DNA of 64,000 bases from the human T2T-CHM13v2.0 reference genome, Homo sapiens: the NCBI RefSeq assembly GCF_009914755.1, contig NC_060930.1, one strand, 5' to 3'. The notes beneath the pieces are model-generated. The model saw only the letters and a program-made list of their open reading frames with translations, was not told the DNA's origin and made no database searches. A program made the translations under genes and the position numbers. This document shows, in pieces, positions 1-64,000 of this stretch. Numbering within the stretch: position 1 is the first letter of the stretch; every line of letters starts with the position of its first letter.

Positions 1-100
1 GTTGATAAACATGAAGGCTAAGTCTTATCTAAGTTACTTGGAAGAAGTGTGGAAAGTTGTTATGAATCCATTCATTCCGTATATTTTATCTTCTCCTTAG

Positions 101-175
101 GTGGTCCATGAGTTGGAACTTTATAACACAGGATATTATTTAGGCATGTTCATGAATTCTTTTGCAGTCTTTCAG
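101..175 (+). CDS. CD109: CD109 exon 16 (VVHELELYNTGYYLGMFMNSFAVFQ)
   Basis: ttctccttag| ... CAG|gtatg; 75 nt. Confidence 0.93.
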
Positions 176-423
176 GTATGTTTTGCTTGCTATATTGAAA
201 AGATATTAATATTTTTTACTATTGCAAACCCTTTCAGAATTAGTGATCATTTTGAGATGTTAACCTTTTATTAAATGTGTCACTGAAGCGCAGTCTTCTG
301 TAAGTATAATTTGAAATGAAAAGATAATCATCTTTCCAGTTTTAAAAGCAAATGGAACAATTCACCATTGGAAAAGTTAATGGAATTGACATTAAACAAA
401 TAATTTTTCCTTTATGTATTTCC

Positions 424-505
424 ATATAAATATATTTTATGTATATATATAATATATAAATATATTTTATGTATATATAATATATAAATATATTTTATAT
501 ATATT
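424..505. repeat. AT-rich short tandem repeat
   Basis: atataaatatattttatgtatatat unit about 2.5 times. Confidence 0.8.
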
Positions 506-532
506 TCCTTGACTTTGAAATGGCTCTTATGC

Positions 533-780
533 ATGAGTGTGTGTGTGTGTATGTGTGTGTGTGTAAGACTGATGTGTGTATGTGTGTTTGAGAAAGATCA
601 ATGTGTATGTGTGTGTGTGTGTTTGAGAGATCGATATGTGTATGCGTATGTGTGTGTGTGTTTGAGTGAGAAAGATCGATGTGCATGTGCGTGTGTGTGT
701 TTGAGTGAGAAAGGTTGATGTGTGTGTGCGTGTGTGTGTGTGTTTGAGTGAGAAACAGAAAGGTTGAATGTATGTGCATG
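533..780. repeat. Compound (TG)n minisatellite
   Basis: TG runs punctuated by recurring tttgag(tg)agaaag..gat units. Confidence 0.9.
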
Positions 781-899
781 AGTATACCTAAGCTCTCAAA
801 AATGAGCACAAGTGAGTCAGGAGTTTGGGAGACTGCCTTGATAATTTAGTGAGCATTTAAACTTGTGTTTTAAAAGAAAATAAAAATTATTCTTTTTAG

Positions 900-960
900 G
901 AATGTGGACTCTGGGTATTGACAGATGCAAACCTCACGAAGGATTATATTGATGGTGTTT
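900..960 (+). CDS. CD109: CD109 exon 17 (ECGLWVLTDANLTKDYIDGV)
   Basis: tctttttag| ... |gtaagt; 61 nt, frame continuous. Confidence 0.93.
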
Positions 961-1377
961 GTAAGTAATACATGGCGACATGCTTGTATTTGTCTTTCAC
1001 ATGATATTCAACATTACTTATATAGGTATGGATATTTTTTAGATGAACATAGAGACTGTGATTTTCATTTTTTTGTTCTCTTCTCCCAAAATGTTTGGAG
1101 TTTAATGTACTTAGAAGTACATCTGGGCCATGACATGGAACGTTCATCTGAGCTCCTGTCTAGATATTTGAAGTGAATGCTTTCCTTTTTCTCTAGGTAA
1201 TTCTTTGAGGTAGTTATATTTTTGGACATACTGGAAGCTGCTTTTCTTCTGATTTGTATCACAAACTGTCCTATTCTTTTGGAATTATTTAAAAGGAGCA
1301 ACATATTTTTGTACTCCAGCTTTTTGATGTTCACCTAGAAAATAGCCCAGATGCCATCATGCCATAAAGTATTCCGG

Positions 1378-1447
1378 TACACACACACACACACACACAC
1401 ACAGACACAGACACACACACACACACAGAGACATAGACACACATGCA

Positions 1448-1490
<43 letters not shown>
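1378..1490. repeat. (CA)n microsatellite, interrupted
   Basis: direct. Confidence 0.95.
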
Positions 1491-1492
<2 letters not shown>

Positions 1493-2268
1493 CCTCATCA
1501 ATCTGAGTTCTTCCTGGGCAGGATTATATCTGTACATCCTAGTTTCTTGAATTGCCAAATAGAGTTGGCTGCCAAGTAATAATAAGTGTGCTTTTAGAAA
1601 GACGTCATAAAATGTTTTGACTGAAGGAAATGTATAAATGTATAAATTAGAATGGTTAACCTTAGAAGGGATTCTCTTTTCTTTCAGGTTAAGTTATACT
1701 AACATCATCTTGAAAGGCTTCTAGAACTGTCACAGTTTCTATCCCTGAATTCCCTGTTTCTGTCAGGTATTCTGTTATTCCATGCTAAGCCCCCGGGTCT
1801 CTTTGGGCTGGTTCTTGCCCCAACAGGACACCTGATCCTCTGTCCTGAAACTTAAAAGATAATTTTATAGTCTTGAAGATGTTATGAAGTCATTATGATC
1901 TCTCTACATTAAAGACATGTGGTACATTTAGCTTTCCTCATATAACCCTCTATCCTAGACAATCTTCCAAGCATGTTTTTCCATTTTTCAGTCTCAGTTT
2001 TTACCCATCTTTGTTCTTTTTTACATATTGAATCCTTCTTGATGCCCACTGTAATACCCATTCTATTGCCAGTAATACTTACTGTATCCTTTACCTTTTC
2101 TGAAAACCTTCTTCTACCTTTTCACTGTAATAGAAGGAACCTGATACTCTCACTGGCACATTATGTCTCTGGACACCTCAAGTGATTGACATTCATTTTG
2201 TATGTGGAGTTTACAATTCATTCTCTCCAGTGACTGTTTTTCTAACTACTGTCAATGTTTATTTATAG

Positions 2269-2410
2269 ATGACAATGCAGAATATGCTGAGAGGTTTATG
2301 GAGGAAAATGAAGGACATATTGTAGATATTCATGACTTTTCTTTGGGTAGCAGTCCACATGTCCGAAAGCATTTTCCAGAGACTTGGATTTGGCTAGACA
2401 CCAACATGGG
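2269..2410 (+). CDS. CD109: CD109 exon 18 (bait-like region, ...VRKHFPETWIWLDTNMG)
   Basis: atttatag| ... GG|gtaaaa; conserved A2M-family FPETW motif. Confidence 0.95.
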
Positions 2411-3361
2411 GTAAAAATTTATAAAGTTCTTTGCCCATACATATTTTGTTTAGTGTTTGTTTTAAATAAGCTTTGCCCGCTTTCTAATGTTTAAGTACAA
2501 ACATAGTGTAACTAAGAACTAAGTAGACCAAAAGGATTTTTTAGGAAATTATATTTATTGAATCTAAATACAGTTTTTGATAAAGCCACACATAAATTAT
2601 GGCAGGAAGGTCTCATCAATGAGAAGATAGGCCTTTTTTTTTTTTTTTAACTGAAGGGTGATTTTGACTTCCTTGAAGTCTCATGATTCTTGTTGAAGAA
2701 AAATTGCTGGGAGTACATTTGTTGTCACAGGATGGGAAGCACTCATGATTACCTCCTGTGACCCCTGGCAGTGCTGCTAACTGAACCCTGCTCCTCACAA
2801 AGCATTCCCAGGAGTCACAGGGAGAAGGGGCATGGGTGGTGGAAAGAATTCAGCTTGGCTGATAAACCCCGTACCACCTGGCCTGATAATTGAGCAGGTA
2901 AATCATGAAATCCACATAGTATTTTATAGTCAGCTGTTTAAAGATACTTGAGTTAACACATGAGTGAAATCTCAAGGAAACAAATAACAGCATTGACAGG
3001 GATACAGAGAAAAACTTCTGCAAATTTAGAGAAAAAATTGGAGTTAAGTTTGAAAATGTGTATTTATTATCTATAAAAAATTTGTGAAAAAATAATGTTT
3101 ATTCTGAAGATGTAAATTTTGCAGGAAGATTTTATTAGAATATGGATCAATATGCAGTATTATGACCTTATGATGACCTATTCTTTGAAAAGTTGGGATT
3201 TACTGTTTTATACTTAAACCTTTTAAATGGTTTTAAATTCAGATATGTAAACAATAGGAAAAATTGAAATTCTTCCAAAAATAGTTTAGATTATTTTGGC
3301 TTATTTCAAAATGTATCAGTTCTTGGTTTTGTGATGTTTATATTTATTATCTTGACTTCAG

Positions 3362-3479
3362 TTCCAGGATTTACCAAGAATTTGAAGTAACTGTACCTGA
3401 TTCTATCACTTCTTGGGTGGCTACTGGTTTTGTGATCTCTGAGGACCTGGGTCTTGGACTAACAACTACTCCAGTGGAG
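3362..3479 (+). CDS. CD109: CD109 exon 19 (SRIYQEFEVTVPDSITSW...), contains HPA-15 codon 703
   Basis: acttcag| ... GAG|gtattg; PDSITSW motif. Confidence 0.95.
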
Positions 3480-3745
3480 GTATTGTATTAAAGAGCTGCT
3501 TATCAGTATTACGGTGACATTAAGCTAATACAGCGTCAGCTCCTCAATTTTTTTTTAAATGACTGCTTATAATGTTTATCACAGTTTAGAGATTCCTTGG
3601 CTTTGTCTTTTGGTTTTTATCTGTTTTATATTTAAGAATGTGAGCTATATATAGCTATATAAACTGCTAAATGTGCAAAGTCTGTATTAAGATTTGGGTA
3701 GAAAAGTTTATTATTGACCTGAACTAACCATCTCCAAAGGCCAGA

Positions 3746-3797
3746 AGAGAGAGAAAGAAAAAGAGAGAGAGAGAAAGAGGAGAGGAGAGAGAGAGTG
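3746..3797. repeat. (GA)n-rich repeat
   Basis: direct. Confidence 0.85.
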
Positions 3798-4390
3798 AGT
3801 CTTTCTATTTGTCCTCTTCAAGAATGAACAGAACTTCTCAAGATGTTCCCTAGGCAATATTCCATCATGTCTTTTGGTCAAATTGCATCATATATTGTTT
3901 CCTAAGCCAGTCACTGGCAGGAGGAATATAATGACCATGAGTGGCCTGAATTTCTCATTTGAAATTGAAATGTAATTTTGATTTACAAAATAATCGTATT
4001 CATGAAAAATACAGTGTAGATTGGAAAATGCTTTGGGTTTATATAGAAATTGGAATTAGATTGTAAGCTCAGGCCACTATAAACAGACAATTCAGCAACA
4101 TGAATGTCTGAAGGGACATTCAAGAATCATTAGGAACATGGGGCAATTTTTCATTGTCTGGGGCTGTCCTGAGTATTGCAGACTGTCACCCACTAACTAC
4201 CTATAGCACCTTCGAGTCATGGTGACAATCTAAGACACCTTCACAAATGTGCAGATAAACTCTAGAGGGAGTTACTGCTGCCAGCAAAACCACTGGCCTA
4301 AACTAATCCAGGTTTAGCTTTAGATGCAGGTGTGGGGCTTGGCCTTTTCTGTAGGACTTGGCCAACAATATCAGAATTGGGTCACTGAGG

Positions 4391-4527
4391 AGGAAGCACA
4401 TGTATTCAGATGTCCCACACATTTTCTCATCTGTATGTAAAAATAAATCATATATATGTTTTAGAAATAATTTCCAATTTCCTCTTTAAATTTAGTCAGG
4501 AAGCACATGTATTCAGATGTCCCACAC
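4391..4527. repeat. 30-bp direct duplication flanking a 77-bp copy of 7251-7316
   Basis: aggaagcacatgtattcagatgtcccacac at 4391-4420 and 4498-4527. Confidence 0.92.
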
Positions 4528-5016
4528 TAGAACAGGGGCTGTTGGATTTGGCAGGGCTTTTAAAGCAGATTGGTGGAGTCAATACAGCATGAAAGAAGAG
4601 CAAATTGCTTCGGGATTAGACAGGCTGGGTTCTAGTTCTGGCTCCTCTACTTGCCAGCAATATGAATTTGTACTAGTTACAAAAATCTCAAAAATTTAAT
4701 TTTCTTTTCTATAAACTAGGAGACTAACAGTAACCTTATGGGGTTGTAATAACCAAACAAAATAATTTATGTGAAGTGTTTGGTTGCTATAAGGCACTTA
4801 ATAAAGTATAGCAATTATTATGTTAAGTAACATAAATCAAGTCAATTTGCCGTCATTCATTTGTGATAAGTTGCTGTTTGCTTTCTGTTGATAGCAAGTT
4901 GACATTTCTAGCTGAAGTTAAAAGCTTCACAGGTTTTATAAAGATTGCATTTAATTGCATAAAATGTGAAGAATTTTGACCTGAATAAAAATATGTACTC
5001 GTTGTGTTCTTTCCAG

Positions 5017-5130
5017 CTCCAAGCCTTCCAACCATTTTTCATTTTTTTGAATCTTCCCTACTCTGTTATCAGAGGTGAAGAATTTGCTTTGGAAATAACT
5101 ATATTCAATTATTTGAAAGATGCCACTGAG
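5017..5130 (+). CDS. CD109: CD109 exon 20 ([22 protein letters not shown]...)
   Basis: ttccag| ... GAG|gtaatg; LPYSVIRGE motif. Confidence 0.96.
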
Positions 5131-5394
5131 GTAATGTATTCAAGCTTTTGTTGATCATTTACACTACAGGAGAAAATCGAGGTAGCGTGAAGGGATTGGG
5201 TTGTGTAGTATCTGGGCATTTGGGATTCTAAGCACTTTATACATTTCTGGGAGGCTGAAAATAGACATGTCTTGTCAGTGATTTCTTCTGCTAATTAATG
5301 TCTAAGGATATCATTAGCATGTCTACACATTACCTCCTTGAATTTTCAGCATAGGTTTTCCTCTTTTGCCATGTAAGTTCCTTATTGTCTCTGA

Positions 5395-5793
<399 letters not shown>

Positions 5794-6174
5794 TGCCATT
5801 CTGTTATGTTTGTAGCCCCCATGTTTATATTTTCAAGGATTCACTATTGGATTCACGTACCTTGTATCTCCTTAGCTAGTCATTTCCCTGGGAGGCAGGA
5901 ATTAGGTTCACTGTTTGTGTTGTGCCCACAGTATGTTAACCAAGTGACTGATTTTTCTTCCCCCAGAATAAGTAGAGATACGTAATTAATTTTATTACAT
6001 GGATGAAAATGACATGATATCTTTAGGCACTTTATATATAATTTTTTTTAATTTAAATTTTAATTTTTTAAGCTTTTTATTGGCATATTTGGCTGACAAA
6101 GTGGGAAGTAAATTTTTTTAATTTTTTAATTTTACTTTTTAACCCAGTTATCATGGTACCATGTAACAAGCAAA

Positions 6175-6370
6175 AGATCTAGAGTCTAAAGGCCTGGATT
6201 CAATGTTTAATCTACCACTTACCAGCAAATGACTTAATTGTAGTTTCCTCATCTGTAAAATGGAAATGATAATTATTACACCCACAAAAGATACCTTGAG
6301 AAGCAGATGAAAACATCAATGGGAAAATAATTCGTAAAATTTAAGGCCTAGAGAAATGCTATTATTGATG
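6175..6370. mobile_element. MIR fragment
   Basis: core agtttcctcatctgtaaaatgg. Confidence 0.6.
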
Positions 6371-6894
6371 AGACTTGCAACTTTGGGATAATTTACAAAA
6401 GTTTACAACCAAGATATGCTTCAGGACTAATATCTGAGTTGTACTTTCCTTGGAATAATTTTTTACAGAGACTTCAATAAATTCAATAACATTTCATGCT
6501 GTTTTCTTCAAATTTTTCTAATGAGACCAGTATGTTCCAGGATGACATAGTTAAATCAAGCTAGTAGTAATATCAATATATGAAATAGCCTTTCTGTGCA
6601 CATCCTTACCATCTAATGGCTTCAGATAGTGAGAGAATTTAAAGTTAGTGGGAGGACTAGAAATGGGGCTGAAGATCGCCCTTTCCCCATGTATCTTGAG
6701 GTTGAGGGGAAAGCATAGAAAAGAAATGAAGTTTTTCCTGATACTCTTTGATACTCTCCTTGGTCGAATCTTTGTCTCATCTTTTCGCTAGTCTTGAGCC
6801 TCACAGATTTGACAGTACTTAAACTGGTGATAAAAGAGCACTTTACTGAAGAGCATCTATTATACAAAAGCTTTGATTTATTTTTTTCTTTCAG

Positions 6895-7113
6895 GTTAAG
6901 GTAATCATTGAGAAAAGTGACAAATTTGATATTCTAATGACTTCAAGTGAAATAAATGCCACAGGCCACCAGCAGACCCTTCTGGTTCCCAGTGAGGATG
7001 GGGCAACTGTTCTTTTTCCCATCAGGCCAACACATCTGGGAGAAATTCCTATCACAGTCACAGCTCTTTCACCCACTGCTTCTGATGCTATCACCCAGAT
7101 GATTTTAGTAAAG
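6895..7113 (+). CDS. CD109: CD109 exon 21
   Basis: tttcag| ... AAG|gtaaat; 219 nt open. Confidence 0.95.
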
Positions 7114-8129
7114 GTAAATATTTGATGTCTGAAAGAAGTGAAATGGAAATACGTAATTAAAAAGGAAGCAGAAGGTTTTTTTCTCTTGGTTAAATTTGTT
7201 GGCATATCTAGTAGGTCATCTTCTTTACCCTTCTGGTAATGCCTAATCACTTTCTAATCTGTATGTAAAAATAAATCATTTAGAAATAATTGCCAATTTC
7301 CTCTTTAAATTTAGTCAGGAATGTGACTATAAAGACTAACGTCTCTTTTGCAGTCATTTACATCTACAGACTGTGTTACGTTGGGATCCTATTAAAACAC
7401 GGTCAAGTCGATTTGTAGATTTGGAATTTTGGAATTTTTCAGTGAAGGTAAAAGAGATTTTGTAGATTTTTTTCAGAGAAGACATTCTAGACAGAAAGAT
7501 AATGAGCATAGTGGATAAACACTTGTATTCTGGGGTGAGGCAACCCTGTGTTTGAATCTCAGCTCTGCCAAGTGTGATTTTGAACAAGGCATTTAATCTC
7601 CCCCTCTTTGGATAATAATAGGAACTACCTCAAAGGGTTTTTTTCCTTACATTTTCATCTTCTTCTTTGTCATTTTCAAGGCCAGTCCATGAGATGCCTT
7701 ATCTAATTTAACTAGAACTTACTAACAGATTTGAAGTAAGAATAACAAAATGGTACGTGCTGTGTCATCAGATTTAATTCATTTCCATGGAAATGGTGCC
7801 TATTAAGTGTAAATCCTGTGAAAAACACGTTTCAGTTAATGAAGGGTACTGTACTTAGTGAGAAAATCTAAAAGGAAAAATTAATCAAAATTATGGTAAT
7901 TTTTTGTAATACAGACTAACAAGAAAAACTCATTCTGTGAAATGAATGTATTACTTGTTTAAATAAAATATCTAATTTAAAGAAAACAAAATAAGAAATG
8001 ATAGGTGCCTATTTAGCCACACACAAACCTCAGACACAACAGGTCAGATGTTTGTGCTCATATCTGCGTATAGTTCTCTGTAAACATGTGAGTAGAGACC
8101 ATGTTAATTGTGTTCATTTTTTTCAACAG

Positions 8130-8274
8130 GCTGAAGGAATAGAAAAATCATATTCACAATCCATCTTATTAGACTTGACTGACAATAGGCTACAGAGTAC
8201 CCTGAAAACTTTGAGTTTCTCATTTCCTCCTAATACAGTGACTGGCAGTGAAAGAGTTCAGATCACTGCAATTG
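8130..8274 (+). CDS. CD109: CD109 exon 22 (AEGIEKSYSQS...)
   Basis: caacag| ... G|gtaaga. Confidence 0.95.
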
Positions 8275-8444
8275 GTAAGAATAGAGTATATCACCATCTA
8301 TTGGTTTAATTGTATATGATCATATATGTTGTTCTTGTAATTATAGATGTATTTTCTTATTGAGTCCTAATAAGAGATGGCAAAAGTTTTTAATTGGGCC
8401 CAACAACTCATTATAATATGAAGGCTAGCAAATTATGTATCCTA

Positions 8445-8835
8445 AAACTGTTCTCAATCTTCAATGTGCATAAGAATCACCTGGGAGTCTTGTTTAAAAG
8501 CAAATTCTGGTTTAGTAGGTCTGGAGTGGGGCCTGGGAATCTGCTTTTCTAACAAGCTCCTAGGTGTTGGTGATACTCTGGCTTGTAGACCACACTTTGA
8601 GTAGCAAGGCCTCACTATACCGTGGCTGGAGGGAGGGTTCATTCCTAAGAGCAGAGCTTCTGGCTTCTGTGGCTCTCCACCACTGGTGAATATCAGAATC
8701 TTCTAAGGAGCTCTGTAAATACAGAAACATCTGGGTTCTACTCTAAACCTACTAAGTCAGAATCGCTTGGGCTATGGCTTGGTCATGTATATCTTAAAAA
8801 ACTTTCACAAGTGATTCTGATAACCAAAGGTTGAG
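8445..8835. mobile_element. MER5-like hAT DNA transposon relics (two pieces)
   Basis: agaatcacctgggag..., gtaggtctggagtggggcctgggaatctgc, gtgattctga. Confidence 0.6.
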
Positions 8836-9114
8836 TACTCCTCCCTAGGGCAGTTCTCTGTGCAGGATATGAGTAACCTTTACAGTAGGAAGTTACTCAC
8901 TGACTTCGGTCGCCTCTCCTAGTTACTTTCCATAACATAATAGTACTTTTCAAAAATTGGCAATTTATAATTGTATAAATTTATGGGATACAAAGTGATA
9001 TTATGGCTTATGAATGCAATGTGGAATAACTAAATCAAGCTGGTTGACGTAGTCATCACCTCAAATACTTAACTGTTTTTTTTGTGGGAAGAACATTTGA
9101 AATTTGCTGTCTGA

Positions 9115-9415
<301 letters not shown>

Positions 9416-9689
9416 TTTTTTTTTTTTTTTCTTTTGATGGAGTCTTGCTCTGTCTCCCAGGCTAGAGTGCAGTGGCAGGATCTTGGCTCACTGCAACCTC
9501 TGCCTCTTGGGGTTCAAGCGAGTCTCCTGCCTCAGCCTCCTGAGTAGCTGGAATTACAGGCACGTGCCACCACACCCAGCTAGTTTTTGTAGTTTTAGTA
9601 GAGATGGGCTTTTGCAGTGTTGGCCAGGCTGGTCTCGAACCCCTTACCCAAAGTGCTGGGATTACAGGTGTGAGCCATGGCACTCAGCC
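9416..9689 (-). mobile_element. AluS-like with internal deletion
   Basis: reverse Alu lacking ~25 nt of left arm. Confidence 0.9.
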
Positions 9690-9754
9690 TTTCTTAGCAA
9701 TTTGGAAATTTACAATACTCTTGTTATTAACTATATTTACCATGCTAAAAGTCC

Positions 9755-10057
9755 TTTTTTTTTTTTTTTTTTTTGAGATGGAGTCTTTCTCTGTAGCCCA
9801 GGCTGGAGTGCAGTGGTGTGATCTCGGTTTACTGCAACCACCGCCTCCTGGGTTTAAGCAGTTCTTATACCTTGGCCTCCTATGAAGATGGGACTACAGG
9901 TGTGTGCCACCATGCCCGGCTAATTTTTTGTATTTTCATTAGAGACGTGATTTCACCATGTTGGCCAGGCTGGTCTCAAACCCCTCACCTCAGGTGATCC
10001 ACCCACCTCAGCCTCCCAAAGTGCCAGGATTACAGGCATGAGCCATTGCGCCCAGCC
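9755..10057 (-). mobile_element. AluS
   Basis: reverse Alu; ctaaaagt flanking duplication. Confidence 0.93.
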
Positions 10058-10098
10058 TAAAAGTACTTTTTAATTAGACATAGTGTCTACACAAATGG

Positions 10099-10578
10099 TG
10101 TTATTAATCAGGGTTCTCCAGAGAAACAGAACCAATAGGAGATACTTACATATAAAAGGAGGTTTATTATGAGGAATTGGCTCATGCAATTATGGAGGCT
10201 GAGAAGTCCCATGATCTGCTTTTGCAAGCTGGAGACCCAGGAAGGCTGGTAGTACTCACTCTGAGTCCAAAGGCCTGTGAAGCAGAGGAGCTGATGATGT
10301 AAATCCCAGTCCTAGGAGAAGATGAGATGAGATGTCTGAGCTCAAGTAGTGAGGCAGGAAAAAAAGGGTGAATTCCTCCTTCCTCAAGCTTTTGTCTATT
10401 CAGGCTGTCAGTGGATTGGATGGTGCCCACACACACTGGGGAGGACAATCTGCTGGACCCAGTCCACCAATTCAAATGCTAATGTCATCTAGAAACACCC
10501 TCACAGACACTCAGAAGCAATGCTTAATCTAGGCACCCCTTGGCTCACTTAAGTTGACACACAAAATTAACCCTCACA
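10099..10578 (-). mobile_element. MLT2 (ERVL) solo LTR
   Basis: gggttctccagagaaacagaaccaatagga ... gttgacacacaaaattaaccctcaca; 5-bp TSD aatgg at 10094-10098 and 10579-10583. Confidence 0.85.
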
Positions 10579-10779
10579 AATGGTTTGTTTATATAGTTGT
10601 GCTTTACAAATAACTGAAGAAAACATTTTAATTAATGACGTCTAATAGTTTGTTAGGTCTTTAAGGTGTTAGGACCTAAAACACTTTTTTACAGTTCTTT
10701 TATATTTCACTGGCAGATGTAATGCTTTTTTATTATAACCCAAACAACCAATCCATAGGCAGAGGACTTTATTTGGAGG

Positions 10780-10876
10780 CATATATATATATACATACAC
10801 ACACACACATATATATATATATATACACATACACATATATATATATACACATACACATATATATATATATATATAT

Positions 10877-10911
<35 letters not shown>
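10780..10911. repeat. (TA)n/(CA)n compound microsatellite
   Basis: direct. Confidence 0.95.
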
Positions 10912-10916
<5 letters not shown>

Positions 10917-11044
10917 TTTTTGGAAGAGGCAGGGTTTAGCTATGTTTGCCCCAGGCTGGACTTGAACTTCTGAGCTCATGTAGTCCTCCTGCATCAGCCC
11001 CTTGCATAACTGGGACTACAGGCATGCACCACTGTGCCTGGCCA
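10912..11044 (-). mobile_element. FLAM/Alu monomer
   Basis: single reverse Alu arm with T tail. Confidence 0.75.
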
Positions 11045-12306
11045 ATTCTTAAAAGGAATTAAATAAGCTCTCTATTTAGGGGAATAAATTCTGCTTAAGC
11101 ATCTCCCACAGTGTTGGGATGCTGGGAGATGCACTACACATACATACACACACACACACGCACACATATACACAGAGGGAAGGAGCCTGGCTTTTTAAAT
11201 ATGTACCATCACTCCTTACACAGGAACGATTCTGTCTGTCGTCATGGAAATACCCCGAGGCTTAATTTTTATGCTTGATGTAAAGAACGGATTTTCAAGT
11301 TTTATTTTTACATGTTGTTTTAAAGACCTATTTTGTATCCCAGAATGTACGAATTTTAGCTTGCTTCTTTGAACTTTGATAGTCTATGTTCACTTTGAAT
11401 ATTAAACACATAGCCTGCAGTGGTAATAATATAACCTCTATTTTTTTCTTTGTATTCACATCTAAAATTTAAGCTATACTGGCACAGCTTCAGTCTATTC
11501 ATATGAAACAGGTTCTTTTCCCTTTTTTTTCATATTCATTTTTTAGGATCACATTTTCACTAGGTATTTGGACTTGGCTTGGTATAAGTTTTCAAAATAA
11601 ACTACATAGAAAGATACTCTTATCTATACAGCTTAACAATGGCAGGGCCAAAATTAGAACTCAGCCTTCATATTTCTGAATTTTTGCTACTTTCCCTGAG
11701 TTGTAGTGTTAGGATGTGGGTAGAGGGTTTTTAAAGCATGTGTTTTGTTTAATTTTAGATTACTAACTTTGAATCCTTTTCCGAATCCTTTTGATCCTGA
11801 GATTAATTGAAATACTTATATTTGTTGTTACTAAACAGAACACATTGGAAAACACTACAATCCTCATTGTTTTTTTAAAAAATTATTTCTCAAGTTCTTG
11901 TGGTGTATTAGTAAGAAATAAGAATAAAATTTTGTTTGCGTGAAGAATACTACTAATAAAATGTTTCTTTCCTGTATGAGTGATGGTGTCTTACTGAGCA
12001 ATTCTGTACATTTTTTTAAAGATTTTTAAAAAAATTATTTTTTGCCTAATTTATGCCACATGCTTAACTGAGCTAAAAATGTCCTCTTTCATCACATGAC
12101 CTACAAGTTCAGTACCAGAGCATTGTTATTTTTTTGACCAGTCTTCCTAAAAGCTTGGTGTAAAGTTTCAACTCTGTTCCAAGCAGTGGAATAATGATAT
12201 TGCTTCAATGACAGAGGTCTTCTGTACTCAGTGGAAGTCTCTTTGCCACCAGCAGGTCGTTGTTACTGAGTATTTACTGAATGAACTGCATGTCTTGTGC
12301 TTCCAG

Positions 12307-12483
12307 GAGATGTTCTTGGTCCTTCCATCAATGGCTTAGCCTCATTGATTCGGATGCCTTATGGCTGTGGTGAACAGAACATGATAAATTTTGCTCCAAA
12401 TATTTACATTTTGGATTATCTGACTAAAAAGAAACAACTGACAGATAATTTGAAAGAAAAAGCTCTTTCATTTATGAGGCAAG
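12307..12483 (+). CDS. CD109: CD109 exon 23, thioester motif GCGEQ (CGEQ at 12366-12377)
   Basis: ttccag| ... G|gtaagc; [14 protein letters not shown]. Confidence 0.98.
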
Positions 12484-13084
12484 GTAAGCATTTTAGAGAC
12501 CTACATTTGTTCGTAGAAAAAAATTTGTTTTTTTCAGGTAGGGTTCATTCTAGACCATATTTCAAAATAGATGGATTTTGTCTTAGGTAAGTGATGGGCT
12601 ACACGGTGTTGACATGTGCAGGAAGTGCAAACAATGGAAAGCTGTTACAATTCTTCCTTTAGCTAACTATTCACTCACTGCTGCTAAGATGTTTGTTAGT
12701 AATGGCTTAAGAGTTAGTTTCTGGTGGGAGGGCTTGTATTATACTAAGAGATCTGAAATTTAAAACTCTTTAAAAATCTAGAGGAATACTCATTCATTTT
12801 ATTACACATTTGTGGAGTGTTTCTTAGTGCCAGGATCAGTTTTCGTGCCAAGAAAACAGAGGGAGCCAGGGCCTCTCTTCTTAAAGAATTCGCTGCTCAA
12901 TGGAGAAGATGGTTTGTATGTAAACAGACGCAGTGCCGTGTGGTGGGGACCTTCTCAGTGCATTTAAAATGATGAGGAGGACCTGCTGGACCCTGAGGAA
13001 ATGTCATGCTAGTGAAGACTGTATCTTGACACCTTGAAAGGTGGAAACTGTTCACAGGCACCAGATCCTTTGTTTTGGCAACTT

Positions 13085-13310
13085 GTTAATAACAGCAGCT
13101 AACATGAGTTGAGTGTGCACTGTGTGGCAGGCAGTGTTCTAAACACTTTACATCTCATACCTCATTGGAGGCTCACCATTAGTATTAGCATGATCCTGTT
13201 TTTTTGCAGATGAGGAAGCTGAGGTGCAGAAAAGTTAGCTAACTTGCCCAGGGTCATATAGTCATACAGAGCTTGGATTTGGACTCTGAGCCTATGCTCT
13301 TGACATCCAT
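13085..13310. mobile_element. MIR
   Basis: ttttgcagatgaggaagctgaggtgcagaaaagttagctaacttgcccagggtcata. Confidence 0.7.
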
Positions 13311-13789
13311 ACCTAGGAGGAAACAAAGAGATGTGAGACACGTTTGATGTTAATAGTAAAGTAAATTTGATTTTCTGAAATACTCCAAAAGCTTACCAAA
13401 GTTACAGTCTCAGTTTTGTATTTCCTTATTAGTGGACCTCTAGCACAAACTCTCTGTGGCTGAGTTTTTCTCTCTGCACAATTTGTATGATATATCCCGT
13501 CCATCAAATTCATGAGGATTAGAAGGGTTCACACAAACTGATTAAAAATGAGGATTCACTATAATCTAAGAGAAATATAGTTCAACGCTTTCCAACTCCT
13601 AATTTTTTTAGTTTTTGTTTTTTTATAACAAATGGATTAAATGAAAAGTAGGGGCAAGCTATTAATTGATTGCTAATTTCTCCACAGAAGAATTAGAAAA
13701 CTCAGTAAAGACGCCATTGTAATGTGAGCTTTTCTTCCAGGTTCCATTATTGTGTAGAGACCTTTTTATTCTAAAATAATTCTATGTAA

Positions 13790-13935
13790 TGACAGTAATA
13801 ACAACTAAATCTGTTTAAATGTTTTATGCATGTTTCATTTAATTCTCACAAAAACTCTAGGAGCAGGTGTCCTATTATTATTTCCATTTTATAGATGAGG
13901 AAATTGAGGCACAGAGAGGTTAAAGAATTTACCCA
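13790..13935. mobile_element. MIR
   Basis: ccattttatagatgaggaaattgaggcacagagaggttaa. Confidence 0.7.
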
Positions 13936-14811
13936 TGGTGGTCTGGTTCCACCGTCCACCTTGTTCCTCAGAACACTATGGGATAATTGTGATTTGCAGT
14001 GTTCTCTGGTTTTTAGAAGCAATGGGATATGTTGGAAAGGACCAGGAATCGGGACGGGATGCTTGAGTATCACCACCGTGTAAGAAGTCTCACTGGAGGT
14101 TTTGATAAAATATTAAGGGAGGAACATGGGGTCCTGTAGAGAAGGAGGCACCAAAGGTTAGAATATGGGGTGTCAGATTAGGCTGAAGTAAGCTGTAAGG
14201 TGTTGGGTTTAAGTAGATGAGCTGGAGTCAGTGTCTGAAGATCTCCCTGGGATAGGATGGCACAGACAAAGGCTGAATGGGAGTCAAGGGGTTGCGGGTC
14301 AGGAACAATGCAGTGTATGAGATCACAAACCAAGGGAGACCAGCGTTTAGAATCAGGGCTGAGTGTGGCCTGAGTTCTGATGTGGGGAAAGACATAGTGG
14401 TATATTTTCCCTTAGATTAGGGCCAGACCATGCAGACACTATGACCGGCCCTGAAATGCACCAGGTGGTTAGGTCCTCTGGGATATTTGTAGAGATCCAG
14501 CAGTTGGAATTTCCTGTATAGAGTTGCCCATGTAAAATTATCCCTGTTTATACACATTTGTGGATTGGTCGTGTTTTAAATATATACGTACAAGAATAAC
14601 CTTTGTCAAATTTTATTATAATTAAATTTAAGTGGTACCAAGTGGTCTCTGTGGTATATTGTGTGCCATGCTAAACACAAATGAGACCTTTACACATTGG
14701 CATAATGGCTGTAATTAAGGAGATAAGTAAAAATTATTTGGGATTGTCATGAATGAACGTTGTACCTTTTGAAAACAAGATTCCAATTTGTATTCAAGAT
14801 TTAGTTTTTCT

Positions 14812-15170
<359 letters not shown>

Positions 15171-15729
15171 TTAGACTGGTGCTTTATAATTTGGCATACA
15201 TTCTTTGGGATAGTTTAATACAATAAGGTAAAATATTTCAGAAAATGCCACATAACTCCATATTTACATATGCTTTATGAACTGTAACTCTGGCTAATCA
15301 AATATTAATGCTTTAAACAGAAAGGATAAATTTTACATAGCTTGAAACATGTAAGCAGTGAAAACTCATTCCTTAAAAATAATTTCAGTATGTGTCCTAG
15401 ATACTTTTGCTGTGGATCAGCAGCCATCCTACAAAATGAATGGTCGAAATCCTCAGTATCTGTTGTTTTCCCAAAGCAGTGCTAGTCCCTCAGGTCAGTC
15501 CTGGCCAGGTAGGTGGCCAAACTGTAGTTTTTCAAAGTAACCCAGAGAGGGTCTCTACTGATTGCCTGAGATCCCTCCTCACATCTGTTGGTTGTTAGAA
15601 GGTACAGTGGCCAGAGTGCAAAAAAAGCATCGTTCTCTAAATGCCAAGCAGTCCTCCCAAGTGTTAAGAATGCCGAGCGCTACAGCTGTAAGTAGGCGAG
15701 TCTCCCCCTGGGGGGAAGTAGATCAGGGG

Positions 15730-15985
15730 CATAGCACTGGCTGTGGAGGCAGTCAGACCTGGGCTTGAGTCCTGGCTCCCACCTTGGAACAGGTTCTTAG
15801 TGTCTCCAAGGCTTGGTTTTTTTACCTGGAAGACAGGGATAATAAAAGAACCCACTTAGTAGGGTTGTTTTGAGGAGTCAGTGAGAATAAAAGAACCCAC
15901 GTGGTAGGGTTGTTTTGAGGAGTCAGTGAGATATGTCAGCATTTTATTCAACACGTAGTAAGTGCACAACAAATATCAGCTATAG
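15730..15985. mobile_element. MIR containing a 45-bp tandem duplication (15841-15930)
   Basis: MIR core; two copies of aataaaagaacccac...gagtcagtgag. Confidence 0.7.
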
Positions 15986-16039
15986 TAGAATTAGTTGCCT
16001 CTAACTAAGGAGTTAGAGGTTAATGTCAGTGAATAAATC

Positions 16040-16650
16040 CTGTCCATTCTCCCTCTAAAAACCTGTATGAAATTCTTCTATTTCTCTCCATCCCACTGCT
16101 AATTGTTCCATTCAAGCATGATTGCTCACTGGACTACTCCAATGGCTTCCTGACTAGTCTTTTTCTGTGTTCCCTCCCCTTCAGTACATTCTCCATATAA
16201 TGTAAAAGGGATCTTAGAAAATGTCAAGATCCTGTCACTTGCTTGCTTATGATCCTGCAGTGGGCTCCCGGCTTCAGCCTACAGGGTCCTGGGTGATCTG
16301 GCTTGGCCTCCCTCCTTAGCCTCATCTGGAGCTGGCTGTATCTGGAACACTCTGAGCTCCATGCTGCTTCAGGGACATGATGCTTTCCCTTCCTTCTCCT
16401 GGCATGCTTTCTCCCTAGGTCTTTCCATGGCTGCTCCTTTTCATCATTCAGTTGATGTTTGCCTCAGAGTGGCCTTCCCTGACCACTTAGTAACTCTAAT
16501 TTGTACTATTCCATTTTATTTCTTCACTTAACATTATTTAAAATTATCCTGTCCATCATCTGTCCCGGCATTTAGAGGGGGAGCTCTGTGACAGTGGGGA
16601 CCATGTTTGACCTTCAGTGTATAGCTATGTGGGCATCTCAATAAATCCAG
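16040..16650. mobile_element. L2 3' fragment
   Basis: degenerate L2 motifs (ggccttccctgaccac, ctcaataaat). Confidence 0.55.
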
Positions 16651-18102
16651 AATGGGCGAATAACTTATTACCAATATTAACTTTTTTGGACTTTAGGTCC
16701 ATCATCCTAATGTGGATATTGGGTCCAGAAGATCTCTGAAGCGCCCCCACAGTGTAGCATGATGATCTCTGGGCACTAATGGGTCGACCTGGCCTTGGCA
16801 TTCTCTTAGCAGCTAAGAAATGTGACCAGTGATTTCCATGTGCTACTCTTTTTGCTGGTGAAGTGGCTGATGAAAGTCAGCACAGTGGAGCTCCCCAAAA
16901 ATACATCATCTCACATGCTGAACTAAATTATATTTCAAAGTAGTGGACGAAAGCTTCTTGGTATAATGCTTTTCATTATGAAATCAGTGTCTCATTTCAG
17001 AGACTCTCTTTTTTCTTTTGCCATCACATTTGCCAAAGTCCTTTAAATATACTGTAGTTGTTTTTATTTTTTAAGAAATTAAAGTGGCTTCAGCGTGAGT
17101 CATGATTATATTATTTAAATGTCATTTATGAACAGCGCATTGTTTTACTTAAATCATGCTTGGCCCAGGAGTTCTGTAACCTAACCCATTATTTTGTTGG
17201 TCAAAACAACAGCTACATCATTGAATGAAGTGTCTTTGCTGTCAAAAAGGAAAATGGAACCATAACATGAAAACTGTTTTTGATAAGGACTGGAAATCCT
17301 GAACCTGTTAATTGAAGATTTAAACCATTTGTTTTCCTCAGATATTTAAATCACAGTGCCTGCAGTTCAACTTTTTAAAGTGAGACTCAAACCAAGTCTA
17401 ATTGAAAACACTATATTTCCTCCATTGAAATAAAAATAAGAGAAAGAAAGCTTCAGAATTCGGATGTTGCCATTGGTCACAAGTATGGCTAGTGGCCATA
17501 GCTTAAAAAACTGTGATGTTCTCACTTTCCATTTCATGTCATAGAAAGTAAACAAATTCATAATGATTTCTTTTAATACAGAGAATTTTTTTATCAGCTT
17601 ATTACCAGAGAAAATTCTTGAAATAGTCACAAATAGCCGACTTTACTTCCTTTATTTACATGTAATTTTGACACGAGGTAAATCAAGTCAAACTATGTTT
17701 AGAATGTTACTTTTTCATTGTTTGTGAGCAGTATTTTTATCTTTATTATAATAAATTTTGAAATTTTACATTCATGATTATCCCAAAGAAAATTCATAAC
17801 CCAGAACAGGATGTGTCTTATCTGGCCCTTTATGAAGGGCTCATGGGTTTTTATCTTAAGAGCCTCTGGACTTCTTCTGCATTTTAATTTTCAGAAGTCT
17901 ATGAAAGTTCTGAGCATATGATTACTTTTCAAACTCAAGAGCCATTCCTAAAATGATTAACTTAAAGGTGATACTCTTATTTCTTCATAAACTTTTGGAG
18001 AGAGCTATGTTTTTGCCTTTCTCGTCTGTTGTGATGCAGAGTCTCCAACTTAGATGACTGCACTGGAAGGCTGAGTTGTTGTATTAACAATAAACATTAT
18101 AG

Positions 18103-18499
<397 letters not shown>

Positions 18500-19400
18500 T
18501 GATGCATGCTGGTTTAAGATGAGGAAGGAAACCTCACAGGACACTCCCACAAGGAGACATACAAGTTCTCTCCAGGTTGTGAATTTCTCCCTTACTTTTC
18601 CATGGGAGCAGAGCTGGTGGTTTGGATTCTCGGTGTTATCTAAGCCTGCTCAAGAAATTCACTGCAAAACTGGTGATTGTCTGTGGCCTCTTCTCTGGGC
18701 TGGCTGCCTCTAGTGGAAGAATGGTGCTAGTTGTTGATATTAATGGGGAATGTTGGAGGTCAGCCACCTGAGGGGTAATTTCCATAAGCACTGATCTCAT
18801 CTCCATGATCTCATCTCTGACCAGTTTCACAATATCTCATACTTGGAACTGCTGTTGTTGATGTGATCTGGGGGTGTGGAGGCACATGGTCCTCTCCTTG
18901 AGGTTGGTCTTTCTGTCACAAAAGTACCTCAAACTTTTGTGTAGGGATTGAGGGCCTCAAACCTATTTTCTTTTTTCTTCTTCCCTCTCCTCTCCTTCTC
19001 CTCTCTTCTTTCCTTTTCCTCTTTTTTCTTAGGTTGAATTCATGGTTAAACTCTGGCTATGTGGAGAATTTAGTCCTTAATTAAAAATTGAGGGAGAATG
19101 TCCTGGACTCTCTTGCTGATTTCTTTTGTGAACATTAATTATTTTGCTTCTCTGTGATCCCTGGCTGCCTCTGAAAAATGAGATAATATACTGCATTTTT
19201 AAAGGTTATGTGAAAACTAAAACATGATAAAATGAACTAGAGTAGTGATAATGCCTATCATTTAATTTTTTCCACTTTTGTTTATGTTTTGAACATGTAG
19301 AACATTAACATGCTTCCAAAAGACAAACTTATTTTGAGACGTATATTCAAAAGAGTGTCTCTTCTTCCCCTTTTCTTTCTCCCTACCTCTCATTGGTAAC

Positions 19401-19775
19401 TATATCAGGCGGTTCTTGCATTACTATAAAGAAATACCTGAGTCTGGGTAATTTATAAGGAAAGAGGTTTAATTGGCTCATGATTCTGCAGGCTGTGCAG
19501 GAAGCATAGCGCCGGCATTTCCCCCTAGGAAGGTCTCAGGAAGCTTACAATTGTGGCAGAAGGTGAACTGGGAACAGGCACATCACATGGTGAAAACAAG
19601 GACAAGAGAGACAGTGTTGTGGGGAGGTGCCACACACTTTTAAATGACCAGATCTTACAGTAACTCACTCACTATCTCAAGGACAGCACCAAGATCCAGT
19701 CACCTCCCACTGGGCCTTACCTCCAACATTGAGGATTATAATTGAACATGAGATTTGTGTGGGGACAAATATACC
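19401..19775 (-). mobile_element. MST-type MaLR solo LTR
   Basis: ctataaagaaatacctgagtctgggtaatttataaggaaagaggtttaattggctca. Confidence 0.8.
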
Positions 19776-19871
19776 AGTAACCTACTTCATTAGTTTCTAG
19801 ACTATCTTTTCTCTCTCTCCTTTTGCGAAAATAAATGTATACATATATGTTTTCTCATTTCCCCCCCCCAA

Positions 19872-20171
19872 TTTTTTTTTTTTTTTTAAAGACAGGGTGT
19901 CTCCCTTTGCCCAGGCTGGAGTGCAGTGGCACAATCATGGTTCACTGCAGCCTTGACTTACTGGGCTCAGGTGATTCTCCCACTTCAGCCTTCTGAACAG
20001 GTGGGACTACAGGCACATGCCACCATGCTAATTTTTTTTTTGTATTTTTGTAGAGACAGGCTTTTGTCATATTGCCCAGGCTGGTCTCAAACTCCTAGGC
20101 TCAAGTGATCCACTCGCCTTGGCCTCCCAAAGTGCTGAACCTTGGCAATAGGTGAACCTTGGCGCCTGGCC
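19872..20171 (-). mobile_element. AluJ
   Basis: cactgcagccttgac, ctgggctcag. Confidence 0.88.
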
Positions 20172-21060
20172 TCATTTCCCCTTTTTATTACACAGAAGAT
20201 AGTATATCTATATGTACTATTTTACACTTTGCCTTTTTCACTTAACAGTGTATCCAGGAAATTACTCTGCATCAGTTGACCGAGATATTCCTCATTCTTT
20301 TTTTCACAGCTGCATAGTACTCTGTCATGTGTGTGTACCATAGTTTATTCAATCAGTCTCCAGTTTTGGGGCACTAAGATTGTTTCCATTATGTTACAAT
20401 TACAGATGATGCTGTAATGAATAATCTTCTGCGTATATATTTTTGTATTGTTGGAGGTGTGTCTTCAGGGTAGATTCCTAGAACTGGGATTACTGGGTCA
20501 GAGGGTAAAGACATTCCCCTACATGGTAGTTGTAACCTTCTGAATTCCCTCTAGCAGTGGATCAGTGCTGGTTTCCATACAGCTCACCCAACAGAAGGAG
20601 TGGTCAGACTTTTGAATCTTAATGCTAATCTGATGGGAGAGAAATGGTATCTCAGTGTAGGTTTAATTTGAGTTTCTCCTGTTATGAAGTTGAATGTGTT
20701 TTCTATATTAAGATTTGTTTTTATATTTTTGTCTTTTGTGACTTATCTGTTTTGCCTTTTATTCACTTATTTTTATAGGGCTTTTTATCCTTTACCCTAA
20801 TTTTTAAAAAGTTCTTTATATATGTATATACATGTAAGTAATAACATATAAACATACATAAAAATTACATAATATTGATATTAGCTATTTATCCATCTTA
20901 TATGTTGCAAATATGGTCTTAATTTATTTGTTAAGCCTTGCTTATAGTGTGTTTTGCCTTGGAATAGTTTAAAAACTTTAAAAAAATAGTCAAATGCATC
21001 AATTTTTTTATTTTATTGCATCTGGTGCTTAGAGAGCCTTCCTCTACACCTATATTAGAG
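20172..21060 (-). mobile_element. Old L1M(E) fragment
   Basis: gtagattcctagaactgggattactgggtcagaggg, aatggtatctc. Confidence 0.6.
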
Positions 21061-21159
21061 AGTAATGCCTATTGTTTGTTGAGAGCTTTCCATGTAAAAG
21101 GTACTTACTGAAGTCTTTTCTTCTTTTATCATGTTTAATAATTGGAAGAGCTCTGTGAT

Positions 21160-21410
21160 TTACTAGGAGACAGTGGCCTTGGAGCCAGTGAGAAGTTGGC
21201 TAATGCCCAACTTCACTCCCTGTTAGCTGTGTGACCATGCACATGGTATCTGTATCCGCTGAGTTTCAGTCTCATTATCTGTGAAAAAGGGAATAATAAT
21301 AGCATCTATGTCAGAGGGTCCTTGTGAGAATTACCTGAGTTAATCCTGCAAAGGACTTTGAACAGTTCCTGACATCTAATGAGTGCTGAATGAAAGTTGG
21401 CTAATTACTG
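21160..21410. mobile_element. MIR
   Basis: tagctgtgtgacc...ctcattatctgtgaaaaagggaataataat. Confidence 0.6.
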
Positions 21411-22262
21411 CACCGTAATAATTCAATTAGAAACATAAAGGTATAATCTAATGTTCCCTTCTTCAAATTAAGCAAAGTTTTGTCATCACTTTAAATGTTT
21501 ATATTTCTTTTACCATAAGTTTTAAATATCACCATGAAACAGAGTATCTTGTTTTCTTTTTTTCTTTATGCATTTTGTTTTATTGTAACTTAAATCAGAT
21601 ACTTAAATCTAGGGTTTCTTTTGGAAAGACTCAGGGAGAAGTTTGGGACTTGAAGGTGAGAACACATTAACTGTAATTTCAAACCATTAATGCTTATGTT
21701 TAGTTAGTCAAATATGAATTTTACTTATAGTTCTGGATGCTTCTAAAATATGGTATTTATAAAGTCAAATTTGTTTATTACTGCAGTTTACTGGGGAAGG
21801 ATTTCAACATTTCACAAATGAGTATGGTTGCCAAGCTTTGCCATGTCTGTGCTGCAAAGCTCAGGCTGTGTGCCCTTACCTGCTAATAGTGGAATTGTGT
21901 AATTTTTAGAAGGATTTTTGGCTATCAGAGAGTCATTGATAATGCCTTGAGCTGGAAATGTTCCTGCTAATGGTTGCTTTTTTAGTGATAAGTTATTGCT
22001 ATCTTAACTTTATTTTTAGCAAGTTAGTTTATTGTGGGTTGTTTGGTGAATCCTTTAGAGTTTGGCCTATGTTTTCTCACACTGGACTTTGAGATCTGTA
22101 TGCATTGCTTTGCAAATATGAAACATCTGCTTTTTATTTGCAATCATTTATTTGTAACTATTTGCAAATATGACACATTTGCTTTTATTAATGCAGATAC
22201 GTGAGCCTTAACCCCCTACCTAATTTACTTCTGTAATGATACTTCATTGCCACCACTGAGCA

Positions 22263-22263
22263 T

Positions 22264-22340
<77 letters not shown>

Positions 22341-22346
22341 TTTTTT
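22263..22346. repeat. (TG)n(TA)n(T)24 compound microsatellite
   Basis: direct. Confidence 0.95.
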
Positions 22347-22713
22347 AGTGGAAACATGGAATTGGTGGGTAGGCAGGCAAGTTGGTTTTTTGGTTTACCT
22401 CAGTTGGCCATGGCCCCAAAATTTAAGAGCCACCGTTTTAGATTATTTAGCATTTCCTCCTCTGTATTGCTGGTCTAAGAATAGAAAATACTTTTATTTT
22501 CTACTTTGGCCTTAAACTTAAATTAATGATACCCTACATAGTATTTTTCTTCTGTAGCAAACAGTGCTAGATGACTAAGCATTGAAACAATTTTGATGAA
22601 CACTAGACAGTTAAATAAAAGTCTGCCTTTAATTTGCTTGCTTTTGAATGGCTAGAAGCATCATCTATGCCATAGTGATCTTTTAATTTACTTTAATTTG
22701 GGATATCACAGGC

Positions 22714-23016
22714 TTTTTTTTTTTTTTTTGAGATGGAATTTTATTTGCTCTTGTTGCCTAGGCTGGAGTGCAATGACGCAAATCTCGGCTCACTGCAACC
22801 TCTGCTTCCTGGGTTCAAGCGATTCTCCTGCCTCAGCCTCCCGAGTAGCTGGGATTACAGGCATGTGCCACCATGCCCGGCTACTTTTTGTATTTTTAAT
22901 AGAGATGGGGTTTCACCATGTTGGTCAAGCTGGTCTCGAAGTCCTGACTTCAGGCAATCCACCTGCTTCGGCCTCCCAAAGTGCTGGGATTATAGGTGTG
23001 AGCCACTGCACCCGGC
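22714..23016 (-). mobile_element. AluSq/Sp-like
   Basis: gctcttgttgcc, tgcaatg; TSD tgggatatcacag at 22699-22711 and 23017-23029. Confidence 0.93.
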
Positions 23017-23237
23017 TGGGATATCACAGTTTTTATTTTATGCATTCTGCTTGAAAAGTCCTGGCATTTTAAATTTCCAACAGCACTTAAAATAGAAAGT
23101 ACTCAATATTAGCTCTTGGTTTGATTTCTTCTTTCCCCCTCTCTGCCCATATTTCCTCAATATGAAGTCATAATTAGAAACTTTCATCCATTGCAAGTTA
23201 ATGATTACTTTGACTATCTGTCTATTTTTGTGTCTAG

Positions 23238-23319
23238 GTTACCAGAGAGAACTTCTCTATCAGAGGGAAGATGGCTCTTTCAGTGCTTTTGGGAATTATG
23301 ACCCTTCTGGGAGCACTTG
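23238..23319 (+). CDS. CD109: CD109 exon 24 ([18 protein letters not shown]...)
   Basis: gtctag| ... TG|gtaagt; DGSFSAF thioester-domain motif. Confidence 0.96.
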
Positions 23320-23703
23320 GTAAGTGTTTTTGCCAACTGAACAAATCCGTGTCATGGAATGGGCTTTCACTAGGTCACAATAGCCACGAAATTGACAGAT
23401 ATATCTCTATATATTATAGACTGGGAGGTTGCTTTTTCCTTAGTCTGGCTTTAAAAAGAGATTTTCTTTTTAAAGTATTATTTTCAAACATTAACAAATC
23501 AAATGTTTTTATTTAGAAAAGATAAGTTATAAATCCTCTTTTTTGTGTGTGTGTGTGTGTGGAAGAAACAGAAATAAAAATACTTTATGATGATGGTGCA
23601 GCTGATAAAATCAGTTAGAAATGCCGGGTGATTGTGACACAGCTTTTTTCTTAATCTTCCATGACTAATACAAGTGTTGTGTTACTGCGGTCAATGTAGT
23701 TTA

Positions 23704-23744
<41 letters not shown>

Positions 23745-24391
23745 CAAACACTGATGGAATTAAGTATGAACAGCCAGTTTCCTCCAGACTGGAATCTCTA
23801 TGTGGCTGATTTTGGATGATTAATCTCTCTTCTTGTACTTATCTTCAATTTCCTATTTTACTCAGAAAAAGATTGACTTACTGTATCAATCAGGATAGAC
23901 TAGGAGTGCTGTGGTAACAACCAACCTACTCAATCTAAGCAATTAACAATGAAGGGATTTCTTGTTCATGCTGCCTTTCCATTGTGGTCAGCAGGGGGCT
24001 CTGCAGCTGCCAACGTGTCCACGTCTCCAAAAGGAGGCTCCAGGTTTGCCACAGCCCGGAAAGAGGAGGCTGGAGTCTATAGCACTGGCAATTAGAGACT
24101 TCATCCTGAGTGTATCATTTCTACTCATTTTATCCTTCTCAGAGCTGGTCACATGGCTATGCCTAACCTCACTGGGGCAGGAAAGTGAATTCCTCTGTGT
24201 AACCAAAGTAAAAGAGAACTGTATATTATTGAATATCAGTAATGTTTACCACATGAAACTTTATATAACATGAAACAGATCTGCTTCAAATTTTCTCTTG
24301 GCCTTGGCCTGACTCAGGATATAGAACCATAAATAGAAAGCTTTCAGTGTTGTATTGCTTGATGTTCTTTTTACCTCAGTATAGTGTTTTG

Positions 24392-24685
24392 TAGCAGGGA
24401 CTGGCAAACTTTTCTGTAAAGGGTCAGATTGTAAGTATTTCAGGCATTTTGGGCCGCGTAGAGTCTCCGTTGCATGCTCTTCCCTCTTCCTCCCTCTCCT
24501 CCCTCTTTCTTTCCTGTCTTTGTCTTTTTCTTTTCCTTCTTTTAAAACCCGCTCTTAGGTGGTGGTGTTGGCAGGTGGGGGCTGGGTTGGTGCACACATA
24601 AACAGGCCCTGGGCTGTATTTGGCTTGAGGGCCAGATTTGGGCCAGGCAGATTTGGCCCACAGGCTGCAGTTGGCTAACTCCCAT
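24392..24685. mobile_element. MER58-like hAT relic
   Basis: cagggactggcaaacttttctgtaaagggtcagat ... ggcccacaggctgcagttggctaac. Confidence 0.7.
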
Positions 24686-24906
24686 TCTATAGGAGAGAAA
24701 AATATCATTTTCCCCACCTGAAGTACTACAGTTTGCTTGTGAACTATGTATGCATTCTTCACCCACAGCTTTGGGGCTGACTGAAGCGTGTTGGAGCTCT
24801 TCTTTGGTAAATATCTAGAACAGTCCAAAGATGAATAACCTTGGACAATTTATTTAACTCTCTTGGACTGTCAGATTCTCAGTCTACAAAATAATGGAGC
24901 TGGATT

Positions 24907-26572
24907 CAACAGACACATTAAAAAATGCTCATCATCACTGGCCATCAGAGAAATGTAAATCAAAACCACAATGAGATACCATCTCACACCAGTTAGAATG
25001 GCGATCATTATAAAGGCAGGAAACAACAGGTGCTGGAGAAGTTGTGGAGAGATAGGAATACTTTTACACTGTTGGTGGGACCATAAACTAGTTCAACCAT
25101 TGTGGAAGACAGTGTGGTGATTCCTCAAGGATCTAGAACTAGAAATACCATTTGACCCAGCTGTGGGGAAAAGAAAGAGAGATCAGATTGTTACCGTGTC
25201 TGTGTAGAAAGAAGTAGACATAGGAGACTCCATTTTGTTCTGTACTAAGAAAAATTCTTCTGCCTTGAGATGCTGTTAATCTGTAACCTTACCCCCAACC
25301 CTGAGCTCTCTGAAACATGTGCTGTGTCAACTCAGGGTTAAAGAATTAAGTGCTGTGCTTTAGATATGCATACACATAAACATCTCAATGCCTTAAAGAG
25401 CAGTATTGCTGCCCGCATGTCCCACCTCCAGCCCTAAGGCAGGTTTCCCCTATCTCAGTAGATGGAACATACAATCGGATTTTATACCGAGACATTCCAT
25501 TGCCCAGGGACGGGCAGGAGACAGATGCCTTCCTCTTATCTCAACTGCAAAGAGGTGTTCCTTCTGCTTATACTAATCCTCCTCAGCACAGACCCTTTAC
25601 GGGTGTTGGGCTGGGGGACGGTCAGGTCTTTCCCTTCCCACGAGGCCACATTTCAGACTATCACATGGGGAGAAACCTTGGACAATACCTGGCTTTCCTA
25701 GGCAGAGGTCCCTGCAGCCTTCCGCAGTGTTTGTGTCCCTGGGTACTTGAGATTAGGGAGTGGTGATGACTCTTAACGAGCATGCTGCCTTCAAGCATCT
25801 GTTTAACAAGGCACATCTTACACAGCCCTTAATCCATTTAACCCTGAGTTGACACAGCACATGTTTCAGAGGGCACGGGGTTGGGGGTAAGGTTACAGAT
25901 TAACAGCATCTCAAGGCAGAAGAATTTTTCTTAGTACAGAACAAAATGGAGTCTCCTATGTCTACTTCTTTCTACACAGACACAGCAACAATCTGATCTC
26001 TCTTTCTTTTCCCCACACCCAGCCATCCCATTACTGGGTATATACCCAAAGGATTATAAATCATGCTGCTATAAAGACACATGCACACGTATGTTTATTG
26101 CGGCACTATTCACAATAGCAAAGACTTGGAACCAGCCCAAATGTCCATCAATGATAGACTGGATTAAGAAAATGTGGCACATATACACCATGGAATACTA
26201 TGCAGCCATAAAAAAGGATGAGTTCATGTCCTTTGTAGGGACATGGATGAAGCTGGAAACCATCATTCTCAGCAAACTATCGCAAGGACAAAAAACCAAA
26301 CACCACATGTTCTCACTCATAGGTGGAAATTGAACAATGAGAACACTTGGACACAGGAAGGGGAACATTACACACCGGGACCTGTTGTGGGGTGGGGGGA
26401 TGGGGGAGGGATAGCATTAGGAGACATACCTAATGTAAATGACGCGTTAATGGGTGCAGCACACCAACATGGCACATGTACACATATGTAACAAACCTGC
26501 ACGTTGTGCACATGTACCCTAGAACTTAAAGTATAATAAATAAAAATAAAATAAAATAAAATTAAATTAAAA
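24907..26572 (+). mobile_element. 5'-truncated L1PA 3' end (sense to CD109), interrupted by LTR5
   Basis: ORF2 C-terminal and 3'UTR sequence, A-rich tail; TSD aatggagctggatt at 24893-24906 and 26573-26586. Confidence 0.92.
25162..26017. mobile_element. HERV-K(HML-2) LTR5-derived palindromic element (U3 start at both ends)
   Basis: tgtggggaaaagaaagagagatcag at left, its reverse complement at right; TSD cccagc at 25156-25161 and 26018-26023. Confidence 0.92.
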
Positions 26573-26869
26573 AATGGAGCTGGATTAGATCATTTCTAAA
26601 TTCCTTTTCAAATCTGAGATTTTTGAGTCAACATGGAATTTCTTGGCCAAGCCCAAGTGGAAACCAGTTCTGCCTGCTAGAGAGAGTTGCTTACCTTGTC
26701 CCTTTGCTCTTTCTTTTTTGATTTTTTTCTTTCCTTGTTCCATCTTCAGTGATTCCCCCTTTGATGAATCTTCTGATGGGGGAAAAAGTGTTGTTGTTTT
26801 GCTTGCTCGGTGTTATTTGGTGGACCTTATAAAGTGTATTTTATGTAATTTTTTTCTCTTTTCATAAAG

Positions 26870-27098
26870 GTTGTCAGCTTTTGTTTTAAGATGTTTCCTT
26901 GAAGCCGATCCTTACATAGATATTGATCAGAATGTGTTACACAGAACATACACTTGGCTTAAAGGACATCAGAAATCCAACGGTGAATTTTGGGATCCAG
27001 GAAGAGTGATTCATAGTGAGCTTCAAGGTGGCAATAAAAGTCCAGTAACACTTACAGCCTATATTGTAACTTCTCTCCTGGGATATAGAAAGTATCAG
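26870..27098 (+). CDS. CD109: CD109 exon 25 (WLSAFVLRCF...GRVIHSELQGG...)
   Basis: cataaag| ... CAG|gtattt; His codon of VIH at 27012-27014. Confidence 0.96.
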
Positions 27099-28108
27099 GT
27101 ATTTCGTATTTAATTTAATAAATGATAGATGGGAAATTCAAGGAAGGTAGGTCTTAATGGGTCAAATATGTGTGTGGAAACTTAACAAGTTGCAGCTTTA
27201 CAACACATGTGAAATCTGAATTTGAGTACTCTTTTGCTTTGCATTTGTGGCCATGTTCCAAAATCTGAGAATAAAACATTAACCCACTCTTTCAGAATAA
27301 CTAAGAGAATTCTAAAAATGCTTTTTAATGTATGTATTGTACTTGCTATTGGTAAGATAAGTCAATACATGTTTTATCATTGAAAAAGTTAATTTCTGAG
27401 GGGAAAGAAAATTATTTAAAATTTGACAATGTGTTCTAGCAAGTTTAGATTGCAAAGGATTTTTTACTTATAAAACATCATGGAACAGTTACAATATCTG
27501 TTAATTTAGTGCTGAGAACACCCATACCCTGAAAAGTGTGTTGAATGGGCATGGATGCCTGGATGAGAATGAGTATGCGTGGAAAGGTATGCTGACGAGC
27601 TTAAGTTTGCTCCAGAGCTGTCCTGGTGATTGATGCCTTTACTGCTTACTGCCTGCTGCATTTTATGAGATCACCAAAGTCATTCTCTTTATTAGGACCC
27701 CCACTATTTTCCTATTCTACTAGTAGGCATGTAGAAGCTAAACTTTTCCTGAACTTAGGGCCGCACTACCAGAGATCAAATATAAGAAATATATTTCTCA
27801 AGCAGTTTGCTGTTCTTATCTGAGTCTGTGATACTGAGTGGGAGAAACACTGGCAAAAGCTCTACTTTTTTCTTCTAGGGAATGACACCTGTTTACTTAT
27901 AAAAACTGAAAAACAGTATTATTTTCAAAATGCATGGCAAATCTTTAAATGTCAATGATCATGGTTGATTTTCATTGCCTAGTACAAGGTCAGGTACTTC
28001 ATAGACACTGAACTTATTTTTTAAATGCATGTTTCAAAGTACTTTTTGTTTCAGTATGTGGTAATGGGTTACTCTGAATAGTAAAAAACATACTTTTTTT
28101 CTTCCAAG

Positions 28109-28274
28109 CCTAACATTGATGTGCAAGAGTCTATCCATTTTTTGGAGTCTGAATTCAGTAGAGGAATTTCAGACAATTATACTCTAGCCCTTATAACTTA
28201 TGCATTGTCATCAGTGGGGAGTCCTAAAGCGAAGGAAGCTTTGAATATGCTGACTTGGAGAGCAGAACAAGAAG
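28109..28274 (+). CDS. CD109: CD109 exon 26
   Basis: ttccaag| ... G|gtaatg. Confidence 0.94.
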
Positions 28275-28549
28275 GTAATGTGCTGGGCCCACTTGAGGTT
28301 GTTATGCTTTATGAAATATATAACTTACATGAGAAAAATTTTTAGCCAGGTTTGAAATTGATTACATCTGCATCTTTTGGTGAAAAGTAAAACACATAAT
28401 GAGATCAGGATGGGCCTGACATGGCCACAATGCTTCTGGTCTCCCCAGGGTTTTTTTAACAGAATTTCAGGGCTCAGATGTCTCTTTATTTTAGATATGT
28501 GATGCCCTATGTCAGTTACCCTTTGAGTGTCTGATACCATTTCTGGTTT

Positions 28550-28735
28550 GGCAGCCTTGTAGTTTGCTAAGACCTTGGGTTCTGGAGAGACAGGTTAAAT
28601 CCTGGTTCTGCAACTTACCTTTATGAGGTTCAGTTTTCCCAACTGTAAAGTGGAAATGGCACCTATTTTAGAGTGGCTGTGAGGATTAAATGAGATAATG
28701 TGCAATGCTGCTGCATAGCAAATGCTCAAAAATAG
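28550..28735. mobile_element. MIR
   Basis: ttcagttttcccaactgtaaagtgg...gtgaggattaaatgagataatg. Confidence 0.65.
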
Positions 28736-28829
28736 GAACTAAAATGCTAATTAAAAGAAATTTGAATACCAAAAAATGCTGCTAGTAAGTGGATTATGTG
28801 TATTTTATATACAAAGTGGACAGGGATCC

Positions 28830-28831
<2 letters not shown>

Positions 28832-28867
<36 letters not shown>
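28832..28867. repeat. (TG)n
   Basis: direct. Confidence 0.95.
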
Positions 28868-28871
<4 letters not shown>

Positions 28872-29569
28872 AAGAGAGAGATGGAAGTGGGTGGGCAGAA
28901 ATAAGATAATGTCCAGTGATTCAAATTTCTGTTAATTCAAGAAGGGATAATTGTAGAAAGTGTTTAGAGGCTTCTGAGACTGTAAAAAATATTGTATTAA
29001 CAGTAACTTAGATTGAATCCTTGTTACCTATTCCAAAGCTGGGGACTAGAAGATTATTGCTTAGAGGCTGAAGCAGTCTTTGACATTTTTTCTTCTTGTC
29101 TGCTTGGCTAAGTGGTAGTTATTTAATATTCCACCTAAGTGTAGTCATCATCTAAATAGTAATATTTGAGAGAGGGCACCAAGTAGGATGGTCCTCTGGG
29201 GACTAGAGCAGAATTATCTCTAGGAAGGTTGTTGAGTTAGCTGGGGATCCTAATTTTTTTTCCTGGGGGCTTGAACCTCAAACTGTTAACACCAACCTTC
29301 AGATAATGAAAATGGGAGAGTCCAGAATATTAGAGCTAGTTAATGGCAGATTCCCAGAATAGGATTCTTTTCAATGTGTCTTAAAATATTTTGGGGATGG
29401 CCTGGTCAGATAAGTAACGTGCATTATCTTCTGAAATATATTATTTTTTCCTTTTATTTATAGCTATTTAGTCTTGAGCCAAATATAGGGAATTTCTCAT
29501 AGGAAAACTATTTTCATCAAAACATCCTCAAATGTAGGCAATGGGAAAAGGATGAAAATTTACAAGTAT

Positions 29570-29785
29570 ATAGGTTGAGCATCCCTAATCCAAAAATCTG
29601 AAATCCAAAATGCTCCAATGAGCATTTCCTTTGAGTATCATGTCAGTGCTCAAAAAGTTTCAGATTTTTGAGCATTTCAGATTTTGGAATGTATGTATGC
29701 TGTAAATATTCCAAAAATTCAAACAAAACAGAAATTGGACACACTTCTGGCCCCAAGCTTTTTGGATAAGATATACTTAACTTGT
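29570..29785. mobile_element. Tigger4/MER46-like MITE
   Basis: aggttgagcatccctaatccaaaaatctgaaatccaaaatgctcc with degenerate inverted end. Confidence 0.7.
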
Positions 29786-30005
29786 AATAGTTTAAAAAAG
29801 CAACATATAGGCACATGTATACATATGTATGTGTGTGTGTGTTTGTGATAAATAAATACATGTCTGGCATAAATAAATACATGTATACAAGTATATATTT
29901 TTTATGCTAGTTAAGTACAACTTGGACCAGAGTAGGAATATTTAATGGTATAAAATGTAATTTTTCTGGATAATTGATCAGAATGTTATTACTTTTCTCT
30001 TGCAG

Positions 30006-30196
30006 GTGGCATGCAATTCTGGGTGTCATCAGAGTCCAAACTTTCTGACTCCTGGCAGCCACGCTCCCTGGATATTGAAGTTGCAGCCTATGCACTGCTC
30101 TCACACTTCTTACAATTTCAGACTTCTGAGGGAATCCCAATTATGAGGTGGCTAAGCAGGCAAAGAAATAGCTTGGGTGGTTTTGCATCTACTCAG
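30006..30196 (+). CDS. CD109: CD109 exon 27 (...IEVAAYALL...GGFASTQ)
   Basis: ttgcag| ... CAG|gtgaga. Confidence 0.96.
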
Positions 30197-31012
30197 GTGA
30201 GAGATGATAGTTTTTTCCCTTTAAACTATAATATATAATATAGATTTATTTATTATATATATTTTATATATAATATATAGTATATATTATATAAATCATA
30301 TGTTATATATAAAAAATATTTTTAAAAGTATGTGGTTGCATTTTTTCCTTGATTTCATAAAATTACTTGGCAGTTTCAAAGTTTAGTAACTTAAGCAAAA
30401 GGCTAAATTGATTAATTTTAATTTTTTTCTCCTCATTACTATGAATTTCATGTCTGATATTTATATGGAATAAATCAGTTCCCCATCTGCCACTTTTCAT
30501 CTGTGGTAACTGATATAAGAGTAGATGTTCAGTTCCATATAGCAAATATTTTCTATTTTCTTTTCTTCTTTTTGGAAAGGAAAAACTGAAACTTTTAATT
30601 TACTGATAATATGATCATTTATGAGCAAAATTCAGTGGGATCTACAGAAATGCTACTAGGATTAACAAGTGAATTTAGTAACATTGTGGTATAAAAAAAC
30701 ATTGTACGGAAATCCATTGTATCTATATATAAGCAATGGAAATGCAAATCAAAATAGCATAACATGTGAACTGTTTAGGGATTAATCTGACAAAAATCAA
30801 TAAGATCTATACACTAAAAACTATAAAACATTTCAGCAAACATTTTCTGAGCCTCTCCTGTACTCTAGGCCAAGGACATTCAAATATGAATCAGGGAGCA
30901 TTCCACTCTGAAGGAAGGTGTATGAATATCCAGCAACAAAATACTACTAAATTTACTCTTTGAAGACCTTGATATATACTTATATGTACAAATGTTTTTC
31001 TTCCCTCAACAG

Positions 31013-31168
31013 GATACCACTGTGGCTTTAAAGGCTCTGTCTGAATTTGCAGCCCTAATGAATACAGAAAGGACAAATATCCAAGTGACCGTGACGGGGC
31101 CTAGCTCACCAAGTCCTGTAAAGTTTCTGATTGACACACACAACCGCTTACTCCTTCAGACAGCAGAG
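31013..31168 (+). CDS. CD109: CD109 exon 28 (DTTVALKAL...)
   Basis: caacag| ... GAG|gtgtgg; internal alternative donor after 31117. Confidence 0.94.
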
Positions 31169-31399
31169 GTGTGGGCAAGGGGCAGTTATTTAAAAATCAG
31201 TGTAGACAATTCTTTATGCTGGAATACTGCTTTATTTGTAATCTGTTGATTTCAACAAAGACTTGTTTCCAGAGCTCTGTAGAGTAATAGGGAGAAGTGG
31301 TGCCCTTCTTTGGCTGAATTTGCTGAGCTCTGGAAGGGTGGGGAACTTTGGAAAGATTGGTGGAACAGGAGAAAACACGGGCACTGTAACATTGGGAAA

Positions 31400-31645
31400 G
31401 GAATGAACATAGAAACCTGTTGAGTTTCTATTCTTCATAGGCACTGTGCTAGATTACTTTACGTATGCTATTGCATTTACTTCTCAAAGTAACTCTAAGA
31501 AGTAAGTACATCTATCCCCATCATACATATGATAAAACTGAGGCTGAGAGAGGTTAAGTGACTTGCTCAAGATCATGTTACTAGTAACAGTAGAGCTAGG
31601 ATTTGAACTCATCATTCCAAAGACCATGTTCTTCTCAGCTGCTCC
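31400..31645. mobile_element. MIR
   Basis: aaactgaggctgagagaggttaagtgacttgctcaagatca. Confidence 0.7.
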
Positions 31646-32225
31646 ACATGTCTTCTTAGGAGAATTGATAGAACCGGTAGTAGAATTCTTACTTTAACTG
31701 GAATAAAAGAATATGCTAGTTCTTAACTTTATTCCCTTGATCAGTTTTGTGGGAGGTTAAGTACAATGGATGAAGGTGATAACTTCAATTCTGGAAAGTG
31801 ATGAAGAGTGGTGATGATAAAGGAAAAGAAAGAATAAAGTTAGGCACAGTCATAGACAATGTGTTATTGTGTTCCTGGGAGAGCCAGGGGATTAGGCCCT
31901 GATTAAGGGAGGTCAGGGGAGGGAGATGACTTTAGTTTCTTGTCTTTTATGCTTCAGCCCCAACAGGAGGACAGACTTGTCAGTAGCACTAATGTGCCCT
32001 CCCATGGGCAGAGGTGAGGGAGCTTGGGGAGTGTGCACTTTTCCTTTCATCACCTTGCTTACCTATTTGACCCATAGCTTTTGACATGTGAGACAGTGCA
32101 AAGCTCTTAGTGCTGTCAGTGATTGCTTCTTTTCCTAATGAGGGATAGGACTGATCTGTTTTGCTACTTGGAAGGATCTAGATATGGAAAATTAGCCTCA
32201 TTCACTTTTTTTCACCTTGATTCAG

Positions 32226-32291
32226 CTTGCTGTGGTACAGCCAACGGCAGTTAATATTTCCGCAAATGGTTTTGGATTTGCTATTTGTCAG
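32226..32291 (+). CDS. CD109: CD109 exon 29 (LAVVQPTAVNISANGFGFAICQ)
   Basis: attcag| ... CAG|gtatgt. Confidence 0.94.
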
Positions 32292-33199
32292 GTATGTAAC
32301 GATGCTTATTTTTTTAAGTTAAATATGACTTTTTATAATAATTATTTGGTTTGGGGCTTTATTAAATCTTAGATAACTTGAATATAATTCCTAATGATTT
32401 ACATCTGTGACTTAAGCAAGATATATCACTGTCTTTAATAAAAAGTATTAGAGATGTTGCCAGCCAATGAGTAGAGAGCAATTATATAGATTGATTTTCT
32501 GTTTGAAAAGTATTTCTTGGAGATTATTTGCTTTTTGAAGTGAGGGTTAATGTCCTCCAATATGATTCCTGATAACAAATACATGTTTTACTTATAATTT
32601 CTTAATATTCATCTGAGAATATAGAAGTCAACATGGTAGAATTATTGACTTGAGGGGAGGAATTGTGTCCCTTTAATGTAAAATCTTATATAATAGTAAA
32701 TATAACAATTAAAGCATAATTATGCTCAATCCTCTGGTACAGAAAGAAAATATAAAGAAATCTACATTTTTATAGTGCAGCAGGAGCTACAATAAAATGG
32801 AAGTAGTATGAAAAATACTGAATAAGATAATCATCACACTAAATAGCACATAAAAATATTGAGGACTTTAAGATCATCTCATTAGAACCCAAAGATAATT
32901 TGTGATAGGACCAAAAATGGTTGTGTGCTTGGGTAGAAACAAACGACCAAACAAAAACACTGAAACACTTACTGAGAAAGTAAAAAAATGGCTATTATGG
33001 AGAAAAAGTACTTTTTTCAAAAACCAGAACAACCATTCTAGTAGAGAGAACAGGTATACTTGCTGAGTAGGGCGGGTATACCTTGCTAAGCAGGTATAAT
33101 TTAGAAACTTCCAAATAATTCTAAGATTATTTTGCATTATTCTCAGAATACAGTAAACATTTTTTAAAACTAAAGGAAAAATGATCACAATGAAAAGGA

Positions 33200-34400
33200 A
33201 TGGTATTCAGTGAAAAGGTCAGAAAGAGAAAGTAAACAATTTATTTCGATCTTTACTAACAAAGACCATGGGAAAATTCTCATTCTCAAGCTGTCTTGCA
33301 ATCCAAGAGTAAATCCAGAAGTAAATATGCTGTGTATTCTAGATAAAATTGAAAAATTATATGTACTTAAATCACCAAGTTGGTTGGAATTCATTTTTGA
33401 TAAACCAAATGTAGAGAAATTAGTGAAACCAAGTGATTTTTTACTTGAGGCTTGAAGCACACAGGGGTAAATGTGGTACCTGTTGGTCAGAATGTTCATC
33501 AATCCCATGTTGGTCTCAAAATGCAGAAAACAAAAGGAAGGGACCAGTAGGCACTTCTCATGAGGGAGGAAAAAAATTACAAAGAAGTTGGTCACTCAGA
33601 AATGGGTATTGAGATTTCTTACAGTTGATATTTTTATAAGTGCTCTGGAACAAGGAAGGCAAAGAAAACTCATGAGTTTGCAGTAAATATTACCCTCTTT
33701 TGGGTAATAAAATACTAAACTGTTGGAAATAAACTGCAAGATCTTTTGAAGTTCCCTGAGTGAGCAGTTGAGCTTTATTGCCAAATGTAAACCCTAATAC
33801 TTAGTTATGGATGGGCATTAATTATGACCCAAGAGACAGAGTAGTCCTTGTTTGTTTCCTGATAGCATTGGTCTCTAAAGGGACAATTGCATGCCACCGA
33901 AAGGGGAATGATGGAAATAATAGAAAGCATTTCTCCAATTTTATGGGACTGTTCTTCAGCTGCTTCAGGAATACTCTATAATTTAATCATTATACTTTAA
34001 GAAAGAGTTGACAAATGTCCAAAGTAAGATAACCAGAAGGATCGAGTGGATGAAGGATTATATCAGTTTGGATTGTGGCAGAATAAGAAGATTGCAACTT
34101 TTAGATTTGAAAAATGAAGGCTTAGAGGATTTTTTTAAGTATGCAAATCCATGAGGGGTATTAGATGTTAGTTCTGAGGGGTGTGTGTGTATGTGTGTGC
34201 ACGTGTGCATATGTGTATGTGTTTTAGGTATAAGTTAAAAGAAAATACAACCTTACAAAGCAACAGTAAGCTTTATGAACCTTGTTATAAAAAAGGGGAT
34301 GAGGTAAAACATTTAAATAGATTCCAGTCCATCTGGAGATGAGACTGGACTAGGAAGTTTTGAGTACATTCCTAAGCTTCTGATTTAGGATCCCTTTGAG
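33200..34400 (+). mobile_element. Highly degraded L3/CR1 LINE relic (boundaries uncertain)
   Basis: remnants resembling CR1 ORF2 (EKLYVLKSP; tttgaaaaatgaaggcttagaggat ~ LEKRRLRGD). Confidence 0.4.
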
Positions 34401-35001
34401 AAAGACACGGGTCCTCAGGCTCTCCCAGTGTGTCTACGGCACCTTTAACATCAGTGGTGGGTACAGAGTAGATGCTGAGAAAGACCCAGTTGACTTGAAA
34501 GCTATCATTTATTTTATCATCTTTGACAAACATTGTATGAACAAAAATAATCCTCAGCAATGTTCAACTAAGGCTCTTCAATGTTTTAGTTTTGATTTAT
34601 CCTACTGAGAGTTTTTGAAGTTCTAGTTAGAGAAAAATGACTCCATTTGGGCAACAGGCCTTAGAAATTAGTGAATGCTGTCAAGAAAGTTTTTTCCTCA
34701 AGGGAATGTTTACCCTCTTTGGCAAACCAGTATCCCCAAATATCACCCATAGTGTTTTATTGTACTTGTTTTGGAATATTACTTAACAGTTTTCTCCATT
34801 TAAACATAATTTTATAAATTTTAATACTATTTGTTAATAGTGATACTTTGTGAGCAAGTTAAATTAATTTTTTTCTAGTTTGAAGATTAAAAATCTTACT
34901 GGGTCCATCCAAAGAGAATCATTACCTAATACAGTATTTAGAAGGCAAAATGATGGAAATTTATGTCCAACTTGTTATTTATGCTAGTTTATTTTTTACA
35001 G

Positions 35002-35144
35002 CTCAATGTTGTATATAATGTGAAGGCTTCTGGGTCTTCTAGAAGACGAAGATCTATCCAAAATCAAGAAGCCTTTGATTTAGATGTTGCTGTAAAAGAA
35101 AATAAAGATGATCTCAATCATGTGGATTTGAATGTGTGTACAAG
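35002..35144 (+). CDS. CD109: CD109 exon 30, furin site RRRR (35041-35052)
   Basis: ttacag| ... AG|gtaagt. Confidence 0.96.
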
Positions 35145-36487
35145 GTAAGTGTCTGCTTAGGTCTCTCTTCTTTTTTTCCTTTAAAAAATAGACTTGAAGG
35201 TTTAATTATGTATAGTTGTCTATATCAATCTAAGAGTTATATTGAACAAAGAATTCAGTTATGCACTACACTTCAGATTACAAACTAGAAATACTACTAA
35301 TTATATTCAAGCATTTATTAGATGCATACAAAAATTATTTACAAGTTTTCCCTGGACGTATAACACATTTGAATAGAACAGTGTATATATAAATTAATAA
35401 AACTCAGGTCTAATTTAGGAAAACTTTAAATTAAGTCAATCATATTTAATACTTCAAAAATGGTTATTTCTTGTTATGAGTTATTTTTCTGTAGAAATAA
35501 TTATTTCAGGTTCATATTGAACCTTAACTGTTAGGCATTTAACCCAAAACTTTATGATAACGTGCAAATTCAATCAAGAGGATAGTTTTTTTTTAGGTAC
35601 ATTGAAAATATTCCAGTTTAGGAGTTTCTCATCTTGGATAATTAGACACTTAACAGCTGAAGCTTCTGGGAGTACTTTTTAAGTTGACTCTTAAATTGTT
35701 CTATATCCAAAGCATCTGAGAATCTTGTTAATAAGGAAAAAGGGTTCTATCTCAACCCTACCGACTTCACAGTAAGACTGGGAAGCTGCAGATTTTTGGT
35801 CATTCCACTGCACACAGGAGTTTGAGCACACTCCTTGTGAAAGTTCTTGAATAGAGGCTTCACTTTTTTTTCTTTCGTGAATCTATTCTCTTACATCTGC
35901 ATTATTTGGTATTGAGCTGGGACTTAAAGATGCACTGGCACTGAGGAGCTGCTGTTTGCTCTTCTAAAATATCCCATAGTGTCCTGGTTTAACTTAGCTT
36001 ATTGTTGGGCTAGAAGTCCCTGATGTGGTCCTGAGCTGGCAGATGTTCTTCAAGGTCATCTCTGGGTGTTCATCCAGGTGGCCAGCCTTCACAGCTATTG
36101 CCTGGACCCAGTCTCCGCCATTACTGCTACTGTCTGTCTTTATCTTTGGACCTTCTTGTTCATGATTTTGGGGTAAAATGTCCCACATTTGTCCCATTCT
36201 TCACCTTCTTGGGCATTTTGGGCCAGCAGCAAGGGGATATCAGAATCTCTGTGTTGGCATCCTTTTCAGCTGAGAAAAAAGTAGGACTCCAATTATTTTT
36301 TACGAATCTTCCAATTGGTCTCTGTTATAGAATAACAACTTCAAGTTATTACTATTATTATAAACAATAACAACCTACAGTAATTACAAACTTATATGCC
36401 AGGCACGGCACCAAACACTTTTATGTGAATATCATTTAATTCTTACAGGAACTCTGTAAAGTATGTGTTATTATTATCCCTGCTTTT

Positions 36488-36570
36488 CTCAAATTCCTGG
36501 CCTCAAGTGATCCTCCTGCGTTGGCCTCCCAAAGTGCTGGGCTTACAGGCATGAGCCACTGTGCCCCACC
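36488..36570 (-). mobile_element. Alu left-arm fragment
   Basis: ctggcctcaagtgatcctcctg...gagccactgtgccc. Confidence 0.8.
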
Positions 36571-38408
36571 TATTCTTGCTTTTCTCATTCATTTATTTAT
36601 TCCCTCAGCAAGTATTGCTTGAGTCTCTACTATGTGCCAGGCATGGTGTCTGTGTGTCAGGCGTGGGAATATAATTGTAAGCCAAAAAAGACACAAGCTC
36701 TGCCTTGTGGAACTTGCTGTTTGAGGGGGATACAGAAATTAATGGAAACAATCCCCTAAGCAAGCCTAAAATTCTAATTTTGAAAAGGGCAAAGAAGAAG
36801 ACCCTCATGGAGTTAAGAGAGGGAGATTTTTACCTCTTAAGAGACATCAAGTGAAGAAACATGAGAAAAATGAGGTGGGGAACCAGAATTCAGACTGTGA
36901 AGAGGCCTCAGCATTTATAGGGGTTCATGTAAGGATGCAGGATTTCCAGTTTTAAGCATCAGGAATCAGGTGGACAACAGAGTTTGGGTGGTAGGTAGAG
37001 CCTGAAGAAGGGAAATGTTTTCATGTGAGGGTAGGGGTTTTATAAAAAGGATTTAAATGCTGCTACTAGTTTTCTGAGAAAAATCTGGTATGAAGGACAA
37101 ATAACATTTAGGTGTATTTTTTCAGCAGCACATTATAAAAAGATTACTTGATATTTCAGACACTTTATTCCTATCAACAGGGTCCAAGACCTTACCTCAT
37201 ACCAGGCTTTCTGTGTGGCATGATAGTTTAACAAATTCTGCCCCAGGCTTGGTAGAGAGATCAGATCAACCAAGGTACTTTTAATATGTACTGAAAGTAT
37301 AATCTGCATTGTGCTTTTAAATGTTTAAGCATATTGACTGTTTTTTTCTCATCTATATTTTTTTCTCATATGCAAACACCTCCAGTTTCAATCCATTTAT
37401 TAGTTCTCAATAACATCTATTTTGGCTCAGTGCATTGCCAGCAGATGGTTTCAGTTGCTTCGGATTGCAGAGCCAGCTGAAGTCAGCAGTTGTACTGTAT
37501 GGCTTTTCAATCAGTCATGTTTGGCAGGCATGGGTTTTCTGCTCTAAAAAGCAAGATTTTTCTAACAGCCCTTCTTTCTTTTGCTATTTAAAAGGACAAC
37601 AGGTACTAACTTAATGCTATGATTCTTTTAAATTGGAGGCAAACATCTTTCCATAATCACTTAGCTGGGCTCCTTCTGCTCTAAATGAAAAGCTCTTGCC
37701 ATCAATTCATTTTATAAAAATATTTATTTCCAAGCAGACAAAATGTTGTTGGTGCCCAGATCCTTTGATGCTCACATCACGTACAACAGGGCGAGAGAAG
37801 GATGCAGTGTAATAAAACTTTCCAAGGCTTGTAATTCCCTCACGGTGGCCAAAGAAAACAGAAAATGTTCTTCAAGTATATGGGAGAACAAAGGGAAGGC
37901 TTCTCCCTACTGGTCTGATGTTTCTAAAATCAGACGAATAAAAGGTTGCTAAGACCTTGGATGGGACCTATCACTAAGTGGTCAAGTGATGCCTCCTTCT
38001 CAGGGCCTGGCTTTCAGCTTGCAAGTTTGGTGCTGTCAACTTTTGAGAAAAGGAAAAGTGCAATTCTGTTTGGAATCACCACTAGAAAATAGAGTTGTCT
38101 GTTGAAAGGATGTATATTGTACTGTCACAGTTTATAAGCACAAGCCTCTTACATTGCAGGCATTGCATACTATCTGTCAGATGAACACATTGTTGTATCA
38201 TTATTCCTTATATGGTTAAAAGTTTCAAGATTACCACACATGTAAGAAAATGATAACCTGTTTTAAAATTCTCTATAGGGAATTTTATTTGAACTCAAAC
38301 AGTGTTTGGAATAACATTTGGTGGGTTTGATTTTTGTATGAAGATAATTTGATAACAGCTATGGGTTTTTCCTGAGGAGTTTTCATTCATCCTCCCTCTT
38401 TGATTTAG

Positions 38409-38556
38409 CTTTTCGGGCCCGGGTAGGAGTGGCATGGCTCTTATGGAAGTTAACCTATTAAGTGGCTTTATGGTGCCTTCAGAAGCAATTTCTCTGAGCG
38501 AGACAGTGAAGAAAGTGGAATATGATCATGGAAAACTCAACCTCTATTTAGATTCT
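38409..38556 (+). CDS. CD109: CD109 exon 31 (SGMALMEVNLLSGF...)
   Basis: atttag| ... TCT|gtaagt; receptor-binding-domain-like motif. Confidence 0.95.
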
Positions 38557-38888
38557 GTAAGTAGTAAAACATAAGGTAACTGTTGACAAAACCACTGTGT
38601 TTTGTATTCAGGTGTCTACCTTACTTTAAGTATGTTTTCTTTAATTCATTGTTATTTCAACTTTTTGTGTCCCTGAATGAGTTTAACATGGCAACCATAT
38701 ATTTATCTCCATTAGAAAGACATAAGTATAAAATCAGTTTAGAGAGTTGCTATTAATGACGAGCCTGATGAAGGCCTTCATAACTAAATCTTTATTTCAT
38801 GCCAGATATGAAATACATAGAAATTTCCATAGTATAATTAAAAAAATTCAACCCAGATCTGAATTTGAGAGCCTGTCTGCCTCAGGGA

Positions 38889-39155
38889 GTTGCCTAGGCT
38901 GGAGTGCAGTGGTGCAATCGTAGCTCACTGCAACCTCCAACTCCTGGGCTCAAGTGATCCTCCCACTGCAGGCTCCTGAGTAGCTGGGACCACAGGTGCA
39001 TGCCACCATGCCTAGATAATTTCATGAGAATTTTTTGTGGAGATAGGGTCTCATTTTGTTGCCCAGGCTGGTTTTGAACTCCTGACTTCAAGTGATCTTC
39101 TGGTCTTGGCCTCTCAAAGTGTTGGGATTACAGGTGTGAGCTGCCATGCCTGGCT
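38889..39155 (-). mobile_element. AluJ lacking tail
   Basis: ctcctgggctcaagtgatcctccc. Confidence 0.85.
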
Positions 39156-40482
39156 GGAAGACGAAAGTCTTAATTACACATTTTAAAATTCTTCCATGAA
39201 GCTTTTAACAAACCTTAAAGGGGTTCATATTCTTACCTTGAAAAATTAGGTGCTAAATCATGGAAGACTATTCTCAGAGATTTGATCTTGACATAGAATT
39301 GTTACATAACCTTCGTGTACTCTTTCCATTGCTGAATGAGTACTACTGATTCAAGAATAAAGTGCACACAGTGTGTAGGGAAAGGTAAGTGAAGAATTCC
39401 AGACTCTACTTGGTATGTCTCAAAACTGGTGGTATGTAAGTTTATTCTTTTCTTATAGCATCTATATGAGCTTCATAGGTTGAACTGATATTGAGTTCAT
39501 AGTATTCTAAGGATTTCATATTACATGGGTGGGTTTGTATGTTTCTTATTTCAGTTTTGCTAAGTATGAATCAGAAATATATTGCTGAATATATGCTTTT
39601 AAAAAGATAGTTCTTGAATGGTCTCATTTGTTTTAGCACTTCAAAACCACTTTGGTTAAAGCCCTGTTAAAACTAATTCAGTCTCAATATAATGTTAAAT
39701 AACAGTCTCTAGATTCTTTTGCTGTTTAGGAATTATCTTACATTAAGCACTGCTCAAAAGCCATTGGCCTGATTTGGAACTTGAAAAACAAATTTAAGGT
39801 TTTAGTTTAGTTGTGTAATTGGTTTTGGAGTTTGTCTTCTATCTTTGATGCTCTTGTTAATGGTTATTTTAATTTGAGTGTCCAGTACTCTTTGAGTGGT
39901 CAGTTTGACTTTTCATTTACTACTATTGGCAAATAAGGGAATGTTTGAAGGAATTTACTAATTTCTGATTCTTTAATGAGTGTTGTTTGCCAAATTGGCC
40001 AGATCTATCTCTCTTGGAGACAGATAGGCTGGCCTTGTGTACCCCATCTCAGTCATTGGCTGTGGAGTACAGCCCCATCTTAGTTACCTCACCTACTGGG
40101 TGACATGGCTTGCATGAGCTGAGGGTGATTCCCAGGAGAAGGAGGCTGCTGTGAGCCATTAGTAGTAACTGGGGGTGGGGTGCACCATCTGAGACAGGAG
40201 ATCTAGGTGCATGCACCCTCAGGCTTGCTGCTTACTTAACCACTCTAATTCTCAGTATCCCATTCAGCAAAATGGAACTAAGAACAATACCTTTTTGTAA
40301 GCATTGTTTTACAAGTTAAATAAGATAGTTCATAGGAAGTACTTACTGCAGTATCTGACATGTAGAAATCCTCCCTAAGTGTTAGTCTCTGTTTCCTAAA
40401 ATGATGAGAAAAAAGAAATGTCTTTACTTAATCATGAACACACAGTGTGCCAACCCCTTAAGACTCTTTTGTATTTCTCAAG

Positions 40483-40585
40483 GTAAATGAAACCCAGTTT
40501 TGTGTTAATATTCCTGCTGTGAGAAACTTTAAAGTTTCAAATACCCAAGATGCTTCAGTGTCCATAGTGGATTACTATGAGCCAA
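40483..40585 (+). CDS. CD109: CD109 exon 32 (VNETQFCV...VDYYEP)
   Basis: ctcaag| ... A|gtaagt; DYYEP motif. Confidence 0.94.
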
Positions 40586-40965
40586 GTAAGTATGCTCTGG
40601 AGTTCTTAATACTTTAGAAATTAAGCCAGGCATTCATTCATTTATTGGAAGTGACCACACATTGGATTGGTTCTGTGGCGAGGGCAGGATTTGGTAGGAG
40701 AAAGTACAGGAGGTGGGGAGGCAGGAAGTGAGCATTCCATTTCAGTGAAGACTATTGATAATTTACAAGGGTCACATGATAGGTTTTAGCATATGAAATT
40801 TAGAAATGATATATTTTTTCATAATGTTTTAGATTTTTAACTCACAATTATAAACTTTACAAAGAAAAATTGGCATATAGAGTCCAGTTATGTCTCATTT
40901 GCAAGGTATTGCTTCTATTCCAAGCACCCATTCCATCTGTTTCCAGCTTTAAAATGGGAGTTCTT

Positions 40966-41333
40966 AATGTGGCACATATACACCATGGAATACTATGCAG
41001 CTATAAAAAAGGATGAGTTCATGTCCTTTGTAGGGACATGGATGAAGCTGGAAACCATTCTCAGCAAACTATCGCAAGGACAAAAAACCAAATGCTGCAT
41101 GTTCGCACTCATAGGTGGGAATTGACCAATGAGAACACTTGGACACAGAGAGGGGATCATCACATACCAGGGCCTGTCATGGGGTTGGGGGAGGAGGGAG
41201 GGATAGCATTAGGAGTTATACCTAATGTAAATGACGAGTTAACGGGTGCAGCACACCAACATGGCACATGTATACATATGTAACAAACCTGCACGTTGTG
41301 CACATGTACCCTAGCACTTAAAGTATAATAAAA
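40966..41333 (+). mobile_element. Short L1PA 3' end (younger)
   Basis: L1PA 3'UTR; TSD aaaatgggagttctt at 40951-40965 and 41334-41348. Confidence 0.9.
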
Positions 41334-41349
41334 AAAATGGGAGTTCTTC

Positions 41350-41917
41350 TAAAAGTAGAGCTACCATTTGACCCCACAATCCCGTTACTGGATATATACC
41401 CAAAGGACAATAAATTGTTCTACCAAAAAGCCACCTGCACTCATATGTTTATCACAGCACTAATTCACAATAGCAAAGACAGGTCATCGACCTAGGTGCC
41501 CATCAACTGTGAATTGGATAAATAAAATGTGGTAGATGTACATCATGGAATACTATACAGCCATAAAAAAGAACTAAATTATGTCTTTTGCAGCAACATG
41601 GATGCAGCTGAAGGTCATTATTCTAAGTGAATTAATGAAGAAACAGAAAACCAAATATCACATGTTCTCACTTATAAGTGGGAGCTGAACATTGGGTACA
41701 CATGGACATAAAAATGGGAACAGTAGACACTGGGGACTTCAAAAGTGGGGAGGGAGAGGGGGAATAAGGGCTGAAACACTCTCTATTGGGTACAATGTTC
41801 ATTATTTGGGTGACAGGATCAATAGAAGCCCAAACCTCAGCATCACATAATATACCCTTGTAACAAACTTGTACATGTACCCCTGAACAGTAAATAAATA
41901 AGTAACAAATAATAAAT
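41350..41917 (+). mobile_element. Older L1P 3' end
   Basis: diverged L1 3' end; TSD copy aaaatgggacttcttc at 41918-41933. Confidence 0.85.
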
Positions 41918-43479
41918 AAAATGGGACTTCTTCAGGAGAGAACATGAACAGCATCTGCAATGCAGTAGCATCGGCTGGAGTTAGCTGTTTCTTTATTGAG
42001 GGAGTCTGGTGTTTTGCTGAAACTTACACTTGATAACAGATTTTTAAAAGTGTGTCAAGAAAAATATAGCCTGTTTGGAAAATAACTTGAGCTTCTTTGA
42101 TTTTACTGGTAACTTCTTATTTTTATAAAATGATGGAAATTTAGGACGTAAAAATAGAGAGCTGGTCTGGAGATGGCCCAAGTTTAATAGGATGAATCCA
42201 TGTTCAGTCAGAGGGACTTTTTGTATGTGATCTCTGGCCTAATGTTTCTAATTGTAATATGTCTTATTTTGAATAAGCGCTTGTGGTGGCTCAGAATCAT
42301 CACAATGCATGAGAAGCATGAACATTTTTATGTGTTAGGTAGTTGTAGATAATTACACTTTAAATGAGATGAACTTGTTCCCATTGTTGTTAGTGTTTCA
42401 TAGAGTATTCAAGACTAAGGTGTAGCACCAGTTCTCTCCTCATAGTCAACAAGCCAGTTCCTCTTGTCTTTTGCCTCCTGTTGGCACTGAGGAAGAGGGT
42501 TCACCCAGGTTCTTGTGGGACATTTGGGAAACACTGGTGTGGCACTTTTTTTCTAGTGGAGGGATGGAATACACTGTGGAGACCCAATGACAGTAACTAG
42601 TTGTCCAACTTTATTACTTTACTTAGTTGCAAAATTCCCCAATTTATATTTCTTGGGTGCATGGGGAACATTTTAAACATTTAAGAAACAAAAATAATTC
42701 AGTCTATGCAAATTTTTATGGAAAACAACTTACTTATGAGGAGGCCATTTTAAAATGAAAATATGGGAAAGATCAGAATAAGCTAAACCTTCCAACCCAT
42801 TTTAAAAAATCTCAAAACACATTTACGATATGGAAAACAGTCTCTGAAAAATCATGAATAAATTTGAAAATAGAATATGTTTTTTAAAAATTATAAAACT
42901 CATTTATGTTTTACAGTGAGTTCACTGTGGTGTTATAGGTACTTTAAGTAGTTTTTGTCATGTTCGCTTTTAGATACTATATGCTGAGTGTTTTAAAACA
43001 AGGTATTGCATAGGCAGTCTTCCCTTCATATTTATGTATTTTTTTACTAGAGCCCAGGGTAAATGCCCCTTTTCAGTAGTTCTAATGATTAGAATTTGAT
43101 TTGAGTGCATAGAGAATGTCATCCTAAAATAAACTCTTGAGGAGGTTAAACAGTCCTTAACTGAAAATTCTCCCTGATGCAGTAAGAGATTAAAGTGGTG
43201 CTTGTGATTGCAGTGTGCAGCTGCAGTCTATTTGCTCTCTTTTAATGCTGGCCAACTGCTGGTGGTAGACAGATTGGACTGAGCGCATTGTTTCTCTCTT
43301 GGATTTGGTTAGTACTTTGGACCACTCTTGGACATTTCAGTTGTTTCTTGTAAAGAAAAATAAAATTAGGTTAAGAATGGAAAACTCAGAAAAGTGTATC
43401 GAAATGCTCTTATATTTTGGCAAAGTCAATGTTTCTAAACAAGGGAGCCGTGTGAACTGATGTCTGCTTCTTTGAACAG

Positions 43480-43655
43480 GGAGACAGGCGGTGAGAAGTT
43501 ACAACTCTGAAGTGAAGCTGTCCTCCTGTGACCTTTGCAGTGATGTCCAGGGCTGCCGTCCTTGTGAGGATGGAGCTTCAGGCTCCCATCATCACTCTTC
43601 AGTCATTTTTATTTTCTGTTTCAAGCTTCTGTACTTTATGGAACTTTGGCTGTGA
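43480..43655 (+). CDS. CD109: CD109 exon 33 coding part, GPI signal and stop
   Basis: gaacag|; ...GASGSHHHSSVIFIFCFKLLYFMELWL* with TGA 43653-43655. Confidence 0.96.
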
Positions 43656-45047
43656 TTTATTTTTAAAGGACTCTGTGTAACACTAACATTTCCAGTAGTC
43701 ACATGTGATTGTTTTGTTTTCGTAGAAGAATACTGCTTCTATTTTGAAAAAAGAGTTTTTTTTCTTTCTATGGGGTTGCAGGGATGGTGTACAACAGGTC
43801 CTAGCATGTATAGCTGCATAGATTTCTTCACCTGATCTTTGTGTGGAAGATCAGAATGAATGCAGTTGTGTGTCTATATTTTCCCCTCTCAAAATCTTTT
43901 AGAATTTTTTTGGAGGTGTTTGTTTTCTCCAGAATAAAGGTATTACTTTAGAATAGGTATTCTCCTCATTTTGTGAAAGAAATGAACCTAGATTCTTAAG
44001 CATTATTACACATCCATGTTTGCTTAAAGATGGATTTCCCTGGGAATGGGAGAAAACAGCCAGCAGGAGGAGCTTCATCTGTTCCCTTCCCACCTCCAAC
44101 CTAGCCCTACTGCCCACCCCACCCCAACCCACCCCATGCCCAGTGGTCTCAGTAGATACTTCTTAACTGGAAATTCTTTCTTTTCAGAATCTAGGTGGTG
44201 AATTTTTTTTAAGTGGCACGGTCTTTTTCTGCTTGAAATCTGATCACACCCCCCAGCCATTGCCCTCCCTCTCTTTTTCCGCTGTAGAGAAATGTGAGGG
44301 GCAGTACATTTACTGTGCTTTTCACACCATCTCAGAGGTTGAGGAGCATACTGAAAATTGCCCTGGGGGGTGCTGGGTGTGCTATCTCCTTCCCACATCC
44401 TCAGCCCCACACCAGCTCTATTTCAGGGGTGAGAGTCAGAGAGCACTGCAATATGTGCTTCATGGGATTTCGATTCGAAGATCCTAGACCAGGGAGACAC
44501 TGTGAGCCAGGGATACAACAAAATACTAGGTAAGTCACTGCAGACCGACCTCCCTGCAGTTTGGGAAAGAAGCTGGGTTTGTGGAGAATCAGAGCATCTT
44601 GACATGACTGCTGACCTAAAGATCCCTGGCATTGGCCAGGGATCCTGTGGAACCTCTTCTAGTTCAGGGGTGTGAGCATTAGACTGCCAGTTGTCTAGTG
44701 ACATCTGATGCTTGCTGTGAACTTTTAAGATCCCCGAATCCTGAGCACCTCAATCTTTAATTGCCCTGTATTCCGAAGGGTAATATAATTTATCTGGATG
44801 GAAATTTTAAAGATGAATCCCCCTTTTTTCTTTTCTTCTCTCTTTTCTTTCCTTCTCCCTTTCTTCTTTGCCTTCTAAATATACTGAAATGATTTAGATA
44901 TGTGTCAACAATTAATGATCTTTTATTCAATCTAAGAAATGGTTTAGTTTTTCTCTTTAGCTCTATGGCATTTCACTCAAGTGGACAGGGGAAAAAGTAA
45001 TTGCCATGGGCTCCAAAGAATTTGCTTTATGTTTTTAGCTATTTAAA

Positions 45048-45068
45048 AATAAATCCATCAAAAATAAA
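45048..45068 (+). terminator. Candidate proximal PAS pair (AATAAA x2)
   Basis: AATAAA at 45048-45053 and 45063-45068. Confidence 0.45.
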
Positions 45069-45719
45069 GTATGCAAATGTATCTTTTAAAGTTAATTTTT
45101 AAAAATGCTCTTATTTTAGTGAATTTTCAGAAATTATAGTGGAATGGATGCTCATATATTGCTTATGGATATTTTGGATACCAAAGTAGGAATAACTGAC
45201 ATTCAGTATTTTAAAGCTGGCAAACCTGTACATAGAAAATAGATCCCCAGACAGTGGTCTATGAAGAGGGCAGTTAAGTATCAAATACTTAATTTTCTTG
45301 CCTTTTTTTCTTAAGTGGGGAAAAGTTTCTAGATCTCTTACACCTCTGACACAATCTGTTCTAAAACAGGCACTTGTAATGTTGGGGCCTCCTTGTAAAC
45401 GTGTTTTTGCCCTTTACTCTCTGGGAGTTCTTTAAAGGTGAAATCATCTTACAAAGAAATTGGGGGAGGGTCTTGGCAAAGGACTTTCCCCTCCTCTTTC
45501 CTGGCCTGGGAACCTTATACTGACAATCAATACTTTATATTTTAAAGTATATAATTTATAGTTAACTTCTAGTGTAATATATTAGGAAACACTAGAATGG
45601 AAAGGCCATTGGAAGACAGGTTGTATCTTTTTTAGACCATATTTCCTTGTTTAAAAACTATCATTTGAATACTTTTTTGGTGAAGAACTCCATGTTTTCA
45701 AGTTAAAGGTCACCTCGTA

Positions 45720-46097
<378 letters not shown>

Positions 46098-48312
46098 TTA
46101 GCTAGCACTGTCTCCTGGTGCATGGGGCTGTGCAGATGTCCCGGCCACTTCTTCCTTCATACTTCCCTTAGAGAACTTGCTCTGCTACAAGCAGTGGGCT
46201 TGGACTAAAAGTGATTAAAATACCACAGGCATAAGGAGAAAAGGAGTATATGTAGTAGTAATAATTACTAGTATAAATTATTTTCTTCACATGCTATGAG
46301 TAATAATATTAAAAAACTCATTTTACCATTAAGATTCCTTATGCTGAAGCTCTTCCATTTAGAATACTGTCAATGTCATTTACTGGTATGAACTAAAGTC
46401 CCCCTTCTTTTCCACTCACTGGGAACCTTAGTAAAACACCAGCATATCTTACCTCTCTTTCTGACTGGCCGATGCTTCCAGAGACTGAATGTTGGGAAAA
46501 CCTAGTAGCCAAACAATTCTAGGACAGAATAACATTTTTATATTTGGTTCCACCATCTTATTACATTTAGTTATAGTTTTAAAAAAGAAATTCAAGCCCA
46601 TTAAAATATGTCTGGTCAATGAAATGCTTCCTTTTATTGTGTTGTGCTATTGTACTTTGTTTTTCAAAACATTGTAAAAATAGTATCTTTGGTTTAGTAT
46701 TTTGGATTATATATTATAATCTGAGGAGTGTTTTGCTTATGTAGAATCCAGATATATTTCTGTTACCTAGGAGATGTTACTTACATATGTAATACTGTAT
46801 CCTGCACGTGGAAATATTCAGAATTGTAGATAGCATAACTCTCCCTGCTCCTATTCTTTTGAGCCTAGGTATAATTTTTTTTTTTTTTTTTAGAAAAAGA
46901 CATATTTAGCTTTAATTTCTATTTATGCTAAACATATTTATAAGTAGTCTGTCAATATAATACCAACTATTTTTATTTTTACATAATTCAATTATTTCAT
47001 TTGACATGTCTGGCAGACTCAAGACATTAAGTAAAAAATTGGAACTATGATTTTTCTTTGTCATTTTTTAAAAAAGAATTATTTTATTAACCTGCTGGCA
47101 TATAATCTGGAGTTCTTTTCACAACCTTACTTTTTCTGATTTGCTTTATTGAATGATTGAATACTCATTTCTTTCTAAAAATATGTTGTAAATTCTCCCT
47201 TGGCAAGATTTCTCCCTATGAGGGTAGTTATTATTTGAGTCTGCCAAGTGGTTACCATGGGGCAAGGTGCCATGATGTATTCTTGGGTGCATTGGTTTTT
47301 TGCGCATTGTAAATTTAAGACACTTATAGTAAGTGGACTCATTCATAGATGAGTTTCAGAACCTTTTACGTTCTCGGTAGAGGCTTCTGTCGGACAGGCA
47401 GAAGAGTGTATTCCTCACTTTTTTTTTTGTCTTCAAATTCCAGTAAGGCATAGCACTTTTAAGAAATTAGAATTTTTCTATCATCTATGCAAATGATATT
47501 TATGTTAATATTAAATATCTTATGTTACACTGGGAGTAATTTGAGGTGCAATTATTTTTATTACTACTTTGAATAGAGGACCATTATCCTTCTTTCTTCA
47601 GAAAACTAAGAAGTAAGTGTAACTTTTAAAGTAAGTATATATCAGTGAGAGTAGGCTTGTTTTACAACTATTTCTAGCCAGTGAGTTGTGTTTTCATGTC
47701 TCATCAAAAGACAATACCACATTGCATCATTTTACAAAATATGTTGTCATTTTCATTTCAGTTGTAACATAGGAAAATAGATATTTCCTAGATGATTTCT
47801 GAGTTTCTTACTGCAAAGAACAGTTATAAATTGGTATACATGTGTCTCTGTAATAGGGATAATATTGATATATCTGTTGCTACATATTTAAGAATCATTC
47901 TATCTTATGTTGTCTTGAGGCCAAGATTTACCACGTTTGCCCAGTGTATTGAATTGGTGGTAGAAGGTAGTTCCATGTTCCATTTGTAGATCTTTAAGAT
48001 TTTATCTTTGATAACTTTAATAGAATGTGGCTCAGTTCTGGTCCTTCAAGCCTGTATGGTTTGGATTTTCAGTAGGGGACAGTTGATGTGGAGTCAATCT
48101 CTTTGGTACACAGGAAGCTTTATAAAATTTCATTCACGAATCTCTTATTTTGGGAAGCTGTTTTGCATATGAGAAGAACACTGTTGAAATAAGGAACTAA
48201 AGCTTTATATATTGATCAAGGTGATTCTGAAAGTTTTAATTTTTAATGTTGTAATGTTATGTTATTGTTAATTGTACTTTATTATGTATTCAATAGAAAA
48301 TCATGATTTATT

Positions 48313-48318
48313 AATAAA
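48313..48318 (+). terminator. Distal polyadenylation signal AATAAA
   Basis: several upstream TGTA motifs and a downstream GT/T-rich tract (ttatgtgttctttttatttt). Confidence 0.8.
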
Positions 48319-48771
48319 AGCTTAAATTCTCATCTATTTATTATGTGTTCTTTTTATTTTAGCATAAAGCATGTCTATAGCACACCTCCCTTATTTAAGC
48401 TTATTTATGAGAAACAGGATATTTGAGGCTAGCTTAGAGTAGGGATTATTGTGTTGCAAGGTAGCAACATAATGAAGTTGAAGAAATTTGATTACCAGCC
48501 TCCTTTACCTCCCCGCTCAGTGGAGAGGTAAGTAATACACAAATTAAAAAAATTAATGTGAGGTGAGCACTCACTTAATCTCTGGAAATTATATAGAAGT
48601 ATATAGAACACATAGTTTTTATACACACAGGAAAATGGAGGCACAGATTGTCTCAGCCAGAACATAAGATTTCATGTACATTTTCTTAATTCCCACCCAG
48701 TGTTATTTAATATTTCTGTTGCCATGAATTTTCTGGGCTTCTGTGAAATACTAAAGATAGCATTTCACAAT

Positions 48772-48985
48772 CGGGGGTTCTCAACTGGAAGTGATTTTGC
48801 CTTCAGCAACCATTTGCCAATGTCTGTACATTTTTTGGTTAACATAATTGGAGGTAGTGCTGTTGTCATCTAGGGAATGGAGGTCAGGGATGCTGCTAGA
48901 CATCCTACAATGCGCCAGACAGCTCCTTACAACAAAGAATTATTTGACCCAAAATATGAAAAGTTCTGAGGTTGAAAAACCCTCT
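48772..48985. mobile_element. MER20 hAT relic
   Basis: gttctcaactgg...ggtcagggatgctgctagacatcctacaatg...gaggttgaaaaaccct. Confidence 0.8.
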
Positions 48986-49599
48986 AGCTCAGTGATGCTG
49001 GGCCCTTCTAGATCACCTCATGATGCCAATTGTTTAATATGATTAAGTTAATACACTCTTATATAAGAATAGAGTCGTTGGAATCACTGGACAGATACTT
49101 AGATTAACAAATAAGTTTATACCCCAAGTCTAGGAAACTTCACTTGGAGACTGGGAAAAGATGAAGTAATTATTTTTTGAAAATATCTATAATGGTAGTT
49201 TCCAAACTTGATAGACATTAGACTCTCTTAAGAGCTTGGTTTGACAAAAATTTCTGGCCTTACTTTAAGAAATCCTAATTCAGCATATCTAGAATCAGGT
49301 TCTGGATCTGAATTGTTAAGCAAATAGGTGATTCTGATGATTATTTTAATCTGAGAACCACTGGATTATTTAATGAGTTTTCCAGGCCTCACTGGCCTGG
49401 GTATGAAATGGGATCCTGGAAATAGCATCATCCATGCCATCTAAGTGATGATGCAGGGCCTCCAGCCCCGCCGACAGTCCTTCCCAGTGATTCCTGGGGG
49501 CTTCCAGGACTGTTCTGTGCTCTCACAAAAGATCCCAAGAGCTGTCCCCTGGGATTTGCTTTGTTCTTTCTCTCCTATCTGGCACACTTTGTTGATGTT

Positions 49600-50565
49600 C
49601 AGTGTAGCAGAGACTGCTACTTTCTTCCTCCTATTCAACCCGTTCTCTTCCTCCTCCTTAGTCTCAGGAGGAGCTACATTTCCCAGATGACTTTGCAGCA
49701 AGGTAGAGTCCTGGACCAGGTTCTGGTCAGTGGGATATAGGCTAAAGATATTAGTGATACTTGTGAGAAGTATTCCTAAAAGGAAGGGAGTAGGTGCCTT
49801 GCCCTTTTTTTTTTTTTTGCTTTTTCTTCATCCTGCTGCCTGGACTGTGGATGACTGACTGAAGCTCTATCAGTTTTTTGGTCCTTTAGTGGGAAGGCCA
49901 AACCCTTAGGACTGGAGGTTGGAGATCTTGAAGGAGCCGGGGTCCCTAATGACTGTGGAGCCACCCTGAACCACCTACCTTTGGATTTCTTCTGCAAGTG
50001 AGAAAACATCTACTTTGTTTAAACCAGTTGTGGTGGTGGGTAGGCCCTAGGGTGGGCCCCATGACCCCTGCCTGCTGATGATCAGGCCATTGTGGATCCC
50101 CTCCCTTGAGTATGTGTGTGACCTGTGACTTGCCTCTGGACAATAGAACATGGCAAAGGTGACGGAGTGTGCATTAGATTGTAGCTACCCTCTTGCTGGA
50201 GTCTCTCCATCCTTTTCTGGCTTTGAAGAAGTGAGCTGCCCATGTGGGCTGCCAATTTTGGGCAAGAAATTAAGATCAGATTTTAGAAGCTGACAGCAGC
50301 CTCCAGCTGACAGCCAGTGAGAAACTGAAACCCCTACAGCTGTAAAGAACTGAGTTCTGCCCACAAAAGTGGATCCTTCTCTCGTTAAGCCTCAGAACAG
50401 ACTGCAGCCCCAACTGATTCCTTGATGATAGCTGTAGGAGACCCTAAACAAGGAACCCAGCTATGTGGCCAGTCTATTGACTCAGAGAAACTGTGAGATA
50501 AAAATGTGTGTTGTTTTCAATCACTAAGTTTGTGCTAATTTGTTATATAACAGTAGAAAACTAAT
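49600..50565. mobile_element. MLT1-family MaLR LTR fragments
   Basis: gccagtgagaaactgaaacccc, agaaactgtgagataaaaatgtgtgttgtttt. Confidence 0.65.
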
Positions 50566-52499
50566 AAACAAGAAAATAAGTTAAAAAATTAATTCTGGTG
50601 CATGCAGCTAACATTTCTAACTGGCAACACTTGGTGTTGCCATCTTTTCTACCATTTCAGGGCCTATAAACACATGAGCATTAGCCCTGGTGCCCACTAC
50701 TCCCTCAGTTCTGCCATTTCCATCTCTGTGCCAAAGATGAGCTGTGTTCGCTGGAGGCTTAATTGCTCTCAAGCCACGGTGAGTTCCACAATGAAGTGAT
50801 GAGTTGTTCTCTCCCTGTCTCTGTGATATACTTTATCTTTTTGTATTCTTAGTAGGGCTGGTTGTGGCTCAGTGCTTACAGAGTTTTTAAATGACAACTG
50901 TTCTTTTAATTTCTGCCCACCCCCCTCCCCCCTATTCTCTCTCTCTCTCTCAGACCTAAGATCAGGGGGCTGGACCATATGCCATGGGGTACAGATACTA
51001 TACTATCCTCCTAATCTCTCTTCTTTCCGACACAATCTCAATCTCAATCTCCCTCTCTCTCTTTCTGTCTCTCTCTGTTATTGATCCAAAATTTTCCAGC
51101 AAAATTGACTCCTTGTAGCCCTCCCTGCCAACAGTGCACTAGACACATTCATCTATGGATACTGTGATGGGTAAGAGCATGGGCTTTGGTGCCAGGCAGG
51201 CCTGGCCTCGAGTCTTGGATCTGCCTCTTGTTAGAGGGGAGAGAGTTTTCTTCCCTGGTGTATATGAGGTGGAATTTTTCGTTAAATTTTCTTAGAGTCT
51301 CTCCCTTCACTTGCTCCATCCCAAAGGAGACAGAGTGCTTTTCTGCACTGTTGAGTTAGGAAGAATTAAATGGCAATGGTGAGTTCATTTCCCTCTTGGG
51401 TTCCACCTTGACATCATCCTCAGTTCCCCTGTGCTGACCTAGGTCTTGCCTAGGCCCAGAGCTGCCTGCAAAGGTTGAGGAATTCTGGCCAAGAATGGGC
51501 TATAGTGGGAAGATCCACTGGGTACTCACATCAGGTTGTGTCCCCTCATTTAGCCTTTATCAGTAATAGAGTGAATATTTTGGTTCCTTCATTTGTTGGC
51601 TTTTGTATACCAGATGGGGATGAAGGATTTATTACATTTCCTCAGTAACCCCAACACCTTCACCAAGAGCATGATCTTGGTCAGGGTTTGCAATATCTAG
51701 TACATATTAGGTGCTTAATAAATCATGGTTATAACTATATGTGTGCATGCATCGGTGGATACAGTTTAGGTGTTAGCTGTATATGTGTAACTTTGGGTAG
51801 GAAGGAAGGGAATTCTACTATTCACTAGCTGAGCTGCTGCCAAAGGGTGGGTCTCTGATGCCCTGTAGCCTGTACTGATGTTATCTCTAATAATTACAAT
51901 GGGCCAGAGATGGTACTTGGCTTGGGGGTTGATGGATTCTCTTCTCCTTCCTACTACTGCCTGTGCAACCATTTCTACTATAGTGAATTCACAAATGGGA
52001 CCATGAAGAAGGGAACAATTTATTCAAAATCATTGGTGATAAATCAAAATTATAGAGATTCAGATATAGGAATATTGTGCCCCCTGATCTAGTTACGTTG
52101 TCCTGTCAGCCTGTATAGGAACATGAGGCCTCACTGCCCAGACTTTGACAGTGTCCTATGCTAGCTGAAAAACTTGTGGGTGGATTCTCACTGCTTTGTT
52201 TAGGCTATCTCCCTCTTCTTCCCTACAGAAATCCCCTACTTTATCTCTTTCTCCATTCTGAAATTCCCACGTTTTCCACTTTTCCTGTCAGTTACTATGT
52301 TTCAAAATCAGCAAGTCCCAGGTCTCCCTTTTTCCCTTAAGTTTTCTGTTTGTTTCATGGAAGTTGTGGGCCAAAGCTTTCTGTCTTCTGCCCATCTACT
52401 GCTAGGTCATATCCCTAGGGTAAAGAGGTGATGAAAGAACTTTGGATGATTCTCCACTCTGATTGGTAGTTGGCTTTTATTCCCTTTTATGTTATTCCA

Positions 52500-52980
52500 A
52501 TTATCTAAAAGGTCAGACAACTGTGTGAGTTCAGGATGAGAGAGAAATTAAATTGCAGCACCCATGAGAAAGACTTGATGGTTAAGAAAAGTATGAGTCA
52601 GTGACAAGGGAGCAAATGCTTCCCGTTTTCACATGAAGGAGGGTATTAGTTCTGCATGTTTCAGGGTATTATGTCCAGTTACTAATGTCACAATTTAGGA
52701 AAGTAGACCAACTGGAGTCCACATGGAGCAGAGCAGCCGTAATGGTGTCAGGATGAAAGATTAAAGGATATGCAGAGGCTCAGCTGGTAGAAGAGACAAC
52801 CCAGACTCTAACGCTTGTCTTCAAATATCCGAAAGACTGCTATGAGCAAGCTCAAGTCGCAGAATCATTCCAAGTGGGTAGAGTTTGGCTCAATATTAAG
52901 AAGAACCAAATGGAGCATCCCTGAATCAGAAGGTAGTGAGTACATGGTCCCTGAAGTTGGTTAGTAGAAGCTGATGCTAA
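52500..52980 (+). mobile_element. L3/CR1 3' relic
   Basis: gaccaactggagtcc..., gcttgtcttcaaatatccgaaagactgc. Confidence 0.45.
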
Positions 52981-53085
52981 TTAGTGGCTGACACTTCTTA
53001 AAATGGTTTCTAATCCATTACTATTTTTTTTTTGGCATTGAGTGTTGAAAATGGTAGAGGTTGAAAGGTTTGTAAATTTAGCTTG

Positions 53086-53555
53086 TGTTATGGGTTGAAT
53101 TGTGTCATCTCCAAAAAAGTATGTTGAAGTCCTAACCCCTTAGTACCTTGGAATGTGACCTTATTTGAAAATAAGGTCATTGCACATGTAATTAGTTAAT
53201 ATGAGGTCATACTGGAGAAGAGTGAGCCCCTAATCCAATATGACTGCTGTCCTTATAAGATTATAAGAAGATGGCCATCTGGAGACAGAGGCATACAGGG
53301 AGAGTACCATGTGATGATGAAGGCAGAGGTTGGAGTTATGCAGCTGCAAGCCAAGGAATGCCTAAGGTTGCCTCCAAGCCGCCAAAAGCTAGGAAGAGGA
53401 AAAGAAGGGTTTCCCTACAGGCTTCAGAGGAAACATGGCACTACAGACATCTTGATTCAGACCCAGCCTTCAGAACTGTGAGACAATAAATTTCTGATGT
53501 TTTAAGCCACCCACTTTGTGGTACTTTGTTATAGCAGTCTTAGGAAACGAACACA
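53086..53555 (+). mobile_element. MLT1B/C solo LTR
   Basis: tgttatgggttgaattgtgtc ... cagaactgtgagacaataaatttctg ... aca. Confidence 0.85.
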
Positions 53556-54240
53556 GCTCCCCAATTATACTAAGACCCAGGGAGATGAAGTGCCTTGCAC
53601 AAGTTCTAAAACATCTATTTTTTCCTCCCTCCACAACTTCTTAAGAGCAAAATCGAGACTTCTGTGTGGCATGAAGCAGGGACTCCATGACTATTTGTGG
53701 GCATTAATTTCCTTAAGTCTGAATTCTAGCAGGTTGATGGCTTTCCCAGTTCCTGCTTCCTGTCCTGTTCCTAGCCAGTGCTGGTAGCTCAGCCCCAATG
53801 CTTACCCTCTGCTCTTGGCACACCTGCCTGTAGTCACAGATAGGAGGACTGGAATTGCCATCCATTCTAGGATAACTTACTCATTTTTAAAATAAACTCT
53901 TACAGTTAGGATGCCAAATTGATGTCCTCTTGAGTACCAGCTGAAATCAGTTGGAAATGACTGCCCTGGGGGATTCTGCCAGAGTTTTGGAGGCCACTTC
54001 TGAACCTGGTGGGAATAAGAGCCGGAACTAGCTGTGGATGTCTGCATGGATGAGGCAAGGCCAGATGGTGGCATTTGAGCGGGAACTTTGCCATTCCTGA
54101 TTTAGGATCTGTACTATACAAGTTACCATTTAAGTATGTTGCCTTGCATTGTGAACTAATTTTTTTTATTGGTGTTGGTCTTAATTCACAGTCCACATCT
54201 TAAATTCATATCTTTAGAATTTCTACCCTATACCATAGAG

Positions 54241-54251
54241 TCTATCATCTG

Positions 54252-54309
<58 letters not shown>

Positions 54310-54333
54310 ATCTATCTATGTATCCATCTATCT
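54241..54333. repeat. (TCTA)n tetranucleotide STR
   Basis: direct. Confidence 0.95.
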
Positions 54334-55635
54334 AATAAATCTGACTGAGGTACTCAGTGTACTCTGTAGGCTTTACACTGAATAATTTAGAAATAATGAC
54401 AATGTTATAATAATAAAGTTATGCACTAAAGGTCTTGGCATCCCAAACAAGCAAAAATGGACAACTACTTTTCTTGAAGTCTTTGATTTTGTAGTTTTCA
54501 TTCCCCCCACATCCCCCACAAGTTACCATACATTTTGTTTTCTTAGGAATTGGTTGACAGATATTGAAGAACAGGGTAAATTAATTATGAATATAAGATT
54601 ATATGGCAGGTTGGTAAGTAAAAACTCATGGTTTGCAGGATTTTATTTTTCTTTTTTACTATAAAGAAACACATAGGAAGGGACCTTTTTCTATTATTAG
54701 GAAATTCAAACTAGGTTTACATTTCTCTTGGTAGCTTCTGAGAGTCCTATTTTCACCTCTACTATTGCCCCATTTCCCTTTATCTATTCTTTACTCTGCA
54801 TATCAATGCAATGAGAAGCACATTGCTGGAGGGCAGGGGTTATACCTTACTTAGTTTTTAATCTTCGCTATCTACACAGAGTTCAGCATATAGTAGATAC
54901 TCAATATGGCAAATGCCAAAAAATTTAGTTTATTTAATGAAGGAAATATTATTTATTTTTAAGTCCCATTGTCTGATATTCTCCAGAAACTCAGTTAATT
55001 TGTTTAGCTACTAATTACAAGGATGAGTACAATGCTGTCTCACAGCATCTAACATTACCTTTAATGCTGTGCATGTTCAGGAATGTTTAACTGAATAGAG
55101 TTTGAGGTACCAGCAATGAACAACTTTCCCACATGAATAAATAAAAGATAAAGAAATGGCAGAAGAAGAAGTAAAGGGAGAAAATGATGGAAAGAAAGAA
55201 ATGCAAATGAGAGGGAAATAAGAAATAGTTCTAAGCATGACCAGTGGGGTGATTTGTTAAATTTCAATTATGGAGATTAGTGCAGAATCTCAGCTGAGTC
55301 TCAAACACCATAGATATTTCAGTCCTGTGTTTAAAGTGCCAAATAAAAAGTTAACCTCATTCATACAATTATGAGCAAATGCTGCTCTGTGTGTTCTTAT
55401 TTATTTTTATTTTTTTATTTTTTATTTTTTATTATACTTTAAGTTTTAGGGTACATGTGCACATTGTGCAGGTTAGTTACATATGTATACATGTGCCATG
55501 CTGGTGCGCTGCACCTACTAACTCGTCATCTAGCATTAGGTATATCTCCCAGTGCTATCCCTCCCCGCTCCCCCCACCCCACAACAGTCCCCAGAGTGTG
55601 ATATTCCCCTTCCTGTGTCCATGTGATCTCATTAT

Positions 55636-59458
<3,823 letters not shown>

Positions 59459-59521
59459 TATGATGTTAGCTGGTTATTTTGCTCATTAGTTGATGCAGTT
59501 TCTTCCTAGTCTCGATGGTCT

Positions 59522-60538
59522 TTACATTTTGGCATGATTTTGCAGCGGCTGGTACTGGTTGTTCCTTTCCATGTTTACTGCTTCCTTCAGGAGCTCTTGT
59601 AAGGCAGGCCTGGTGGTGACAAAATCTCTCAGCATTTGCTTGTCTGTAAAGTATTTTATTTCTCCTTCACTTATGAAGCTTAGTTTGGCTGGATATGAAA
59701 TTCTGGGTTGAAAATTCTTTTCTTTAAGATTGTTGAATATTGGCCCCCACTCTCTTCTGGCTTGTAGGGTTTCTGCCGAGAGATCCGCTGTTAGTCTGAT
59801 GGGCTTCCCTTTGAGGGTAACCCGACCTTTCTCTCTGGCTGCCCTTAACATTTTTTCCTTCATTTCAACTTTGGTGAATCTGACAATTATGTGTCTTGGA
59901 GTTGCTCTTCTCGAGGAGTATCTTTGTGGCATTCTCTGTATTTCCTGAATCTGAACGTTGGCCTGCCTTGCTAGATTGAGGAAGTTCTCCTGGATAATAT
60001 CCTGCAGAGTGTTTTCCAACTTGGTTCCATTCTCCCCATCACTTTCAGGTACACCAATCAGACGTAGATTTGGTCTTTTCACATAGTCCCCTATTTCTTG
60101 GAGGCTTTGCTCATTTCTTTTTATTCTTTTTTCTCTAAACTTCCCTTCTTGCTTCATTTCATTCATTTCATCTTCCATTGCTGATACCCTTTCTTCCAGT
60201 TGATCGCATCGGCTCCTGAGGCTTCTGCATTCTTCACGTAGTTCTCGAGCCTTGGTTTTCAGCTCCATCAGCAACTTTAAGCGCTTCTCTGTATTGGTTA
60301 TTCTAGTTATACATTCTTCTAAATTTTTTTCAAAGTTTTCAACTTCTTTGCCTTTGGTTTAAATGTCCTCCCGTAGCTCAGAGTAATTTGATTGTCTGAA
60401 GCCTTCTTCTCTCAGCTGGTCAAAGTCATTCTCCATCCAGCTTTGTTCCGTTGCTGGTGAGGAACTGCATTCCTTTGGAGGAGGAGAGGTGCTCTGCTTT
60501 TTAGAGTTTCCAGTTTTTCTGTTCTGTTTTTTCCCCAT
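59522..60538 (-). pseudogene. L1 ORF1p, nonsense at codon 60
   Basis: ATG at 60538 (MGKKQNRK); CAA>TAA at 60359-60361; the 250-aa ORF in the track is the downstream remainder. Confidence 0.85.
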
Positions 60539-60991
60539 CTTTGTGGTTTTATCTACTTTTGGTCTTTGATGATGGTGATGTACAGATGGGTTTTTGCTGT
60601 GGATGTCCTTTCTGTTAGTTTTCCTTCTAACAGAGAGGACCCTCAGCTGCAGGTCTGTTGGAATACCCTGCCGTGTGAGGTGTCAGTGTGCCCCTGCTGG
60701 GGGGGGTGCCTCCCAGTTAGGCTGCTCGGGGGTCAGGGGCCAGGGACCCACTTGAGGAGGCAGTCTGCCCATTCTCAGATCTCCAGCTGCATGCTGGGAG
60801 AACCACTGCTCTCTTCAAAGCTGTCAGACAGGGACATTTAAGTCTGCAGAGGTTACTGCTGTCTTTTTGTTTGTCTGTGCCCTGCCCCCAGAGGTGGAGC
60901 TTACAGAGGCAGGCAGGCCTCCTTGAGCTGTGGTGGGCTCCACCCAGTTGGAGCTTCCCGGCTGCTTTGTTTACCTAATCAAGCCTGGGTA

Positions 60992-61300
60992 ATGGCGGGC
61001 GCCCGTCCCCCAGCCTCGCTGCCGCCTTGCAGTTTGATCTCAGACTGCTGTGCTAGCAATCAGCGAGACTCCGTGGGCGTAGGACCCTCCGAGCCAGGTG
61101 CAGGATATAATCTCGTGGTGCGCCGTTTTTTAAGCCCGTTGGAAAAGCGCAGTATTCGGGTGGGAGTGACCCGATTTTCCAGGTGCCATCCGTCACCCCT
61201 TTCTTTGACTCAGAAAGGGAACTCCCTGACCCCTTGCACTTCCCAAGTGAGGCAATGCCTCGCCCTGCTTCGGCTCGTGCACGGTGCACGCACCCACTGA
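60992..61300 (+). CDS. L1 antisense ORF0, open, 102 aa
   Basis: MAGARPPASLPPCSLISDCCASNQRDSVGVGPSEPG matches recalled ORF0; expression unknown. Confidence 0.55.
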   Translation: MAGARPPASLPPCSLISDCCASNQRDSVGVGPSEPGAGYNLVVRRFLSPLEKRSIRVGVTRFSRCHPSPLSLTQKGNSLTPCTSQVRQCLALLRLVHGARTH

Positions 61301-61929
61301 CCTGCGCCCACTGTCTGGCACTCCCTAGTGAGATGAACCCGGTACCTCAGATGGAAATGCAGAAATCACCCATCTTCTGCGTCGCTCACGCTGGGAGCTG
61401 TAGACTGGAGCTGTTCCTACTTGGCCATCTTCTGTGTGTTCTTATTAAATTATCTACTTTCTTTCTACGCTTGCCCAAGTCTGCAGGAATAAGGTTTCAA
61501 TTGTTTTTGGTTTTAACTAATTTCAGTAATTAACATAGTAGTTGTGAATTATTAAATATACTTTTTAAGTATTATAATGACAAAATAAGAGATATTATGA
61601 AAAGATAGTAATTGACTTCTTTATACCAGAATTGAAAAAAACCCTAAAGCTTCCCCTTAAAAATTCTGCGTCTCTCTCAGCTTTGACTCTATCTCATCTC
61701 CTTTCATAGCTAAACTTCTTGACAGAGTTTTTTATATTTATTACCTACATTCCTTTGCTTATCATTCCTCAGACCACTAAAACCTGGACTTACCTTGCAG
61801 AAGCTACTCTAAATCTAGTGATTGGCTCTCTTATTCTCCATCAAATGGACAGTGTCCTTGCTTGTCTTCTTGACATCTTAGCATTTGGCACTGTTGACTA
61901 CTCTTCTTCCTCAATCTCCTTTTTCCTTT

Positions 61930-63887
61930 ACCTTCTTTTAAAAAAATTTTTAATGATTGTGGGTACATAGTAGGTGTATACATTTATGGGGTACATGAGA
62001 TATTTTGATACAGGTATGCAATGTGTAGTAATCACATCAGGGTAAATGGGGTACCCATCACCTGGAGTATTTGTCCTTTGGATTACAAACAATCCAGTTA
62101 TAATATTTTTGCTTTTAAAATGTACAATTAAATTATTATTGACTCTAATCCCCTGTTCTGCTATCAAATACTAGGTCTTATTCATTCTTTCTATTTTTTT
62201 GGACCCATTAACCATCCCCACTTCCCCCCATCCCCATGACTACCCTTCTGAGCCTCTGGTAACAATTCTCCTACTATCTCCATAAGTTCAATTGTTTTAA
62301 TTATTAGCTCACACAAATAAGTGATAATATGCAAAGTTTGTCTTTCTGTGCCTGGTTTATTTCACTTAACACAATGACCTCAAATTCCATCCATGTTGTT
62401 GCAAGTGACAGGATCTCATTCTTTTTTATGGCTGAATAATACTATGTTTTGTATATGTATCACTTTTCTTTATTCATTCATCTGTTGATGGACACTTATG
62501 TTGCTTCCAAATCTTGGCCATTGTGAATAATGCTGCAACAAACATGAGAGTGCAGATATTCCTTTGATATACTGATTTCCTTTCTTTTGGGTGTATACCC
62601 AGCAGTGCCATTGCTGGATCATATGATAGCTCTATTTTTAGCTTTCTGAGGAACCTCCAAACTGTTCTCCTTAGTGGTTATACTACTTTACATTCCTACC
62701 AACAGTGGATGAGGTTTCCCTTTTTTCTACATCCTCACCAGCATTTGTAATCACATGTCTTTTGGATAAAAGCCATTTTAACTGGGGTGAGGTGATATTG
62801 CATTGTAGTTTTGATTTGCATTTCTCTGATGATCAATGATGTTACACACCTTTTCATAAGCCTGTTTGCCATTTGTATGTCTTCTATTGAGAAATGTCTA
62901 TTCGGATATTTTTCCCATTTTTGATTTTTATATTATGGTTATTAATCTCTTGTCGGATGAGTAGTTTGCAAATCTTTTCTCCCATTCGGTGGGTTGTCTC
63001 TTTATTTTGTTGTTTCCTTTGCTGTGCCAGTAGTTTTATAGTTTGAGGTCTTAGATTTAAGTCTTTAATAATCCATTTTGATTTGATTTTTGTGTATGGT
63101 GAGAGACAGGGTCTAGTTTCATTCTTCTGCATATGGATATCTAGTTTTCCCAGAATATTGAAGAGACTGTCATTTCCCCAATGTATGTTCTTGGCACCTT
63201 TGTTGAAAATGAGTTCTCTATAGATGTACGGATTTGTTTCTGGGCTCTATTCTGTTCCATTGTGTGCCTATTTTTATGCTAGTACCATATTGTTTTGGTT
63301 ACTATAGTTTTGTAGTATAATTTGAAGTCAGGTAATGTGATTCCTCCAATTTCATTTTTTTTTTCTTGGTATAGCTTTGGCTATTCTGGGTATCTTGTGA
63401 TTCCATATAAATTTTAGGATTTTTTTCTATCTCTGTGAAGAATGTCATTGATATTTTGATCTTTTGTATGTTGATCTGCAACTTGACTGAATTTGTTTAT
63501 CAGTTCTAATAGTTTTTTGGTGGAGTCTTTAGGTTTTTCCAAGTACAAGATCATATCACCTGCAAACAAGGAAATTTGACAACTGCTTTTCTAATTTGGA
63601 TACCCTTTATTTCTTATTCATGTCTGATTGCTCTGGCTAGAACTTCCAGTACTGTATTGAATAACAGTGGTAAAAGTGGGCATCCTTGTTGTGTTACAGA
63701 TCTTAGGGGAAAGGTTTTCATTTTTTTCCCCATTCAGTATAATATTAGCTGTGGGTTTGTCATATATGCCTTTTATTATGTTCAGGTATGTTTTCTTTTA
63801 TACCCAGTTTTTTGAGGGTTTTTATCATGAAGAGGTGTTCCATTTTATCAAAAATTTTTTTTAGTGTCAGTTGAAATGATCATATGT
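61930..63887 (-). mobile_element. L1MA-type 3' fragment
   Basis: ttatggggtacatgagatattttgatacagg; degraded ORF2. Confidence 0.8.
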
Positions 63888-64000
63888 TGATATGGTTTGG
63901 GTGTGTCCCCACCAAATCTCGAATTGTATTTCTCAGAATTCCCACAAGTTGTGGGAGGGACCCAAGGGGAGGTGACTGAATCATGGGGGCTGGTTTTTCT
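63888..64000 (+). mobile_element. THE1 LTR (runs off window)
   Basis: tgatatggtttgggtgtgtccccacc...tgtgggagggaccc. Confidence 0.85.

What the first reader, a model, noticed from the sequence alone, without database searches (positions are those of the whole stretch)
25156..26023. Palindromic 'two-U3-ended' HERV-K LTR5 element with a clean 6-bp TSD
Seen: the 856-bp insert starts with the LTR5 5' end on + (25162-25342) and ends with the same 5' end on - (25837-26017). That gives 181-bp inverted arms with 5 mismatches by my count and a 494-bp spacer. It is flanked by a perfect CCCAGC duplication inside an L1. Known: HML-2 integrase makes ~6-bp TSDs, and normal solo LTRs have one U3 end and one U5 end. 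Here the 3' part (recalled polyA signal and U5) is replaced by an inverted U3 copy. The switch point falls where two LTR segments are quasi-complementary (GGTTAAATGGATTAAGGGCTGTG vs ggttaaagaattaagtgctgtg). Inference: either a fold-back reverse-transcription product was integrated via two U3 att ends (a MITE-like retroviral derivative with terminal inverted repeats), or a double template switch occurred after integration. In CD109 pre-mRNA it should fold into a ~180-bp dsRNA stem.
Basis: partly seen in the sequence, partly recalled or inferred. Interest (0 to 1): 0.8.

Follow-up and report, generated by a model that had tools for sequence, protein, structure and literature searches.

The report
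Palindromic HERV-K LTR with two heads
An old retrovirus remnant in a CD109 intron is a real, roughly 8-million-year-old HERV-K LTR fragment whose tail was replaced by a backwards copy of its own head, most likely before it was inserted, and two smaller remnants built the same way lie elsewhere in the genome.

Summary
Window 25162-26017 is an 856-bp insert with 181-nt inverted arms (5 mismatches), a 494-nt spacer and a perfect CCCAGC duplication in an L1 whose uninterrupted copy has one CCCAGC. The window minus strand carries LTR positions 1-679, then the reverse complement of about 178-1. The turn lies in a 20-22-nt patch where LTR 660-679 is quasi-complementary to 179-198. LTR 680-968, which holds the only AATAAA in 5 of 5 relatives, is missing. 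By printed indel criteria it is LTR5Hs-type HERV-K(HML-2). Arm divergence of 2.76% gives about 8 My (6-11.5 My; Poisson 2-27). Both arms share no derived change, so the duplication is about as old as the insert. The junction is unique in this genome, so it is not a multiplying MITE-like family. Two miniature elements on chr1 and chr3 have the same build: both ends at LTR position 1, a turn at microhomology and 5-6-bp duplications. Best reading: inverted U3-U3 DNA made before integration and inserted by integrase. Host template switching after integration is not excluded. Ape orthologues were not available.

The parts
25156..25161 (.). Left copy of the 6-bp target-site duplication (CCCAGC), L1 sequence
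   Evidence: an uninterrupted L1 copy in the window has one CCCAGC at this place.
25162..25338 (+). Fold-back arm: LTR positions 1 to about 177 on the plus strand, i.e. the inverted second copy of the LTR 5' (U3) end
   Evidence: element minus-strand 660-856 matches relatives' LTR 198-1 in reverse at 92-96%; 2 sites changed in this arm only.
25339..25358 (-). Switch patch: 20 nt that align both to LTR 660-679 and to the reverse complement of LTR 179-198; the element carries the 660-679 version at all three discriminating sites
   Evidence: overlap of the two alignments, query 660-679; alignment A2.
25339..26017 (-). Main LTR5Hs-type part: LTR positions 1-679 on the minus strand (antisense to CD109)
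   Evidence: 3.7-6.5% p-distance to 38 copies, no indel difference from 10 of them; printed subgroup criteria and motifs.
25343..25836 (-). 494-nt spacer between the arms (LTR about 182-675), the loop of the predicted hairpin
25837..26017 (-). Main arm: LTR positions 1-181 on the minus strand, partner of the fold-back arm
   Evidence: 2 sites changed in this arm only.
26018..26023 (.). Right copy of the 6-bp target-site duplication (CCCAGC)
25060..25161 (+). L1 sequence to the left of the insert (host of the insertion; the L1 extends further)
   Evidence: aligns with the L1 copy at 55850-56050; masked repeat 25050-25557.
26018..26120 (+). L1 sequence to the right of the insert (continues further)
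   Evidence: (masked repeat 25566-26580).

Best explanation
This is a HERV-K(HML-2) LTR5Hs-type insertion that was already palindromic when it entered the genome. A DNA strand of LTR sense polarity began at LTR position 1, the U3 end, which is where plus-strand synthesis starts. It ran to position 679. Its 3' end then paired with the quasi-complementary stretch 179-198 of a sense strand, either itself folded back or a second such strand, and was copied back to position 1. The result, once double-stranded, has a U3 terminus (TG...CA) at both ends. The viral integrase inserted it into an L1 in a CD109 intron and made the usual 6-bp duplication. This happened roughly 8 million years ago. Shown here: the architecture, the microhomology at the turn, the exact termini, the duplication, the uniqueness of the junction, the age of the arms, and the recurrence of the architecture at two other loci. 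Inferred: that reverse transcriptase (or host end-joining of two U3-end fragments) made the inverted join before integration; how the product became a blunt duplex; and that integrase paired two U3 ends. The element has no AATAAA and no copies, so today it is an inert intronic palindrome whose main predictable property is a stem of about 180-200 bp in CD109 pre-mRNA.
For: (1) Both ends are exactly LTR position 1 with TG/CA, abutting a perfect 6-bp duplication of a site that is single in another L1 copy. Full-length relatives show exact 6-bp duplications in 5 of 11 examined, plus 1 ambiguous 5/6. (2) The turn uses a 20-22-nt quasi-complementary patch, and the element keeps the 660-679 version through all three discriminating sites, as expected if a sense-strand 3' end annealed there and was extended. 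The patch exists in 11 of 11 relatives. (3) Polarised arm differences: of 181 sites, 171 have both arms like most relatives, 6 are split among relatives, 2 are changed in the main arm only, 2 in the fold-back arm only, and 0 are changed in both. LTR 182-679 has 11 of 482 sites differing from the 80%-or-more state. So the arms have been diverging for about as long as the element has. (4) Recurrence: C1:30752203-30752297 (about 95 nt; flanks CCCTTG / CTCTTG) and C3:182297620-182297765 (146 nt; flanks AGAGG / AGAGG) also have an LTR 5' terminus at both ends. Each runs LTR 1 to about 79, then the reverse complement of about 23 to 1, with TGATCT shared at the turn. (5) Print: self-priming of nascent retroviral DNA by reverse transcriptase is a known dead-end reaction (passages of PMC6088434), and about 20 nt of a U3 or U5 end is reported to suffice for integrase-mediated insertion (passages of PMC7240061).
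Against: No orthologous ape locus or other human haplotype could be examined, so an ancestral normal LTR at this site is not excluded. The zero shared-derived count has weak power: P(0) = 0.37, 0.14 and 0.05 if the fold-back had come after one quarter, one half or three quarters of the residence time. A simple fold-back gives a hairpin with only one open end. The step to a blunt duplex with two ends is unexplained and needs a second strand or a second molecule. Some integrases discriminate against U3 ends (HTLV-1, HIV-1, SIV; passage of PMC6705210); nothing was seen for HML-2. Host replicative inverted duplications with 1-15-bp microhomology are common in human genomes (PMC12350158). The census is thin: exact 11-mers at both ends, gaps 0-152 only, 2 true hits. 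No control census of U5-U5 pairs was run.
Confidence: 0.65

Rival explanations
1. An ordinary LTR5Hs solo LTR (or provirus) integrated in the minus orientation with a CCCAGC duplication. Later a host replication or repair error (fold-back, MMBIR or FoSTeS-type double template switch) copied LTR 198-1 in reverse after position 679 and returned to the flank exactly at the LTR end, replacing LTR 680-968.
For: Microhomology lies at the first junction. LTR ends are short imperfect inverted repeats (TGTGGGG... / ...CCCCTTCA in relatives), so a 2-nt CA, or an imperfect CCCC..CA, could guide the return switch. Inverted duplications with 1-15-bp microhomology, median 284 bp, are the commonest inversion class outside mobile-element insertions in 1,019 genomes (passages of PMC12350158). 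The timing test cannot exclude an early rearrangement.
Against: The second switch must land exactly at the LTR/duplication border with at most 2 perfectly matching bases. The same coincidence would be needed at both mini-elements, where more than 85% of an LTR would have to be lost while both termini and the duplications stay exact. No derived change is shared by the arms (0 of 175 informative sites).
Confidence: 0.22
2. Two independent LTR5Hs insertions in opposite orientation at the same spot, followed by a deletion between them at the quasi-homologous patch.
For: It would give two 5' ends and a junction at microhomology. Arms from two different copies need not be identical at the start.
Against: The second insertion would have had to enter exactly at the border between the first element's end and its duplication for the L1 sequence to continue seamlessly with one clean CCCAGC on each side. 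The same accident would be needed at two further loci.
Confidence: 0.03
3. A MITE-like derivative with terminal inverted repeats that has been copied around the genome.
For: It has terminal inverted repeats plus a target-site duplication.
Against: The 44-nt junction occurs once in the genome at up to 3 mismatches (1 forward, 0 reverse). In some searches only the window itself spans the whole element or the junction, among 40 of 3377 and 40 of 1118 candidates scored. The two mini-elements have a different junction and an older LTR type.
Confidence: 0.03
4. An assembly artefact (chimeric fold-back read) over a normal solo LTR.
For: Palindromes are a known source of sequencing artefacts (general knowledge).
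Against: The arms differ at 5 of 181 sites, with changes assignable to each arm; an artefactual fold-back would give identical arms. The right end abuts an intact duplication and L1 continuation. The missing LTR 3' part is not displaced elsewhere nearby.
Confidence: 0.02

Closest known systems
Ordinary HERV-K(HML-2) LTR5Hs solo LTR
   Same: 94-96% identity to 968-nt copies over LTR 1-679, TG...CA termini, a 6-bp target-site duplication, and the printed LTR5Hs indel state and motifs.
   Different: It has no U5 end. LTR 680-968 is replaced by an inverted copy of LTR 1 to about 178, so it cannot have arisen by the usual 5'-3' LTR recombination alone.
Self-primed ('snap-back') dead-end products of reverse transcriptase, e.g. 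TAR-dependent self-priming of HIV-1 minus-strand strong-stop DNA
   Same: A nascent viral DNA 3' end folds onto its own strand at a complementary stretch and is extended to the 5' end (passages of PMC6088434).
   Different: Those are minus-strand products seen in vitro and are described as dead ends. Here the strand has plus (LTR sense) polarity starting at U3 position 1, and the product is found integrated in the germ line with a duplication.
Host replicative inverted duplications (fold-back / MMBIR / ODIRA type)
   Same: An inverted copy of adjacent sequence joined at microhomology (PMC12350158 passages; PMC10766183 seen in a search listing only).
   Different: Here the inverted copy ends exactly at the LTR terminus next to an intact target-site duplication, at three separate loci.
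5'-inverted L1 insertions (twin priming)
   Same: A retroelement insert that acquires an inverted segment during insertion (mentioned in passages of PMC12350158; PMC2912911 seen in a search listing only).
   Different: A different enzyme and mechanism (target-primed reverse transcription). L1 inversion rearranges unique sequence, whereas here one segment is present twice. There is no poly(A) tail or L1-type target.
MITEs and other elements with terminal inverted repeats
   Same: Terminal inverted repeats flanked by a short duplication.
   Different: Single copy, no transposase logic, and the termini are retroviral att-type ends.

Membership tests
HERV-K(HML-2) LTR5, subgroup LTR5Hs | High nucleotide similarity to genomic LTR5 copies | tested here: met
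   39 of 39 other scored loci match LTR 1-679 at 95-96%. p-distance is 3.7-6.5% to 38 copies.
HERV-K(HML-2) LTR5, subgroup LTR5Hs | 4-base insertion near consensus position 461 (PMC3228705, Methods passage) | tested here: met
   The element, L001, L005, L056 and L061 carry 4 bases that L019 lacks at L001 position 460. Only one contrasting copy showed the clean 4-base gap; L015 is ambiguous there.
HERV-K(HML-2) LTR5, subgroup LTR5Hs | Lacks the LTR5A insertion near position 135 and the insertion shared by more than 99% of LTR5A/5B further 3' (PMC3228705) | tested here: met
   No extra block of 3 bases or more relative to L001 anywhere in 1-679. L015 (1002 nt) and L019 carry extra blocks of 8 nt at 622 and 22 nt at 659 that the element lacks.
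HERV-K(HML-2) LTR5, subgroup LTR5Hs | Motifs printed as conserved specifically in LTR5Hs (TATA box, NF-kB, TP53-1, TP53-2, POU2F1; PMC9430305) | tested here: met
   4 of 5 are present exactly (positions 532, 584, 604, 644). The NF-kB motif is not exact. L015 and L019 have 0 of 5.
Standard solo LTR | One U3 end and one U5 end (complete U3-R-U5) | tested here: not met
   Only LTR 1-679 is present. Both ends are LTR position 1. AATAAA, at 793-795 in 5 of 5 relatives, is absent.
Integrase-mediated retroviral insertion | TG...CA termini and a 5-6-bp target-site duplication of a site that is single when empty | tested here: met
   Relatives: exact 6-bp duplications in 5 of 11, and 1 ambiguous.
Reverse-transcription fold-back (self-priming or copy-choice) product | Strand starts at a defined priming site and turns at a complementary stretch | tested here: met
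   Both ends are at LTR position 1, and the turn is in the 20-22-nt patch with the donor version kept. The same logic holds, with TGATCT, in the two mini-elements.
Reverse-transcription fold-back (self-priming or copy-choice) product | Made by the viral polymerase before integration | not testable with these tools
   Only indirect support: timing and recurrence.
MITE-like multiplying family | Several copies of the same structure at different sites | tested here: not met
   The junction is unique at up to 3 mismatches. Closed regions are not shown by the tool.
Host replicative inverted duplication | Microhomology at breakpoints; the inverted copy ends at no special place | tested here: inconclusive
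   Microhomology is present at the turn. But the far end coincides with the LTR terminus and the duplication.

The most novel reading that the evidence does not exclude
HML-2 left a small, recurrent class of germ-line fossils that are not solo LTRs. They are integrase-inserted palindromic U3-U3 by-products of viral DNA synthesis. Each starts at the plus-strand priming site, turns back at a microhomology and returns to the start. This would be a natural record that the integrase can pair two U3 ends in vivo, and that fold-back products are not always dead ends.
Probability: 0.55. Interest if true: 0.65.

Novelty: new variant of a known kind. Interest (0 to 1): 0.55.

Why it matters
Solo LTRs are normally read as leftovers of proviruses that recombined. 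If this reading is right, some LTR fragments never belonged to a provirus at their site. They would be direct fossils of failed DNA synthesis that was still integrated. That bears on how LTR counts and ages are interpreted, on what retroviral integrases accept in vivo, and on where long intronic dsRNA stems come from. For CD109 the practical point is a predicted 180-200-bp stem in an intron of the pre-mRNA. No annotated functional element overlaps it.

Tried and rejected
Rfam: no family matched 24000-27200 at E up to 1.

Exhaustive search for inverted pairs of LTR termini: a wide-gap pattern was not accepted, and the single-terminus listing is capped at 100 of 2741 rows. Only gaps of 0-152 were scanned, with exact 11-mers. 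The results were 0, 0, 2 loci (one true, one with no LTR5-like interior; the backwards control found 1), 0 and 1.

Print-labelled anchors for the subgroups (5' LTRs next to three proviruses named in papers) could not be fetched. I used printed indel criteria and motifs instead.

Dating by star-tree terminal branch was rejected as uninformative. The element's branch is 2.2-2.3%, the median of 35 copies is 2.3%, and L056, which I only tentatively place at a provirus printed as human-specific, has 2.5%. This statistic mostly measures diversity that predates integration.

My first guess from memory that the copy was LTR5A/5B-like was wrong.

L012 and L011, which extended a few bases past the junction, are ordinary LTRs.

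Literature: no description of a two-5'-end LTR5 turned up. The one CD109 + LTR5 paper concerns other, non-reference insertions (passages).

Full report
OBSERVATION. The repeat finder reports inverted arms at 25162-25342 and 25837-26017: 181 nt, 97% complementary, 494 nt apart. My own count gives 5 mismatches. The 856-bp insert starts TGTGGGG and ends CCCCACA, with CCCAGC on each side. The flanks are L1. Another L1 copy in the same window (55850-56050, minus strand) aligns continuously across the site with one CCCAGC, so the 6-bp duplication was made by the insertion. RefSeq lists only masked repeat here and no functional element. The site is in the CD109 intron between the exons at 23238-23319 and 26870-27098.

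ANATOMY. The window's minus strand is the main LTR orientation. In the own-genome search, 39 of 39 other scored loci match minus-strand positions 1-679 (or 2- or 5-679) at 95-96%. The last 197-208 nt match the same loci's 5' ends in reverse, and only the window covers 1-856 (40 of 3377 candidates were scored). Against 12 fetched LTR-only loci, the element's 1-679 equals LTR 1-679 and its 660-856 equals the reverse complement of LTR 198-1. The 20 nt shared by both alignments (window 25339-25358) is a patch where LTR 660-679 resembles the reverse complement of LTR 179-198. Alignment A2 shows three discriminating sites in the patch, and the element has the 660-679 version at all three. The switch lies in the final four bases of the patch. 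This is the signature of a sense-strand 3' end that annealed to a sense-strand template and was extended down to position 1. The patch is present in 11 of 11 full-length relatives. Relatives are 968 nt long. LTR 680-968 is absent, and with it the only AATAAA, which sits at 793-795 in 5 of 5 relatives; the element has none on either strand. I did not determine the U3/R/U5 borders. 'U3 end' here means the LTR's 5' end, by convention.

FAMILY. PMC3228705 (passages and Table 1 read) gives printed criteria. LTR5Hs has a 4-base insertion near position 461. LTR5A has an insertion near 135. LTR5B has neither. A further insertion 3' of these is shared by more than 99% of 5A/5B. The printed lengths are about 1002-1004 nt for 5B/5A.

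An unselected sample of 40 chr1 sites carrying the 12-base terminus sorted as follows:
- 16 had no LTR5 match.
- 11 were SVA SINE-R-like (LTR 1-329 joined to 694-about 804).
- 9 were more or less full LTR5 copies.
- 3 were truncated.
- 1 was inverted (L036).

Two of the nine, L015 (1002 nt, 78% identical to L001) and L019 (81%), are of the older kind. L019 lacks 4 bases at position 460 that the element, L001, L005, L056 and L061 have. Both L015 and L019 carry extra blocks of 8 and 22 nt at 622 and 659 that the element lacks. The element also has 4 of the 5 motifs that PMC9430305 (passages) prints as conserved in LTR5Hs; L015 and L019 have none. So the element is HERV-K(HML-2), LTR5Hs-type.

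AGE. The two arms were identical when made if they were copied from one molecule, so they work like the two LTRs of a provirus. Five differences in 181 sites is 2.76%. With the printed clock of 0.24-0.45% per My per LTR pair (PMC3228705), this gives 6.1-11.5 My, or 8.1 My at 0.34%. The Poisson range on 5 events widens this to about 2-27 My. Differences that no relative shares have similar density in LTR 182-679 (5 of 482) and in the arms (1 and 2 of 175). The star-tree branch (2.2-2.3%) is no better than that of copies likely to be much younger, so I do not use it. The prediction is that the insert predates most human-specific HML-2 insertions and is probably shared with at least chimpanzee. 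This could not be tested, because no primate genomes are on hand.

TIMING OF THE DUPLICATION. I polarised the arm differences against 35 LTR5Hs-type copies, by column shares only. Of 181 sites:
- 171 have both arms like most relatives.
- 6 are split among the relatives.
- 2 are changed in the main arm only.
- 2 are changed in the fold-back arm only.
- 0 are changed in both.

The rest of the LTR differs from the 80%-or-more state at 11 of 482 sites. If the inverted copy had been made late, changes accumulated before it would be shared by both arms. P(0 shared) is 0.14 if it was made at half the residence time and 0.05 with a quarter of the time remaining. The duplication is therefore about as old as the insert, though an early rearrangement cannot be excluded.

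IS IT A FAMILY? The 44-nt junction occurs once in the genome at up to 3 mismatches. A 90-nt junction query is spanned only by the window: 37 of the 39 other scored loci start at the patch, and 2 extend a few bases further and are ordinary LTRs. So it is not a multiplying, MITE-like family.

The architecture does recur, however. L036/L073 (C1:30752203-30752297, about 95 nt) and L074 (C3:182297620-182297765, 146 nt) both begin and end with the LTR 5' terminus in inverted orientation. They are flanked by CCCTTG / CTCTTG and AGAGG / AGAGG respectively. Each consists of LTR 1 to about 79 followed by the reverse complement of about 23 to 1, with TGATCT common to donor and acceptor. The chr3 element has a further internal inverted duplication. 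Both are of an older LTR5 type: 95-98% identical to many 78-nt LTR ends, but 88.5% to L001. An exact-motif census of gaps 0-152 found only these two true cases. It needs 22 exact bases, so decayed copies are missed, and larger sizes were not scanned.

MECHANISM. Three loci with both ends at LTR position 1, TG...CA termini, a turn at microhomology and 5-6-bp duplications are most simply explained if the inverted DNA existed before integration and integrase joined two U3 ends to the target. Position 1 of the LTR is where plus-strand synthesis starts (established retrovirology; scheme in PMC6088434). That naturally defines both ends if a plus strand turns back on a plus strand. Self-priming by reverse transcriptase is well documented in vitro (PMC6088434 passages), and about 20 nt of a U3 or U5 end is reported to suffice for integrase (PMC7240061 passages).

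What I cannot derive is how a fold-back strand, which forms a hairpin with one open end, became a blunt duplex with two ends. Mutual extension of two plus strands annealed at the patch would give it directly. So would host microhomology-mediated joining of two U3-end fragments. The sequence does not tell these apart.

The main rival is a host double template switch after a normal integration. It is supported by the frequency of such inverted duplications in human genomes (PMC12350158 passages) and by the short inverted repeat at LTR ends. But it needs the return switch to land exactly at the LTR border, and it needs this at three loci. I put the pre-integration reading at 0.65 and the post-integration reading at 0.22. 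Double insertion, a MITE-like family and assembly artefact are each at 0.03 or less. The artefact reading is contradicted by arms that differ at 5 sites with changes on both.

CONSEQUENCE TODAY. Folded as RNA, 25150-26030 pairs the arms over roughly 180-200 bp: -503 kcal/mol, 20 shuffles at -253 +/- 8, z = -29.9. CD109 pre-mRNA contains this stretch. Editing or small RNAs are plausible but untested.

NOVELTY. I found no description of such two-5'-end LTR5 insertions. Absence from the searchable library is not proof. I rate it a new variant of a known kind, with moderate interest.

Noticed in passing
L073 304-398 (G000 C1:30752203-30752297): A 95-nt mini-element with an LTR5 5' terminus at both ends (LTR 1 to about 79, then the reverse complement of about 17-23 to 1), flanked by CCCTTG / CTCTTG. 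It is of an older LTR5 type. Found by accident in the chr1 sample.
   Followed up: yes
L074 321-466 (G000 C3:182297620-182297765): A 146-nt near-palindrome with TGTAGGGAAAAG... and ...CTTTTCCCTACA ends, flanked by AGAGG on both sides. It has the same TGATCT turn as the chr1 mini-element, plus a second internal inverted duplication.
   Followed up: partly
L018, L020, L034, L037-L039, L041, L042, L045, L048, L049 (chr1): 11 of 40 chr1 sites carrying the 12-base LTR terminus are SVA SINE-R-like pieces (LTR 1-329 joined to 694-about 804). This explains much of the 1375 + 1366 genome-wide motif count, against 244 + 238 for the control.
   Followed up: no
L015 and L019 (chr1), LTR positions about 622 and 659: The older 5A/5B-type copies carry an extra 22-nt block exactly where LTR5Hs has the quasi-complementary patch used for the turn, so this fold-back site may be specific to LTR5Hs.
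   Followed up: no
G000 C3:54776448-54776532: An 85-nt stretch with the terminal 11-mers in inverted orientation but no LTR5-like interior. It is taken as a chance match, since the backwards control also gave one.
   Followed up: no
window 41363-41377 and 55946-55960: Two further L1 copies in the window carry the same target-region sequence. The second served as the empty-site comparison.
   Followed up: partly
G000 C1:44978345 (+) and C1:44986655 (-): Two SVA-like pieces (L048, L049) lie 8.3 kb apart in convergent orientation. Not examined further.
   Followed up: no
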